53,810 nucleotides of DNA. Origin: a virus (Duplodnaviria > Caudoviricetes). Position numbers and translations under genes: made by a program. Shown here piece after piece: positions 1-53,810 of this stretch (positions are counted from its first letter, which is position 1; the number at the start of each line of letters is the position of its first letter). The stretch covers positions 1 through 53,810 of the IMG/VR virus record IMGVR_UViG_3300045284_000262. One strand, given 5' to 3'. The notes beneath the pieces are model-generated. The model was not told where the DNA came from. It ran no database searches and saw only the letters and a program-made list of their open reading frames with translations.

Positions 1-705
1 GTGACCCCGGCCCAAATCACCAACAGCGGCACATTCGTTTTTACGTGGGATCATCCATCCACCCATGCCTGGTTCGGGTCGGATGGGACGTTTGATCCCC
101 AGCATCACGAATTTATCTACCCCTTCTTTGTGACGCATGCATTTGAGCCTGGGATGTTCAGTCTTCCTTGCAGTAAGTTCACTGGCGGTCTATTTCCTCA
201 TCGTTTTTTCCCTGTAGCTCTTGGCGTGGGTGTGCCGCCTGTGCCTCCATCGACCTCAAGGAAGGGATACGTTCCAAACCCGGGATCAACTGGAGCGCAT
301 ATGTACCTGGGCAGGGACATGCTATGGCATAATTTCGTGGTCACTGATCCTTCGGCAGCGAAGCAGCCGCACGTTCCCGATGTCACAATTGTGCTGGACT
401 GGTGGGAAAAGCATGAACCCACCGATGACGATCCCGCGCTGGTCAAGGCCCATGTCACCATTCGTTCATTGCTGAAGGATTCCCGTCTGTTCTATCGGGT
501 GACGCCGCAGCACGTTATTCATCCGGATGATTTCCAGGAAGTCCTTTACGACAAAACCCCGGACGATCCCCATATCACTCTTGAGGTGAATGAATTTGAG
601 TTCATCGAGGCTTACGCCGCAAAGCAGGGGTACAACAACAGCGACATCGAACAATGGACGGTCATGACACCAATCTCAGACCTGACTCCCAACCCGCTTC
701 CATAA
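1..705 (+). CDS. Hypothetical protein in the tail/fibre cluster
   Basis: 234-aa ORF from GTG at 1, co-oriented with and abutting the fibre gene at 707. Confidence 0.7.
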   Translation: MTPAQITNSGTFVFTWDHPSTHAWFGSDGTFDPQHHEFIYPFFVTHAFEPGMFSLPCSKFTGGLFPHRFFPVALGVGVPPVPPSTSRKGYVPNPGSTGAHMYLGRDMLWHNFVVTDPSAAKQPHVPDVTIVLDWWEKHEPTDDDPALVKAHVTIRSLLKDSRLFYRVTPQHVIHPDDFQEVLYDKTPDDPHITLEVNEFEFIEAYAAKQGYNNSDIEQWTVMTPISDLTPNPLP

Positions 706-706
706 T

Positions 707-2278
707 ATGGCCACAATTCCACCACCCGACATACTCACAGGGCGCACGTTGATCTACGACGGGCTGGCTCAGAACGATATAGACATGGCGAACCATCGCC
801 TGCTCCACCTGGACACCAGCAACCTTCCACCGTCCGGTCAGCCGCCAGCGTTTCATCCTCCAGCCAATGAATGGATACACGATTTCGACATGGCAGACCC
901 GCTTGTGTGGCATTCAAGGCGGCCTCAGTTCGTGGATATTGGCCCGGACAACGGAACTCTCACTGGGGCGCAGCAATTAAGAATCACATCTCTGGGAGAC
1001 ATCCTGAGAGGCACATGGTTAGCCACTCCACTTCAACCTGACAGGGTTCCAACTCTTGATTTCATACGTCATCCACAAAACGACGTAAACCTGAACTTCA
1101 AACGCCTCATCAATGTCGCTGATCCGGTAGACCCCGGGGATGCGGTAAATATGCGTTTCATGGACGGCCTGCTGCAAGGGCTGGTTGTAAAAGAGGCCGT
1201 TAAATGCGCCACCACCAGGTCAATAACACTGCTGGGAGAGCAGATCATTGATGGTGTGCCTGCCGAAGTTGGCGACCGGGTTCTAGTAAAGGATCAACTA
1301 TCAACGCGGGATGAAAATGGCATTTACGTAGTAACAGAGTCAGGGCATTGGACTCGCAGCGATGATTGCGACACTTCCGATGAATTGCTCCGTGCTTACT
1401 GCACTGTTCTCCTAGGGGACGAGAACAGTGGCACAAGCTGGGTTCAGGTAACACCGGCTTTCGTTCATGATCCTCCGCAATACCCGCCCGATGTCATTGC
1501 GTTCGTTCAGTTTTCATCGGCTCAGTCTCTCCTGTCCAGCATTACCGCCGGTTCAGGACTGAGTGCAGACGGAACAACACTCAATGTAGGAGGAACCCCG
1601 GGGCGCATAGCTGTTAATCCAGACAATGTGGACATTGATCCAGCCTACGTGGGCCAGGATTCCATAACCACTCTTGGAGCAGTCACCACCGGCACATGGC
1701 TTGCTGACGTTATCAGCGGAGAGCGCGGTGGCACGGGTCATCCAAATTCCGGAAAGGAGATCAGTCTTGCCGGGGATTTGACCACCGCTTTCGCACTGGA
1801 TGCTCCGGATACAACTCACACCGCATCCCTGAGTTTCCTACTGATTGGAAACACCAGCCTGCGACTTCCACAGGCAGGGACAGTGGCGACAATCGGTGGC
1901 GTTGAGAATCTCACTAATAAGACCCTGGTGAAACGGGTGACAAAGATTGCCAGTAACGCCAAGCCATCTATCAACACTGAAAACGTGGATGCCTTTTGCA
2001 TCACCGCGCTGAGTGAGTCAATCGGCTCCATGAGTGACAACCTGACCGGGACGGCTATCGACAGGCAGGAGCTGGACATCTGGATTAAGCAGGCCACAGG
2101 CTCAATAGGGCCAGCATCCGGGGGATGGAACATTGTGTGGGGAACCAAATACATGGATTCCTCTGACCTTCCGTTGCCCTTACTCACAACGCCGGATGCC
2201 CAAATGTATCTGAAATTCATTTACGTAAGTGAGCTGTTTAAGTGGGTGCTCACGCAGAAACTGGACAAGATTTCATGA
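707..2278 (+). CDS. Tail fibre / virion appendage protein
   Basis: Phage fibre motif VKCATT..ITL.GEQIIDGV...GDRVLVKDQ...ENGIYVV...W.R..D; shares modules with 48696..50258 and 45422..46879. Confidence 0.8.
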   Translation: MATIPPPDILTGRTLIYDGLAQNDIDMANHRLLHLDTSNLPPSGQPPAFHPPANEWIHDFDMADPLVWHSRRPQFVDIGPDNGTLTGAQQLRITSLGDILRGTWLATPLQPDRVPTLDFIRHPQNDVNLNFKRLINVADPVDPGDAVNMRFMDGLLQGLVVKEAVKCATTRSITLLGEQIIDGVPAEVGDRVLVKDQLSTRDENGIYVVTESGHWTRSDDCDTSDELLRAYCTVLLGDENSGTSWVQVTPAFVHDPPQYPPDVIAFVQFSSAQSLLSSITAGSGLSADGTTLNVGGTPGRIAVNPDNVDIDPAYVGQDSITTLGAVTTGTWLADVISGERGGTGHPNSGKEISLAGDLTTAFALDAPDTTHTASLSFLLIGNTSLRLPQAGTVATIGGVENLTNKTLVKRVTKIASNAKPSINTENVDAFCITALSESIGSMSDNLTGTAIDRQELDIWIKQATGSIGPASGGWNIVWGTKYMDSSDLPLPLLTTPDAQMYLKFIYVSELFKWVLTQKLDKIS

Positions 2279-4125
2279 CCCAACAGCAACTGGACTTAAT
2301 GATGAAGCAGCTGGGGATGTCATCCGACCCCGGGATTGAACCTCCGCCGCTTCCTTCTCCCCCGCCTGGAGCACCACTGGGGCCGCACCAGGGTGTTGAT
2401 GTTCCTCCCAGCACGTTTCAGGGGAATTATTTTCCACCCAATGTTCCACATGCCGGGATCAGCGTTCCTCCCGGAGTGTTTCCTCCTCCTCCCGTTATTG
2501 CCCCTGATGTCCCCGGGCAGGTCAATGTCTTTTCTGAAACCAACCCTCCCAACGTAACTTTCCCGCCTAACTACTGGGGCGGAGAACTTCCCCCGATCAA
2601 TACCAATGATCCCACCAGGAACATCGCTACGAACGAAACGATGTATCCTGATGGAAAGTTCTTCCTGGGCGATCCTGATACCTCCTACGCTACTCAGCCA
2701 GGTTTACAGGAAGAACCAATGCCAAATTTCCCCAACGCTCCTCCGGGTGGGGACTTTGCATTCTCCCAGAATTTCATAGACCAGATCAATCCTCCCACAA
2801 ATGAGAGCATGATTCCCGCATCAGGTGATTACGCCGCGAGGAATTTTGTCGATGATACAGTCACGTTCGGTGGTAACGCAGCAAGCCCCGGGGATCAGAC
2901 TTATTCCCTTGCTAATGATGCCAATACTACAGCACCTCCTCCACCTCAGTCCGGAGACTACTTTGGGCAAAACAGTTTCGACGTTCCATTTGGCGGGAGT
3001 GCAGCGCACGTTCCCTCGATCTTCCCAGCGGAGGGTGCCTATCTTCCAGGTGAGTATGAGAGATTCATGTACGGCGATACCTGGACTGCTGGCAACGACA
3101 CAGGCGGCAGTGCACCAGCAGAAGGAGCCACATACGACGACCAGGGAAACCAGATTCCTGCTGGCCCGGCATCATTTCCTCTGAACACTCCAGTCACTGG
3201 AGCTAATGGTGCAGTAGGAAGTTCTTATTCTGGAAGTCCATCAGGTGGCAGTGCTCCTTTTGTGGGAGGCGGAGAAGGTGCAGTCGGGCCGGGTGGTGGC
3301 CCGGTAATAGACCCCAGGACAGGGGAACCCGTTGCTGGAAGTTTACTCAGCGAATCTGATGCGGCCAAGCGTTATAACATGGAGAAGTTCGCTGGCGATC
3401 CCAGGTATTCGATGTCGAGCATACTTCACCCCGGACAAACGTTCGTTCATTTGTTGTCCGATGGAACCAGGGTTCTTGTTGATGCCGCTGGCAAGATCGT
3501 CCAGGGAGGCATTCAGGCGGGCAAGGATTTGTGGAGCAACATCCTGAATGACCCGCGCAACACCGATCCGGGATACCTGGCTTCCATTGGTTACCATGAA
3601 ATGGGGCCAGAAGGCAGTGGGTTCATGCTTCCTGCTGGCGTAACCGGGCCTTCCGTGGGAACGGGCGACATCGGCGTTCGCGGAGCAATCCAGGGTGGCA
3701 GCTATTTCCATGGCGGAGCAAGTGCAGGAGCGCAGCATGGCGCAACCTCAGTAGCAGGAGCGACATACAACCTTGGTGGCAGCGGGCCTGTAAATGCCGG
3801 TGCAATCGGTTCTCGCTCCGGAGCCTTGAGTCTGCTGGACAGGCAATACCTGATGAGGTTGAAGAAAGGCGTTTACACCACTCCAACGCAATACGGGGAA
3901 CGGGTCGCGGGAGCACCAAGTCCATTCCCAAACACTCCAAGCCCTGTCGCTGGCGGCAGCAACTGGAATGCCTTCCATGCTGGCCAGGTTCAACTGGGAG
4001 ACATCCTGCGCGCCAATCCCGCCTACTACTCCAGCTTGACCACCCCCATGCCCAAGACCGGTTTGGGGCCGAGCACCCCAGGGGAACGCCTGAGTCGCGG
4101 AACACCACCAAATTTACCTACATGA
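2275..4125 (+). CDS. Pro/Gly-rich, probably disordered virion-associated protein
   Basis: Long ORF; ATG 2275 overlaps the upstream TGA (ATGA) and its stop overlaps the next ATG; low-complexity P/G/N/D content. Confidence 0.7.
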   Translation: MTQQQLDLMMKQLGMSSDPGIEPPPLPSPPPGAPLGPHQGVDVPPSTFQGNYFPPNVPHAGISVPPGVFPPPPVIAPDVPGQVNVFSETNPPNVTFPPNYWGGELPPINTNDPTRNIATNETMYPDGKFFLGDPDTSYATQPGLQEEPMPNFPNAPPGGDFAFSQNFIDQINPPTNESMIPASGDYAARNFVDDTVTFGGNAASPGDQTYSLANDANTTAPPPPQSGDYFGQNSFDVPFGGSAAHVPSIFPAEGAYLPGEYERFMYGDTWTAGNDTGGSAPAEGATYDDQGNQIPAGPASFPLNTPVTGANGAVGSSYSGSPSGGSAPFVGGGEGAVGPGGGPVIDPRTGEPVAGSLLSESDAAKRYNMEKFAGDPRYSMSSILHPGQTFVHLLSDGTRVLVDAAGKIVQGGIQAGKDLWSNILNDPRNTDPGYLASIGYHEMGPEGSGFMLPAGVTGPSVGTGDIGVRGAIQGGSYFHGGASAGAQHGATSVAGATYNLGGSGPVNAGAIGSRSGALSLLDRQYLMRLKKGVYTTPTQYGERVAGAPSPFPNTPSPVAGGSNWNAFHAGQVQLGDILRANPAYYSSLTTPMPKTGLGPSTPGERLSRGTPPNLPT

Positions 4126-5993
4126 TTACTGACAAGAACAGAGTCTTTGATGGTTGGCTGACACTGGAGGGCGGCGTGGATGCAGGCCGCCTTCCGGACA
4201 CACTGGAGGTCAATCAGGCTTACGAGGGGCGCAATGTGACCTTCCGTGGTGGCAGCATGAAGACTCGCCCGGGGTTCAGAAAACTGGATGAAACCTTTGC
4301 CCAGCTCAACATTCAGAAATGGTGCTTCAATGAAGCGCACACATATCCCACTCCAGCACCCGCTCGGGACTTCATTGAGGGAGAATACAGGCCGGGCAAT
4401 ATCCCGCTGGGATCGCTTGTTCCTATCGGAACCTGCCGGTTCCATGCTGAACCCTCGCATCCTGAAAACATCCTCGTCAGCGTTGCCCATAACCTGGTGG
4501 CCAATGACCTGGTAAAGTTTACCACGACAGGGTCGCTTCCTCCGAACGTCAACACGACCACGGTGTATCATGTCCTGGTAGAAGGGCTGACCGCAACCAA
4601 GCTGCGGATTTCCCTTACCGAAGGAGGCCCGGCGATTGGGTTCAACCACTCCGGCACAGGCGTCCATACGATCCTGAAGCACTCCACCATTGATCCCTGG
4701 TTCACTAATCAGAACTCGGAGTACATCTACAAGCACGGCATCCTGCAAAGCGCAGTCGCCTATTCCCCGCACAATGGGGACGACTGCATCATCGCCATGA
4801 TCGGTGGTCGCATGTTCAGGATTGTCCCGCGTGTCACCGAAGCCAAAGTCACTGAAGTCATCATCCAGGACGAAGGGCGCGACCTACGCAACATGTCTGA
4901 TTCCCCCATCGCTTACATGGTGCAGGCCGACAAATGGCTAATCGCGCAGGATGGAAAAGCCAACGCCATCATCTACGATTCAGTCAAGGCGCGCAGGGCC
5001 AAGGTCAGCGTTGACGTTGACAACACTGAGATTCCTACCGGAACCATCATGGCCTACGGGATGGGACGACTCTGCGTGATCGTGAACAAGCGCGAGGTGG
5101 CTTTTGGTGATCTCCATGGAAGCCACGATCTTCCTGATGCTGCCGATTCATTGATCCTGTTCACCGAGCGCAACTTTCTGGCCGAAGGTTTTGATGCCGC
5201 TATTCCGTTTACCCAGGGTATAGCCACCGGGATGATCTTCTTCCCGCAGCTGGACACCTCTACTGGTAACGGCCAGCTCATGGTGTTTGCCGAGCGTGGA
5301 GCCACCAGCTTTTTCTTGTCGCTGCCGCGTGAGCTTTGGAAGACTTCATCTTTTCAAATCCTGGCACTTCTTACCACCGGGCTTCGGGGACATCGCTCCA
5401 TCTCTGTGGTGAACGAAGACCTCTGGTTCAGGTCGGATGACGGCATGCGTTCCTACCGCCAGGCGCGCAGCGAGCAGAGCGGCTGGGCGCACATCCCGCT
5501 GTCCACAAACATGAAACAATACCTGGGGAACGACAGCGACTTCCTGCTTAAATACGCTTCCGCCATCTACTTCGATAACCGCGTGCTGGTGACCACTTCA
5601 CCCATGTGGAACAACGGCAGGCCCATGCACGCAGGGATGGCGGTGGTGGATTTTGATGTCATCAGTTCCTTCAGCGGTGGACAGCCACAGCAAATCACCA
5701 AGCCAGCGTGGGAAGGCCAATGGTACAGTGACCAGTTTAATCCCACCACCATGCTGACGGGGACGTTCCAAGGGGTTACGCGTGCATTTATCTTTGGAAT
5801 AAACAACGAAGGAGAGAACCAGCTTTACGAGCTGTCGAAAGATGACAAGGACGATTTTGATGATACGCGCATCAACTGGGACATGACCACCCGTTCCTTC
5901 GATTTCAATAAACTTAACCCGCAGGACTCCACCGTGTTCACTGAGAATGAACTCTATGATGGCGACCTGTGGCTGAAGGACATTGTCGAATGA
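4122..5993 (+). CDS. Tail nozzle / stabilisation protein (P22 gp10- or T7 gp12-like), N-terminal part
   Basis: N-terminal GGVD...L..NQ....NV.FRGG..KTRPGF pattern, beta-rich body, position before adaptor and ejection genes; family call is inference. Confidence 0.6.
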   Translation: MITDKNRVFDGWLTLEGGVDAGRLPDTLEVNQAYEGRNVTFRGGSMKTRPGFRKLDETFAQLNIQKWCFNEAHTYPTPAPARDFIEGEYRPGNIPLGSLVPIGTCRFHAEPSHPENILVSVAHNLVANDLVKFTTTGSLPPNVNTTTVYHVLVEGLTATKLRISLTEGGPAIGFNHSGTGVHTILKHSTIDPWFTNQNSEYIYKHGILQSAVAYSPHNGDDCIIAMIGGRMFRIVPRVTEAKVTEVIIQDEGRDLRNMSDSPIAYMVQADKWLIAQDGKANAIIYDSVKARRAKVSVDVDNTEIPTGTIMAYGMGRLCVIVNKREVAFGDLHGSHDLPDAADSLILFTERNFLAEGFDAAIPFTQGIATGMIFFPQLDTSTGNGQLMVFAERGATSFFLSLPRELWKTSSFQILALLTTGLRGHRSISVVNEDLWFRSDDGMRSYRQARSEQSGWAHIPLSTNMKQYLGNDSDFLLKYASAIYFDNRVLVTTSPMWNNGRPMHAGMAVVDFDVISSFSGGQPQQITKPAWEGQWYSDQFNPTTMLTGTFQGVTRAFIFGINNEGENQLYELSKDDKDDFDDTRINWDMTTRSFDFNKLNPQDSTVFTENELYDGDLWLKDIVE

Positions 5994-6307
5994 GCCACGA
6001 TTTACGCATTTATTACCGTCCGGATAATTACCCATACTGGACTCTCTGGAGGGACTTTACCGACAAGTTCACCATGATCGGCAAGGCCGGGGCTATTGAC
6101 GCAGGTGGAGTGCCCACGGTGAAAGCCGGGTTTGCGCCCCGAGTTCCTCTGGGCAAGCCCCAGAACGACGTTGACCTAACGACAGGCCGGAGGTTACGCC
6201 GGGGTTACGATTTCCAAGTTAAATTTGTCGGCACCGGCCATGTCGTCATCGACCGATTCAGGCTCCACGCCCAGAGACTGGTCGAAAGAAGCCTAGCGAA
6301 AACCTGA
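5990..6307 (+). CDS. Small beta-rich protein, probably the separated C-terminal part of the nozzle protein
   Basis: ATG 5990 in ATGA overlap; YYRPDNYPYW...RGYDFQVKFVGTG resembles nozzle C-terminal strands. Confidence 0.55.
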   Translation: MSHDLRIYYRPDNYPYWTLWRDFTDKFTMIGKAGAIDAGGVPTVKAGFAPRVPLGKPQNDVDLTTGRRLRRGYDFQVKFVGTGHVVIDRFRLHAQRLVERSLAKT

Positions 6308-6310
6308 CCT

Positions 6311-7066
6311 ATGCCTAATCCAACCGTTTCAACTCAAATCACGATGCCCGACCCCAACGCGGCACCGTTAAACCTCATACAGCTCTTTCAGTTGATGAAC
6401 CTGCATCTCCATTCGGAGATCACCAGCAACTACACTCCTTACGTCCTTCAGAATGGCGAACCGGATGTGTCAGACCAGGACAAGGTGTGGTTCCAGCTCG
6501 ACTCACAGGGCCGCCCATTGGCCATCAAAGTGCATTGGAATGGCACATGGCGTCGTATCTACAACGGCATGATGAATGAAATCCGGGGTTACAGCGGCAA
6601 CCCCGGCACCGACTTTGACGCCACCGGCTGGGGCAAAATAGGCGGTGAATACGACGGCTGGCATCTGTGCAACGGCAACGATGGCGCACCGGATTACAGC
6701 GACCAGTTTCCGATAGGCGCGCACATGAACAATGAAGGCCACTCAGGTTACGTGGACAACGAGTGGGTGAGCTGGGTCGGAACCAAGACCGGAATGCATG
6801 TTGGCGGAGGGCATGAAATCACCATGACCAGTGATACTGCGTGGCAGCCTTCTAGTGGAGCTATCGTTGTAGATAAATGGAAAGCTGATGGCAATGCACG
6901 CGATCCAGCTGGGCAGCTATGGGGTAAACATTCGGACGCAACGCCTACTGCCGATACTGTAATACTTGTCGATGCAGTTAATGGAAACCTTGAGCCGTCG
7001 CCAATTTCAATCATCCCTCCCTTTGTGGCACTAGCTTGGATAATCTTCCTGGGATACCGAACATGA
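6311..7066 (+). CDS. Tail collar domain protein
   Basis: GWHLCNGNDGAPDYSDQFPIGA and C-terminal IIPPFVALAWII match the phage tail collar consensus. Confidence 0.75.
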   Translation: MPNPTVSTQITMPDPNAAPLNLIQLFQLMNLHLHSEITSNYTPYVLQNGEPDVSDQDKVWFQLDSQGRPLAIKVHWNGTWRRIYNGMMNEIRGYSGNPGTDFDATGWGKIGGEYDGWHLCNGNDGAPDYSDQFPIGAHMNNEGHSGYVDNEWVSWVGTKTGMHVGGGHEITMTSDTAWQPSSGAIVVDKWKADGNARDPAGQLWGKHSDATPTADTVILVDAVNGNLEPSPISIIPPFVALAWIIFLGYRT

Positions 7067-8496
7067 TTACATCACCAGATTCAGTAGACGCGGCGGATAT
7101 TGTGTTTCCGCCACCGCAGGATTTTCTTCCAATCCCCGGGGGAATGCAGTTCAAGGACGTTGCTCCCATGATTGCAGGAGTCGTGGACAATGGCGTGGGC
7201 TTTGATGACCCGCGTGTCCTAGTTCGCTTGAACGAGGCCACGAAAATTATCCTGGATTACATGATCCCCGTGGGCGGCATGATGGTCTGCAATATCACCG
7301 CCATAAGCCGGTTCCTGGTGCTGCCTCCCAATATGGAGAACATCATCGAGGCGCACCCGCTGACTCCAGTCGATTCCACTGCTGCCTACGGGAACAAGGA
7401 CACTACTCAGGTCTGGTATGAGATGGTGAGCCAGTCGGCGTATCTCGATCCGTCACAGGCCATGGACAATCCGCTGCTGGATTTCGGCCTGAACGGCAAC
7501 CCAACCGACCCGGAGGATGTGAGGAGGATTTACTTCTACCCCGGACTTAACCCAGCCAATGCGGTGATCCAGGTGACCGGAGCGAAGCGTTACCTCCCGC
7601 TCAAAGGTGACGAGGACTACCTCATCATCCAGAACATCGAAGCCATTAAGTGCATCATCCTTTCCATTGAGCGTTACGAGAACAACGCCCCGGACGAGGC
7701 CCAGAAATACCGCCAGAGCGGGATAGACATCCTTCAGGCCGAGATCAAGAAGCACCTCTTTGATCCCCGCAACTACATGCATCGGAAGTCCGGGTATCTG
7801 GAGGACATCGTGGACTTCAGGGAAAACACCCTGGGCTGGGTGCGCGCGCAAATCGCGCTCGACCTCCCGGAAGCCCTCCGGATGTCCAAGCGCGACCTCA
7901 CCTGGACAATCCAGCAGGCCGAGCGCAGGCTCATGGAGCGCGGAATCTGGAAAGACACCGTGGTCACCATCCATGGGACGGTGCTTGGCGGCCTCCTTTA
8001 TATGCCCACCAGCGTTGAATCGGTTCTGGCGGTTGATCTTTGCGGCAGGCCAATTCCTATCAGGAGCCAGTTCTTCCAGTTCCTGGAGAACGGGCCAGGG
8101 GGTGCTTCATGCAGCAACATGCTTATTGACCAGGGCAACAAGCAGCAGCCTGGGTTTGCCGCGCCACGCCGGGCCTACAAGCTGGTCGCCAACTGCGACA
8201 CAGGATCGAGCTTTACCGCCGTATGCAAACTGAAGTGGGTTTTGAAAGACCCCGGGGACATGATGAGCATCAAGAACTACGAGGCCATCAGGTTAATGGT
8301 GCAGGCCAAAATACTTGAGGAACCTCAGACCCCGCCCAACCCTCAGGCCGCGCAGGAGTCCATGATGAAGCAGCAGGTGGCCCTGGACATTTTGGACAAG
8401 GAACTCAAAAACTACCTGTCTGGAATCAGGCACACCGTTCACATCCAGACTTACGGTTTTGGCATGCAGGACGTTGGTAATTACTGGAGTCGATAA
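7063..8496 (+). CDS. Structural protein with tandem-duplicated domain (putative tail adaptor, tubular protein A-like)
   Basis: ATG 7063 in ATGA overlap; two similar halves (LKGDEDYLIIQNIEAIK..DILQAEIKKHL vs LKDPGDMMSIKNYEAIR..DILDKELKNYL). Confidence 0.55.
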   Translation: MITSPDSVDAADIVFPPPQDFLPIPGGMQFKDVAPMIAGVVDNGVGFDDPRVLVRLNEATKIILDYMIPVGGMMVCNITAISRFLVLPPNMENIIEAHPLTPVDSTAAYGNKDTTQVWYEMVSQSAYLDPSQAMDNPLLDFGLNGNPTDPEDVRRIYFYPGLNPANAVIQVTGAKRYLPLKGDEDYLIIQNIEAIKCIILSIERYENNAPDEAQKYRQSGIDILQAEIKKHLFDPRNYMHRKSGYLEDIVDFRENTLGWVRAQIALDLPEALRMSKRDLTWTIQQAERRLMERGIWKDTVVTIHGTVLGGLLYMPTSVESVLAVDLCGRPIPIRSQFFQFLENGPGGASCSNMLIDQGNKQQPGFAAPRRAYKLVANCDTGSSFTAVCKLKWVLKDPGDMMSIKNYEAIRLMVQAKILEEPQTPPNPQAAQESMMKQQVALDILDKELKNYLSGIRHTVHIQTYGFGMQDVGNYWSR

Positions 8497-8498
8497 TT

Positions 8499-9497
8499 AT
8501 GACATTCCCCGAAATGATTCACGGCGCGAAGCCTGAGGTCGCGCCATTTGAAGCCACTAACCCCATTGAGGAGTTGATGAAACTCCTGACCGGGGAAATC
8601 AAGGACTGGCCCCAGATTCAGAAACTGGGTGACATGTTCCAGAGTGACGTCTTCCAGAAGATGTCCCAGGCTGGGCTTGACCTCAAAAGTCTCATCAGTG
8701 CCGGTGGAGAGAATGCCGCCCAGACCCTGAAGAACGCTCTGTCGCTCCAGAAGGGGATCATGCCCGACCTGGATTTGAAGGCTAATCTCCGGGGCAGCGC
8801 GTTTCAAAACCTTAGCAGCGGGCTGCTGGGCAGCATGGCGGGGACAGCTAACAGCCTTCGCAACGTCGGCCTCGGCGCGTATGAGGCAATGAAACAGGGA
8901 GTAGGCATGGCGTCTGAAGCAGGTAACGCCGTGCAGAGATGGATGGGGATTTCACAGGGGACAATGCTGCCAGCGTCTTCCCAGCTCTACAGCCCTGAAT
9001 GGTTCAGCCAGTTCATGGCGCAGCAGCGCGCAGCAAAGCAGGCCACCAAGCAGTTCCAGAACAATGTGAACGCAGCTCCCGACCCCGTGGTTTCCGGAAT
9101 TGCGGGAACGGTAATGAACCTGGTGGGCGCATACCTTGGAGCTGGCAGGGGAGGCGGAGGCAATATGCTTGGAACGACTGATTATACTAAACTGGGAGCA
9201 GGTGGCTACGCAGGAACAGCCGTGAACCAGGGCAGTAATGCTGACGTCATGGGCGGCGTAGTAGGAGGAACTGATGGCCCGGGTGGAAACTACGGAGGCA
9301 CCAGCATCTATAACGCAACCACGGGTGGTTGGAACACGCCCTGGGGAACCAATGTGGGTGGAACCGATATTCCGTACATAGGAGGAAACGTGAGCACTCC
9401 TTCCGGAGCGAGTTACGGGCAGGGGTCAACGCCTGTGGCACCACCGCCAAGTGTCTTTAATTCAACGCCGTCACAACAATTCTGGGGGGAAGCATAA
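8499..9497 (+). CDS. Putative internal virion / DNA ejection (pilot) protein
   Basis: Ala/Gly/Gln-rich helical protein with Gly-rich hydrophobic segment, located after adaptor genes. Confidence 0.55.
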   Translation: MTFPEMIHGAKPEVAPFEATNPIEELMKLLTGEIKDWPQIQKLGDMFQSDVFQKMSQAGLDLKSLISAGGENAAQTLKNALSLQKGIMPDLDLKANLRGSAFQNLSSGLLGSMAGTANSLRNVGLGAYEAMKQGVGMASEAGNAVQRWMGISQGTMLPASSQLYSPEWFSQFMAQQRAAKQATKQFQNNVNAAPDPVVSGIAGTVMNLVGAYLGAGRGGGGNMLGTTDYTKLGAGGYAGTAVNQGSNADVMGGVVGGTDGPGGNYGGTSIYNATTGGWNTPWGTNVGGTDIPYIGGNVSTPSGASYGQGSTPVAPPPSVFNSTPSQQFWGEA

Positions 9498-9499
9498 TT

Positions 9500-10507
9500 A
9501 TGCCAGCAGTACAATCAGCATTTGGGCCAATCGTTGAACCCGGTTGGCCAGACCTTAAAGGCCCGGACATGGGCGCAAAGTTACTCAGTGGTGCTTACAT
9601 CTGGGGGAATATCGCTGCCAAGAAGCAGGAACTAATAGGCAAGATGGCCCAGTATGCTCTTAAGATGCAGGCCATGGAGCAGGACTCCGCCCTGAATGAA
9701 AAGAAGTATCAACTGGCTGTTGACCGGTTGCAGTCCAATAATGAGCACAAGGATCAGCTGCTCGATATTCAGCGGCAAACGGCTGATGCGCGTGATGCCC
9801 GGGTTCAGCTTGCCTTTGACACGTTCGATAGGAAGGCTGCGGGCGATAAAGCAATGTTCGATGCTGCTAGTAATGTATTGGCAACAGTTCCCAAGGACAG
9901 TAAGGAATTTCCAAACGCATTTGTCCAGGCTGTGACAAATAACTCCCGGGATGCTGACCCTTCCAAGGCCCGCATGTTGATACAGACTAACGTCAACGAT
10001 TACAACATCAACGCCAACCGGCAAAATACGGCGATTGACCACCAGGTAAAAACACTCAAGGAGGAAATTGGCTCAAAAATATATGGCGACACAACACTGG
10101 GGCATTTGACTGATCCACTTGAACATCCTGAGTTGTATCCGGAAGAAACAACCGGGGGAGAAACCATGTTTGGCAACATTAAAAAATGGGCTACCGGACA
10201 ACCATACGGCGAGGGTGGCGAGAAACCGAAACCAACCGGTTATAGGACTGGGTCAGTTACGCTTCCCACGGGTGAGCAAAAACCGATTAGATTCAAGGCC
10301 ACAGATTTAACTGATCTGGCAAAACGCTGGAAAGCGGCACAGAAGGCCGAGGCCGATAGACTTCCAACTACCGACATTCCCCAATACGGTGTTTACGCAA
10401 AGCCAGCTAATACTGCCAGGGAACGGGCACAGAGGATTTTAGACGATCCTGATTCACCCCCGGATAAACGTACAGCTGCCCAATTCTGGCTAGAACAGAA
10501 TCCCTGA
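9500..10507 (+). CDS. Putative internal virion protein (coiled coil)
   Basis: Helical, Q/K/A-rich; second gene of the ejection-protein series. Confidence 0.5.
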   Translation: MPAVQSAFGPIVEPGWPDLKGPDMGAKLLSGAYIWGNIAAKKQELIGKMAQYALKMQAMEQDSALNEKKYQLAVDRLQSNNEHKDQLLDIQRQTADARDARVQLAFDTFDRKAAGDKAMFDAASNVLATVPKDSKEFPNAFVQAVTNNSRDADPSKARMLIQTNVNDYNINANRQNTAIDHQVKTLKEEIGSKIYGDTTLGHLTDPLEHPELYPEETTGGETMFGNIKKWATGQPYGEGGEKPKPTGYRTGSVTLPTGEQKPIRFKATDLTDLAKRWKAAQKAEADRLPTTDIPQYGVYAKPANTARERAQRILDDPDSPPDKRTAAQFWLEQNP

Positions 10508-10508
10508 C

Positions 10509-13500
10509 ATGGCTGATCCCGATCCAGATCAGGACATTCTTGATTTTTATAATCAGCGTAAGGGATCACCGTCTCCTGGTGGGTCGCCTGCGGCCACGAT
10601 GACCCCTGACCCGGATCAGGACATCCTTGATTTTTACAACAAGAGCCACAGCCCTACGCCTACCGCTACCGCTTCTCCTTCTCATTCCGGGACTCCTTAC
10701 ACTGACAAGGCGGTTCAAGATCAATCCACTACTCTTTCCCAGCAGGGAAAGCCAGGAGCGATTGCAGCCATTGGCGGTGCTGCGGTCAGAGGTTTCCTGC
10801 CAGGAAGGGCAATGCTGGCAGCTTATCCCTGGGGTAGCATTGCAGGGGCAGCAGCAGTAGGAGCAGCCCGTGGTGCATTGGTTGGAGCAGCTGTGCCAGT
10901 AGCTGGAGAAACCGGCATCAGTGAAGCAATCGGTGGAGTCTTTGGTGGATTGATTGCTGGTGCGGCTGCCGCATGGGGAGTGTCAAAACTTCAAACCGCA
11001 GCGGCTGATGTGATTTCCCCCGGGGGAGCATTTTCCTCCAAGACAGAGCAGGCCCAGACGGAGGCACATCCTTACGCATCAATCGTGGGTGGCGGGCTTT
11101 CCTTCGGGAAGCCAAACCCAATGAATGTTGTCAGGGCAGGTAAGACCCTGGCCAGCGCGGAAGGCCGGGCAGCCCTGGTCGCGTTCACCAAGACAGGCGG
11201 CAAGGGGATGGCTCCTCAAGCCGTGGATGAAATAGGGAACGTCATCAATGTGTCCATGGCTGGAGGTTTGAACTCGGCTTTCAACGTCAAAGACCAGATT
11301 GAGTCCGGTAAGTTTGATCCAACTCAGCTGGCCGTGGCCGCAGCCACGGGGTTAATTTTCAGTGAGCCATGGTTTCATAAGCCGAACCCGGCGGCAGCTG
11401 CGGCGGCCAAGACATTGGCCAGCGGTGGCGCGCCTCCTGCGGCTGGGCCAGCAGCTCCTGCCGGGCCTGCACCACCCAGTCCTCCAGTCGCTCCAGGGAT
11501 GGTTCCTCCGCCCACACCAGTAATCCCGGGGTTACTTCCTTTTGAGACTAATCCACCGATTCATCCCGCGTCCGAAATTGCGCGCGCGCCAGCAGCACCT
11601 TTACCAGAAGCACCAATACCAAAACCAGGAACAGAAGGAGGAATCACAAATGCCACTCAAGAAGGGCCAGTCGCAGAAAGTAGTGTCGAGCAACATCCGG
11701 GAGTTTCATCTGGGCAAAACGTACCAGAAAACGTTACAGACAAAGGGCCGGTCGGTAGCGAACCAGCAGGCAATCGCGGTCGCGCTGGCGAAGCGGCGAC
11801 AGAGCCGGTAGCGGAAAGTCCGTACTACATCAAGGAAGATGCCCTGGGGTTCGGAGTCATCGACCGGGAAGCGAACAAGATTGTCTCGGTCAAAGCCACT
11901 GAGGAAGAAGCCAGGGCCAAGATGGCCGAGCTGGAAGCTGCACGGCAGCCAGCTGAACCGGTGATAGAGCACGACTCGGGGCTGAAGTCCGAATACAGCA
12001 CCGAGAATGCCTCAGTCAAAGTGTCCAAGAACGGATACATCAGGGACTTGTTCGTTAAGCCAGAGGCGCGCAGGCAGGGCGAAGGAACAGCCCTGATGGA
12101 GCAGGTGTTTGCCGACGCTGACAAGTCCGGGATACCACTCACCCTGCATGTCGGGGAACAGAGAACCGATCTTCCTGGCTTTTATGAAAAGCTGGGATTC
12201 AGGGTGGATGGCAAAGACCAGTTCGGAACCAGGTATGTGCGTGATCCGGTAAAGGAACCGACAACCCCGGAAACCCCATTCTCTATTAAGGAGGATCACG
12301 GCGTATACAAGGTGGTAGACAGTCGTAAGCCTGACGCCCTGACCATTCCGTTCAGCACCGAGGAAGCAGCCCAGAAGCGTAAGGCAGCCCTGGACAAGAC
12401 GTTTCTGGCGCAGGTTGCCAAAGCCACAGCCGAGAAGGGGTCAGACGAAACAGCCAAGGAGCTGCTCAAGATGCAGCGGGAGTATGAGGCGTCCTTACTG
12501 GAGGAAGCCCAGGGCCACCAGGCCAAGGGCGGAGATGAGCTGCTTGATGTCGTGTCCGAGCATGGCGTTCCCCTGAATGATCCTAATTACTCCGGGGAAC
12601 TTAGGAACCTCAAGGAGCACTTCGCGCCGAAGAACAAATACGGCCAGGAGAAGCACCGGCCCCTGGCCAGCGGTAGCGGGGAGAAGCTCTATTTCGGAGA
12701 AGTGTTCAAGGCCAAGGCGCAGGGCAACATGGACAGCCTGACCCAGCTCCTGAAGAACAGAGGTTTCGATGTCGAAACCCCGGATGACGCTATCAACCTG
12801 ATTGATGAGCGGCTGCGGAGCGGAAATAAAGTTTACGGGGACGAAGGGCGCGCGCATGAGCTGGAACGCCAATCGTTCGGGGATTACCAGGAGCCAATGC
12901 GAGCAGCTCCAGGAGGAGGTGAAGCAAAGGGCGGTCTTACCCAGGATGAATTTAGCCGAATGGTTCAGTTGCAGACCAAGCTCAGTAAAAAAATAATGGG
13001 CATTGGGGATATAGGAAAGGATGAATTGTCCGAACTGTATCGGCTCAAAGACAAGCAGGAAGGCGTCATTGAAGGAGATTTTGTTAAACAATCCGATGAT
13101 GAAAAATGGTCGCCGCAAAAGTCCTGGCTGCCCGGGCGCAAGAAAAGTCCTGACCAGCTGGACAAGGACATTGCCATTGCCGCAAAGAAGGAGGAAGACC
13201 TCTCGCTTCCCAAGTCTGAACCCGGAACGGACATTGTAGGAACCAGCCAGGACGCGGAGCAGGTAGATCGTTTGATAGGCGAGAAGGCTTACAGTAATTC
13301 AATCGTAAACGTCATCATCAAGGAGCTGCTTCAGAACGGTTTTGATGCGGTGCGCGAAGGTGGTGTAAGCAAGGCAAAGCCCGGCCAGATAAGCATTGAT
13401 TACGATTACGATACTCGCACCATCACCGTCAGAGATGATGGAGTGGGCATGTCTCCTGAAACTATTGTGACTGCCTTCCTGCGAACCGGTGGCACAAAGA

Positions 13501-16500
13501 AAAGCGGTGACCACCAGAATACATCCGGTGGGTTGGGCGTGGCGAAGCTGGCATTCATCAAGGGTTCAAAACGAATCAAGCTGGTAACAGTCAAGGATGG
13601 CCTGAAAACCGTGATGGACGTAAGCCGGGAGCAGGTAAAGGCCAACCAGATTCCATTGGTTAAGACCTACACCAATGAGCCTAATGGAAGCACGGTCACC
13701 GTGGAAATCCCCAAAGACTACATCAACAGCAAGGGTGAAACCATTCCCGTTCATTTCGATACCGATCCCGAGTTCCTGAAGAACCCTCTTTTTGGTGATG
13801 TGGAAGTAAAAGTGAACGGGGTTCCAAACCACATGGGGATTCACAGCACGGGCTGGGTGAAGGATAACGTATTCAATTTCGACTGGGGCCATGCCAATGT
13901 CTACGTCGATCCCAGCCCGCTAAAGAAATACACGTATACAGAGGGCACATATCCTCCCGTGTACAGGGTAATGTCGGCTGGATTGCATCAGTTTGAAGTT
14001 CCCTGGCAGCACATCTTCGACAAGGCGGAACAGCGGATACCCCACAACATGGTGATTGATGTCAGGCCGCATGTTGACACCAAAGACCCTCAGTATCCTT
14101 TCGATAACCAGAGGGAAGGATGGCGCGGCTCGGTAAAGGCTGACGCCACTGCCATGTATTCCTACCTGAAAAGGCAGGGGCTGGAGCAAGACCTGAAGAA
14201 GTCCCAGGAACAGTTCAAGGAACTACAGGTAATGACCCATATCCCGATTGAGGACATGGGTAAAACCTTTACCGCTGACCAGCTTTATCAGGGCGATGCC
14301 ACCCAGGGAGCAGCAGGAAGGGTTACGCTGCCAAAGATTCAAAGTGTAGATGTTAAGCGTGACAAGGTGGTTACCACTTATGCCGGTGGCAAGAAAGAGG
14401 TTCAATCACATGAGCAGTTTAACAAACCATCGTTCAGTGCCGAAAGAGAAATTGATTTTGAAAAGACAAAGCTGGATACCAGTCACCTAGACCCGAAGAA
14501 TCCTCTATATCACAACAATACCAACGTTGATTTCGAGAAGATAAAGGGTGCTCCCGAACTGCACGCCAAACTTGGCAGCATGCTTATCCAGTTCATGCGC
14601 GCATTCGGTGCCAAATTCGGGGCAGACCCAACAGCACGGCCTGAGTATGCTCAACTCACCAATACCACACCTGGCAAAGCATGGCTTGGTGGTATTTCAT
14701 ACGATGCGAAGTATGCCGGATACAATATAACCAACCCATTCAGGTCGCTCTGGGCTAATCCTGCCGGAATTTCTGACGGTGGGATGAGTAGTCCCAGAAG
14801 GGCAGCGTTTGAAATGCTGCATATATTCCTCCATGAGATTACCCATGTTCCGGAACGTAACGAAGGGGGTGGATTTACCAGGGAAGAAATCAACAACATC
14901 GGAAGGATGGCTGATTTTCCGGAGCAACAAAAGTTTTTACAGACGATGGAGCAGGTGTTAAGTCAACATTGGGACACATTACATGAAATCAGAGATAAGT
15001 ACTTCGCTAAAAGTACAGCAAACCGTTCCGAAGGTTTCAAAACTGGCTCGCAACTTGAGCCAGAATCCAAAGGAGGTAAAGGAACTGACAAAGGTGTTCC
15101 TTCAGAGCATGCACAGGAAGCTGTCAGCGATAAAGACCCCGGACAAACCGGCCCTGGACGAGCTGGAGAAACAAATCCAAAATCTGGGCAGCTCGGAACA
15201 ATCCTCGAGGCTGCGAAATCCGGAGAGAAGTCCGGAGCTGAACCCGCCCACCCCGAAGTCGCTGCTACCCCACCCGAGCCTCAAGGAAGGTCTGCCGCCG
15301 CCCCCGTTTCTGAAGGGGTCGGTGGACGAGGTGGCTTAGCCGAGCCTCTTTCTCATCCCTCAGGGGAGCCGATCACATTTTATCACGGGCAGGGACAGCG
15401 CGGGCTGGGCACTGGTGACCTTAAACCTCCTGTTTATTTTACCCCGGACAAAGAGTTCGCCAGGGGCTACGAGGAGCAGAACGGCATCTTCAGGGAACCC
15501 AGCGAGCACAGCTTGCACCTCAAGAATCCCAAGGTCATCCAGATAACCGAGGAGCAAGTGCGTTCAGGTGCCCATGAAATGGGAGCCTCGGAAAGCAGCT
15601 ACATCAATCAAGCCAGGATGCGTCAGTATCAGAAGCAGGGATACGACGGTGTTATTTCAAAGCTGCCAGACGGAAAGATTTATGAAGCTGCTGTCTTTGA
15701 CCAGGGTGCAATCCGAAGGAACAAATGGAGCGAGCAACAGGTGTCGGCAGAACTGGAGAGGCAGTTCCAATACCATCGCGGGTCACCAAAATACGACCAG
15801 GAAAGACACAGGACGGATTACGAAAATCTGGTCAAGGAATCGGGTTGGACAAAGAACGAAATCTCAGCGTTGTCCGACAAGGAGTTTGACCAGGGAGTTA
15901 AAGCGGTCAGGGGTGACACCGCTGGAGTCAGTGGCATCAAGGACACCCTGGCAGGGATCAAGGAAGCGGCAGCGCAGCCTCCGGAAACCCCAGAGCAGCG
16001 CGAGTTCGCACCGCGACCGGTAGAGACGGGCGATTATGAACCAAGGCCGCCTACCGCCAATGAGGCTGCTGGCCCGGGGTTGCGCGACCTGTCCGACCAG
16101 CAGATGTCCCAGGTCATCTCCAACTCGCTCCAGAAATTCCATGACGAAGGGATAACAGAGTCCGTTGATTCCTCCGGTGGCATGTCGCATAACGACATCA
16201 TCGACGCTGGCCGGGAAGCCATCAGGCATGGCGTTGACCCAGAGGCCGTGGCTGCTTCTCGCGCAATCCCCAGCGAGCAGAAATACACCGTGGTAAAAGC
16301 GCACGCCGAGGATTTGCGGGAGGTTTCAGAGCACGCAGAGAACCTGGCCAAGACCCATCCCACCCAGGCGAACAAGGACGCAGCCGACAAAGCCTTTGCT
16401 GATTACTCCAACTGGGACACCAAGACCGTGAAGCCAATCAGGGATGCTGTTGACGCCGAGCACCCGGGCATGCCGCCTGAAGAATACAACCCGCGCAGCA

Positions 16501-16733
16501 TGACCGATCTGCGGCAGCAGATGATCCGGCAGAACGGGCATGACTTTACCACGGCGCAACGAAAGGATGCGGAACAACTCCTGAAGCAAATCCATAAGAC
16601 CGTGGAAGCGCGCAACAAAGAGCTGATGAAACGTGACGCCCAGCTGGCAAAGGAATCCCCGGAGCTGGTCAAGGAGATAAAAAATGGTGACGACTTGTTC
16701 AAATACATTGCCGAAATGGTAATCTGCCCCTGA
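10509..16733 (+). CDS. Giant polyvalent internal virion protein: GNAT + GHKL ATPase + HExxH zincin + ART-like domain
   Basis: GNAT (LFVKPEARRQGEGTALM..FYEKLGF, ~12033-12243); GHKL boxes (ELLQNGFDA, DDGVGM, GGLGVA, GSTV, ~13311-13715); HEITH at 14832; FYHG..VYFT..A.GY..GYDGV..EAAVFD (~15375-15717). Confidence 0.85.
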   Translation: MADPDPDQDILDFYNQRKGSPSPGGSPAATMTPDPDQDILDFYNKSHSPTPTATASPSHSGTPYTDKAVQDQSTTLSQQGKPGAIAAIGGAAVRGFLPGRAMLAAYPWGSIAGAAAVGAARGALVGAAVPVAGETGISEAIGGVFGGLIAGAAAAWGVSKLQTAAADVISPGGAFSSKTEQAQTEAHPYASIVGGGLSFGKPNPMNVVRAGKTLASAEGRAALVAFTKTGGKGMAPQAVDEIGNVINVSMAGGLNSAFNVKDQIESGKFDPTQLAVAAATGLIFSEPWFHKPNPAAAAAAKTLASGGAPPAAGPAAPAGPAPPSPPVAPGMVPPPTPVIPGLLPFETNPPIHPASEIARAPAAPLPEAPIPKPGTEGGITNATQEGPVAESSVEQHPGVSSGQNVPENVTDKGPVGSEPAGNRGRAGEAATEPVAESPYYIKEDALGFGVIDREANKIVSVKATEEEARAKMAELEAARQPAEPVIEHDSGLKSEYSTENASVKVSKNGYIRDLFVKPEARRQGEGTALMEQVFADADKSGIPLTLHVGEQRTDLPGFYEKLGFRVDGKDQFGTRYVRDPVKEPTTPETPFSIKEDHGVYKVVDSRKPDALTIPFSTEEAAQKRKAALDKTFLAQVAKATAEKGSDETAKELLKMQREYEASLLEEAQGHQAKGGDELLDVVSEHGVPLNDPNYSGELRNLKEHFAPKNKYGQEKHRPLASGSGEKLYFGEVFKAKAQGNMDSLTQLLKNRGFDVETPDDAINLIDERLRSGNKVYGDEGRAHELERQSFGDYQEPMRAAPGGGEAKGGLTQDEFSRMVQLQTKLSKKIMGIGDIGKDELSELYRLKDKQEGVIEGDFVKQSDDEKWSPQKSWLPGRKKSPDQLDKDIAIAAKKEEDLSLPKSEPGTDIVGTSQDAEQVDRLIGEKAYSNSIVNVIIKELLQNGFDAVREGGVSKAKPGQISIDYDYDTRTITVRDDGVGMSPETIVTAFLRTGGTKKSGDHQNTSGGLGVAKLAFIKGSKRIKLVTVKDGLKTVMDVSREQVKANQIPLVKTYTNEPNGSTVTVEIPKDYINSKGETIPVHFDTDPEFLKNPLFGDVEVKVNGVPNHMGIHSTGWVKDNVFNFDWGHANVYVDPSPLKKYTYTEGTYPPVYRVMSAGLHQFEVPWQHIFDKAEQRIPHNMVIDVRPHVDTKDPQYPFDNQREGWRGSVKADATAMYSYLKRQGLEQDLKKSQEQFKELQVMTHIPIEDMGKTFTADQLYQGDATQGAAGRVTLPKIQSVDVKRDKVVTTYAGGKKEVQSHEQFNKPSFSAEREIDFEKTKLDTSHLDPKNPLYHNNTNVDFEKIKGAPELHAKLGSMLIQFMRAFGAKFGADPTARPEYAQLTNTTPGKAWLGGISYDAKYAGYNITNPFRSLWANPAGISDGGMSSPRRAAFEMLHIFLHEITHVPERNEGGGFTREEINNIGRMADFPEQQKFLQTMEQVLSQHWDTLHEIRDKYFAKSTANRSEGFKTGSQLEPESKGGKGTDKGVPSEHAQEAVSDKDPGQTGPGRAGETNPKSGQLGTILEAAKSGEKSGAEPAHPEVAATPPEPQGRSAAAPVSEGVGGRGGLAEPLSHPSGEPITFYHGQGQRGLGTGDLKPPVYFTPDKEFARGYEEQNGIFREPSEHSLHLKNPKVIQITEEQVRSGAHEMGASESSYINQARMRQYQKQGYDGVISKLPDGKIYEAAVFDQGAIRRNKWSEQQVSAELERQFQYHRGSPKYDQERHRTDYENLVKESGWTKNEISALSDKEFDQGVKAVRGDTAGVSGIKDTLAGIKEAAAQPPETPEQREFAPRPVETGDYEPRPPTANEAAGPGLRDLSDQQMSQVISNSLQKFHDEGITESVDSSGGMSHNDIIDAGREAIRHGVDPEAVAASRAIPSEQKYTVVKAHAEDLREVSEHAENLAKTHPTQANKDAADKAFADYSNWDTKTVKPIRDAVDAEHPGMPPEEYNPRSMTDLRQQMIRQNGHDFTTAQRKDAEQLLKQIHKTVEARNKELMKRDAQLAKESPELVKEIKNGDDLFKYIAEMVICP
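11650..11811 (+). CDS. Nested 53-aa basic protein (MPLKKG...SNI.E...QAIAVAL type) in the +1 frame of the giant gene
   Basis: AAGGAGG 7 nt upstream of ATG 11650; sequence resembles a recurrent small phage protein type (from memory, not searched). Confidence 0.6.
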   Translation: MPLKKGQSQKVVSSNIREFHLGKTYQKTLQTKGRSVANQQAIAVALAKRRQSR

Positions 16734-16734
16734 T

Positions 16735-18387
16735 ATGCCTGCCCCAAAACTACCCTGCATTGATTACAAAGCCCTGACTGCCGGGAAGGACAAGGACTTT
16801 GACCTGGATGCCAAGAAAATCCGGCCCATCTGGGAGTACGCCAAGAAACGCTACCTTGAGAATGGTGTTTCCCTTGAGGACACCATCAATGCCCTGGCCA
16901 GGGAGACAGGTGCTCCTCCCCGGTTGTTCCAGGAGGTCATCGTTGGCCGGAAATCAGGCCCGAGAATCAAGACCAAGGAAATCTTTGCCAAGGAAGATGC
17001 CCGTCGCATGGCCATCCTTAAGACCCAGCAGATGATTGACCGCGCCGATAAAAGCCCTGTGTGGCGTTTCATTCGCGCAGTAGGTGAGATACCCCGGGCC
17101 TCACTGGTCGCGCTCCATGGAGGTGTGTTCCCGGTCACCCACGGTGGCGCGCTGCTTCTTAACCCATGGGAATGGCGCACGTTCTGGAGAGGCGCAAAGG
17201 TATCGTGGGCGACATTTGATCTGCCTGGGGGAACACGGGGTAAGGCGTATTACGAGCAGGCCAGGCTCGACCTCCAGAACGCGCACAACTATGCCGAATG
17301 GCGAAGTGCCGGTCTTCGCATTGGGGTAGAGGAAAGACCTTCAGGCATCCTGAACGAGTGGATCACCAAGAGTCCCAACTGGAGCAGCCGTTCCTGGCTG
17401 GGGCTTTCCAGGATGCGCTACGAGTTTGCGGAGCAAAGCCTGAAAAACTTCAAGTGGAAGACGGACGCCGAACGCCAGGACATCATGAAGCACCTGGCTG
17501 AAGTGGCCAATCACGCCACCGGGGTGACCAATGTGGGTCTGGGCAGGTGGCTGGGACAGAGCAAGCTGTTCTTTGCGCCTCAACTTACCGCGTCCAAGAT
17601 ACTCCGGGCATCGCGTGACCCGCTCATTACCGTGGGGACAGCAGTGAAAATGATGAGCGGCGGCAAGGTGAGCGCAGGCGAGCGCGCTGCCATGATGGTT
17701 CGGCTGGGGCATGCTTCAGCCATGCTGGGAACCTGGGCTGCCGGGCTGATCCTGAACGACATTGTGATGCGCGCCTTCGGCTCCAGCCAGAAGATCAACT
17801 GGGACGACCCGCGCAAGAGCGACTGGCTGCGGTTCAAGACCGGGAAGGGCGACATCATTTCGACCCGTGGCCCGGAGGAAGTCCTTCGTTTGTATGGCCA
17901 ACTGGCTGCCATCGCGCACGCAAACAAGCGTCAGCTGCACGGGCACTCCGCCCTGGATGAAGCCATGGATTCAATTCAGCAGTTCATTGAATACAAGCTG
18001 TCCCCCGGGGTTACCACGGCAGTGGAGCTTGGTTACGGAACTGACATCTTCGGCAGGCCGCTCCCAAAAGGCATCCAGGAGCTACGTCATGCGGCAAGCC
18101 TCACAGGTTTACACCAGGCCAGTCCCAGGACAGGGAAACCCTATTACAGCGGCTGGGAATATACCGCTACGCACATTCCAATCTTTTTGTCCGGGCCAGC
18201 GCGTGATATTTATGATCGCATGCGCGCGCAGGGTCTAAGCCAGCCCAAGGCAGACATGATCCTTCATGCCGCAATCCTTACGGCAGCTGAGTTCGCAGGG
18301 TTCGGGTCGCACTACGAGCGGCCAGCACACATTGCACCAGCAAAGCGCGGCAAGACCCAGTTCCACGGAACAGTAACAGGTAACTAA
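16735..18387 (+). CDS. Large internal virion protein (C-terminal partner of the polyvalent protein)
   Basis: 550-aa basic helical ORF starting just after the giant gene; DPRKSDWLRFK and GTDIFGRP motifs resemble large polyvalent-protein C-termini. Confidence 0.55.
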   Translation: MPAPKLPCIDYKALTAGKDKDFDLDAKKIRPIWEYAKKRYLENGVSLEDTINALARETGAPPRLFQEVIVGRKSGPRIKTKEIFAKEDARRMAILKTQQMIDRADKSPVWRFIRAVGEIPRASLVALHGGVFPVTHGGALLLNPWEWRTFWRGAKVSWATFDLPGGTRGKAYYEQARLDLQNAHNYAEWRSAGLRIGVEERPSGILNEWITKSPNWSSRSWLGLSRMRYEFAEQSLKNFKWKTDAERQDIMKHLAEVANHATGVTNVGLGRWLGQSKLFFAPQLTASKILRASRDPLITVGTAVKMMSGGKVSAGERAAMMVRLGHASAMLGTWAAGLILNDIVMRAFGSSQKINWDDPRKSDWLRFKTGKGDIISTRGPEEVLRLYGQLAAIAHANKRQLHGHSALDEAMDSIQQFIEYKLSPGVTTAVELGYGTDIFGRPLPKGIQELRHAASLTGLHQASPRTGKPYYSGWEYTATHIPIFLSGPARDIYDRMRAQGLSQPKADMILHAAILTAAEFAGFGSHYERPAHIAPAKRGKTQFHGTVTGN

Positions 18388-18388
18388 T

Positions 18389-18955
18389 ATGACAAAGAAC
18401 ATAAAACTTAACCCCGGAGACGTCCTTGTTATCACCGTAGAGAAGGCGGCACCTCCTCCTACTACCATTGAAGACCTTGAAGTGCTGATGACCATCGGGT
18501 CGGTGGACATCCTGACCAACAGGGACAAAACCTATTGCAGCTTTGTGTCAAACCTGGACATCTGCAACGACGGAAGCGGCCCTGCTCATGGTGACAAGCA
18601 CCATCAGGCCATGACCGCCTACTGCTCCGGCGGCAAGACTGGCAGCAAATACATGAACGCTGATGTGGACAGGTATATTGTCGTGCCTCCTCAGATTCGC
18701 GCCAAGTTACCCGGGGTGGTAATGGGTTGCCGTGGCAGGGTGACCAACCTGAGAACGCAGGTGGAGGAGCATGGTGTGGTGGGAGACATCGGCCCTGACG
18801 ATAAGACCGGAGAGACAGCTTATGTGTTGGCCAAGAAGATCAACCCGAACATTGAGCACAACTCCGGGGATAGTAACAAAGACTATCTCTACGAGCTATG
18901 GCCTGACGTTCCCGGTACTGACGGGGACTTTACGTATAAACTTCAACCTGCGTAG
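18389..18955 (+). CDS. Glycoside hydrolase family 75 (chitosanase-like), putative lysin
   Basis: LDICNDGSG, MNADVDRYIVVP and VVGDIGP...GETAYVLA match the GH75 pattern; last gene of the structural block. Confidence 0.7.
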   Translation: MTKNIKLNPGDVLVITVEKAAPPPTTIEDLEVLMTIGSVDILTNRDKTYCSFVSNLDICNDGSGPAHGDKHHQAMTAYCSGGKTGSKYMNADVDRYIVVPPQIRAKLPGVVMGCRGRVTNLRTQVEEHGVVGDIGPDDKTGETAYVLAKKINPNIEHNSGDSNKDYLYELWPDVPGTDGDFTYKLQPA

Positions 18956-18980
18956 GATCGGCTTGTAGTCCCACTGGCCA

Positions 18981-20780
18981 TCAGGCCGGGTGTTCCACAG
19001 TGGGAGGCTTACGCTTTCTGACTCGTTTACTCCCCTTGGCCTCCGGAGCGAATGGATCAGTCGCATATATGATCTTGGGTTTCTTTGGTGCGACTGGACG
19101 CAGCCCGGCATACACCAGTCTTGATGTGACTATGGCTTTGTTGCCCGGGGAAACTTCGGCGATCTCCTGCAACTCATTCACCAGGAGCTGAACGGCATCA
19201 GGGACGGAGACGTTGCGGGGAGCCACCGGGGCAGCCACCGGAGTAGCAACGCACTCTGATTCGGTAACGTGGGCAGGTGCGCTGCTGATAGTCTCCGGTG
19301 GTTTTGCCGCTGGCAAAGCGAGGATGTCATAGAAAGGAACGTTCTCTCCATGGCGATGGAGGATGCTCACTTCGTATCCATGGCGCACCACCCAACTGAT
19401 GACATCTTCGGGAGTGGCGTTCTGCCTTTTAAGGGCGATCTCGTTAATCTCAATCACCATCTTCGGGTGAAATTTTTCGATGAGCTGCTCCATGCCTTTA
19501 AGAGCGTTCAATTCATATCCCTCAACGTCCATCTTAATGAGATCGAGCTGACCAAAGAGACACATCTGAGTATCCATTCGCTGCACCTGGATGATCGGGC
19601 CTCCGTTTCGGTTGCTATGGTCTACGAAGTGTGAGGCGAAGTTATCGGGGTTGTCTCCTATCAAACCAGCCACACCGTCATGCGCTCCGAGCGCATGGCA
19701 GAACCCGAAGACGTTCGACATGCCGTTGGTGTTGTGAACCAGGCACTTGAAGGCATCGGGGTTGGGTTCGTAGGCAAACACCTTCCCGGCTTTGCCTACC
19801 GCGTGAGAATACGCAACAGTATGATCCCCAATAAAAGCACCAACATCAACAACGGTATCACCGGGTCTGATGTGTTTGAGGACGTAAGGAATGAGGGGAT
19901 CAAAATCAAGGCGTCCGGCCTCCATTACCCGGCCACTGATGGCATCATTCTCCAGAACCCAGGTTCCGTCACGTACTTTATGAATCTGAGCGGGTGGGTC
20001 ACCACTCCCACTAACAGGATGTAGCTGCTCTTGGAGTGCGAAGATTTCCTGTGGCCGGGGGCTTGCATCCAAGCTGCTTGCTCCCGATTCGGTATTGCTA
20101 CTGCCGCTCAAGTTTTTTCGCAGGACGTCAATCAGTGAACCGTCCTTGGAGGAATGGAACACCACGGTTTCTTCCCGGATTTCATTCAGGTGGGTGAACG
20201 TGCCGTGCTTCCAGTAGTGCTGAATCAGCTTCGTCCAGTGTGCGTTGGGGATGATCTGGTCTTTGGCGGCAATGTCCCAGGCAACTTCGTGTGCGCGGTA
20301 GCATTCACCGGCCAGCAGGTAGATCGGGTTCTGGTAGATTCCTACCCCGGACATATGGATGGGCACATCGGGTCGCTTGGCCCCAAGGTCAACGCGCTCG
20401 CCCATGAAGGGCTTGCCGCCGCGCTTATACTCAGCCTCCAGGGCGTCCAGCCAGCCCGGGCTTATCGGTATGGCGTCCGGCTCAAGCCAGAAGAAGCAGG
20501 GCCATTCCCTGGTGTGCTGGATGAGGGTGGCGGCCAGGCTGAACATCTGGTTGGCTCCCTCCGGCCAGCCATCGACGTCAGACGACGTCAGACGGTGCTT
20601 GGCGAGGCGGAAGACTTTCCCCAGGGTCTTTACCACATCCTCCATGATCTGCTGGTTGCAGCGTCGGTCGCTCAAAATAAAAACGTCATGGGATTTATAT
20701 TCTCCCAGCTCTGCAATCCATTGCGCGTTTTTGAGCGCAAGCTGTTCATCGACAACGCTAAAGGGGTATATCACTAGCAT
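18981..20780 (-). CDS. Glycosyltransferase-like domain fused to FkbM-family methyltransferase
   Basis: C-terminal VVDVGAFIG..VFAYEPNP..LIKMDVEGYELNAL is FkbM; N-terminal FFWLEPDAIP..GWLD..HMSGVGIY is GT-A-like (weaker). Confidence 0.8.
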   Translation of the reverse strand: MLVIYPFSVVDEQLALKNAQWIAELGEYKSHDVFILSDRRCNQQIMEDVVKTLGKVFRLAKHRLTSSDVDGWPEGANQMFSLAATLIQHTREWPCFFWLEPDAIPISPGWLDALEAEYKRGGKPFMGERVDLGAKRPDVPIHMSGVGIYQNPIYLLAGECYRAHEVAWDIAAKDQIIPNAHWTKLIQHYWKHGTFTHLNEIREETVVFHSSKDGSLIDVLRKNLSGSSNTESGASSLDASPRPQEIFALQEQLHPVSGSGDPPAQIHKVRDGTWVLENDAISGRVMEAGRLDFDPLIPYVLKHIRPGDTVVDVGAFIGDHTVAYSHAVGKAGKVFAYEPNPDAFKCLVHNTNGMSNVFGFCHALGAHDGVAGLIGDNPDNFASHFVDHSNRNGGPIIQVQRMDTQMCLFGQLDLIKMDVEGYELNALKGMEQLIEKFHPKMVIEINEIALKRQNATPEDVISWVVRHGYEVSILHRHGENVPFYDILALPAAKPPETISSAPAHVTESECVATPVAAPVAPRNVSVPDAVQLLVNELQEIAEVSPGNKAIVTSRLVYAGLRPVAPKKPKIIYATDPFAPEAKGSKRVRKRKPPTVEHPA

Positions 20781-21039
20781 AAGGTGTAAAGAATAACGGG
20801 GTGTTCACGCCCATGTAAGCTCCTGCCACATTGAAGTTAAAGTGTTCCCACGCTTCGGGTTCGCTCATCTTGTCCCGGTTTATGAGGATGTCGATACATT
20901 TCCGGGTGTCGTAGACGACCAGGGCTGACATCCCACATCGCTCCACTATGCCCATGATGGCGTCCTCAAATCCATCGGCCATCAGGGCGTCCTCATTAAA
21001 CTGCGCCACCCATTCGCGTATCTTCAATGTGTCCGTCAT
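20758..21039 (-). CDS. Conserved phage hypothetical protein
   Basis: ADGFEDAIMG..VYD..KCI.IL..EAWEHFNFNV.GAYMG..TP.F is a recurrent phage motif. Confidence 0.7.
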   Translation of the reverse strand: MTDTLKIREWVAQFNEDALMADGFEDAIMGIVERCGMSALVVYDTRKCIDILINRDKMSEPEAWEHFNFNVAGAYMGVNTPLFFTPYASDIPL

Positions 21040-21232
21040 AGCCTCGGTAAACCAGGTCGTTTTTATGCCCTCGCAGCCGCGCCTTCAAGTCCCGAATGTA
21101 GTCCGGGTCAACATCGTCCCGCGATTCCCATGCTGCCAGAAGGTCGGCCTTGCCGTAGTACTTCTGCACCAATTTTTCAAAAGACTTTTTCTTCTTGGCG
21201 GCGTGGTAAAGGTCAGGCAGTTTGCGGCCCAT
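20996..21232 (-). CDS. Hypothetical protein
   Basis: 78-aa ATG ORF overlapping the next gene. Confidence 0.55.
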   Translation of the reverse strand: MGRKLPDLYHAAKKKKSFEKLVQKYYGKADLLAAWESRDDVDPDYIRDLKARLRGHKNDLVYRGYDGHIEDTRMGGAV

Positions 21233-21295
21233 ATTAGAAAAAGGGGTAGGGGGGTGTTTCGGTAGGAATTTGGTCTAACACCATTTTACGTAAAC

Positions 21296-21484
21296 TCAGG
21301 AAGTAGATGGATTTCTGAATCCAAGGGTGGCGTGTAACCATGCTCGATGTTCTTCAATATCCACATCCAGAATGCCACAGTGAGCAGGAAACCAGCGGTA
21401 GGTCATCAATTCCCCTTCCTGGTTTAGAATGATTGTGTTGACTATTCCGTTAGAGAACTGACAAATATGAGTAGTTGTTTCCAT
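21296..21484 (-). CDS. Hypothetical protein
   Basis: 62-aa ATG ORF in the gap after the primase-helicase. Confidence 0.35.
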   Translation of the reverse strand: METTTHICQFSNGIVNTIILNQEGELMTYRWFPAHCGILDVDIEEHRAWLHATLGFRNPSTS

Positions 21485-21519
21485 GCTGGAAAAATACTGG
21501 AAGATTTTCTATAAATACC

Positions 21520-23460
21520 TCAACGAATCCAATTTACTAAATTTCCACTGAATAACAGATTGCTGGAAAATCTGCCTTTTGGGGACAGTGCATTGTAGCA
21601 AGCTGACTTCTCGGCTCCGCTAATTTCCAGCAATTTATCCCGCGCCATCACCCGGAGTAATTCACCGCCCTCAAAAACCTCTTTTACCATTTCTTCGGTA
21701 ATCACGACGCGCTTATCCTTGCTTGTTGAGTCGAACGTCACCCAGTCGAATGATGGAACTGGTTCAAATAGTCCGACCTTGCGTTTCCATGCGCTACGCT
21801 TCCCCAGGTCGCCATCGTTGTTCTTGCAGCATGTGAACACTACCTGGTCGTCTTCGGTGTCGTCCGAGGCGTATTGCAGCACAAAAACGCATCTTGGGAC
21901 GCTGGTCAGGACATGGCTTCCAGCCAGGATGTTCATCAGGCCGCGCCCGGTGGAGCGTTCGTCCTTCTGTGGCTTCCGGGTATGCGCCACGATGCAGAGT
22001 GCGGTATTGACAGGTAAGACCGACTTGATCTGCTCAAAGGTTTCCAGGTAAGTCCTTTGCTCCTGATCTCGCGCGGCGGCGTTCCATGGATCGAGAGCGA
22101 CTATGTCCGGAGAAAATTCCGTAATGCAGTCACCGAGCTGTTTCCTGAAATCATCGTTTCGGAACAGCATTCCATATGGTGGTGGTTCGCTGATACGAAC
22201 GTAATCCTGTAATTCCTTGCAATTCAGCTCTTTGAAATTGAGTGACAGACGCCACAACCCGTTCTCCTGCTGGATTATCATGGTTTTGAACTGTCTGTGA
22301 ACATCTAGCCCAAACCATTTACCTTTCCCTTTCGCGCCAGCCACGGCCAGTGATGTCAGGGCAAGTGATTTGCCCACCCCATTTGGCCCGCCGAGGACGA
22401 AAATGAATGTCCCATCTTTGCAAATATGGTGGTTGCCAACGAGCTGCATTCCTTCCGGTGGATCGTATGATTCTAGGAAGTTTGGGTCGCAAAAACTGAC
22501 AAACTGCTTTTCCGGGGTTAAAGTCGTTGCTCCGTTGGGTTTATCTAAAATGTTCCAGCTTCCAGCATCCTTATGGGGATAGTGGAAGGTGGAATGTTCG
22601 CTTTCCACCTTCCCGATCTTCGACCGGAGCACATCATTGAAGGCTTGAACAACATGTGAACAAGATGTGTGCTTGCAGTCCAGCGTGGGCGCGCCGTTCA
22701 AATAAAGGATGGTGTGCTTCGCCCCGTCCTTGGCGGTGTGAAAAGATTCCCCGGGGCAATGTTTAACAAAGTATCCGCCCTTCTCAGGACTGTAGGTGCA
22801 TTCACCCAACAGCTTGATTGCGATTAACTCTCTCGCCGTCATGTCCGGGGTTATGACCGTGGTTGTCTTACCCCGGGGCAACGGATCGGCAGGTGGAAGG
22901 ATCGCGCCAAGGGCGTTGTTCAACCAGAGGTCAGGGTCGTATGTGAAAAAGCATATCCGGGCAAGGTCTTTGCATTTCTCGTCTATTTCGACGCCAAGGT
23001 CGCGCACGTTGTCCCTTATGGCGCGGAACGAATCCTCATGCCGGGCAGGGTCGTTGACCACGTTGAAGAACACTTTGAGTCCGTCCCCGGACGGGGAAAG
23101 GGCAATGGCGCGCACGTAGGGCAGGTATTTGAGCGTTTCCCGGATCGAGTGCAGCTTGTCCCCCAGGCTGTCCATATCGGCGCACAGAAGGCCGGAGTAC
23201 TCCACCAGGGCGGCGTTTGAGCGGGTTGAGAAACTCCCTGAAGGCATAAACCCCGGCAGCTCCGATTTCAGCTCTGCTATGGATTCCTTGGCCTTGACCG
23301 TGTCCCCGGTAATGTCGCGCTCGGCCTCATACTTGTTCCGGATGCGGGTGATTTTCTCCTTGAGGCCGTGCTCGCCTGACCGGGTGACCGACCAGATTTC
23401 CTCAAACGTGATTGGATGGGTGTCTGTCTGCTGACAGCGTTTCACCATTGAGACTGTCAT
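21520..23460 (-). CDS. Primase-helicase: VirE N-terminal/BT4734-like domain + AAA_25 (RecA-type) helicase
   Basis: K..LPGF.PSG.F..R..YSGL.C.D.D, SPSGDGLK, D..R.CF..YDP; Walker A GPNGVGKS, LDPW, IVAHTRK; start ATG 23460 chosen from ATGA overlap. Confidence 0.85.
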   Translation of the reverse strand: MTVSMVKRCQQTDTHPITFEEIWSVTRSGEHGLKEKITRIRNKYEAERDITGDTVKAKESIAELKSELPGFMPSGSFSTRSNAALVEYSGLLCADMDSLGDKLHSIRETLKYLPYVRAIALSPSGDGLKVFFNVVNDPARHEDSFRAIRDNVRDLGVEIDEKCKDLARICFFTYDPDLWLNNALGAILPPADPLPRGKTTTVITPDMTARELIAIKLLGECTYSPEKGGYFVKHCPGESFHTAKDGAKHTILYLNGAPTLDCKHTSCSHVVQAFNDVLRSKIGKVESEHSTFHYPHKDAGSWNILDKPNGATTLTPEKQFVSFCDPNFLESYDPPEGMQLVGNHHICKDGTFIFVLGGPNGVGKSLALTSLAVAGAKGKGKWFGLDVHRQFKTMIIQQENGLWRLSLNFKELNCKELQDYVRISEPPPYGMLFRNDDFRKQLGDCITEFSPDIVALDPWNAAARDQEQRTYLETFEQIKSVLPVNTALCIVAHTRKPQKDERSTGRGLMNILAGSHVLTSVPRCVFVLQYASDDTEDDQVVFTCCKNNDGDLGKRSAWKRKVGLFEPVPSFDWVTFDSTSKDKRVVITEEMVKEVFEGGELLRVMARDKLLEISGAEKSACYNALSPKGRFSSNLLFSGNLVNWIR

Positions 23461-23807
23461 AAATACATGTCCCGAATGAGAAGCAGCTTTTCCTGCTGCT
23501 TGGGGCTGATTTTCTTCGCGGTAGTGAGTGACCGGACGAACTGCCTCTCCCATGCGGGGAGATTGTCCAGCTTTGAAAGTGAGGTCAGGATAATGGCGTT
23601 TTCCAGAGCCTTGCGAACGTTGTCCGGGTGCGGTATCCAGCCCAGGAACTTGCGGCAATCAGAGCAGACGCGGCGGGCATAGTGAGTCCCGCGCTTTTCC
23701 ATGACCACTTCCGCGCGCGGGTGAGGACAGTCGCCGAAGAATGCGCCCTGCGTCTCAGCCATTGGCCAGCCCTCCGGTGGGTACTCCGTGCTTTGCACGT
23801 AGCTCAA
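23457..23807 (-). CDS. Zn-ribbon hypothetical protein
   Basis: CPH...HYAR..CSDCRKFLGW; coupled to the primase start; start uncertain (ATG 23762 is an alternative). Confidence 0.65.
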   Translation of the reverse strand: MSYVQSTEYPPEGWPMAETQGAFFGDCPHPRAEVVMEKRGTHYARRVCSDCRKFLGWIPHPDNVRKALENAIILTSLSKLDNLPAWERQFVRSLTTAKKISPKQQEKLLLIRDMYL

Positions 23808-23983
23808 GCGGTTTATCGCCAGAAATACACACAGAGCACCCGCCGGAAGGTTGGTTGCTGATGTGAACTACGTGCATGAAAACGAATTAAAGCACAACAC
23901 CAGATGGGTTGACAATCTTTTTTTCAGAATTATTTTCCAATGTTGCGCTTAAGGTTTGAAACGACCAAAGGTGAGTAGAGACT

Positions 23984-24020
23984 AAAAAGGCGCGGGGTTC
24001 ATCGGTGTTCCTCGCGCCTT
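23984..24020 (-). terminator. Rho-independent terminator
   Basis: Stem AAGGCGCG (23987-23994) / CGCGCCTT (24013-24020) with a T5 run on the - strand, just downstream of 24037..24618. Confidence 0.75.
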
Positions 24021-24036
24021 CTCTCTTAAAATCCGG

Positions 24037-24618
24037 TCACATCGGATTCCCGAATGGGTCATACCCCTTCTCTAGCTGATCTCGGGCATTGCCTTCAATT
24101 GAATCACGAATCCATTGAGGCCATTGAGTGTGGGGTAATCCTTGTATGATTGCACGATCCTGGTCAGTCATGTTATCGAAAGCGGCAGGTACTTCCCATT
24201 CCTTGCCGTTTATCTCCATGCCTATGGTTTTGTAAACATCCTTCGGCCCCATCCTGTACTCAGGTTCCTGGTCAAGTGAACGTTCGTGCTCATTGTAGGC
24301 TGCATTGTATCGCTCGTCTGAAAGCGTAGAGACTCCCCGGTTTGACCCAATCATTCGTGCGGCAGCTGAATTTCCTGGAAGAATGTCTCCTTCATCCGGG
24401 ACTGGTCGGCTGAATCCGGAATACCCAGGCTGCGCGTTTGACTGCTGTGGTTGCCCTGCCCTCGGGTCAACGTACCAGTATGGCCCTGCTCCAAGGTCAG
24501 GGATTATGACGTTACTTTTGGGCGGTGAGGGAAGTGCCGGTGGAGCCAATCCGGCAATTGAAAGAACTTCATCGAATGGCACTCCGAAATAGCTGTCCAG
24601 CCATTCTTTGGTTCGCAT
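24037..24618 (-). CDS. Hypothetical protein
   Basis: 193-aa ATG ORF followed by a terminator. Confidence 0.65.
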   Translation of the reverse strand: MRTKEWLDSYFGVPFDEVLSIAGLAPPALPSPPKSNVIIPDLGAGPYWYVDPRAGQPQQSNAQPGYSGFSRPVPDEGDILPGNSAAARMIGSNRGVSTLSDERYNAAYNEHERSLDQEPEYRMGPKDVYKTIGMEINGKEWEVPAAFDNMTDQDRAIIQGLPHTQWPQWIRDSIEGNARDQLEKGYDPFGNPM

Positions 24619-24638
24619 GGGATGTTACCCCGGTGATG

Positions 24639-24692
24639 TCAGTAGGGCATTGGCGGTTTGCTGCCGCTCTTTTTCTTCTTCTTCTTGGCCAC
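24639..24692 (-). CDS. Lys-rich micropeptide (17 aa, MAKKKKKKSGSKPPMPY)
   Basis: GTG overlaps the upstream TAG (TAGTG). Confidence 0.35.
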   Translation of the reverse strand: MAKKKKKKSGSKPPMPY

Positions 24693-24880
24693 TAGGTCAG
24701 CTTCGCTCCCGCGAAATGCTTCTTGCCGGACTTCCCAATTGCAGCGCGGCTGTGGTTTGACCCCGGGGACACGGTGACCTTGGAATGGGGTGGGAGAGCG
24801 GTGGTGAGATGCGAAGAACCGGCCAGCTTGCGATTGATTCCGTATCCTCCGCCCATGGAATTGCTGTGCTTCATTTTCAT
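24692..24880 (-). CDS. Small basic hypothetical protein
   Basis: 62-aa K/G/S/H-rich ORF; GGGAG upstream. Confidence 0.5.
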   Translation of the reverse strand: MKMKHSNSMGGGYGINRKLAGSSHLTTALPPHSKVTVSPGSNHSRAAIGKSGKKHFAGAKLT

Positions 24881-24924
24881 GGAACACGATTAAGCTCCCG
24901 TTCCCCGGGCTTGTCAATGGGGAA

Positions 24925-25278
24925 TTACATTCCAAGAGTCTGGCGCGCCATGGCCAGCATCGACCTACACGCTTCAAAACGAGCAAAGACAGCTTCCCAT
25001 TCGGCAATCGTGCCGCAAGCGGTGGCGTAGCTTTTCTCCAATCCTTTTATGTTTTCCAGATACACAAAACTGGAACGTGCCAGTGTTTCAGAGGCAGCCA
25101 CGGATTCCCCGCGCTGGATGAAGCGCACCTGCTCGGCTGCCAGGGCGTTCTTGCGCTGGTCGCTTGAAAATTCCTTGATCTGCCGCGCTGCTCCCACCAG
25201 TGGAGCGAGGGTTTTCATCCGGGCAACGCACTCAGTCATGCGTTTCTCAATGTCTTTGATTTCGTCGTCGTCTATCAT
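24925..25278 (-). CDS. Hypothetical helical protein
   Basis: 117-aa ORF, ATGA overlap, AGGAG RBS. Confidence 0.7.
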   Translation of the reverse strand: MIDDDEIKDIEKRMTECVARMKTLAPLVGAARQIKEFSSDQRKNALAAEQVRFIQRGESVAASETLARSSFVYLENIKGLEKSYATACGTIAEWEAVFARFEACRSMLAMARQTLGM

Positions 25279-26237
25279 TTCTTCTCCTTCACCTTTGCGA
25301 GTGCGTCTTTAACTGCCGCTTCGGAGCAAGCTGGGATGTAGCGCATCACGATCTGCACCTTCTCCCTCTCGGCGGCGAGTTGGTTTTCCTTCTCAGTCCA
25401 GAGCTTGAAGATTTCACGCTCATGTTCTTTCTTCTCGGCGGTGAGTTGCTTCTGAAATTCAATCACCTTTCCACTGAACGTTCGTGACCGTGTTCTCTCG
25501 GCGGCGAGTTGTTGCTGTAAGTCCTCGATCTGCGACCGTGCTGCTAGAACGTGATCGTCCCATCCTTGGGCGTATTCGGTGGTCTTTGGTTTCGACTTCT
25601 CTGCGGCGAGTTGCTGGCTAATGTTTAACTCAATGGCTTCATGCGCCTTCCTCTCAGCGGCGAGTGCGGCGTTGATTGCTGCGGCAAGTCCGAAGTCACC
25701 ATCCCTGCCGCGTATGACCGCAATAGTCTCCACCGTCCATTCGCCTGCGGGTTTGGGTAAGAGTGATGGGTCAATCTTAACGTGAATCTCGGTGGGCAAT
25801 TCAGTTTCCATGCCTGTCGCGGTTTTAGCTGTGGCAATCGCGGCGTTGTGTGCAATAGCTATGGCGTTGTTTTTATCTTCTTCGTGCCAGTGCTTCTGTC
25901 GCAGTTTCATCACTGAATACACCGTCCATTCGCCGCTCGCGGGTTTGGGTTGGTCGTATCCGGCATCCGCTTGTGGGTCGTTGACGGGTTTGGGTTGAGT
26001 CCCTTCGGGAAAAGGAACGTCATGATAATCCCGCGTCGGGTCAGGTTGGTTTGCGGGACAGTTAATGGGGTCACGCTTCCCTGTGTAATAGGCATTCATG
26101 TTATCAGTTTTTCTAATGAAACGCTGGCAGTCACAGTCAGCCATGCACGATTGGCTGAAGGTGTGGTGTCTAAGCTCACTGTGACCGCAGATGCAATACT
26201 CATTCCGCTTCGGTGTCTGTGGTAGTGGTGCTGGCAT
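25275..26237 (-). CDS. Modular repeat protein (Cys/His N-terminus, PKP..EWTV and QLAAE repeats)
   Basis: ATG 26237 after GGAAGGA; CICGH..HH..C..DCDC; repeats visible in protein and DNA. Confidence 0.7.
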   Translation of the reverse strand: MPAPLPQTPKRNEYCICGHSELRHHTFSQSCMADCDCQRFIRKTDNMNAYYTGKRDPINCPANQPDPTRDYHDVPFPEGTQPKPVNDPQADAGYDQPKPASGEWTVYSVMKLRQKHWHEEDKNNAIAIAHNAAIATAKTATGMETELPTEIHVKIDPSLLPKPAGEWTVETIAVIRGRDGDFGLAAAINAALAAERKAHEAIELNISQQLAAEKSKPKTTEYAQGWDDHVLAARSQIEDLQQQLAAERTRSRTFSGKVIEFQKQLTAEKKEHEREIFKLWTEKENQLAAEREKVQIVMRYIPACSEAAVKDALAKVKEKK

Positions 26238-27138
26238 GTTTTTCCTTCCATTTGGTTTCTGCTTCCAATCCAAATTCGCATTGCTCCTGCACCCCGCAGA
26301 AATCCAGGCAGCGCACAGGCTCAGCCTGACGCTCCTCGATATAGAATTTCTTAGTATCCCCGGGGCGAGCAATCCTCATGGCTTGCATCATGGCTGCCTC
26401 GGCCTGATCGCGGCTGGGGTAAAGCCGGATGGCTCGTTTACGGTCGGAACGCATGACAGCGAAAGTGGCATCCCGCTGCCAGCGTTCCTTTTTGTTGCAG
26501 ACCGGAGGGTTAGCCGCCTCTGCGCGGTGTTTCTCCACCCGCTGGTTGATGAAATCCTGAGCCTGTCCAATGCTCCACATTGTCATGGGCAGGATATGGA
26601 CGGCGCACTTGGGGTAATCAGGCTTGCGGCTAAATCGAGCCTCTCGCACCTTCCAATCCTTCAGAATGGCGATGTTGACCAGATGGCTGACGTCGTAGTT
26701 ATGCTGCCGCATCAGGTAAAGGTTGATGTTGGCCTGTTGCTCCCATTCCTCGGTATCGCCCATGAGGAATTTCCAGACGCTGGTTTCCTTCCAGTCGTAC
26801 AGGGTTCTGGTTTCTTTGTCGAAAAGGTCAAACTTCGCGCTGATTTTTGCGCCGGTCAGGGGCATGATGCTTTCAAGGCGTTGCTCCACAAGGTATCGGT
26901 CGGGGTTGGCCTTGGCGATGCGCTCAAGAACAACGTGCTTTGTCTGGCCTTGGAAACGCCACACCCTGTCGGAAGCATCCTCGGTCATTACAGAGTCAAA
27001 CTTCCGGGAGTAGGCCACAATGCGGCTCGGCTTAATCAGCTCGGTTGCCGTGTATTCGGCGTCACCGCGCTCATAGTCGTCGCTGCCTACGGCAGTAACG
27101 AAGGGTTCGGGTAGGTTATATCGGTTGGTTAGCTTCAT
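26200..27138 (-). CDS. PD-(D/E)XK (Cas4-like) exonuclease
   Basis: G...H, E.R, SAKFDL, LYDWKET, Q.NI..YL and C-terminal RC..FC.V...C. Confidence 0.8.
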   Translation of the reverse strand: MKLTNRYNLPEPFVTAVGSDDYERGDAEYTATELIKPSRIVAYSRKFDSVMTEDASDRVWRFQGQTKHVVLERIAKANPDRYLVEQRLESIMPLTGAKISAKFDLFDKETRTLYDWKETSVWKFLMGDTEEWEQQANINLYLMRQHNYDVSHLVNIAILKDWKVREARFSRKPDYPKCAVHILPMTMWSIGQAQDFINQRVEKHRAEAANPPVCNKKERWQRDATFAVMRSDRKRAIRLYPSRDQAEAAMMQAMRIARPGDTKKFYIEERQAEPVRCLDFCGVQEQCEFGLEAETKWKEKHASTTTTDTEAE

Positions 27139-27271
27139 CGTTAATCCATGTTGCCAGCTTCGGCACGTTAAGGTTGTCCACGATCTGTTGGTAAACTTCG
27201 GTGGTGTCGGGATATTTGCTGCTCTCTTTTTCGTTGGGAAGGATTTCTTCTACGGTGATTCGGTATTTCAT
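27116..27271 (-). CDS. Hypothetical protein (51 aa, MKYRITVEEI...)
   Basis: Read manually; ATG in ATGA overlap with the upstream stop; fills the gap. Confidence 0.55.
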   Translation of the reverse strand: MKYRITVEEILPNEKESSKYPDTTEVYQQIVDNLNVPKLATWINDEANQPI

Positions 27272-27720
27272 AGTGTTTCAGTGATTAGTGCTCTTAGCCT
27301 GTTATCCAAATCTATGTCCGGGGGAAGGTCAGGCGGATCAATCCTGGGGTCAGGGTCACCGGGAAATTCCGGCCTGTCTGTGCTTGGCCTCTTTCTGGTT
27401 CGGAAGAACCCTGCATGTTCGGGATGGTGAACATGGAACAAACGTGCGTAGTAGGCTCGGTAGTTATTCTGAATCTTGAGTCCACCTGCCTTGGCGAGAA
27501 GATGGGTGGGCATGTTCCAGCGCACCTGCTCGGTGCATTCCGATATGGAGTAATTCTTGCGCCCTTTCCTGATTTCATCGAGTGCCTGTTTTTCAATCCA
27601 TTCATACACAATGGGGTTAGCCTTGTGGAATTTGCAAAAGCCAGCGTAAATTTGGTCTGCTCTGGTCTTTCGCCTTTTGCCGTTCCAGCTAAACAAGTCA
27701 CCCTGATCTTCGTCGGCCAT
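27268..27720 (-). CDS. Conserved phage hypothetical protein
   Basis: F..FHKANP.VY...E.VRW..KI.NNYRAYYAR..FF..R motif. Confidence 0.7.
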   Translation of the reverse strand: MADEDQGDLFSWNGKRRKTRADQIYAGFCKFHKANPIVYEWIEKQALDEIRKGRKNYSISECTEQVRWNMPTHLLAKAGGLKIQNNYRAYYARLFHVHHPEHAGFFRTRKRPSTDRPEFPGDPDPRIDPPDLPPDIDLDNRLRALITETL

Positions 27721-27922
27721 CAGTTACATTCTCCATACGGTGTTGGCTTTGGAGAATCCTCTACCTGTCGCTCTCCATGCCTGGACTCTCCTAATCATGT
27801 TCCATTTCTTTTTCTGAACCTGCTTTGCGGTCATTGGTTTGTGCTTGTGCTTCGACGTAAAGTAAGGGTCAATGGGCATAAGGTGGGAAAGGGTCAGGCG
27901 GGGTTGCTCCTGACCCCCATGA

Positions 27923-28072
27923 TTATTCTTCCCGCTGTTTCATGAATGCTTCCGCAATTTCCTCACCCACGGTAGCGGGCATGTTACCGTAGGTGGTTTC
28001 CGAGATATGCCTGTTGGTGTGCAGCCACTCGATTGCGAAATCGACAACGTCTTTAATTTCTTCTTCGTTCAT
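27923..28072 (-). CDS. Hypothetical protein
   Basis: ATG 28072, overlaps the upstream gene end. Confidence 0.5.
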   Translation of the reverse strand: MNEEEIKDVVDFAIEWLHTNRHISETTYGNMPATVGEEIAEAFMKQREE

Positions 28073-28286
28073 CGGTAAGTTTGTTGATTTGTTTCTGCTG
28101 AATCTGGACGATCTTGTGCAATTCCTTGACTGCATCAAATACGTTCCCAATGGTTCTGTGAATCGTCCGGAAAGCGTCCAAGGTTAATTGCCACTGGCAG
28201 TCCTGAGTGTGGTCACCCGGATAAGGGCAACCACACCCCGGACAAGGATCACCAGGGTTCTTCTGCTGCAATGTCCCCGCTGGCAT
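28053..28286 (-). CDS. Small Zn-finger/coiled-coil protein
   Basis: CPGCG...H...C followed by heptads; ATG 28286. Confidence 0.55.
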   Translation of the reverse strand: MPAGTLQQKNPGDPCPGCGCPYPGDHTQDCQWQLTLDAFRTIHRTIGNVFDAVKELHKIVQIQQKQINKLTDERRRN

Positions 28287-28506
28287 CGGTCTTTGGTGCT
28301 TTCTTCCTTGCTGCTGGTTTGTAGTATTTTGCGTTTCCGAGAATCGGCATCTTGTCGCCTTTCTCGCCTCTCTGCTTGACCAGGTAATCCCCGTAGTCAC
28401 TGTCCGGGGTTTCATACAGGACTAGGTCAAGGTATCTGCCCTGCTTCCCCGTGGTAAAGCGTTTCTTGTCCACCTTATCCACGTTGACGTTTAAGCTGAT
28501 GGGCAT
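28249..28506 (-). CDS. Small putative ssDNA-binding protein
   Basis: GKQGRYLDL..YG...KQ..PILGN core with acidic tail ending in an aromatic residue (EEPW); TAATG coupling. Confidence 0.55.
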   Translation of the reverse strand: MPISLNVNVDKVDKKRFTTGKQGRYLDLVLYETPDSDYGDYLVKQRGEKGDKMPILGNAKYYKPAARKKAPKTDASGDIAAEEPW

Positions 28507-28865
28507 TACCAGTTTTCCCCTTCCGGTGGCGTCGGGGTGGTTCCACCCTTGGCTGATTTGATGCTGACCCGAATGGATTCCACCATCTCGCCCTGAAACT
28601 CCACTTCCGCCCGGAACAAACGAATTTGCTTTCCGATCCATTCGTCCATGTTGCGGCTCCCGGTGACCTTGGCGATTGAATTGGCATTGGTCTTGTTGCA
28701 GACAAATGCCTTGTCCAATTCCTCAAAGGTGATTACGGGCTTGTTCTGCTTTTCCTTCCCGACTTCCTGCATTTCAATCTTCTCGATTGTCACAGTGGTC
28801 GTGCCATCTTCCGGAAGGTCGCTGGCTTTGATGTATTTGCTTGGGAATGCGTCGTCTAGGTTCAT
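28506..28865 (-). CDS. Putative single-stranded DNA-binding protein (OB-like)
   Basis: FPSKYIKASDL..KPVI.F..NKTN..I..W.GK.I.L motif; next to the exonuclease cluster. Confidence 0.6.
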   Translation of the reverse strand: MNLDDAFPSKYIKASDLPEDGTTTVTIEKIEMQEVGKEKQNKPVITFEELDKAFVCNKTNANSIAKVTGSRNMDEWIGKQIRLFRAEVEFQGEMVESIRVSIKSAKGGTTPTPPEGENW

Positions 28866-29056
28866 GTTAATAGGTCTTGTTCTATTGGTTTGGTTTTGGT
28901 TGTTGGTTTGTTCCGCAGACTGTAAAATTCATCGACTAGCTTCTGCCTGTAATGACAGAGGGCATCCCTGATTATGGAATTACCATCTGTCGGATACGTT
29001 GACAGGAGACTGTCGATTTTCTCCACGGTCTGCGAAATCTTTGCTGTTCTTCTCAT
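28862..29056 (-). CDS. Hypothetical protein
   Basis: 64 aa, directly downstream of a sigma70-like promoter. Confidence 0.6.
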   Translation of the reverse strand: MRRTAKISQTVEKIDSLLSTYPTDGNSIIRDALCHYRQKLVDEFYSLRNKPTTKTKPIEQDLLT

Positions 29057-29067
29057 AGGGTATTTGT

Positions 29068-29095
29068 ATTCTAAGCGGCTTGGGATTTAGGTCAA
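29068..29095 (-). promoter_or_regulatory. Sigma70-like promoter with AAGCCGCTT palindrome
   Basis: TTGACC-16nt-TAGAAT; palindrome at 29073-29081. Confidence 0.7.
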
Positions 29096-29313
29096 GGGAT
29101 AAATTCAATTTCCCAACGATTATCCCTGATCTGTTTTACTCTCGGTTGTACGGATGAAATGATGACCGTCCACTTGGGTTTCAGGGTCATGTTACTGGAT
29201 GGATTGTGCGAGTTTACCTGTAGCCAAGGCAGCTCTCCCTGCGCCAGCATGAATCCGGCGCGGAACATCAGCGCGATGAACAGGCAACCGAGTGAAGTTT
29301 TAAGCGTGTTCAT
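29092..29313 (-). CDS. Small membrane/secreted protein
   Basis: Hydrophobic N-terminus; ATGA overlap. Confidence 0.5.
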   Translation of the reverse strand: MNTLKTSLGCLFIALMFRAGFMLAQGELPWLQVNSHNPSSNMTLKPKWTVIISSVQPRVKQIRDNRWEIEFIP

Positions 29314-29600
29314 AGTGATTTAAGGTGCGCGTATAATTCCCGCTCCAAGGTTGGCCGCATGTTGCGAAGAACGAGCCTGGCAATGCTGCTCTCCCCGCTC
29401 CTGTAGTCCCCAAGGCGAACCCCGGCCTTTCTCAGCCGGTAGGTGACTTTGCCTTTGGTCAGCCCGGTTTTGGCTGATATGGCAGCCGCAGATTGTCCGA
29501 GTGACCCCATGAGGGCTGCCTCGAAATCTTCTTTGTAGATGTAGAAGTCCACCTTCCGCGCCTTTTGCCGCACGTTGGCTTCCATGAATGTCTGTTTCAT
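29310..29600 (-). CDS. Helix-turn-helix DNA-binding protein
   Basis: GQSAAAISAKTGLTKGKVTYRL HTH pattern; ATG 29600 in ATGA overlap. Confidence 0.65.
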   Translation of the reverse strand: MKQTFMEANVRQKARKVDFYIYKEDFEAALMGSLGQSAAAISAKTGLTKGKVTYRLRKAGVRLGDYRSGESSIARLVLRNMRPTLERELYAHLKSL

Positions 29601-30058
29601 GAGTGATTGTCTCCGAAGGCAATGGCCGCAGCGACGACCTTGATGTTGCAACCGCAGCGAGGGCAGTAGGTCACTAACCCCGGGGTTGGCGTTGGAGCCG
29701 CAGCAATGGGAGCCAGGGTTTTGTGCTTTTGCTGTGGCGTCCGTGGCATCCGTGGCGTTTCCTTGAGTGCTGCTGGTCTGACCTTCATGCCGCGAGCCAA
29801 TCGCCATTTACGGTTGTATTCCCGCTTTTTGGCGAGCATCTGTGCTCGGCTTTGCTTGCCAAAATTGTGGGAAGTGTCCCACCCACGGTTCTGGTGTTTA
29901 CGAATGTCGTGCATCCGGAGCGCGGTATCGTTCTTGAATACCTTCTCGCACTTCGGGCATTGGGAAGCCATAGGTAGCTTTTGTGCTATTGCTATGCTCT
30001 CTGCCGTGGTGTGCTGTTCGTTGAATAGGTCTGCTGCATCTGGTTCGGTGTTTTCCAT
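29597..30058 (-). CDS. C2H2 zinc-finger protein
   Basis: CPKCEKVFKNDTALRMHDIRKH = C-x2-C-x3-F-x5-L-x2-H-x4-H; basic helix; C-terminal YCPRCG. Confidence 0.75.
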   Translation of the reverse strand: MENTEPDAADLFNEQHTTAESIAIAQKLPMASQCPKCEKVFKNDTALRMHDIRKHQNRGWDTSHNFGKQSRAQMLAKKREYNRKWRLARGMKVRPAALKETPRMPRTPQQKHKTLAPIAAAPTPTPGLVTYCPRCGCNIKVVAAAIAFGDNHS

Positions 30059-30064
30059 AGGTGT

Positions 30065-30232
30065 TTAGTAGTCTGGTAATATGTTGTTTATCTGGTCATC
30101 TGTGGGGTCGGGGATAAAGTCCGGGTCAGCCCAAGAGACATGCTGTGTTGCGCCCGTCTCCGGGTCGGTTAGTTCTACAACGTTAAGGTTGTCCCCAACG
30201 TTGTAGAGTCTGCCTTTGTAGATGGCTTTCAC
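30065..30232 (-). CDS. Hypothetical protein
   Basis: GTG 30232 in GTGA overlap. Confidence 0.55.
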   Translation of the reverse strand: MKAIYKGRLYNVGDNLNVVELTDPETGATQHVSWADPDFIPDPTDDQINNILPDY

Positions 30233-30444
30233 TTGGCATCTTCCTTTCTGCAATAGCCACTCACGCGAGGGCAGAAACAACGGTCATGGTTGGCCAGACC
30301 GGCAATGTCGTGCGTCAATGTCGTGAGAATAATCTCAGGCTTTGTTCCTTCCCGGAACGAGTGCCGCAGGTAAGCATGGGCATCCTGAATGAATGCCCTT
30401 AAGTCTTTCAATTCGTTTTCAGTATCGGTGTTTATGGTTGTCAT
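30229..30444 (-). CDS. Hypothetical protein
   Basis: ATG 30444; tightly packed. Confidence 0.55.
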   Translation of the reverse strand: MTTINTDTENELKDLRAFIQDAHAYLRHSFREGTKPEIILTTLTHDIAGLANHDRCFCPRVSGYCRKEDAK

Positions 30445-30452
30445 ATGTTTGG

Positions 30453-30701
30453 TTATAGGTTGATTTCTTTTAAGTCGAGCCACTCCTGTGCCAGTTTGCC
30501 AACGTCTGTGGCTAGGTCACCGGACGGAAACTCGCACTTCATTTGCTTGCAGACGATTGTGCCTTTGTTGCGTCCACCTTCAAAGACCCGGACATCGAAC
30601 ACTTCGATGCTCAAGTCCGGGGTTGGTAATGGTTTTCGGGTTGTGGGAGAAATTTTTCTCTCTCTTGGCTTGAGTTTGAGATACTTACTGGCCGCACTCA
30701 C
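30453..30701 (-). CDS. Hypothetical protein
   Basis: GTG 30701 in GTGA overlap. Confidence 0.5.
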   Translation of the reverse strand: MSAASKYLKLKPRERKISPTTRKPLPTPDLSIEVFDVRVFEGGRNKGTIVCKQMKCEFPSGDLATDVGKLAQEWLDLKEINL

Positions 30702-31630
30702 TTCGTTGTTCCTTTGCTTTGTTCTTCCAGCCAATCCACTAATGCGGGAATGACTGAAATTGGGAATTGAATGCAGCAGTTGCCCACACCGCGCTTTCCT
30801 ATTGGCGAGAGCATTATGTTGTCGTTTGCGCGCATTGCTTCCAATGCGTAGCCCGTGAATGTCCCATTGCGGCCCGTCCAGATTGGTTGTTTGGACATGG
30901 CGGTAAGGTTTGTCGGGTCTGGCTTTGGAAATGGAATTTTGAGAACCCCTGCACCCGAAGGAGTAGGTGCAGGGGATTTCTCCCTCTCTGCCTTTGCAGC
31001 GGAACTAACGCCACTGTCCGGCGAGATTGTTTTTGCCCGTTGGGGCATGCAGTCATTACAGGTGGTAACGTCTGCGGGGTATTGGGTAATGTCGTAATTA
31101 CATACCGCGCAATTGCGTAGCGGTAACGGTTTAGGTGTCGGCGGGATGCAATCGGGTATCTTGATTGGGAGCGGTTTAGGTAAGGCGATTTCTGGTGTCT
31201 CAACCCATTTGCCTGTGGCCTTAAGCAATGCCTTGTAACTGCCCTTGCCATGTACTTCCTCGTAACTGGTTTGGTTCCACGTTGGTTTGGATTTGTGCAA
31301 GTATTCAGCAACGTCAGGTGTATATGGAACACCATGCGGGGTTGCTGGTGGTAAAGTGACCCTGCCGCTCTCCGGTTTGTCCGGACTTGGAGAACGCTTC
31401 ACTCCCTCACTGGTCTGCACGTTCCGCGCGGTCGGTGCAGGGTGAGAATCATTGCTCGGAGCCACTGATGGACTCACAGGGAAAGGTTTTTCCGAAGGTC
31501 GCCTGACTTCGGCATATTTGGTGAACATGATTTGCAGCCCGTAATCGTTCTCGGGTACTGGTTTCCATGTTCCGTTGTTTTTGTATTCGTCGCCTTTTTG
31601 AAGGATGCGGTTTTTAGTTAGTATGTTCAT
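30698..31630 (-). CDS. Hypothetical Pro-rich protein with CxxC..CxxC
   Basis: 310-aa ATG ORF; CAVC...CNDC. Confidence 0.65.
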   Translation of the reverse strand: MNILTKNRILQKGDEYKNNGTWKPVPENDYGLQIMFTKYAEVRRPSEKPFPVSPSVAPSNDSHPAPTARNVQTSEGVKRSPSPDKPESGRVTLPPATPHGVPYTPDVAEYLHKSKPTWNQTSYEEVHGKGSYKALLKATGKWVETPEIALPKPLPIKIPDCIPPTPKPLPLRNCAVCNYDITQYPADVTTCNDCMPQRAKTISPDSGVSSAAKAEREKSPAPTPSGAGVLKIPFPKPDPTNLTAMSKQPIWTGRNGTFTGYALEAMRANDNIMLSPIGKRGVGNCCIQFPISVIPALVDWLEEQSKGTTK

Positions 31631-31805
31631 TGTGTTTTGGTTTTGGTTGGAGTTGGGTGTTCAGAAATTCGATCAGGTATTTGGCATAACAGACAAGGAC
31701 GGTTTGCCCCTCAAACTGAAACTCCTCATGGTTCTCCATGCGCGCCTTGTCGTATTTTGCCTGTAGCTCATTGAGCTTTGCTCTGGTAAAGAAAACGGTT
31801 TTCAT
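31614..31805 (-). CDS. Hypothetical protein
   Basis: FQFEGQ..LV.YAKYLIEFL motif; ATGA overlap. Confidence 0.65.
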   Translation of the reverse strand: MKTVFFTRAKLNELQAKYDKARMENHEEFQFEGQTVLVCYAKYLIEFLNTQLQPKPKHNEHTN

Positions 31806-32020
31806 TTGACCTTTCCACCGTTGACTCCGCATTTGCCTTTGATGTAGTCAATCCAACGCTCGGTGTTAAAAGCAGGGTTGCTCTCATGGCAAGCACCCGC
31901 GATTTCGATAATGTCTCGTTCCCACTGTTTGTGTTCCCCGGAGCGAAATTCCGTATCGGTAAGCTGTGGTTCTGCCCGGCGCATTGCGTCGGCTAATGCT
32001 ATGAAATGTTTCTTTGTCAT
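31802..32020 (-). CDS. Hypothetical protein (MTKKHFIALA...NPAFN..R type)
   Basis: 72-aa ORF directly after a promoter. Confidence 0.7.
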   Translation of the reverse strand: MTKKHFIALADAMRRAEPQLTDTEFRSGEHKQWERDIIEIAGACHESNPAFNTERWIDYIKGKCGVNGGKVK

Positions 32021-32026
32021 GTTAGG

Positions 32027-32054
32027 ATTCTAAGCTGCTTGGAATAGGACGCAA
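32027..32054 (-). promoter_or_regulatory. Sigma70-like promoter with AAGCAGCTT palindrome (probably leaderless)
   Basis: TTGCGT-16nt-TAGAAT; palindrome at 32032-32040; ATG 6 nt after the -10. Confidence 0.7.
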
Positions 32055-32078
32055 GAATTATTTTCATCTTTTTGTAAA

Positions 32079-32246
32079 TTATTTTTCAAGGGGTTTCGGG
32101 ATTGGGAAATGCTTTCTCCATCGTGCTAGTGCTGCCTCTCTGTTGAGGCGTGGACGGTCTGGATGCTGTGCGCTTTTCTTTCCGCCTATGCTTCCGATCT
32201 TGCGAAGAAAATCCTTTACGTTGTCTGGTACGGGTGATTTACTCAT
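32079..32246 (-). CDS. Small basic protein (GS.GGKK...AA.ARW type)
   Basis: ATG 32246; FLRKIGSIGGKKS..R..NREAALARW. Confidence 0.6.
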   Translation of the reverse strand: MSKSPVPDNVKDFLRKIGSIGGKKSAQHPDRPRLNREAALARWRKHFPIPKPLEK

Positions 32247-32284
32247 GTTGTGAAGCAGCTTCGGAGATATGCAATCATTGTCAA

Positions 32285-32460
32285 CATGTTTTGTGCTAGT
32301 GGTGTTGTGTAACACGGGATGAGTGGTCATGTTTTGTGCTAGTGGGGTTGTGTGCCGGGGGCGATCCCTGGGACGCGCACCGGGCTGCGGCGGGCTGGGC
32401 TGCCCGGCTGCCCGGAGCACCGGCTGCCCGGTCGTGCAACCGGCTGCCACAGCACCGGGG
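32285..32460. repeat. 26-bp direct repeat pair plus CCGGCTGCC repeats in the divergent intergenic region
   Basis: CATGTTTTGTGCTAGTGG(T/G)GTTGTGT at 32285-32310 and 32328-32353; CCGGCTGCC at 32404, 32420 and 32440. Confidence 0.8.
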
Positions 32461-32592
32461 CAATGTGTCTCAATACGTTCATATGCCCATATAAAGCAGG
32501 TCGCATGCCAACCAGCATCGCATAGGGTCACCGTGGCGCAAGTTTATTTTACAAAAGCTGCTCATTTCTTCGGAGAAAATGAAACCCGCCGC

Positions 32593-32620
32593 TTGACCTT
32601 TCCAAGCAGCTTTGTATAGT
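32593..32620 (+). promoter_or_regulatory. Sigma70-like promoter with AAGCAGCTT palindrome
   Basis: TTGACC-16nt-TATAGT; palindrome at 32604-32612; ATG 32627 6 nt after the -10. Confidence 0.75.
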
Positions 32621-32626
32621 CAATCA

Positions 32627-32890
32627 ATGTTAAATACACCGAACAATACTGAGGGCAGTTGCATGCCAGAAATGCAGCAATACAACGGCTTCAAACATTG
32701 CTACGCGTCCGACCTTCCGTTGGATTTGCCGCTTGAGCATTACGCTAAGCAATTGCCAAGCAAGAACGTTTATTATGATGGCGATTCAATTAACATCGGC
32801 GGTCACCGATACGTGATTGCTCAGACTGTTACAGGCTACACGCTACTCGACGCTGCCGCGCCGGGATGGATGCCATCTGACTTAGACTAA
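32627..32890 (+). CDS. Hypothetical protein, first gene of the AAA/vWA operon
   Basis: ORF after the promoter; start 32627 or 32663. Confidence 0.6.
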   Translation: MLNTPNNTEGSCMPEMQQYNGFKHCYASDLPLDLPLEHYAKQLPSKNVYYDGDSINIGGHRYVIAQTVTGYTLLDAAAPGWMPSDLD

Positions 32891-32921
32891 CAAACCCAAC
32901 CAAACCCAAACCAAACCTAAT

Positions 32922-33662
32922 ATGAACCCAAATCAAACAACGTTAAAAATTACCGACTGGCCGGGCATTCTGGCCATGCTCAACGCTCTAGTTAATCCTC
33001 CGCGCCGATGGCTGCTCCACGGCAAGCCAGGCACGGGAAAAACAACCGCTGCGTGTTCCTTTTCTCCGGAATACGAGCGGGTGACTCTTAACCAGTCTCA
33101 ATTCGCAGATGCGCTATTCGGGAAATTCCTGCTCCGGGATGGCTCAACCCACTGGTCGAATGCTTGCGCCACCCGTGCTGCTCTCAAAGGTTGCCCGTTG
33201 GTGCTGGATGAGATTCACAAGGCAGGCGGCGAATTAGATGCCCCGCTTCAGTCCGTGCTCGATGATGCGGCCATCTGCCGTCTCAATCTGGACAACGGTG
33301 AGACGGTCGAACCTGCGCCCGGCTACCGGGTGATTGCGACAATGAACGGAAGCCCCGACCAATTGGCCGAGGCTGTTCTTGATCGCTTTGACATTGTGCT
33401 GCGTTGCGACACTCCCCACTCCGGCATTCTGCGCCGCTTGTCGCCTGAGTGCGCGGCTTTCATTCTGAACAAAATGGCGAATGAGCCGAACACGGACGAT
33501 TGGGCACCGTCGATCACTCCGCGCCGGATGATTAGTTTCGAGCACCTCCGGGCTGAGGGTGTGGACGATCAATTGGCGGCTGAATTGGTATTCGGCGAGG
33601 GGCAAGGCAAGACAATTCTAATGGCGTTAATCGACGCCGCGCGGAACGGTCTAAAGGCTTAA
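32922..33662 (+). CDS. MoxR/CbbQ-type (AAA_5) AAA+ ATPase
   Basis: Walker A GKPGTGKT, Walker B LVLDEI, sensor-1 IATMN, Arg finger AVLDRF. Confidence 0.9.
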   Translation: MNPNQTTLKITDWPGILAMLNALVNPPRRWLLHGKPGTGKTTAACSFSPEYERVTLNQSQFADALFGKFLLRDGSTHWSNACATRAALKGCPLVLDEIHKAGGELDAPLQSVLDDAAICRLNLDNGETVEPAPGYRVIATMNGSPDQLAEAVLDRFDIVLRCDTPHSGILRRLSPECAAFILNKMANEPNTDDWAPSITPRRMISFEHLRAEGVDDQLAAELVFGEGQGKTILMALIDAARNGLKA

Positions 33663-33667
33663 GCAAT

Positions 33668-35029
33668 ATGAGAAAACCCAACCGCAAAACCGTGCGCGAT
33701 GCAATCCGCGCCTCCGTCCCTGATGGCAAGCTGAAAGGCGCAAAGATCGTCCTAGCTGATCGTCCCGAGCAAACCGGGCAGATTGGCGGGTTCACGCAGT
33801 ACGACGAGAAGAACCGTCGAGATGTAGTCAAGCTAGGCGCGCCGATTGGCGACAATGCCAAAGGCGTCACCATCCGTGGACATGAAACCCGGCACGCAAC
33901 CCGGCACACGCCGCGCCGAAAAAAGCCTCTGACAGAAAACGAGGCTATTGCCGCTCAAATCGTGGATGACGTGAACATTGAAAGCACCATGCTTCCGAGC
34001 ACGGCAACGCCCGGCATGATGCGGATTTATCAACGGGCGCACCTTGCAACCGCGATGGACGGAGTGAGGACGTTGAAGAAAAACGTTCGTGCAGTCCGAA
34101 CAGGGAAGGCGAAAGATTCGCCCGAATTGCGGAACGGGCAATTGCTCAACGCGGTTCGCACGGTGGCGATGCTCAAACATTACGGCACCGGGGCTGATAT
34201 TAAAAGCGAGTTTACGGCGCGCCGGGGTCGTCGCCACGTTCGTCATCTGATGGGTGACAAGCTAAGCCGGGCGATTGCAACCGTGGTCAATCTGGCCAAA
34301 GTCCGGTCAAGGCGCGCGAGGGCAATTTCGGTGCTCGTTGCGCTATTGGAAAGTCCGGAGCAGGAATGGCAAGACGAAGAACCGACCGGACGCAAGCCCG
34401 GCGACATTCTGCCCCCGGTCGAGGCTGGGGATGCGCTCGATGGGAAAATGGAATTGCGCGACTTGCGACCAAAGACCGTTTCCTGCGACAAGCAAAAGTC
34501 AATCAATCGGCGGTTCGCGCCCAACGGCTCAATCATTAACCCGCTTCGCTTCTTGGCTGCGGTAATCAATGGCGACAGCAACGGTTTATTCCGTCAACGC
34601 ATTCGCAATAAACCGGGCGGCTGCGTGGTGATAGATGCGTCCGGTTCGATGGGTGCGAGTCGTGCAAACCTCAGCGCGCTTTGCGCTTTGGTGCCGACTG
34701 CGACGGTTGGGTATTATTCCGGGCATTCCAACGGGCGCGGGGTGCTGGCGATTTATGCCAGCAACGGGAAGCGGTTCGCAGGTGAGTTGCCCTGTGACAC
34801 GCTGCTCGGCGGGAATGCCGTTGATCTCCCGGCGGTCAAGTGGCTGATGTCGCATTCTAAACCGTGGACGCTTGTCTCGGATTTGGAATTTTGCGGTGGC
34901 GTGCTGGGGTCTGAGATAGTGGCGCATGCGATTGTCGAACGGGCGACCAATCGCGGCGACTTGACCGTCCATCGTTCGCTCGATGCTGCCTTTGAAGCAT
35001 TCGGCGGAAAGGGCAATCTCCCGGAATAA
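33668..35029 (+). CDS. vWA-domain protein with N-terminal HExxH (metallopeptidase-like)
   Basis: MIDAS VIDASGSM, GGN, VSD; HETRH; adjacent to a MoxR-type ATPase. Confidence 0.8.
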   Translation: MRKPNRKTVRDAIRASVPDGKLKGAKIVLADRPEQTGQIGGFTQYDEKNRRDVVKLGAPIGDNAKGVTIRGHETRHATRHTPRRKKPLTENEAIAAQIVDDVNIESTMLPSTATPGMMRIYQRAHLATAMDGVRTLKKNVRAVRTGKAKDSPELRNGQLLNAVRTVAMLKHYGTGADIKSEFTARRGRRHVRHLMGDKLSRAIATVVNLAKVRSRRARAISVLVALLESPEQEWQDEEPTGRKPGDILPPVEAGDALDGKMELRDLRPKTVSCDKQKSINRRFAPNGSIINPLRFLAAVINGDSNGLFRQRIRNKPGGCVVIDASGSMGASRANLSALCALVPTATVGYYSGHSNGRGVLAIYASNGKRFAGELPCDTLLGGNAVDLPAVKWLMSHSKPWTLVSDLEFCGGVLGSEIVAHAIVERATNRGDLTVHRSLDAAFEAFGGKGNLPE

Positions 35030-35055
35030 GCCCGGACTAAACAGTAAACCAGATT

Positions 35056-35089
35056 AGCCCCGTGTTCGTAACTGAGCACGGGGCTTTCT
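35056..35089 (+). terminator. Rho-independent terminator
   Basis: AGCCCCGTG...CACGGGGCT stem followed by TTCT, just after the vWA stop. Confidence 0.75.
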
Positions 35090-35411
35090 GCTGTACTGGT
35101 CACAGCTTGGCAATCTGTTCAGAGCACAACCAACCCGCAATCGTAACCAAAATACGCATGCGTCGATACGGGTTCCGACGTCTAAGGCTGCGCTGTCCGG
35201 GCTTTGTTTGAGCATGCTTAATTTTAGACCTGAATAGGCTTACCGTCGCCGCCGGAGACCACCTAGCATGCTTTTTGGGCATTCTGGGCTGGGGGGGTAG
35301 GGGGGGAACGTTTCCCAGACAAATTTTAATGGGTGCAAAACCAAGGGCTACGCCTCGTAAAATTAAAAATACCTTGAAACCCCAGGGGTTAAGGTATAAG
35401 TACTGAAACTC

Positions 35412-35933
35412 ATGGCTGGAAAGGCACGGGTAGGCAAGGAACTTGATGCTTTGAAAGCACTTGTGACTGTTTACGGCCCCAGGGAAGCAGCTCGTCTGGC
35501 TGGGATACCTTATGGGACGATGGCGTCTTATGCTTTCAAGTATTCCTGGAAGAAGCATGCTTTTAAGCAGCCTAAGAGCATTCATGAGGATGCTGTTACC
35601 GGGAAGGACGCTGGGGACGTCATGGCTGAGGCTCTTGAGAGGCACAGGTCGGATTCCACCTTAAACCTGGCTCGGTATGTTGACAAGGCGGCCAGAAAGG
35701 CTGCGGAGCATGGTGATCCTTTGGAAGTGGCCCGCAAAGTGCGCGATGTGGCTGGGGTTCATCAGATTATCTTTCCCCAGGAGGAGGATGGCGGTCTTAT
35801 TGAAGGTGCGCTCCTCATAGGCACTGAAAAGCCTACCATTAACCATGCTGAGATCGAGGCGGCAAAGGCGACTACCGTGGAAACCATAGATGTACGGGCT
35901 GAACTTCAGGACAACCGACCAGGCGGCGATTGA
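35412..35933 (+). CDS. terS: Terminase small subunit (putative)
   Basis: N-terminal HTH (GPREAARLAGIPYGTM...W); overlaps the terL start. Confidence 0.65.
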   Translation: MAGKARVGKELDALKALVTVYGPREAARLAGIPYGTMASYAFKYSWKKHAFKQPKSIHEDAVTGKDAGDVMAEALERHRSDSTLNLARYVDKAARKAAEHGDPLEVARKVRDVAGVHQIIFPQEEDGGLIEGALLIGTEKPTINHAEIEAAKATTVETIDVRAELQDNRPGGD

Positions 35934-37554
35934 GCTTTACAGTTTTGCCAATGATCCGCCTCTTGGACTTGGCAAATACCAACACCTCAAGAACTCGATT
36001 GACCTGGTTTGGAACAAGCACGTTCCCAACACCTACATCTGGAACGACTGGACTGAGTGGATGCAGCGCACGTTCGCTGAAAATCCATGGTGCACGGTCA
36101 CCGGGCCTGCCGCAAGCTGGAAAACCACCTCGGCGGGCATTTACGCCCTTTCCAAATACTATGCAAGCCCAAGAGACACCGTTGTCATCGTCACTTCAAC
36201 CACCCTTGACGGACTCCGTAGAAGGGTCTGGAAGGAAATCTCCCATTTCCACCGTCTTAGACCACTGTTTGGCCACATGGTTCAGTCCAGAAATTGCATC
36301 CAGTATCGTAAAGGCCACGATGACGCTGGAATTTTCGGACTCGCCACCGATAAGGGTGAAATTGACAAGGCAATCGGGAAAATCATCGGTTTCCATGCGC
36401 CAAACATGGTTGTGGTCGTGGATGAGATGCCGTATACGCCCGAAGCCATCGTGGAAAGCTGCGTCAACCTCGAAACCGGGGCAAAATCCTTCCAATTCAT
36501 CGGCTTGGGCAACGCTGACGACATGCTCGACCCCCACGGGCGCATGTCAGAGCCGAAAAACGGCTGGAACTCGGTGGACGTAGAAACCGACCAGTGGCAG
36601 ACCAAGCGGGGCGTCTGTATTCACCTGGACGGCCTCAAAAGCCCCAATATCACCGATAAAACCAAGAACTACCCCGGGCTTTTGACCCAGGGCGACATTA
36701 AGACCACGATTGACGTCTACGGGGTAGACAGCCCGCAGTTCTGGCAGATGAGGCGCGGGTTCTGGGCACCGGAGGGAATTTCAAAGACAGTCCTCTCCAT
36801 GCCCATGATAATGCGCTCAAACTCCTTTGAGGACTGTTCTTTCGACCAGGAAGTGATTCCCGTCGCAGGACTTGACCCCGCATTTGAAGGTGAAGACCGT
36901 TGTGTCCTCCGTTTCGCTAAGTGTGGCAAGGTAAACGGGAAGATGACCCTGCGCTTTGAAAGAAAGGTCTTTATCAAGGTCAAGGTCAAACCGGACGATC
37001 CAACGCATTACCAGATTGTCCGGCAAACCAAGGAGGCATGCAAGAATGAAGGAGTGGCACCTTATTATTTCGGACTCGACTCCACCGGAGAGGGTGGCGG
37101 TCTTGCATCTATCTTCCAGCGGGAATGGTCACGCGAAATTCTCTGTGTGGAGTTCGGAGGAAGGCCGAGTCGTAACCCGGTCAGTTCTACTAACTCGAAA
37201 CGGGCCGATGAAGAATACGACCGGCGCGTCACCGAGCTGTGGTTCTTCTTCCGGCTGCTCCTGCTTAACGAGCAAATCCGTGGGCTTGACCCCGAAAGCG
37301 CAATCGAGTTCTGCCGCAGGTGGTGGGAAATGCGGGGGAACTACATTTCCCTGGAGACGAAGGACAAAATGAGAGATCGCACCCGCAGAAGCCCGGACTT
37401 GGCTGACGCCGACGTCGTGACGGCGCAGGTGGCCGCGCAGCGGTGCAAACTTTCCCCTAACGACAGCTCCCACGCCGAGCCTCTCACTGATTCGCCCTGG
37501 AAACGCTTCCTGAAAAAACGCATGGTCTATGCCGAATACCTTGCTCAAACTTAA
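35890..37554 (+). CDS. terL: Terminase large subunit
   Basis: Walker A variant GPAASWKT, Walker B VVVDE, IGLGN, nuclease GLDPA..D, GLDSTG, RSPDLAD. Confidence 0.9.
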   Translation: MYGLNFRTTDQAAIELYSFANDPPLGLGKYQHLKNSIDLVWNKHVPNTYIWNDWTEWMQRTFAENPWCTVTGPAASWKTTSAGIYALSKYYASPRDTVVIVTSTTLDGLRRRVWKEISHFHRLRPLFGHMVQSRNCIQYRKGHDDAGIFGLATDKGEIDKAIGKIIGFHAPNMVVVVDEMPYTPEAIVESCVNLETGAKSFQFIGLGNADDMLDPHGRMSEPKNGWNSVDVETDQWQTKRGVCIHLDGLKSPNITDKTKNYPGLLTQGDIKTTIDVYGVDSPQFWQMRRGFWAPEGISKTVLSMPMIMRSNSFEDCSFDQEVIPVAGLDPAFEGEDRCVLRFAKCGKVNGKMTLRFERKVFIKVKVKPDDPTHYQIVRQTKEACKNEGVAPYYFGLDSTGEGGGLASIFQREWSREILCVEFGGRPSRNPVSSTNSKRADEEYDRRVTELWFFFRLLLLNEQIRGLDPESAIEFCRRWWEMRGNYISLETKDKMRDRTRRSPDLADADVVTAQVAAQRCKLSPNDSSHAEPLTDSPWKRFLKKRMVYAEYLAQT

Positions 37555-38167
37555 GGACACCTGGGGGCCGTGTCCCCCGGACGGGTTCAGGTATGTTTTC
37601 CCCGAGGACGGCTACGTCGTGCACGCCTGGGCCTACGTCGATTGGATACAATTCGCTCTAGGTCATCTTCAAGCGAACGAAGGATCGCCCCTCTTTCCCA
37701 GGCGTATAGAGCGTTCTGAACTGGAGGACAGGATGCAAGATCAGCTATGCCGAACTCTCCCTCCTGGCTGGTGCATGTATGATGATCCAGCACAGCCACG
37801 ACCTTCCACGGTGCTTTCATGGAACGATGTCGCTTCGGGGGTTAAGACGTTTGCCCGCTGGATTGTCAGGGGATGCAATTACGTCTCCCAGGGTGAAGCT
37901 GATCGCAGGGCCGAGATATGCTCCCGTTGTTACCTGAACGTTAATATCCAGGGCTGCTCCGGGTGCCAGGAAGCGGTTCAGGAAGTCGTCCGGGATAAAC
38001 ATTCCAAGTTTGATGGTGTGCTTAAAACCTGCGCTGTCTGTAAATGTTTTATACGTGCCAAGGTTCATTTCCCTATGGACACTCTTGACACACAGAGCGA
38101 TAAGGTGCAAGGAATGTACCCGGACTTCTGCTGGCTCAACAAGGAAAGCCCAAATTATCGTGGCTAA
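37529..38167 (+). CDS. Cys-rich Zn-binding protein
   Basis: RRAEICSRC..CSGC..CAVCKC..AKV..CW. Confidence 0.7.
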   Translation: MPNTLLKLKDTWGPCPPDGFRYVFPEDGYVVHAWAYVDWIQFALGHLQANEGSPLFPRRIERSELEDRMQDQLCRTLPPGWCMYDDPAQPRPSTVLSWNDVASGVKTFARWIVRGCNYVSQGEADRRAEICSRCYLNVNIQGCSGCQEAVQEVVRDKHSKFDGVLKTCAVCKCFIRAKVHFPMDTLDTQSDKVQGMYPDFCWLNKESPNYRG

Positions 38168-38399
38168 ACCAATCCTCATGTTCCGGATCGACATTGGGTT
38201 CGACCCGGATCGCGGTTACGCTGCCGTCCTTCTCGACATCCCCGCCCAGAAATCAAAAGGTGTCCGGGGTAACTCCATCCGGCAGTTGATGCGCCTGGTG
38301 GGCCAGGAAATCTGCACTACCGAGCAGGAAAAACGCCGCTTTCCCCTGGAGCACGAACGCAACGAGCCGCCCAGGATTATAACACCCAACGGTTTCTAA
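38160..38399 (+). CDS. Hypothetical protein, weak HicB N-terminal resemblance
   Basis: GTG 38160 after AAGGA; FRIDIGFDPDRGYAAVLLDIP..G.S. Confidence 0.5.
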   Translation: MAKPILMFRIDIGFDPDRGYAAVLLDIPAQKSKGVRGNSIRQLMRLVGQEICTTEQEKRRFPLEHERNEPPRIITPNGF

Positions 38400-38401
38400 C
38401 C

Positions 38402-41002
38402 ATGCTTGACGCAAACCCGGGCATAGCCACTCTCGACCCTGAAACCTTTCAACGTCCGGATTCGCGCATCGGCAACGCCCAGAACTGCCGCTCCCTGGTA
38501 AGCCGCCTCAAATATGAGGATGAAACCAGGATGTTCCGTTACACCAAGATTCAGGGACTCATGGACGGGAACCCGCCCTGGAACTCCCAGCTCCTTGCCG
38601 ACATCGGCCAGGGACACCGGGCAAACTTCAACCTGCGTGAAAGCGAAGGCATCGTGGAAGCGGCCAAGACGCCCTATTACGACCTGGTATTTGAGGTCGC
38701 TTCCTTTGCTTCCATCAAATGGAACGTGGAAGGGGCCGAACCGCATGTCGTTGAGGGCTGGAACGACATTGCCACCGAGGAATACAACGACCTTCTAAGC
38801 GGCTGGGACGGCTACGACCACCAAATCCAGCTGCACCAGTGGCAGATGGTCGTTAATGGCGTTGGGCCATTGTTCTGGCCGCATTACATCGGCTGGCACT
38901 CGGAAGCTACCAAGGCCCGCAAGGTGCTTGTTCCACAGGAAACAAAGGCCAACGTGGACGAGCTGGAGCTGTGCGTTGTGCTTCATTCCTATCGCGCCGA
39001 TGAGCTGGAAAGTTTTATCAAGAAAGGCGGCACCCGCGAGCCGACCGGGGACGGCTGGAACATTCCCCTTTGCGAGCAGGCCATCGTGGATTCAGCGCAG
39101 CGCGAGATGCGGCAAACCTTCGGCACCGAAAACTATGATCTCTACCAAAGGGCTATTCGCACTGGTGATCTCTTTCATGGCCTTCATCGTTCTAATCGAA
39201 TTTATGTTGCGTCGATGTTCGTCAAGGAGTTCGGCGGGAAAGTTTCACACTACATGGTGACTGACCAGAACATCGGAAGGGGCAATGAAACCTACGATAA
39301 CAGCGATGAGGAAGTCGGTTACCTGTTCAAGCGCAGGAACAAATTTGATTCTTTTGCCAACGTCATCTGTCCCTTCTTCTTCGACTCCGGCCCGGACGGC
39401 ACATGGCACGCGGTCAAAGGGCTGGGGCCGAAGATTTACGATTTCTGCGACGTCAGTAACAGAACATTCTGCCAGATGCTTGATGGCAGTGTCATCGGCA
39501 GCGGGATTACATTGGAATCCCAGGATGCCAACGCCATGGAGGAAACTCAGATAGCCCTGGTGGGTGGTGCCGCTGTAGTTTCACCGGGATACAAAGTTGT
39601 CCAGACAAGGATAGCGGAAAGCCTGGAAGGCGCGATGGCCATGCGTCGTGAGCTGCACGGCACTCTCCAGGCCAACACAGGCTCCTACCGCCAGAGAACC
39701 GATGACGCAGGCCAGCGGCCCGAGCCAACCCTGGGGCAAGCCGAGCTGGTGCAGCAGCAGCAGGGCATGCTGACCAAGGGAAGCACCAACCGCTACTACT
39801 CAAACCTCGACAAATGGCACCGGGAAACCCTTCGCCGCGTTCTTGACCCGGCCCAAAGCCCTTCCATCCCCGGTGGAAAAGAAGCCCTCGCTTTCAAGGC
39901 ACATTGCATCCTGCGCGGCATTCCTCCCCAGGTGCTCGATTTCCGGAACCTGAAACGCGTCATCTCCACCCGCTCAATCGGCTACGGGTCGCCACAATTG
40001 CGCGACATCGCCACCAGGGAATTGATTGGCCTCATTCCCTACATGGACGAGATAAGTCGTAACCACGCCCTCCGTGCGCGCGCTGCGGCCCTTCCTGGGA
40101 TCGGCATGCATTCGGTAGACGCCTTTTTCCCGCCCATCGAGAAAAGTGGCGTTCCTAACTCGCACGCAGCCCTGGCAGTCCTGGAAAACAACGCCCTACG
40201 GACTCAGGGCGGCAAAGCCCTGGTGGAACCGATGCAGAACCATTCCATCCATTTCGATGTGCACATGAAAGATGCCATGGAGCATGCACAGGCGGCAGGC
40301 GGCGGCCCCGATGGAGCAGGCGGCCAGCAGGCACCGCAGCCCGATGTCCAGTCTCCGCCCAACCAGGCCGCGCCTCCCACGGCTTCCATGCAGCCCGCCA
40401 ACCCCATGGAAGTCCTTATCCATTTGGAACAGGCCGGGCCTCACATGATGCAGCACCTCCAGGCTCTCAAGGGCGATCCTACCCGCAAGGACGAGGTAAA
40501 AGCCAAGAACCAGCAGCTCGATCAGCTGGGCAAAATCTCCGATCAGCTCCATCAGCAGGTCACTGAAGCCATGCAGGCGCAGGCCGAGGAACAGCCGCAG
40601 AACGGCCAGAACCCCATGCAAGACCCTGAGATGATCCCCAAGATGACCAAGGTGGCCGGGGAACTGAGGCTCAAAAAGGAGAAGATGGACGCTGACCATG
40701 AGCTGAAGGTCAGGAAACAGGATTTCAGTGAAGGGCTGGCCGACCGCAAGACCGCTGCCGGGATTCAGCGGGAAACGGCCAAGACAGGGTCAGCCCTTTC
40801 TACCGCACAGGCCGGTATGCAGATGGAGAAGGCCAAGACCGGCCAGAGCATGACCCTTGAACAGCTGCGCGCGCGCCAGGCCATGGCCGTTGAACGAGCC
40901 AAGACCAGTCATGGAATGTCGATTGCTGAACGCAAAGCCCGGCATGACGCCGCGCTGAAAGCGAGACAGGCAGCCCAGAAACCAAAGCCAGGCCAGGAAT
41001 GA
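38402..41002 (+). CDS. Portal protein
   Basis: 866 aa after terL, with a long Q-rich helical C-terminal barrel as in P22-like portals. Confidence 0.75.
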   Translation: MLDANPGIATLDPETFQRPDSRIGNAQNCRSLVSRLKYEDETRMFRYTKIQGLMDGNPPWNSQLLADIGQGHRANFNLRESEGIVEAAKTPYYDLVFEVASFASIKWNVEGAEPHVVEGWNDIATEEYNDLLSGWDGYDHQIQLHQWQMVVNGVGPLFWPHYIGWHSEATKARKVLVPQETKANVDELELCVVLHSYRADELESFIKKGGTREPTGDGWNIPLCEQAIVDSAQREMRQTFGTENYDLYQRAIRTGDLFHGLHRSNRIYVASMFVKEFGGKVSHYMVTDQNIGRGNETYDNSDEEVGYLFKRRNKFDSFANVICPFFFDSGPDGTWHAVKGLGPKIYDFCDVSNRTFCQMLDGSVIGSGITLESQDANAMEETQIALVGGAAVVSPGYKVVQTRIAESLEGAMAMRRELHGTLQANTGSYRQRTDDAGQRPEPTLGQAELVQQQQGMLTKGSTNRYYSNLDKWHRETLRRVLDPAQSPSIPGGKEALAFKAHCILRGIPPQVLDFRNLKRVISTRSIGYGSPQLRDIATRELIGLIPYMDEISRNHALRARAAALPGIGMHSVDAFFPPIEKSGVPNSHAALAVLENNALRTQGGKALVEPMQNHSIHFDVHMKDAMEHAQAAGGGPDGAGGQQAPQPDVQSPPNQAAPPTASMQPANPMEVLIHLEQAGPHMMQHLQALKGDPTRKDEVKAKNQQLDQLGKISDQLHQQVTEAMQAQAEEQPQNGQNPMQDPEMIPKMTKVAGELRLKKEKMDADHELKVRKQDFSEGLADRKTAAGIQRETAKTGSALSTAQAGMQMEKAKTGQSMTLEQLRARQAMAVERAKTSHGMSIAERKARHDAALKARQAAQKPKPGQE

Positions 41003-41304
41003 CGATAGAAGAATTTCGTTCCCACGAAACTTTGCCCGGGCAATGGGCCAAGGAACTTTCCACCAACGAGGTGCTGCGCGCCGTCCTTGGTTGCATGAAC
41101 GACAATCACCCGGCCCATTTCGCCATCCATGGTGACAAGAACGAGGACGTCTCTCCCGTGCGCGCCGGGATCGAGCTTGGTCTTACCCGGGGCTGGTTCA
41201 AATACTCCGACACATTGTTCCTTTTGGCCAAACGCAAGATGGCTACCCCAGGCGCAGGCCAGACCACCTACGAACCAGAATTGAAGGAGAAACAAAATGC
41301 CTGA
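40999..41304 (+). CDS. Hypothetical protein between portal and scaffold
   Basis: ATGA overlap; typical position. Confidence 0.7.
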   Translation: MTIEEFRSHETLPGQWAKELSTNEVLRAVLGCMNDNHPAHFAIHGDKNEDVSPVRAGIELGLTRGWFKYSDTLFLLAKRKMATPGAGQTTYEPELKEKQNA

Positions 41305-42535
41305 ACCAGTATTAGTCCCGCCAACGCCAACTATTAACCAGCCCAATGGCCCGGTGGATAATTCCCCCGGTCTTGAACAGGTGCAGCGCGCCTTTGACCA
41401 GGCTTACCCGGACTTAAGCAAGCCCAAGCCTAACGACACCACTCCGGTTCCTGCCGAAGAACCCAAACCAGCCACGACACCGCCCCCAGAGTCGCCACCG
41501 CCGCAAACACCACCAGAAGAACATAAAATCCCTTCATTTCTTGAAGATGCACTGAAGCCAGAGCCACCAAAAGTCGAAATTGCTGATCCTGAAGCGGATT
41601 TCCCGGATGATCTACCGCAGGAACAAAAAACCAGCCGCATCAAAGGTCTGCGTGAGGCGTATAAGAAACTCAAAACCGAAGTTCAGACCCTGCGTAACAC
41701 GCCCAATCGTGACCCGCAGGAACAGGCCAAGCTGCAATGGCTTGAAAACCAGAACAAGCAGATGGCCGAAGTGCTGTCCCGCGTTGGCGTGGAGCATTCA
41801 GCGGAGTTTCAGCAGAACATCATGCGTCCTTTGACTGCTTCCTGGAACGAGGCAGCGCGCATTGTCCGGGATTCCGGTGCCGACCCGCAGGAACTGGCCA
41901 AGGTGATGTCGCTTTCAGGCCGCGCGCAGTTTGAAGGGCTGGACAACCTCTTTTCCGACATGCCCGAGAGCGCAAAAGCCGAAGCGCATGACGCGCTGCG
42001 CGCCTATCGCCGCTTTGAGGCCGCTCGCCAGCACGCGGTAGCCAACGCCCCAAAGACCCTGGAAGCCATCCAGCAGCGTGAAACCGAGCGGCAATACCAG
42101 GAAGTGAGCAAGCAACGCTCTGAAATGCAGAATATGTTTGAGCGCGCCGTTACCAGGCTCCGGGACGAGGCCAAAGTTGAACTTTTCCAGAAAACCACCG
42201 ATCCAGAGGGCCAATGGTGGAACAAACAGGGTGAAGACCTGATCGAACAGGGCAGAAGCCTGTTTTTGGAGAACACCGACATGGACAAGGTCGCCCTGGC
42301 CTGTGTTCTGGCTCCTACCGCAGACGCTTACCGCAAGCTCTTTCTCACTTCCCAGAAAAAAGTGACTGAATTGCAGCAGTTCATCAAGGAAAGGATCGGA
42401 AACGAACCCAATTTGAGTGAAAGCAGCGGGAATGCGGGTGGCGGCCCGGCTGGTTCAATGAGTGAAGACCTTAAAAAGCCCTTTGCCGATGTGTTCCTGC
42501 GGGAATTTCACCGGGCACAGTCCAGGAACCGATAA
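41297..42535 (+). CDS. Capsid scaffolding protein (putative)
   Basis: Pro/Glu-rich N-terminus then long coiled coil; AAGGAG RBS; before MCP. Confidence 0.7.
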   Translation: MPEPVLVPPTPTINQPNGPVDNSPGLEQVQRAFDQAYPDLSKPKPNDTTPVPAEEPKPATTPPPESPPPQTPPEEHKIPSFLEDALKPEPPKVEIADPEADFPDDLPQEQKTSRIKGLREAYKKLKTEVQTLRNTPNRDPQEQAKLQWLENQNKQMAEVLSRVGVEHSAEFQQNIMRPLTASWNEAARIVRDSGADPQELAKVMSLSGRAQFEGLDNLFSDMPESAKAEAHDALRAYRRFEAARQHAVANAPKTLEAIQQRETERQYQEVSKQRSEMQNMFERAVTRLRDEAKVELFQKTTDPEGQWWNKQGEDLIEQGRSLFLENTDMDKVALACVLAPTADAYRKLFLTSQKKVTELQQFIKERIGNEPNLSESSGNAGGGPAGSMSEDLKKPFADVFLREFHRAQSRNR

Positions 42536-42540
42536 AAACC

Positions 42541-42729
42541 ATGCGTGACGGACTCTACGTGGTAAACAAGAAGGACATTACCGCAGCGTTCTGCGTCCGG
42601 GACGGAAAGATAACAGTCTGCGCCCCGATTCTCCGCAAGGAGATCGAATACTACAAGAAAATCGCCAAGTGGTATCCTACCGATACCTCTATATTGCCGG
42701 TAAAGGTGGCCGCACAGGCTTCTTCTTAG
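42541..42729 (+). CDS. Hypothetical protein
   Basis: 62-aa ATG ORF (GLY.V...A.F.V.DG....APIL). Confidence 0.6.
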   Translation: MRDGLYVVNKKDITAAFCVRDGKITVCAPILRKEIEYYKKIAKWYPTDTSILPVKVAAQASS

Positions 42730-42781
42730 GTCTGCGCCGAAGCACCTTGACTACCTTGGGATTTATTCCCTTCTTGGGCAT
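42689..42781 (-). CDS. Basic micropeptide (30 aa, MPKKGINPKVVKVLRRRPKKKPVRPPLPAI)
   Basis: Read manually; ATG 3 nt after the upstream antisense gene's stop. Confidence 0.35.
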   Translation of the reverse strand: MPKKGINPKVVKVLRRRPKKKPVRPPLPAI

Positions 42782-42784
42782 TCT

Positions 42785-43123
42785 TCAGTGCTTTTTGTCG
42801 TTCTTTTCCAGCGCGGTGATGATTTCGTCCTTGCGAGCGTCCCAGCTGACTTCCACTCCGCGCTCCTTGGCTAATTCCTTCAGGTCTGGCACCGTCATGG
42901 CCTCGTAGTCCTGCGTTTCCGGCTGATTGGCTGCTGCGGGATGCGCGGTGCCCGTTTTCTGTGACGCTTCAAGTGCCCTACTTCTCGGCGTGCCTTCAAG
43001 TTTGGCGTTTTCATCGGTGCGCTTGTTGGCGGCGGCAATGTTGATTTTCTCCATCTCGACTGCCGGGTTTCGCTGTCCGAGAGAGTCGATATGGAGTTCG
43101 TCCGACTTGGTTTGTGTGTGCAT
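42785..43123 (-). CDS. Rho-N/HeH (SAP/LEM-like) domain protein, antisense to the structural operon
   Basis: DYEAMTVPDLKELAKERGVEVSWDARKDEIITAL; ATG 43123 after GAAGG. Confidence 0.75.
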   Translation of the reverse strand: MHTQTKSDELHIDSLGQRNPAVEMEKINIAAANKRTDENAKLEGTPRSRALEASQKTGTAHPAAANQPETQDYEAMTVPDLKELAKERGVEVSWDARKDEIITALEKNDKKH

Positions 43124-43170
43124 AACCTTCAATCGAACATGAAAAAAGTTTCGGTTGCAAACAAAAACCG

Positions 43171-43199
43171 TTGACTCTACCCCGGGGAAGCCGTAAAAC
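43171..43199 (+). promoter_or_regulatory. Putative capsid gene promoter
   Basis: TTGACT-17nt-TAAAAC upstream of the structured leader. Confidence 0.5.
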
Positions 43200-43200
43200 G

Positions 43201-43382
43201 TTTCCTCGGATGCATTAAGGCACCTCATCCACGCCAGGGCGTTATCAGCGAGAAATAGTCCCGTTCTCAAACAGACGGCTGCATACCGGAAGCCAGCCAA
43301 CCGGAAAAAGGCTCAGTGCCTGTTCTATGTAGAACAGGGATTTCACCGGGCTTCAACTGTTTGAGAGAAAGGACTTACAAAA
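43201..43382 (+). ncRNA. Structured 5' leader of the major capsid gene (putative cis-regulatory RNA)
   Basis: Nested stems, including TCTCAAACAG/CTGTTTGAGA and AGTCC/GGACT covering the RBS. Confidence 0.55.
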
Positions 43383-44585
43383 ATGGCTTGCGATAACATC
43401 AAAAACGCTTTTTACGCTCTCACAGGACAGGTGTCTCCGCGTCTTTACAACCGCATTAGCATTAACGACCCCTGGGTTGCTTATGTCGAAAAGGGCGAGT
43501 GGCCCACCGGCATGGGTTTCACCATCAACTCGATGATGCTGGAGCGAACCCTGACTGACAGCGAGGACAACACCAAGTGGGTGGATGCAACGCCCTCAGG
43601 AAATCTGGATGTCGCCACGGCAAACAATAACTGTTTGCCCACACCGGAAATCCTTCAGTTCGGCCAGACGCTGACTCCCTTCACGATGCAGCGCAGAAAT
43701 ATCCAAACGGAAGATTTCTGTCTTAACGACCTGCAAAATGATTTCATGATCTCGCAGGTCTTGAGCAACGTGATGGATCAGCTCGAAACCGTCACTGAAT
43801 GGGTTTGGTCGAACAGGTTTCAAAATGAATACCTGCGACTTGCCGGTCATCACATCGTTGAAACTGGCACAGGGGCATTAGCGGATTCAGGCACCCGGTT
43901 CACGCCGGTTACCATTCCGACTACGGCCACCAGCAGACTGGTTCAGGGCACGCTTGAGCAAATCTATACCCAGCTCGTCCTTGACGGAGCTGTCGCCACA
44001 GCCGGTGCAATCGGCAAAGGAGCGAACGATCAGCCGATCTTCGCCCTCTTTACCGATGCAGTGACTTCCCGCGATCTAATTCGTCAAGACCCCGAGCTTC
44101 GGATGGATTTCCGATACGCTGATCCTGATAAACTCATCAATGCTCTGGGCACGCCTTACAGCTATAACGGCTACAAGCATGTCTGGATCAAGTTTCCGCC
44201 GCGTTACGACGCAGGCGGTACAAGGGTTTATCCTTATCTGCCTGTCACGGCGACCACCAAGGGATGGAAACGCGAGGTTAATCCGGCGTACATATACGCC
44301 AAGTTCCAGGTTAGCTTCGTGTTCATTCCCACAGTGTTTACCTGTCTGTATGAGCGGCCTTCTACTGCTCCTGGCGGTGGACTCAAGTTCGATTACGCTT
44401 CCCACATGGGCGAGTTCCAATTCCTTGTCATCACCGACAAGGCTTGTAACCCGCGTGGTGAACTCGGCTTCTTTGACGCGCTCTATGCGAGTGCCTCTCA
44501 GCCGGGCCAAACCTACCTGGGCTACGCCATCGCTCACTTGAACTGCCCTCCGCTGAGGGTTCCGAAGACCAGCTGTTACTCATAA
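43383..44585 (+). CDS. Major capsid protein (putative)
   Basis: 400 aa after the scaffold, with own promoter and AAAGGA RBS; assignment by size and position. Confidence 0.75.
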   Translation: MACDNIKNAFYALTGQVSPRLYNRISINDPWVAYVEKGEWPTGMGFTINSMMLERTLTDSEDNTKWVDATPSGNLDVATANNNCLPTPEILQFGQTLTPFTMQRRNIQTEDFCLNDLQNDFMISQVLSNVMDQLETVTEWVWSNRFQNEYLRLAGHHIVETGTGALADSGTRFTPVTIPTTATSRLVQGTLEQIYTQLVLDGAVATAGAIGKGANDQPIFALFTDAVTSRDLIRQDPELRMDFRYADPDKLINALGTPYSYNGYKHVWIKFPPRYDAGGTRVYPYLPVTATTKGWKREVNPAYIYAKFQVSFVFIPTVFTCLYERPSTAPGGGLKFDYASHMGEFQFLVITDKACNPRGELGFFDALYASASQPGQTYLGYAIAHLNCPPLRVPKTSCYS

Positions 44586-44588
44586 GAG

Positions 44589-44634
44589 TGTAGTTATGCG
44601 CCAGCATCAGAGATGGTGCTGGTCGATAACTACA
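44589..44634 (+). terminator. Long hairpin after the capsid gene (stabiliser/attenuator)
   Basis: TGTAGTTAT/ATAACTACA outer stem and CCAGCA/TGCTGG inner stem; no clear U-tract. Confidence 0.5.
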
Positions 44635-44640
44635 AACTTT

Positions 44641-45090
44641 ATGGCTGTAACAATCAAAGAATACATCGTGGTCTATTCCCAGGGGGAACTTGACCTGACA
44701 GAAGTCAACCAAAAGGCCGCCGAAGGCTGGGAGCTGGTAAACACAAATTCCCGCACAGGCCCGGTGGGGCAGGTTCAGACCGCCTTTATCATGGGAAGGA
44801 GCGCGGGCCAGAGTGAAACCGATGTGAAGGTCGGAGTGTTCACTGTTGGCGTTTCCAACAACACCATCATCATAAACAACCACGGCATGGTGAATGGAAC
44901 CATGGTGCGCTTCGCCCTTGGCACTGAACCGGAGAACGTGCTGCCTGCTCCTCTGGTGGAGGGCATTTATTATTTCGTGGTGAATGCGCGCGGGAATGAC
45001 TTCCAGGTGTCGCTCATCGCTGATGGCAGCCCGGTTGACATTACCAATCAGGGCGTCGGTGGAACCAACGAAGTCTGGAAGAAAGCATGA
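44641..45090 (+). CDS. Virion-associated protein with HG...G..V.F..LP..L..YF.V beta domain
   Basis: ATG 44641; C-terminal domain similar to the insert at 4464-4673. Confidence 0.65.
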   Translation: MAVTIKEYIVVYSQGELDLTEVNQKAAEGWELVNTNSRTGPVGQVQTAFIMGRSAGQSETDVKVGVFTVGVSNNTIIINNHGMVNGTMVRFALGTEPENVLPAPLVEGIYYFVVNARGNDFQVSLIADGSPVDITNQGVGGTNEVWKKA

Positions 45091-45425
45091 AACCCGCACC
45101 GGTCGATCTCCCTACAATCTGGCGGGGCTGCACCTGGGAGGCTGTCATTCTCAAATGGAAGGATCGCAACGGCCATCCCATCCCTCTTGGTGATTGGACG
45201 CCGGTCGCCACGACAGCCCAGTTCAGCCTGAATGCCAGGAAAACTCCTGACCAGACGAACCACCCCGGGGAAACCACGATGAGTCTCACCAAGGAACAGA
45301 CCACCGCCCTCAAGCTGGGCGTTCACCAGTGGAACTGGTTGTGGGTAAATGGTGACGGGACAATCCCGCCGCCGTTTCTGGCAGGCATCGTGGAAGTCAA
45401 AAACCCGGTCTTAAGTGCCTCATGA
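45087..45425 (+). CDS. Fibre-anchoring Ig-like (BppU N-like) protein
   Basis: TIWRGCTW...[21 protein letters not shown] pattern. Confidence 0.55.
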
Positions 45426-46879
45426 GCTTTCCTTCCCCAGTTGAAGTTGAGGTGCTTTTCCCGACCTCTGAGTTTGGCGGCGTTCAGATCGAGCCTCCGG
45501 GGAGTTCCATCACTGTCAAACTTCCAGCAGGCGAAGGCCCGGAAGGGCCGGAAGGGCCAGAAGGGCCAGAAGGCCCGGAAGGCGATCCAGGCCCGCCCGG
45601 AGCAGAAGGCCCGCCGGGAGATGACGGAAGGGACGGAGCACAGGGCGACCCCGGAGCCGCAGGGCCACCGGGAGCCACGGGGCCAATAGGCCCGGCAGGA
45701 ACAACAGGCCCACAAGGGCCGCAGGGAATCCCTGGGGCAACTGGGGCAACAGGGCCAACAGGCCCGAAAGGTGACACTGGAGACACTGGGCCAACAGGCC
45801 CGCCGGGAACAGGTGGCGCAGCCGACTGGGCAAGTATCACAGGGAAACCGACCACGATTTCCGGATTCGGTATCACTGATGCCTACACTAAAACACAGGA
45901 TGACGCTCGGTTTCAGCCGATTGACACCGACCTGACCGCTATTGCTGCACTCACCACCACGGCTTACGGGCGTGGACTTCTTCCCCTGGTCGATGGGCCT
46001 GCTGTCCGGACTTATATCGGAGCAGGAACAAGCAACTTCGATAGCACCTTCACTTCGCTGACGGGAAAGCCGACCACGATTGCTGGCTACGGCATCACTG
46101 ACGCTTACACCAAGAGTGGAGCTGACACCGCTTTCCAGCCGATTGACACAGACCTGACTGCGATAGCCGCTCTTACCACGACAGCGTTTGGGCGTGGATT
46201 TCTTCCCTTGGCTGACGCGACCGCAGCTAGGACTTACATCGGAGCAGGAACAAGCAATTTCAATGGCACATGGGGTGCGCTGACTGGAACGCCAACCACC
46301 GTGGCTGGATACGGAATCACGGACGCGGTAACCACGACTTTCGCCACCGCGACGTATCAGCCCATTGATGCTGACCTGACTGCCATTGCCGCCATTGCCA
46401 CGACAGCTTACGGCAGGGATTTACTAAAGCAGGTCGATGGCCCGGCGGTTCGCACCTACATCGGATGCGGGAGCGCAGCAGCGGCCACAGCTCCAACAGG
46501 AGCGATTGTCGGCACCACTGATACCCAATCATTGACCAATAAGGAGCTTGTGCCGCGAGTGGTTGCACAGGCTTCCGGCGCAACCTGGTCGCCCAACGCC
46601 GATACCACTGATGTTTTCACGATCACTACCGCGCAGGCCGCAGCGGTGACGCTCATCAATAATCCTTCCGGCTCTCCGGTTGATGGACAGACAATGGTGT
46701 TCCGCGTGAAATGCGACGGCACGGCTCGCGCGCTTTCAGGTTGGGGAACGCAATACCGTTTCTCAAGCGACATGGCTGCCCCGACCACACTGATCGCCAG
46801 CAAGACGACTTACCTGGGTTTTATTTTTAACAGCCTCGATACCAAGTGGGATAACATCGCCAAGATGGAGAACTTCTAA
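45422..46879 (+). CDS. Collagen-like tail fibre with three 74-aa repeats
   Basis: About 30 Gly-X-Y triplets (45537-45810), then a 222-nt period repeat. Confidence 0.85.
45833..46470 (+). repeat. Three tandem 222-nt coding repeats
   Basis: TG(K/T)PTT..G.GITDA..QPID.DLTAIAA..TTA.GR..RTYIG at 45839, 46061 and 46283. Confidence 0.9.
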
Positions 46880-47580
46880 TGGCTTACGCGCTCGTAGGAA
46901 CAATAGGAACAGCAGTGCAGGGAGCGGCAAGCGCGGCTGTCAGCCCTACGTTTGGAACAGGCGAAAGCAGAACCCTCGGCAACCTCCTCATCTGTTTCGT
47001 AGCGGTGTCGGGAATTGCCACCCTCCCGGTCACGCCTTCCGGCTGGTCGATTGGCAAACAGCAGGCTGGAACGTCGTGTTCAGCGACGATCTATTACAGG
47101 CTCGCGGCTGGCGCGGATACGGCTCCCACCATCGCAGCTATTACCAGTGGCGTCATCGCAGCGCAGCTCGCTGAGTTTTCAGGCAATCTCGCGGCATCGC
47201 CACTGGATCAGACCGGTAGCGCGAGCGGCACTGGCTCGCCCCTGACTGGCACCTTCGCGGCGGTAGACGCTCTCTCGGGAGAGTTGATCGTGATGACCGG
47301 AGCTGACCTCCGCAGCATTGCCCGGGCATCCAATGATACGTGGACATCCAATAACGCGACCGTCACGGCAGCAGGCAACAACAATGGAGCAACTTCCGTA
47401 AACCATTACTCAAACGGTTATGGCGTCACCACGGCGAAAGCCAGTGCGGATACAGCAGTGATGACGTTATCCACGACGAACAACATTACTGGCCTGGTGC
47501 TGGCGGCAGTGTCCTTCAAGGTAATTCCTCCCGCTGGCCCGAGCGTTCAGCAAATGGCAGGATTTTTTATGTTCACATGA
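46879..47580 (+). CDS. Ala/Thr/Gly-rich beta protein (fibre tip/partner)
   Basis: TAATG coupling; G.LL..., TPSGW, YYR.A pattern. Confidence 0.6.
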
Positions 47581-48686
47581 AGTCACCGACACCAACCATT
47601 GAATTTGAGGAGCTGGAGAATTTCCCTCTGCCAGCGCAGGTGGACATTATCTTTCCTGACTCGCCCTTTGGAGGAGTGTTCATCGAGGAGCCAGGTGGCG
47701 CACTTATAGTCAAGGTCGGTTCTCCTGCCGGAGAAACCGGTGAGCCAGGATCGCCTGGAACCCCGGGCACTCCTGGTGAGGAAGGCCCGCCGGGCACGCC
47801 TGGAACTCCAGGAGCACCAGGAACCCCAGGCGACCCTGGCCCTCCAGGCCCAGCTGGCCCACCAGGAGGAGGAAGCACCATCATTAACGGCCTCGGGCCA
47901 CCCGATCCCTCTCTTGGTGAAGCTGGAGATTATTATGTCGATACCGTTGGTGGCGACATGTACGGCCCAAAAGTTGATGCCGGTACGATTGACTACGTTG
48001 AGCCGCCTCACGACACCACAGCACCAGGCGATTATGAGCTTGGCGGGAAATTCCGTTTCGATGTATCCGGTTACATCGTCGGAGTGCATTACTTCTACCC
48101 CGACATTACCGCCGCTCTTGGTTACGTGCTCAGTGTGTGGGAACCTTCCACTGGAACATTGCTGGCCCAGAAGCCGGGAGATTTCCCTGTTCGCAACGCA
48201 TGGAACCAGGTCATCTTTGATGTTCCCCTGCCTGTTTCGGCCTTTCACTCATACCTGGTGTCATTCTACATCGGGGGGATGGCGTTCGCCTATAAGGTGC
48301 CGTGGACTGGACTAACCAGTGGCCACGTAAGAGCACTGGTGGACGGAGAAGATGGCGGGCCTGGCGCGTATTACGCCACCGCGCACGGTTTTCCAACAGT
48401 GCCATGGGGTTCATTTCCCACGGCTTCGCCTATGTTTTCGGTGGGGGAAGCCTGGAAGAAGGTCATCGTTGGCGACGAACCCGGCACTGGCGACAAGAAC
48501 TTTGTTCACAGCCAGCTTGCGCCATCGGCAACATGGTCTGCCACGCATAATCTGGGCAAGTTTGTTTCCGTTGAGGTCGTGGACAGCGGCGGGAGCGTCA
48601 TTATTCCCGACATTCACTATGTCGATCTCAACAGCGTAACCCTTGGATTCGGTTCAGCCACCTCCGGAAAAGCCTACTTCAACTAA
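47577..48686 (+). CDS. Collagen-like fibre with DUF4082-like domain
   Basis: Gly-X-Y run; YELGGKF...G.I.GV.YF..LSVW..GTLLA..WNQV.F..P...Y.VS; C-terminal ATHNLGKF. Confidence 0.75.
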
Positions 48687-48695
48687 ACAAGCACT

Positions 48696-50258
48696 ATGCC
48701 AACACTCGCAGCCCCACTCGATTGCGCCAAATTGGAAATTCGCAATGAACGACTTCACCAGCTCGGATCAAATCCATCATCCCCGGTCACGGGCCAGATG
48801 TATTACAACACTGGCGACAACACCTTCTACTGGTGGAACGGGACGGCATGGCGTTCTGCTGATGCTTCCTCCGGGGTAGGCGGCCCGCCAACCGGAGCCG
48901 CTGGAGGTGACCTTCTTGGGAGCACGTATCCAAATCCCATCATTGCCGCCAGTGTCGTCACTCTCGCCAAGTGCAATGCGTCGATGAACGACCAGGCGGC
49001 AGGCACGGCTTCGCTACGGTCACTGGGAACAACTGCGATCACGGCTTGCGCCGGAAACGATTCCCGGCTTTCGGATGGCCGTGCTCCAACCGGAGCTGCT
49101 GGTGGTGACTTGTCGGGCAGCACTTATCCCAACCCCGTGGTTGCGGCCCTGGCCATCACGGACGCCAAGGTTGCTACGGCTAACAAGGATGGCGCGGTAG
49201 GAACATTTTGCATGCGAACTCTGGCGTTCGGAGCGGGGACGGGTCAGAAGGCAATGCCCGGGGATGCCAGGTTTGACCTGATTGCCACCAATAACGCGCC
49301 TACAGCACCGGTTCCATTCAATGCCCAGCGCATCACGGGCGTTGGCGATCCACTGGCGGCACAGGACGCAGCCACCAAGAATTACGTTGATACTTTCGCG
49401 CAGGGGCTGGACTCGCATCCTTCATGCCGGGTGGCAACAGTGGGCGCAAACATCACCCTGGTTGGTGGTGCTCCTCAGATTCTCGATGGCGTAACCCTTG
49501 TTGCCAATGACCGCGTATTGGTCAAAGACCAGACACTTCAAAAAGATAACGGCATTTACTATGTTCAATCCGCCGGAACCGGTGCAACCGGAACATGGGT
49601 CAGGGCATTAGATCAGGACACATGGGCTGAGTTTCCATCGGCTTACGTCTGGGTGGAAACTGGAACAATTAACCAGGATACCGGATGGACTTGCACCTCA
49701 GACCAGGGTGGCACTCTCGGATCGACTGCTATCCTGTGGACTCAGTTTTCCTCCGCCGGGTCAGCCATTGCTGGCACTGGCATGACCAAGACCGGCAACA
49801 CGCTGGATGTCATTGGAACAGCAAACCGGATCACGGCCAATGCTGACAACATCGACATTGCCAGTAACTATGCCGGTCAGTCCACCATTACGACTCTCGG
49901 CACAATCGCCGGAGTCAGTGCGGTATGGGGGCCAACCGCAACCCCGATAGCAATCGCTTCCGGCGGCACAGGTTCAACCGCCGCTACCGCAGCCCGGGCG
50001 GCACTGGGCGTTGTCAGTTGGTATTCATCAGCCGTTCATGGCACGGGAAGCACGATCTCCATCTCGGCAGCCACACACGGGATGACGAACTCCGGCATCT
50101 TCGTGATTGTCCAGGTGAACGCCACGGGTGCTTACATCATGCCGGACATCGCCGTTGATGGCAGCGGCAATGTAACTGTTAATTTTGGAGTGAGCCAGAC
50201 TGCCAACACGATTCGGGTAACCCTGCTTGGACTAACAACCAGCACACTGCCAACCTAA
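48696..50258 (+). CDS. Tail fibre protein
   Basis: PTGAAGGDL.GSTYPNP x2; DAATKNYVD; DRVLVKDQ..NGIY..W.RA.D. Confidence 0.8.
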   Translation: MPTLAAPLDCAKLEIRNERLHQLGSNPSSPVTGQMYYNTGDNTFYWWNGTAWRSADASSGVGGPPTGAAGGDLLGSTYPNPIIAASVVTLAKCNASMNDQAAGTASLRSLGTTAITACAGNDSRLSDGRAPTGAAGGDLSGSTYPNPVVAALAITDAKVATANKDGAVGTFCMRTLAFGAGTGQKAMPGDARFDLIATNNAPTAPVPFNAQRITGVGDPLAAQDAATKNYVDTFAQGLDSHPSCRVATVGANITLVGGAPQILDGVTLVANDRVLVKDQTLQKDNGIYYVQSAGTGATGTWVRALDQDTWAEFPSAYVWVETGTINQDTGWTCTSDQGGTLGSTAILWTQFSSAGSAIAGTGMTKTGNTLDVIGTANRITANADNIDIASNYAGQSTITTLGTIAGVSAVWGPTATPIAIASGGTGSTAATAARAALGVVSWYSSAVHGTGSTISISAATHGMTNSGIFVIVQVNATGAYIMPDIAVDGSGNVTVNFGVSQTANTIRVTLLGLTTSTLPT

Positions 50259-51505
50259 TGCCTGACTTTCCTTCAACGCTGCGAGTCCCGAATTACGCGA
50301 GCAACCCAAGTTCGCCAACATCGGGGCAGGTGTACTGGAACAGCAGTGACAAGCAGTTGTATTTCTACAACGGCACTGCATTTGTGGCGTTGGGTCTGTC
50401 CAGTAACGACACCGGCGGGAACGTGGTCAATGTCGGGACACCGACCAGCGGGCAACTGGCGCAGTGGACTGGGGCAACGAGCATACAGGGAATTGCCGAT
50501 ACCACCAAGCAATGGGATGGCGGCTCAACAGGACTGACTGCTGCTACGGGCCGAACCAGCCTCGGAGCAAGCACAGTGGGAGCGGCCATATTCACTCTGG
50601 CTGGCCCCGGCAGCAATTCTTGGTTGAAAGCGACTGGTCTTGGAACGGTGTCCTATGAGGATGCCGTCACGACCAGAACCAGCCTTGGGCTTGGCACTGC
50701 GGCAACGCAGGCTTCCACCGCATTTGAAGTCCCGCTGACGTTTTCCAACACGGTTCGTCGCACCACTAATACGATTGACCTTGTTGGTGATTCGGCTTCA
50801 CCGGGGAACAACTTCTCCTACCAGACTAATGCCAGTGGGGTAAAAGGATGGTATGCCATGACTCCCACTAAAGTCACGCTGTTCGCTGCAAGTGGAACTT
50901 ACACTCCCACTACAGGCGTTCGCACCATAAAAGTCGAATGTGTTGGCGGCGGCGGTGGTGGTGGAGGAGCGAAAGCGGCTGCAAGCACCGCGACAACAGG
51001 CGGCGGAGGAGGAGGCGGAGGATACGCAATGCTTATGATTACCTCCTCTATCAAGGGCAGTTACACTTTTGTTATTGGTGCTGCCGGAGCTGCTGGAACG
51101 GCTACCCCTACTGCTGGAGGAAATGGTGGTGACACAACTTTTGACAGTCCCAGTATTTGTACGGGTAGCGGCGGGGGCGGCGGTGGATTTAGTTCAACAG
51201 GCAGCGGTGGAGCAACCTTCGCTGGATCAGGTGGAAATGGAGGAATTGCTGCCGCTGGACTTTTCGGTTTTACAGGCAGTCTTGGAGAGGTTGGACTCAT
51301 ATTGACTCTTGCTATTTGCAGAGGTGGTGCAGGTGGAGCAGCACCACTTGGTGGAGGTTCAACACAGGGCGCGATAAACGCTGCTGCTGGAGGTGTTGGA
51401 AGAAATTATGGGGCTGGCGGGGGCGGTGCAGCATCAAACAGCGCAACAGGATTCGCCGGAGGCGCAGGCACACAGGGGTATCTCCTCATCACAGAGTATT
51501 TCTAA
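50258..51505 (+). CDS. Glycine-rich tail fibre protein
   Basis: SGTYTP..GVR.IKVE.VGGGGGGG...G...ITEYF C-terminal Gly-rich domain. Confidence 0.8.
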   Translation: MPDFPSTLRVPNYASNPSSPTSGQVYWNSSDKQLYFYNGTAFVALGLSSNDTGGNVVNVGTPTSGQLAQWTGATSIQGIADTTKQWDGGSTGLTAATGRTSLGASTVGAAIFTLAGPGSNSWLKATGLGTVSYEDAVTTRTSLGLGTAATQASTAFEVPLTFSNTVRRTTNTIDLVGDSASPGNNFSYQTNASGVKGWYAMTPTKVTLFAASGTYTPTTGVRTIKVECVGGGGGGGGAKAAASTATTGGGGGGGGYAMLMITSSIKGSYTFVIGAAGAAGTATPTAGGNGGDTTFDSPSICTGSGGGGGGFSSTGSGGATFAGSGGNGGIAAAGLFGFTGSLGEVGLILTLAICRGGAGGAAPLGGGSTQGAINAAAGGVGRNYGAGGGGAASNSATGFAGGAGTQGYLLITEYF

Positions 51506-51509
51506 TGAC

Positions 51510-51842
51510 ATGGCTGAACAACATAACGGGAACGGAAAGGCAAAGTGGGTTGCTATCGGCCTCCCGATTATCATTGCTGCCGTCGGTGTGCTCGGGTTTT
51601 TTTACGGCGTCGGACAGCGCACCAATAAAATTGCAGAGGTCGTGGAATGGAAGCAGGAGACTGCTCCGCGCATCGAGCGCATGGACAGTCAGGGAACAAC
51701 TTCCTTCAAACTGTTCCACGACGAGTATCTGCGAACTCAGGCACGACAGGAAGCCGCACTCATCGAGCTTGAGCACCAGATCAGGGACAAGCAACTTGAA
51801 GATTTACGTGCGCGACTCCAAACGCTAGAAAGAAAACCATGA
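51510..51842 (+). CDS. Single-TM coiled-coil membrane protein (holin/lysis accessory candidate)
   Basis: WVAIGLPIIIAAVGVLGFFYGV TM then coiled coil; ATG 51510. Confidence 0.6.
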   Translation: MAEQHNGNGKAKWVAIGLPIIIAAVGVLGFFYGVGQRTNKIAEVVEWKQETAPRIERMDSQGTTSFKLFHDEYLRTQARQEAALIELEHQIRDKQLEDLRARLQTLERKP

Positions 51843-52132
51843 ACGAACAAATCCAAGCAAGAATGACGGAACTGGTCAACGAGCGTAATACGCTGGAGGC
51901 ATCCCACAACGCAATGGTGCAGCAGAACCAGAAAATCAACCAGGAGTTTCAACAGCAGGTAGTTCAAAACCAAACCCGGTTTGCCCAGATAAGTGGCGCA
52001 CTCCGGGAATTGCAGCAGTTAGTTCAACCATCAACACAGAAAGACAATAACCATGATAATCTATCTCCCACTCCTAGTCTCCATAATCGGACTGCTGATG
52101 TACGTCCTGTCATCGAATCCCAAGATCGTTGA
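51839..52132 (+). CDS. Coiled-coil hypothetical protein
   Basis: Q/N-rich heptads, QISGAL; ATGA overlap. Confidence 0.65.
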   Translation: MNEQIQARMTELVNERNTLEASHNAMVQQNQKINQEFQQQVVQNQTRFAQISGALRELQQLVQPSTQKDNNHDNLSPTPSLHNRTADVRPVIESQDR

Positions 52133-52217
52133 GGTTGGGCGGATCATGTTCTGGACGGGGCTTCTCGCATTCCTGATGGGAGGCGGAGCAATCCACGCAA
52201 TACAGGGTCATCAATGA
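52053..52217 (+). CDS. 54-aa two-TM membrane protein (holin candidate)
   Basis: Read manually: MIIYLPLLVSIIGLLMYVLSSNPKIVEVGRIMFWTGLLAFLMGGGAIHAIQGHQ; stop overlaps the next ATG. Confidence 0.65.
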   Translation: MIIYLPLLVSIIGLLMYVLSSNPKIVEVGRIMFWTGLLAFLMGGGAIHAIQGHQ

Positions 52218-52846
52218 GTAGCCCGGGATCAATCGAGTGCGATACGATTCAGCTCCTTGAGCCGGAGAGCGACTTTTTAGTCGATACTGCTGGCACCACC
52301 AGCGACCTGGATGAACGCGGGGAACTGGTGCTGTTCACGGGGCAGACTCACGCAGAGATTCTGTTCCAGGTTCCCAAGATCAGCGTGAACTACAACTTTG
52401 AGTATCTCTACGTGGATGCGGAGGGAATCCCACACGCAGGTGGACTCCATGTTGTTCCGACCAGCAGGCAAACCTACGGGTTTCAGGTGGTGTTTGCCGC
52501 TGGCGTTCCCCCGCCCACGCCAGAGGCACCTCCTGGATCAGTGTATGTCCTGCACTGGCGGGTCACCATCGTCAGGACAAGCTCTCTTGTCCAAATTGAT
52601 ACGCCCGAACGCATCTACCTCCTGATGCCGCACTCCAACACGATGGTGGTTCCATTCACTAACCCCCGCAGCGGAACCAACTACGGATTCAGTGAGCTGA
52701 GAGTGGAGAACCTGCTCGATCCTCCTGCCAGCCAGGCAATCATACGGGTTCAGGTCACGGCCAAAACGATCAGCGACTTCACTTTGTCGGTGAACCCAAC
52801 ACCCGCCAATGGAAGTCATTACTTCCTGGCAGCAAGAACGCCATGA
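52214..52846 (+). CDS. Beta-rich virion protein with two similar halves
   Basis: F..PK...NY.F..L.V vs F.NPR..TNY.F.EL.V. Confidence 0.6.
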   Translation: MSSPGSIECDTIQLLEPESDFLVDTAGTTSDLDERGELVLFTGQTHAEILFQVPKISVNYNFEYLYVDAEGIPHAGGLHVVPTSRQTYGFQVVFAAGVPPPTPEAPPGSVYVLHWRVTIVRTSSLVQIDTPERIYLLMPHSNTMVVPFTNPRSGTNYGFSELRVENLLDPPASQAIIRVQVTAKTISDFTLSVNPTPANGSHYFLAARTP

Positions 52847-53810
52847 CACCGGTAATTGAAGATTCAGTGCTGGGAACTGATCTTGATGCTCAGTTCCACA
52901 GCCTGCTTAACGTCAAATCCCTTGACCCGGTTCCCCTCAACCTGGCCACAAGTGATGACACCAGGCTGACTGACGTCCGTGAACCAATCCCTGGGAGTGT
53001 CGTGAATGCATCGGTGGCCCCTGATGCCGCCATCGACCAATCAAAACTCAATCTTAACGGCTCAATCCCCACGGCGTGGCTGGGTACTACGGCAGGTACA
53101 GCAGCCCCTGGGGATTTGGCCGAATACATTTCCAATAAAAACCAGCCCGGGGGTTATGTCGGCCTGGATTCAACCGGGCAAATACCCACCTCCGCGCTGC
53201 CCGATGGAGCCGGATTGGCCACTGTTACGTCGATAGGAATCTCGCTGCCTCCGGAACTGATCCTGCTGCCGCCTGTCGTGAATCCCATAACCGGCTCTGG
53301 CGTATTCAAGATTGGATGGCTGCCAATGGGTGGCGCGGCATGGTTCGGCGCGCCGACTGGAGGGCCACCAGGATACCAGTCTGCGCCCATCCCATTATCG
53401 CTTGTCCCAAACCTCAATGCAGGACAAGTAACCAGCGGGCAATTCCCTCCGGAAAGGATGACTGTCGCAATCTATGGAGCAGGTTCCGCTCCAGGAGCCG
53501 TCCCAGACCCCGGGGGAACCGGTGGTGATCCCACTGATTACCTGGCTCGCAACATGACTTTCAGGGCGGCTCCCATTGTCGCCGTTGGATACCAGCCCCA
53601 GCTGCCAGACCCGACTTTTTCCAAACAGGCCGATGGCAGCAGCAACACCAAGGTTTTTGCCGGAAGCACGGTGGGAGATGTGGTGTTTTTCTATTCAGTT
53701 ACCTCCAACTCAACTGGCTTTGCTGAGTTCCCTAATCCCGGGTATGTCACTGTTCCTAATTCTTCCACGGGTGTCTGGATATATTCATCCCGCGTAGGCT
53801 GGAACAATTC
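52843..53810 (+). CDS. Fibre-like protein, open to the window end
   Basis: ATG 52843 (ATGA overlap), no stop to 53810; AAIDQSKLNL and KNQPGGYVGLD.TG.IP..LP fibre motifs; absent from the ORF track. Confidence 0.75.
   Translation, partial: MTPVIEDSVLGTDLDAQFHSLLNVKSLDPVPLNLATSDDTRLTDVREPIPGSVVNASVAPDAAIDQSKLNLNGSIPTAWLGTTAGTAAPGDLAEYISNKNQPGGYVGLDSTGQIPTSALPDGAGLATVTSIGISLPPELILLPPVVNPITGSGVFKIGWLPMGGAAWFGAPTGGPPGYQSAPIPLSLVPNLNAGQVTSGQFPPERMTVAIYGAGSAPGAVPDPGGTGGDPTDYLARNMTFRAAPIVAVGYQPQLPDPTFSKQADGSSNTKVFAGSTVGDVVFFYSVTSNSTGFAEFPNPGYVTVPNSSTGVWIYSSRVGWNN

Follow-up and report, generated by a model that had tools for sequence, protein, structure and literature searches.

The open reading frame at positions 11650 to 11811 of the 53,810-nt stretch of phage DNA analyzed here (hereafter the window) is probably a functional, independently initiated overlapping gene, with its frame the older of the two that cross this region. 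It lies on the + strand, starts with ATG, ends with TAG, and encodes 53 amino acids with a net charge of about +11. The overlap with the giant ORF at 10509 to 16733 is complete, the small ORF being wholly inside the giant one on the same strand, and its frame is +1 relative to that of the giant ORF (11650 − 10509 = 3 × 380 + 1). The original prediction, that ATG 11650 opens a 53-aa ORF in this frame, was reproduced exactly in both coordinates and peptide, and the homology and comparative data for this ORF go far beyond chance.

The peptide had been likened to small basic proteins encoded by stand-alone phage genes, and a search against phage proteins returned stand-alone homologues in large numbers. 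Cultured phages encode free homologues as well, among them Prochlorococcus phage P-HS2 (gene 42), phage DSL-LC04, and Ralstonia phage RSB1. The phrog_2423 profile matches the peptide significantly over most of its length (E 1.9e-7, 32 bits, residues 1–52 on profile positions 1–40 of 52), and 16 of 18 candidate stand-alone relatives, with 53–82 amino acids and 55–72% identity, stand at E ≤ 0.01 (1.9e-12 to 4e-6 against 5.8 billion sequences). All 21 columns that are invariant among 17 sequences, including M1-P2-L3, are kept in the window peptide. A family profile search yielded 1329 representative clusters; among the best 150 of these representatives, MPL forms the first residues in 111, the length is at most 110 amino acids in 102, and the domain match mostly begins at residue 1 and never later than residue 57, i.e., the family is seen there as a short protein or as a domain at the extreme N-terminus. 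The window peptide is a full-length member of this small phage protein family. The Pfam family DUF6496 (PF20106) is matched by 12 of 17 close relatives (E ≤ 0.01). In the Pfam scan, the window peptide itself has no PF20106 row at E ≤ 1 and does not reach the gathering threshold of 24 bits. Because it lacks a PF20106 score, yet these 12 homologues and the nested ORF of one relative (locus L140, see below) match the family, it is filed here as a DUF6496-related subfamily rather than as a Pfam-defined member. It falls in a distinct MPLKKG...NIREFH...QAIAVA subfamily, mostly from uncultured phages.

AlphaFold2 (47-sequence alignment) modeled the peptide with a pLDDT of 92.4 and a pTM of 0.70, placing helices at residues 9–20, 23–31, and 34–51, and the nested product is predicted to be a three-helix, strongly basic protein. 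Foldseek comparison of this model with the PDB gave nothing at E ≤ 0.001, and a PDB sequence profile search with the small protein gave nothing below E 0.2. The best VIA-align hit, 7wmp_A from the tail of Helicobacter phage KHP30 (rmsd 1.6 over 43 residues), was set aside, as its Z of 5.4 is in the noise range for helical bundles. A BFVD fold search matched only uncharacterized phage proteins, and DUF6496 is not named in any paper of the literature searched.

The same +1-frame nesting recurs in relatives. It was present in 10 of the 50 viral loci retrieved with the small protein and in 5 of the 76 metagenome loci examined, and the distinct nested sequences found by this route number 13, the window included, in ORFs of 1097–2808 codons. 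Across copies, the giant ORFs that enclose the small one span 1020–2808 codons. Most loci were retrieved via the small protein, so that decayed copies would be missed; to avoid this ascertainment bias, relatives were also fetched via the flanking gene at 7036 to 8496 alone. In this unbiased sample, all five informative loci (4 distinct sequences) carry a nested +1-frame ORF of the superfamily, while a sixth locus, L144, stops short of the site. One of the five, L140, holds in the nested slot a 72-aa ORF that is a canonical DUF6496 (39.6 bits, cut-off 24). The nested ORF is intact in all 16 distinct copies (13 found via the small protein and three via the flanking gene): the original prediction had pointed to stops in this frame of close relatives as evidence against it, and we found neither a stop nor a lost start among these copies, one of which (L083) starts with GTG. 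L139 keeps the ORF but has NLKELR in place of NIREFH at family-invariant residues, and its peptide is 51% identical to that of the window, compared with 89% for the flanking gene; this divergence may reflect a relaxed constraint on the L139 ORF.

The flanking genes of syntenic phages share 50–89% amino acid identity with those of the window, and their giant proteins have either no blastp match with the window's or a single one, across the overlap. The nested gene thus looks like a conserved island while the giant sequence around it turns over. A tree of the small protein (39 sequences, too short to resolve) forces at least two changes of nesting state, and in it the stand-alone copy L007 groups with the window and the nested copy L005 (97/84). 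Searches through other routes returned little: blastn of positions 10509 to 13500 against cultured phage records gave no match, tblastn with a Lys-rich nested copy gave none either, probably on account of the low-complexity filter, tblastn with P0008 gave only six distant matches, all stand-alone, and a genome contig scan gave only three loci, all stand-alone, in MAG contigs.

Comparison of the two frames in these copies indicates which of them is under selection. In eight nested pairs, Nei-Gojobori pN/pS was 0.19–0.46 for the small frame vs. 1.49–2.91 for the giant frame, and in six further pairs 0.29–0.60 vs. 1.21–2.56; the two-frame dN/dS check proposed with the original prediction has accordingly detected purifying selection only in the small frame; for the host frame, pN/pS over the overlap exceeds 1 in 14 of 14 pairs. 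Nucleotide differences among nine nested copies were 0.335, 0.252, and 0.524 at positions 1, 2, and 3 of the small-frame codons, and mean amino acid identity was 0.639 in the small frame vs. 0.320 in the giant frame. T occupies small-frame position 3 in 3% of cases in nested copies vs. 16% in stand-alone copies. Moreover, T before an AA, AG, or GA codon, which would create a giant-frame stop, occurs in 0 of 134 cases in nested copies vs. 46 of 336 in stand-alone copies. The giant frame is kept open by stop avoidance, without constraint at the amino acid level. Over the overlap it behaves as a passenger, whose only visible constraint is staying open.

The start signal is consistent with independent initiation. 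The motif AAGGAGG had been reported 7 nt before ATG 11650; the motif is indeed there (11635 to 11641, + strand), whereas the spacer measures 8 nt. The motif alone is weak evidence, since AAGGAGG occurs seven times on the + strand of the window and four of these occurrences are inside the purine-rich giant ORF. Of the seven, only that at 11635 to 11641 precedes a start codon and an ORF having homologues, and it is the strongest Shine-Dalgarno-like motif among the 28 + strand gene starts listed, where an AAGGA-type motif was otherwise found at only two (41297 and 43383). AGGAG-type motifs also lie 7–11 nt upstream of the start in four distinct syntenic relatives (L005, L139, L140, and L145), so that all five members of the window's lineage, the window included, have one; the motif is weak or absent before the nested copies L008/L045, L027, L028, L050, and L051. 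Folding of the start region gave low structure in 9 of 13 nested loci, a figure confounded by the composition of the Lys-rich coding sequence, and the start region was not unusually unstructured in the other four (L027, L028, L051, and L083). By codon usage, the nested segment has the highest +1-frame score among 39 segments of the giant ORF, and across the overlap neither frame is favored (0.034 vs. 0.050). The giant gene contains two further +1-frame ORFs, at 14983 to 15339 and 15568 to 16023, which were considered and are likely chance frames (best family match E 0.02). As had been suggested at the outset, the nested ORF may still be translated, and the selection signature and the Shine-Dalgarno motif both support this.

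The host gene (10509 to 16733, + strand) encodes a multidomain polyvalent-type protein of 2074 amino acids in the late/structural gene block. Its product contains a GNAT acetyltransferase domain at residues 503–571 (12015 to 12221, + strand; Acetyltransf_10 E 5.6e-10 and Acetyltransf_1 E 3.7e-9, above cut-off) and a GHKL-type ATPase domain (HATPase_c) at residues 934–1069 (13308 to 13715, + strand; HATPase_c_3 E 5.9e-11, 43 bits, cut-off 25), with which matches of the giant protein to RIIA-like PHROGs agree. A possible ART-PolyVal ADP-ribosyltransferase domain at residues 1618–1735 (15360 to 15713, + strand; E 9.1e-5) scores 23.7 bits, below the Pfam cut-off of 31.2. Several unrelated activities are therefore combined in one phage polypeptide by virtue of the GNAT and HATPase_c domains, the ART-PolyVal match being below cut-off. 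The nested gene falls in a low-complexity linker (residues 301–434; 11409 to 11810, + strand), the last 54 codons of which overlap it. The original prediction had called the host frame here a low-complexity linker, and both lines of evidence agree: residues 290–440 consist to 69–76% of P/A/G/S/T/E/Q, and a single-sequence AlphaFold model leaves residues 301–434 without secondary structure (pLDDT 42–57), with folded modules from about residue 439. The linker is predicted to be disordered.

The giant gene shares one + strand block with tail-fiber and virion-protein genes. Pfam and PHROGs searches on 20 neighboring proteins of the window recognized nothing beyond tail-fiber and decoration-like proteins and a primase/helicase. 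As none of the 20 was recognized as a portal, capsid, or terminase protein, the assignment of modules is coarse. The position in the late/structural block supports the putative packaging of the giant protein and its injection with the DNA. The window phage is an uncultured soil phage.

Several other explanations of the nested ORF have to be weighed against these data. The ORF might be a silent, untranslated relic, a gene recently swallowed and recognizable simply for lack of elapsed time. The nested copies without a clear Shine-Dalgarno motif and the deviation of L139 at invariant family residues would fit such a history. However, the copies have diverged to about 64% mean amino acid identity with synonymous sites near saturation (pS up to 0.86), 16 of 16 retain start, stop, and length with pN/pS of 0.19–0.60, and the nesting outlasts a complete turnover of the surrounding giant sequence, all of which makes a relic unlikely. 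It is also conceivable that the giant ORF is not one gene but two, joined by an assembly error or a chance frame with the small gene between them, since in certain loci (e.g., L031) genes homologous to giant segments directly adjoin the small gene as separate units. Yet 16 independent nested assemblies show an unbroken frame of 1020–2808 codons, contigs of three other sequencing runs cover parts of the window with 0 differences (two of them including the overlap), one contig of a possible source run spans the whole stretch, and the stop-generating T is specifically avoided (0/134). We regard this explanation as very unlikely. The contigs covering the stretch are identical, and no population variation was seen.

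Alternatively, what is conserved could be the giant frame or the nucleic acid itself, in the form of an RNA structure, a recombination site, or a cis element, leaving the +1 ORF as a by-product. In favor of this idea, two close pairs have recombination boundaries that fall on the element, and the giant frame stays open, T being scarce at its first codon position. Nevertheless, differences concentrate at the small-frame wobble position, which is the giant-frame first position, the giant-frame pN/pS is above 1 in 14 of 14 pairs, and free-standing genes encode the same protein where the giant-equivalent frame has stops. Further, L140 has a different, canonical DUF6496 in the same slot, which indicates that a protein family is conserved there and not a nucleotide sequence. 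We thus consider this alternative highly improbable. We attach just as little credence to programmed ribosomal frameshifting, by which the N-terminal part of the giant protein would be fused to a C-terminal DUF6496 domain and no separate protein would be made. Such a shift is geometrically possible in the window, where 42 codons without a stop precede the ATG in the +1 frame, as well as in L008, L032, and L045. However, the small frame is closed upstream in 6 of 10 nested loci by a stop 0–5 codons before the ATG, which argues against a frameshift fusion, and in L145 by one 4 codons before it; moreover, the best 150 representatives have the domain at or close to the N-terminus, and 111 of them begin with MPL.

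An overlapping gene with its own start in the older frame is therefore the reading that we favor. Under this model, the nested gene and the giant gene would share one late mRNA, the nested one would use its own Shine-Dalgarno site and ATG for independent initiation, and its product would be a free, strongly basic three-helix protein of 53 amino acids belonging to the DUF6496-related family, while the giant frame would cross the 160 nt as a disordered, sequence-tolerant linker. The small frame would be ancestral and the giant frame would have come to cover it, either because flanking genes fused across the small gene or because a small-gene cassette was inserted into the linker. That the gene was once independent and then engulfed, as the original prediction proposed, is what we infer from the wider distribution of the small frame and from loci with separate giant-segment genes: there, the counterparts of giant segments stand as genes of their own next to a free or fused small gene, and in L031 a 1093-aa ORF ends 3 nt before the small gene. 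Cassette insertion into the linker would give the same picture. That the nested gene is translated, which way the evolutionary change ran, and what the protein does are all inferred. As to function, stand-alone homologues adjoin portal, scaffold, and capsid genes, and this, together with the late-gene context, suggests a virion-assembly or virion-internal role for a protein made together with the injected giant protein, a tentative proposal that is rather more likely to fail than to hold.

The nested gene may also matter for how the giants evolve. Two giants that are 98.2% identical in DNA have 21 of their 103 differences within about 115 nt of the nested gene, and in another pair a divergence of about 20% switches to 4 differences in 3000 nt within the 3′ part of the nested gene. 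These two patterns, along with the different DUF6496 subfamily in the slot of L140, point to, without proving, a role of the nested gene as the constant element of a hypervariable giant effector gene and as a homology anchor for swapping, in which the N- and C-terminal arms of the giants and also alleles of the small gene itself would be exchanged. We consider this possible but doubtful. If it is true, an essential conserved gene in the linker would make the modular shuffling of polyvalent proteins possible.

Taken together, the window would offer a clear example from nature of an internal overlap whose contained gene is old and whose containing frame is the newcomer, so that the overlap would have arisen by gene fusion or read-through across a neighbor rather than by de novo birth. 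Genes of this class are invisible to standard annotation: none of 9 nested copies was present among about 15 billion predicted proteins, in which a free-standing control was present. They are hence missing from family censuses and phage gene counts. As apparently the only conserved piece of fast-changing giants, the nested gene could serve as a handle for finding, aligning, and studying them and their recombination, and it raises the testable question of what role DUF6496-type proteins have in phage particles.

Our searches of the literature on polyvalent proteins and on overlapping or embedded phage genes found no description of this nested gene. The host resembles polyvalent proteins, as outlined in part of PMC5512222, in being a giant phage protein that combines a GNAT domain, a GHKL ATPase, and a weak ART-PolyVal match; likewise, one nested relative has LPD38, and the proteins are mosaic between relatives. 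It differs in that most giant ORFs carrying the nested gene lack any Pfam domain (among nine giant ORFs of nested loci, Pfam found only the LPD38 of L027), and a term search of that paper turned up nothing on genes nested out of frame. The small protein shares with DUF6496 (PF20106) and phrog_2423 its size, N-terminal position, ...EFH.G...QAIA.AL core, and basic charge, and differs from DUF6496 in having no reported PF20106 score and in its MPLKKG/NIREFH signature.

Overprinted viral genes, according to portions of PMC8227390, offer a parallel for a same-strand +1 internal overlap in which one disordered product relieves the double constraint. An overprinted de novo gene would be restricted in distribution and have no homologues outside the overlap, whereas the contained frame here has hundreds of free-standing or N-terminally fused homologues. 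By the phylogenetic criterion given in the same source, the more widely distributed of two frames is ancestral (PMC8227390); the contained small gene would then be ancestral and the linker of the containing gene new, the reverse of the usual internal overlap.

A further precedent is the Rz/Rz1 gene pair. In lambda, Rz1 is embedded in the +1 frame of Rz, within some 40 codons that are mutationally silent, and the pair is embedded or separated depending on the phage, as described in part of PMC5295617. As with Rz1, the small gene here lies wholly inside a larger phage gene, on the same strand and in the +1 frame, it occupies a change-tolerant part of the host protein, and both frames are maintained, the small one by purifying selection and the giant one simply as an open frame. 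By contrast, the nested gene has no sequence or functional relation to spanins, its host protein has about 2000 amino acids vs. about 150, and it also occurs widely on its own and as a domain at the N-terminus of other proteins. The nested gene thus resembles an embedded Rz1 with the genealogy reversed.

On the plus strand of this virus record (53,810 bases, completeness rating 99%), an ORF of 53 codons runs from ATG 11650 to the stop TAG 11809–11811 (11650–11811), in the +1 frame relative to the giant ORF of 2074 amino acids that surrounds it (10509–16733, +), and its translation is identical to the 53-aa peptide for which a nested out-of-frame gene was originally predicted. The Shine-Dalgarno (SD) motif AAGGAGG lies at 11635–11641 (+), with a spacer of 8 nt to the ATG. 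By itself this motif is not rare in the window, with seven copies on the plus strand, four of them inside the purine-rich giant ORF; the copy at 11635–11641 is the strongest SD motif ahead of any plus-strand gene start examined. Plus-strand genes of the window mostly abut the preceding gene and have no recognisable SD motif, and the only gene starts with AAGGA(G)-type motifs are 11650, 41297, and 43383. When the giant ORF is divided into 39 segments, the one with the top +1-frame codon-usage score is 11622–11780 (159 nt), which covers most of the nested ORF; inside the overlap, the small and giant frames score alike. DNA contigs covering the stretch are identical to the window.

Homology searches indicate that the small ORF encodes a genuine member of its protein family. 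The peptide matches phrog_2423 (E 1.9e-7), and in a search of 5.8 billion proteins 16 of 18 candidates were found at E ≤ 0.01, with lengths of 53–82 aa and identities of 55–72%. In a 17-sequence alignment it keeps all 21 invariant columns, including M1, P2, and L3; Pfam DUF6496 is matched by 12 of the 17 aligned members and not by the window peptide itself. A family profile search of 1.84 billion representatives returned 1329 clusters at E ≤ 1e-3; among the best 150 of these, 102 are at most 110 aa long, 41 are 111–400 aa, and seven are longer (maximum 1253 aa), with an MPL start in 111 and the domain at or close to the N-terminus. Distant homologues in annotated phages are hypothetical genes that stand free within the head-morphogenesis region: they directly follow the portal gene (DSL-LC04) or a P22-type coat gene, or lie just ahead of a "capsid and scaffold" gene. 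AlphaFold2 with 47 aligned sequences predicts a three-helix protein (pLDDT 92.4, pTM 0.70), for which solved structures gave no convincing match and BFVD solely uncharacterised phage proteins, including N-terminal portions of larger ones. DUF6496-type domains are fused N-terminally in proteins of 187–694 aa at seven related loci (L023, L031, L036, L037, L039, L044, and L046), most of which share a conserved C-terminal region (GRTDKLP...SALGQGN...AAGGEYI.HPD...GH..LD) without a match among known families; the L036 protein has an additional weak DUF6782 metallopeptidase match.

The giant gene lies in the same plus-strand block as tail-fibre and decoration-like genes, and its product scores above the Pfam cut-offs for GNAT (residues 503–571) and GHKL ATPase (residues 934–1069) domains and below the cut-off for ART-PolyVal. 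Across the overlap the giant frame is a linker: P/A/G/S/T/E/Q make up 69–76%, and in a single-sequence AlphaFold2 model residues 301–434 have no secondary structure (pLDDT 42–57), the folded modules beginning at about residue 439. The protein opens with a duplicated motif, PDPDQDILDFYN (residues 4–15 and 34–45; window 10509–10650), and its GNAT domain is flanked by two similar short modules (window ~11820–11960 and 12240–12400; SPYYIKED...EEEARAKMAEL and TPFSIKED...EEAAQKRKAAL), each predicted as three strands and a helix. Other low-complexity linkers of the giant protein overlap two more +1-frame ORFs, 14983–15339 (118 aa) and 15568–16023 (151 aa), which are probably chance frames; neither matches any family below E 0.02, and in segment 14961–15119 the codon scores of the two frames are almost the same. 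The 188-aa protein encoded at 18389–18955, two genes past the giant gene, matches Glyco_hydro_75 (chitosanase) below threshold (21.8 bits, cut-off 27); its homologue in the related locus L005 (59% identity) directly follows the giant gene.

Nesting recurs among relatives. Of 50 viral loci collected via the small protein, ten have it nested within ORFs of 1302–2808 codons, always in the same relative frame (L005, the identical L006, L008, L020, L027, L028, L032, L045, L050, and L051), 14 carry it as the N-terminal domain of proteins of 142–694 aa, and in 26 the gene is stand-alone or partial. Among the metagenome loci (76 of 78 examined), five are nested in the same frame (L072, L083, L121, and duplicates of L028 and L051), and all three MAG loci are stand-alone. 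This amounts to 13 distinct nested sequences, window included. The giant ORFs of the nested loci are mosaic: some pairs have pieces in common, the overlap region is common to all, and of nine compared with Pfam only one has a domain (LPD38). At a further metagenome locus, L104, the small gene (1647–1802) is fully covered in the other alternative frame by a 453-codon ORF (538–1896) ending 94 nt past it; this ORF may be fortuitous or an upstream gene that was extended over the small one. Short contigs recovered from the same soil samples have ends that match the window (11647–11682) only from the start codon of the nested gene onward; ahead of it their sequence differs and carries an AGGAG motif of its own, suggesting additional relatives that share this island.

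Since loci found via the small protein cannot show decayed copies, relatives were also fetched via a flanking gene (7036–8496), which returned six loci; a second query gene (4122–5993) returned the same contigs. One locus (L144) ends before the nested site, and in each of the five informative loci, which represent four distinct sequences, a giant ORF encloses a +1-frame ORF of this superfamily whose start is preceded by an AGGAG-type motif at a distance of 7–11 nt. L137 and L138 are the contigs of L006 and L005, respectively; the nested ORFs of L139 (51% identity to the window peptide) and L145 are 53 aa long, and that of L140 (14124–14342, 72 aa) is a canonical DUF6496 (39.6 bits, cut-off 24). 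In L140, which is syntenic with the window phage, the canonical ORF replaces the MPLKKG-type copy, and the pattern search may understate how widespread nested DUF6496 genes are. Flanking genes in the window lineage are 50–89% identical at the protein level, whereas by blastp the window giant protein has no match with those of L139 and L140 and a single match, across the overlap, with those of L005 and L145; therefore, the nested gene is the constant feature of an otherwise replaced gene.

Both frames leave traces in the overlap. At small-frame codon positions 1/2/3, nine gapless nested copies differ pairwise by 0.335/0.252/0.524 and 21 stand-alone copies by 0.305/0.262/0.635, and amino acid identity between nested copies averages 0.639 in the small frame but 0.320 in the giant frame. 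The original prediction is supported by Nei-Gojobori pN/pS in relatives (0.19–0.60 in the small frame, 1.21–2.91 in the giant frame), with 0.19–0.46 against 1.49–2.91 in eight pairs and 0.29–0.60 against 1.21–2.56 in six further pairs. The giant frame also leaves its mark on the nested sequence: T makes up 16% of small-frame third positions in stand-alone copies and 3% in nested ones, and the combination making a giant-frame stop occurs in 0 of 134 nested versus 46 of 336 stand-alone cases.

By the phylogenetic criterion in the excerpted text of PMC8227390, the frame with the wider distribution is ancestral, and the small frame would be the ancestral one because its distribution is wider. In some loci, homologues of giant segments are separate large genes beside free or fused small genes (in L031, a 1093-aa ORF ends 3 nt ahead of the small gene), an arrangement that fits neighbours having fused across the small gene; alternatively, a small-gene cassette could have been inserted into the linker. 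A tree of the 52-column small protein forces at least two changes of nesting state and is too short for an event count. In two pairs of near-identical giants, differences cluster at the nested gene. Those of L005 (6770–12649) and L072 (309–6194) are 98.2% identical over 5886 nt, and 21 of their 103 differences fall within ORF nt 1237–1351 (~115 nt), the nested gene, 13 of them at the small-frame wobble position. L008 (7253–11158) and L045 (1–3906) diverge by ~20% until the 3′ part of the nested gene is reached and have four differences across the next 3000 nt, indicating a recombination junction in that 3′ part. Together with the different-subfamily allele of L140, these patterns suggest, as a lead, that recombination takes place at the nested gene or exchanges the gene itself.

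As to expression, a small-frame stop lies 0–5 codons upstream of the ATG in six of ten nested loci, and four codons upstream in L145; therefore, frameshift fusion is ruled out as a general mechanism, in agreement with the family's MPL start, which is strictly N-terminal. The 50-nt start region is within the 9% least structured windows of the giant ORF in nine of 13 loci, an effect that base composition may explain, and is not unusually unstructured in L027, L028, L051, and L083.

Taken together, the comparisons indicate that the nested ORF is a real, conserved overlapping gene of the embedded-gene kind, with a putative protein product. None of nine nested small proteins is present among ~15 billion predicted proteins, in which a stand-alone control is, and the literature searched contained no description of such a nested gene and no mention of DUF6496. 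Compared with known embedded genes of the Rz/Rz1 type, the host here is a giant polyvalent-type protein (PMC5512222, excerpted text), the protein family is different, and the genealogy would be reversed.
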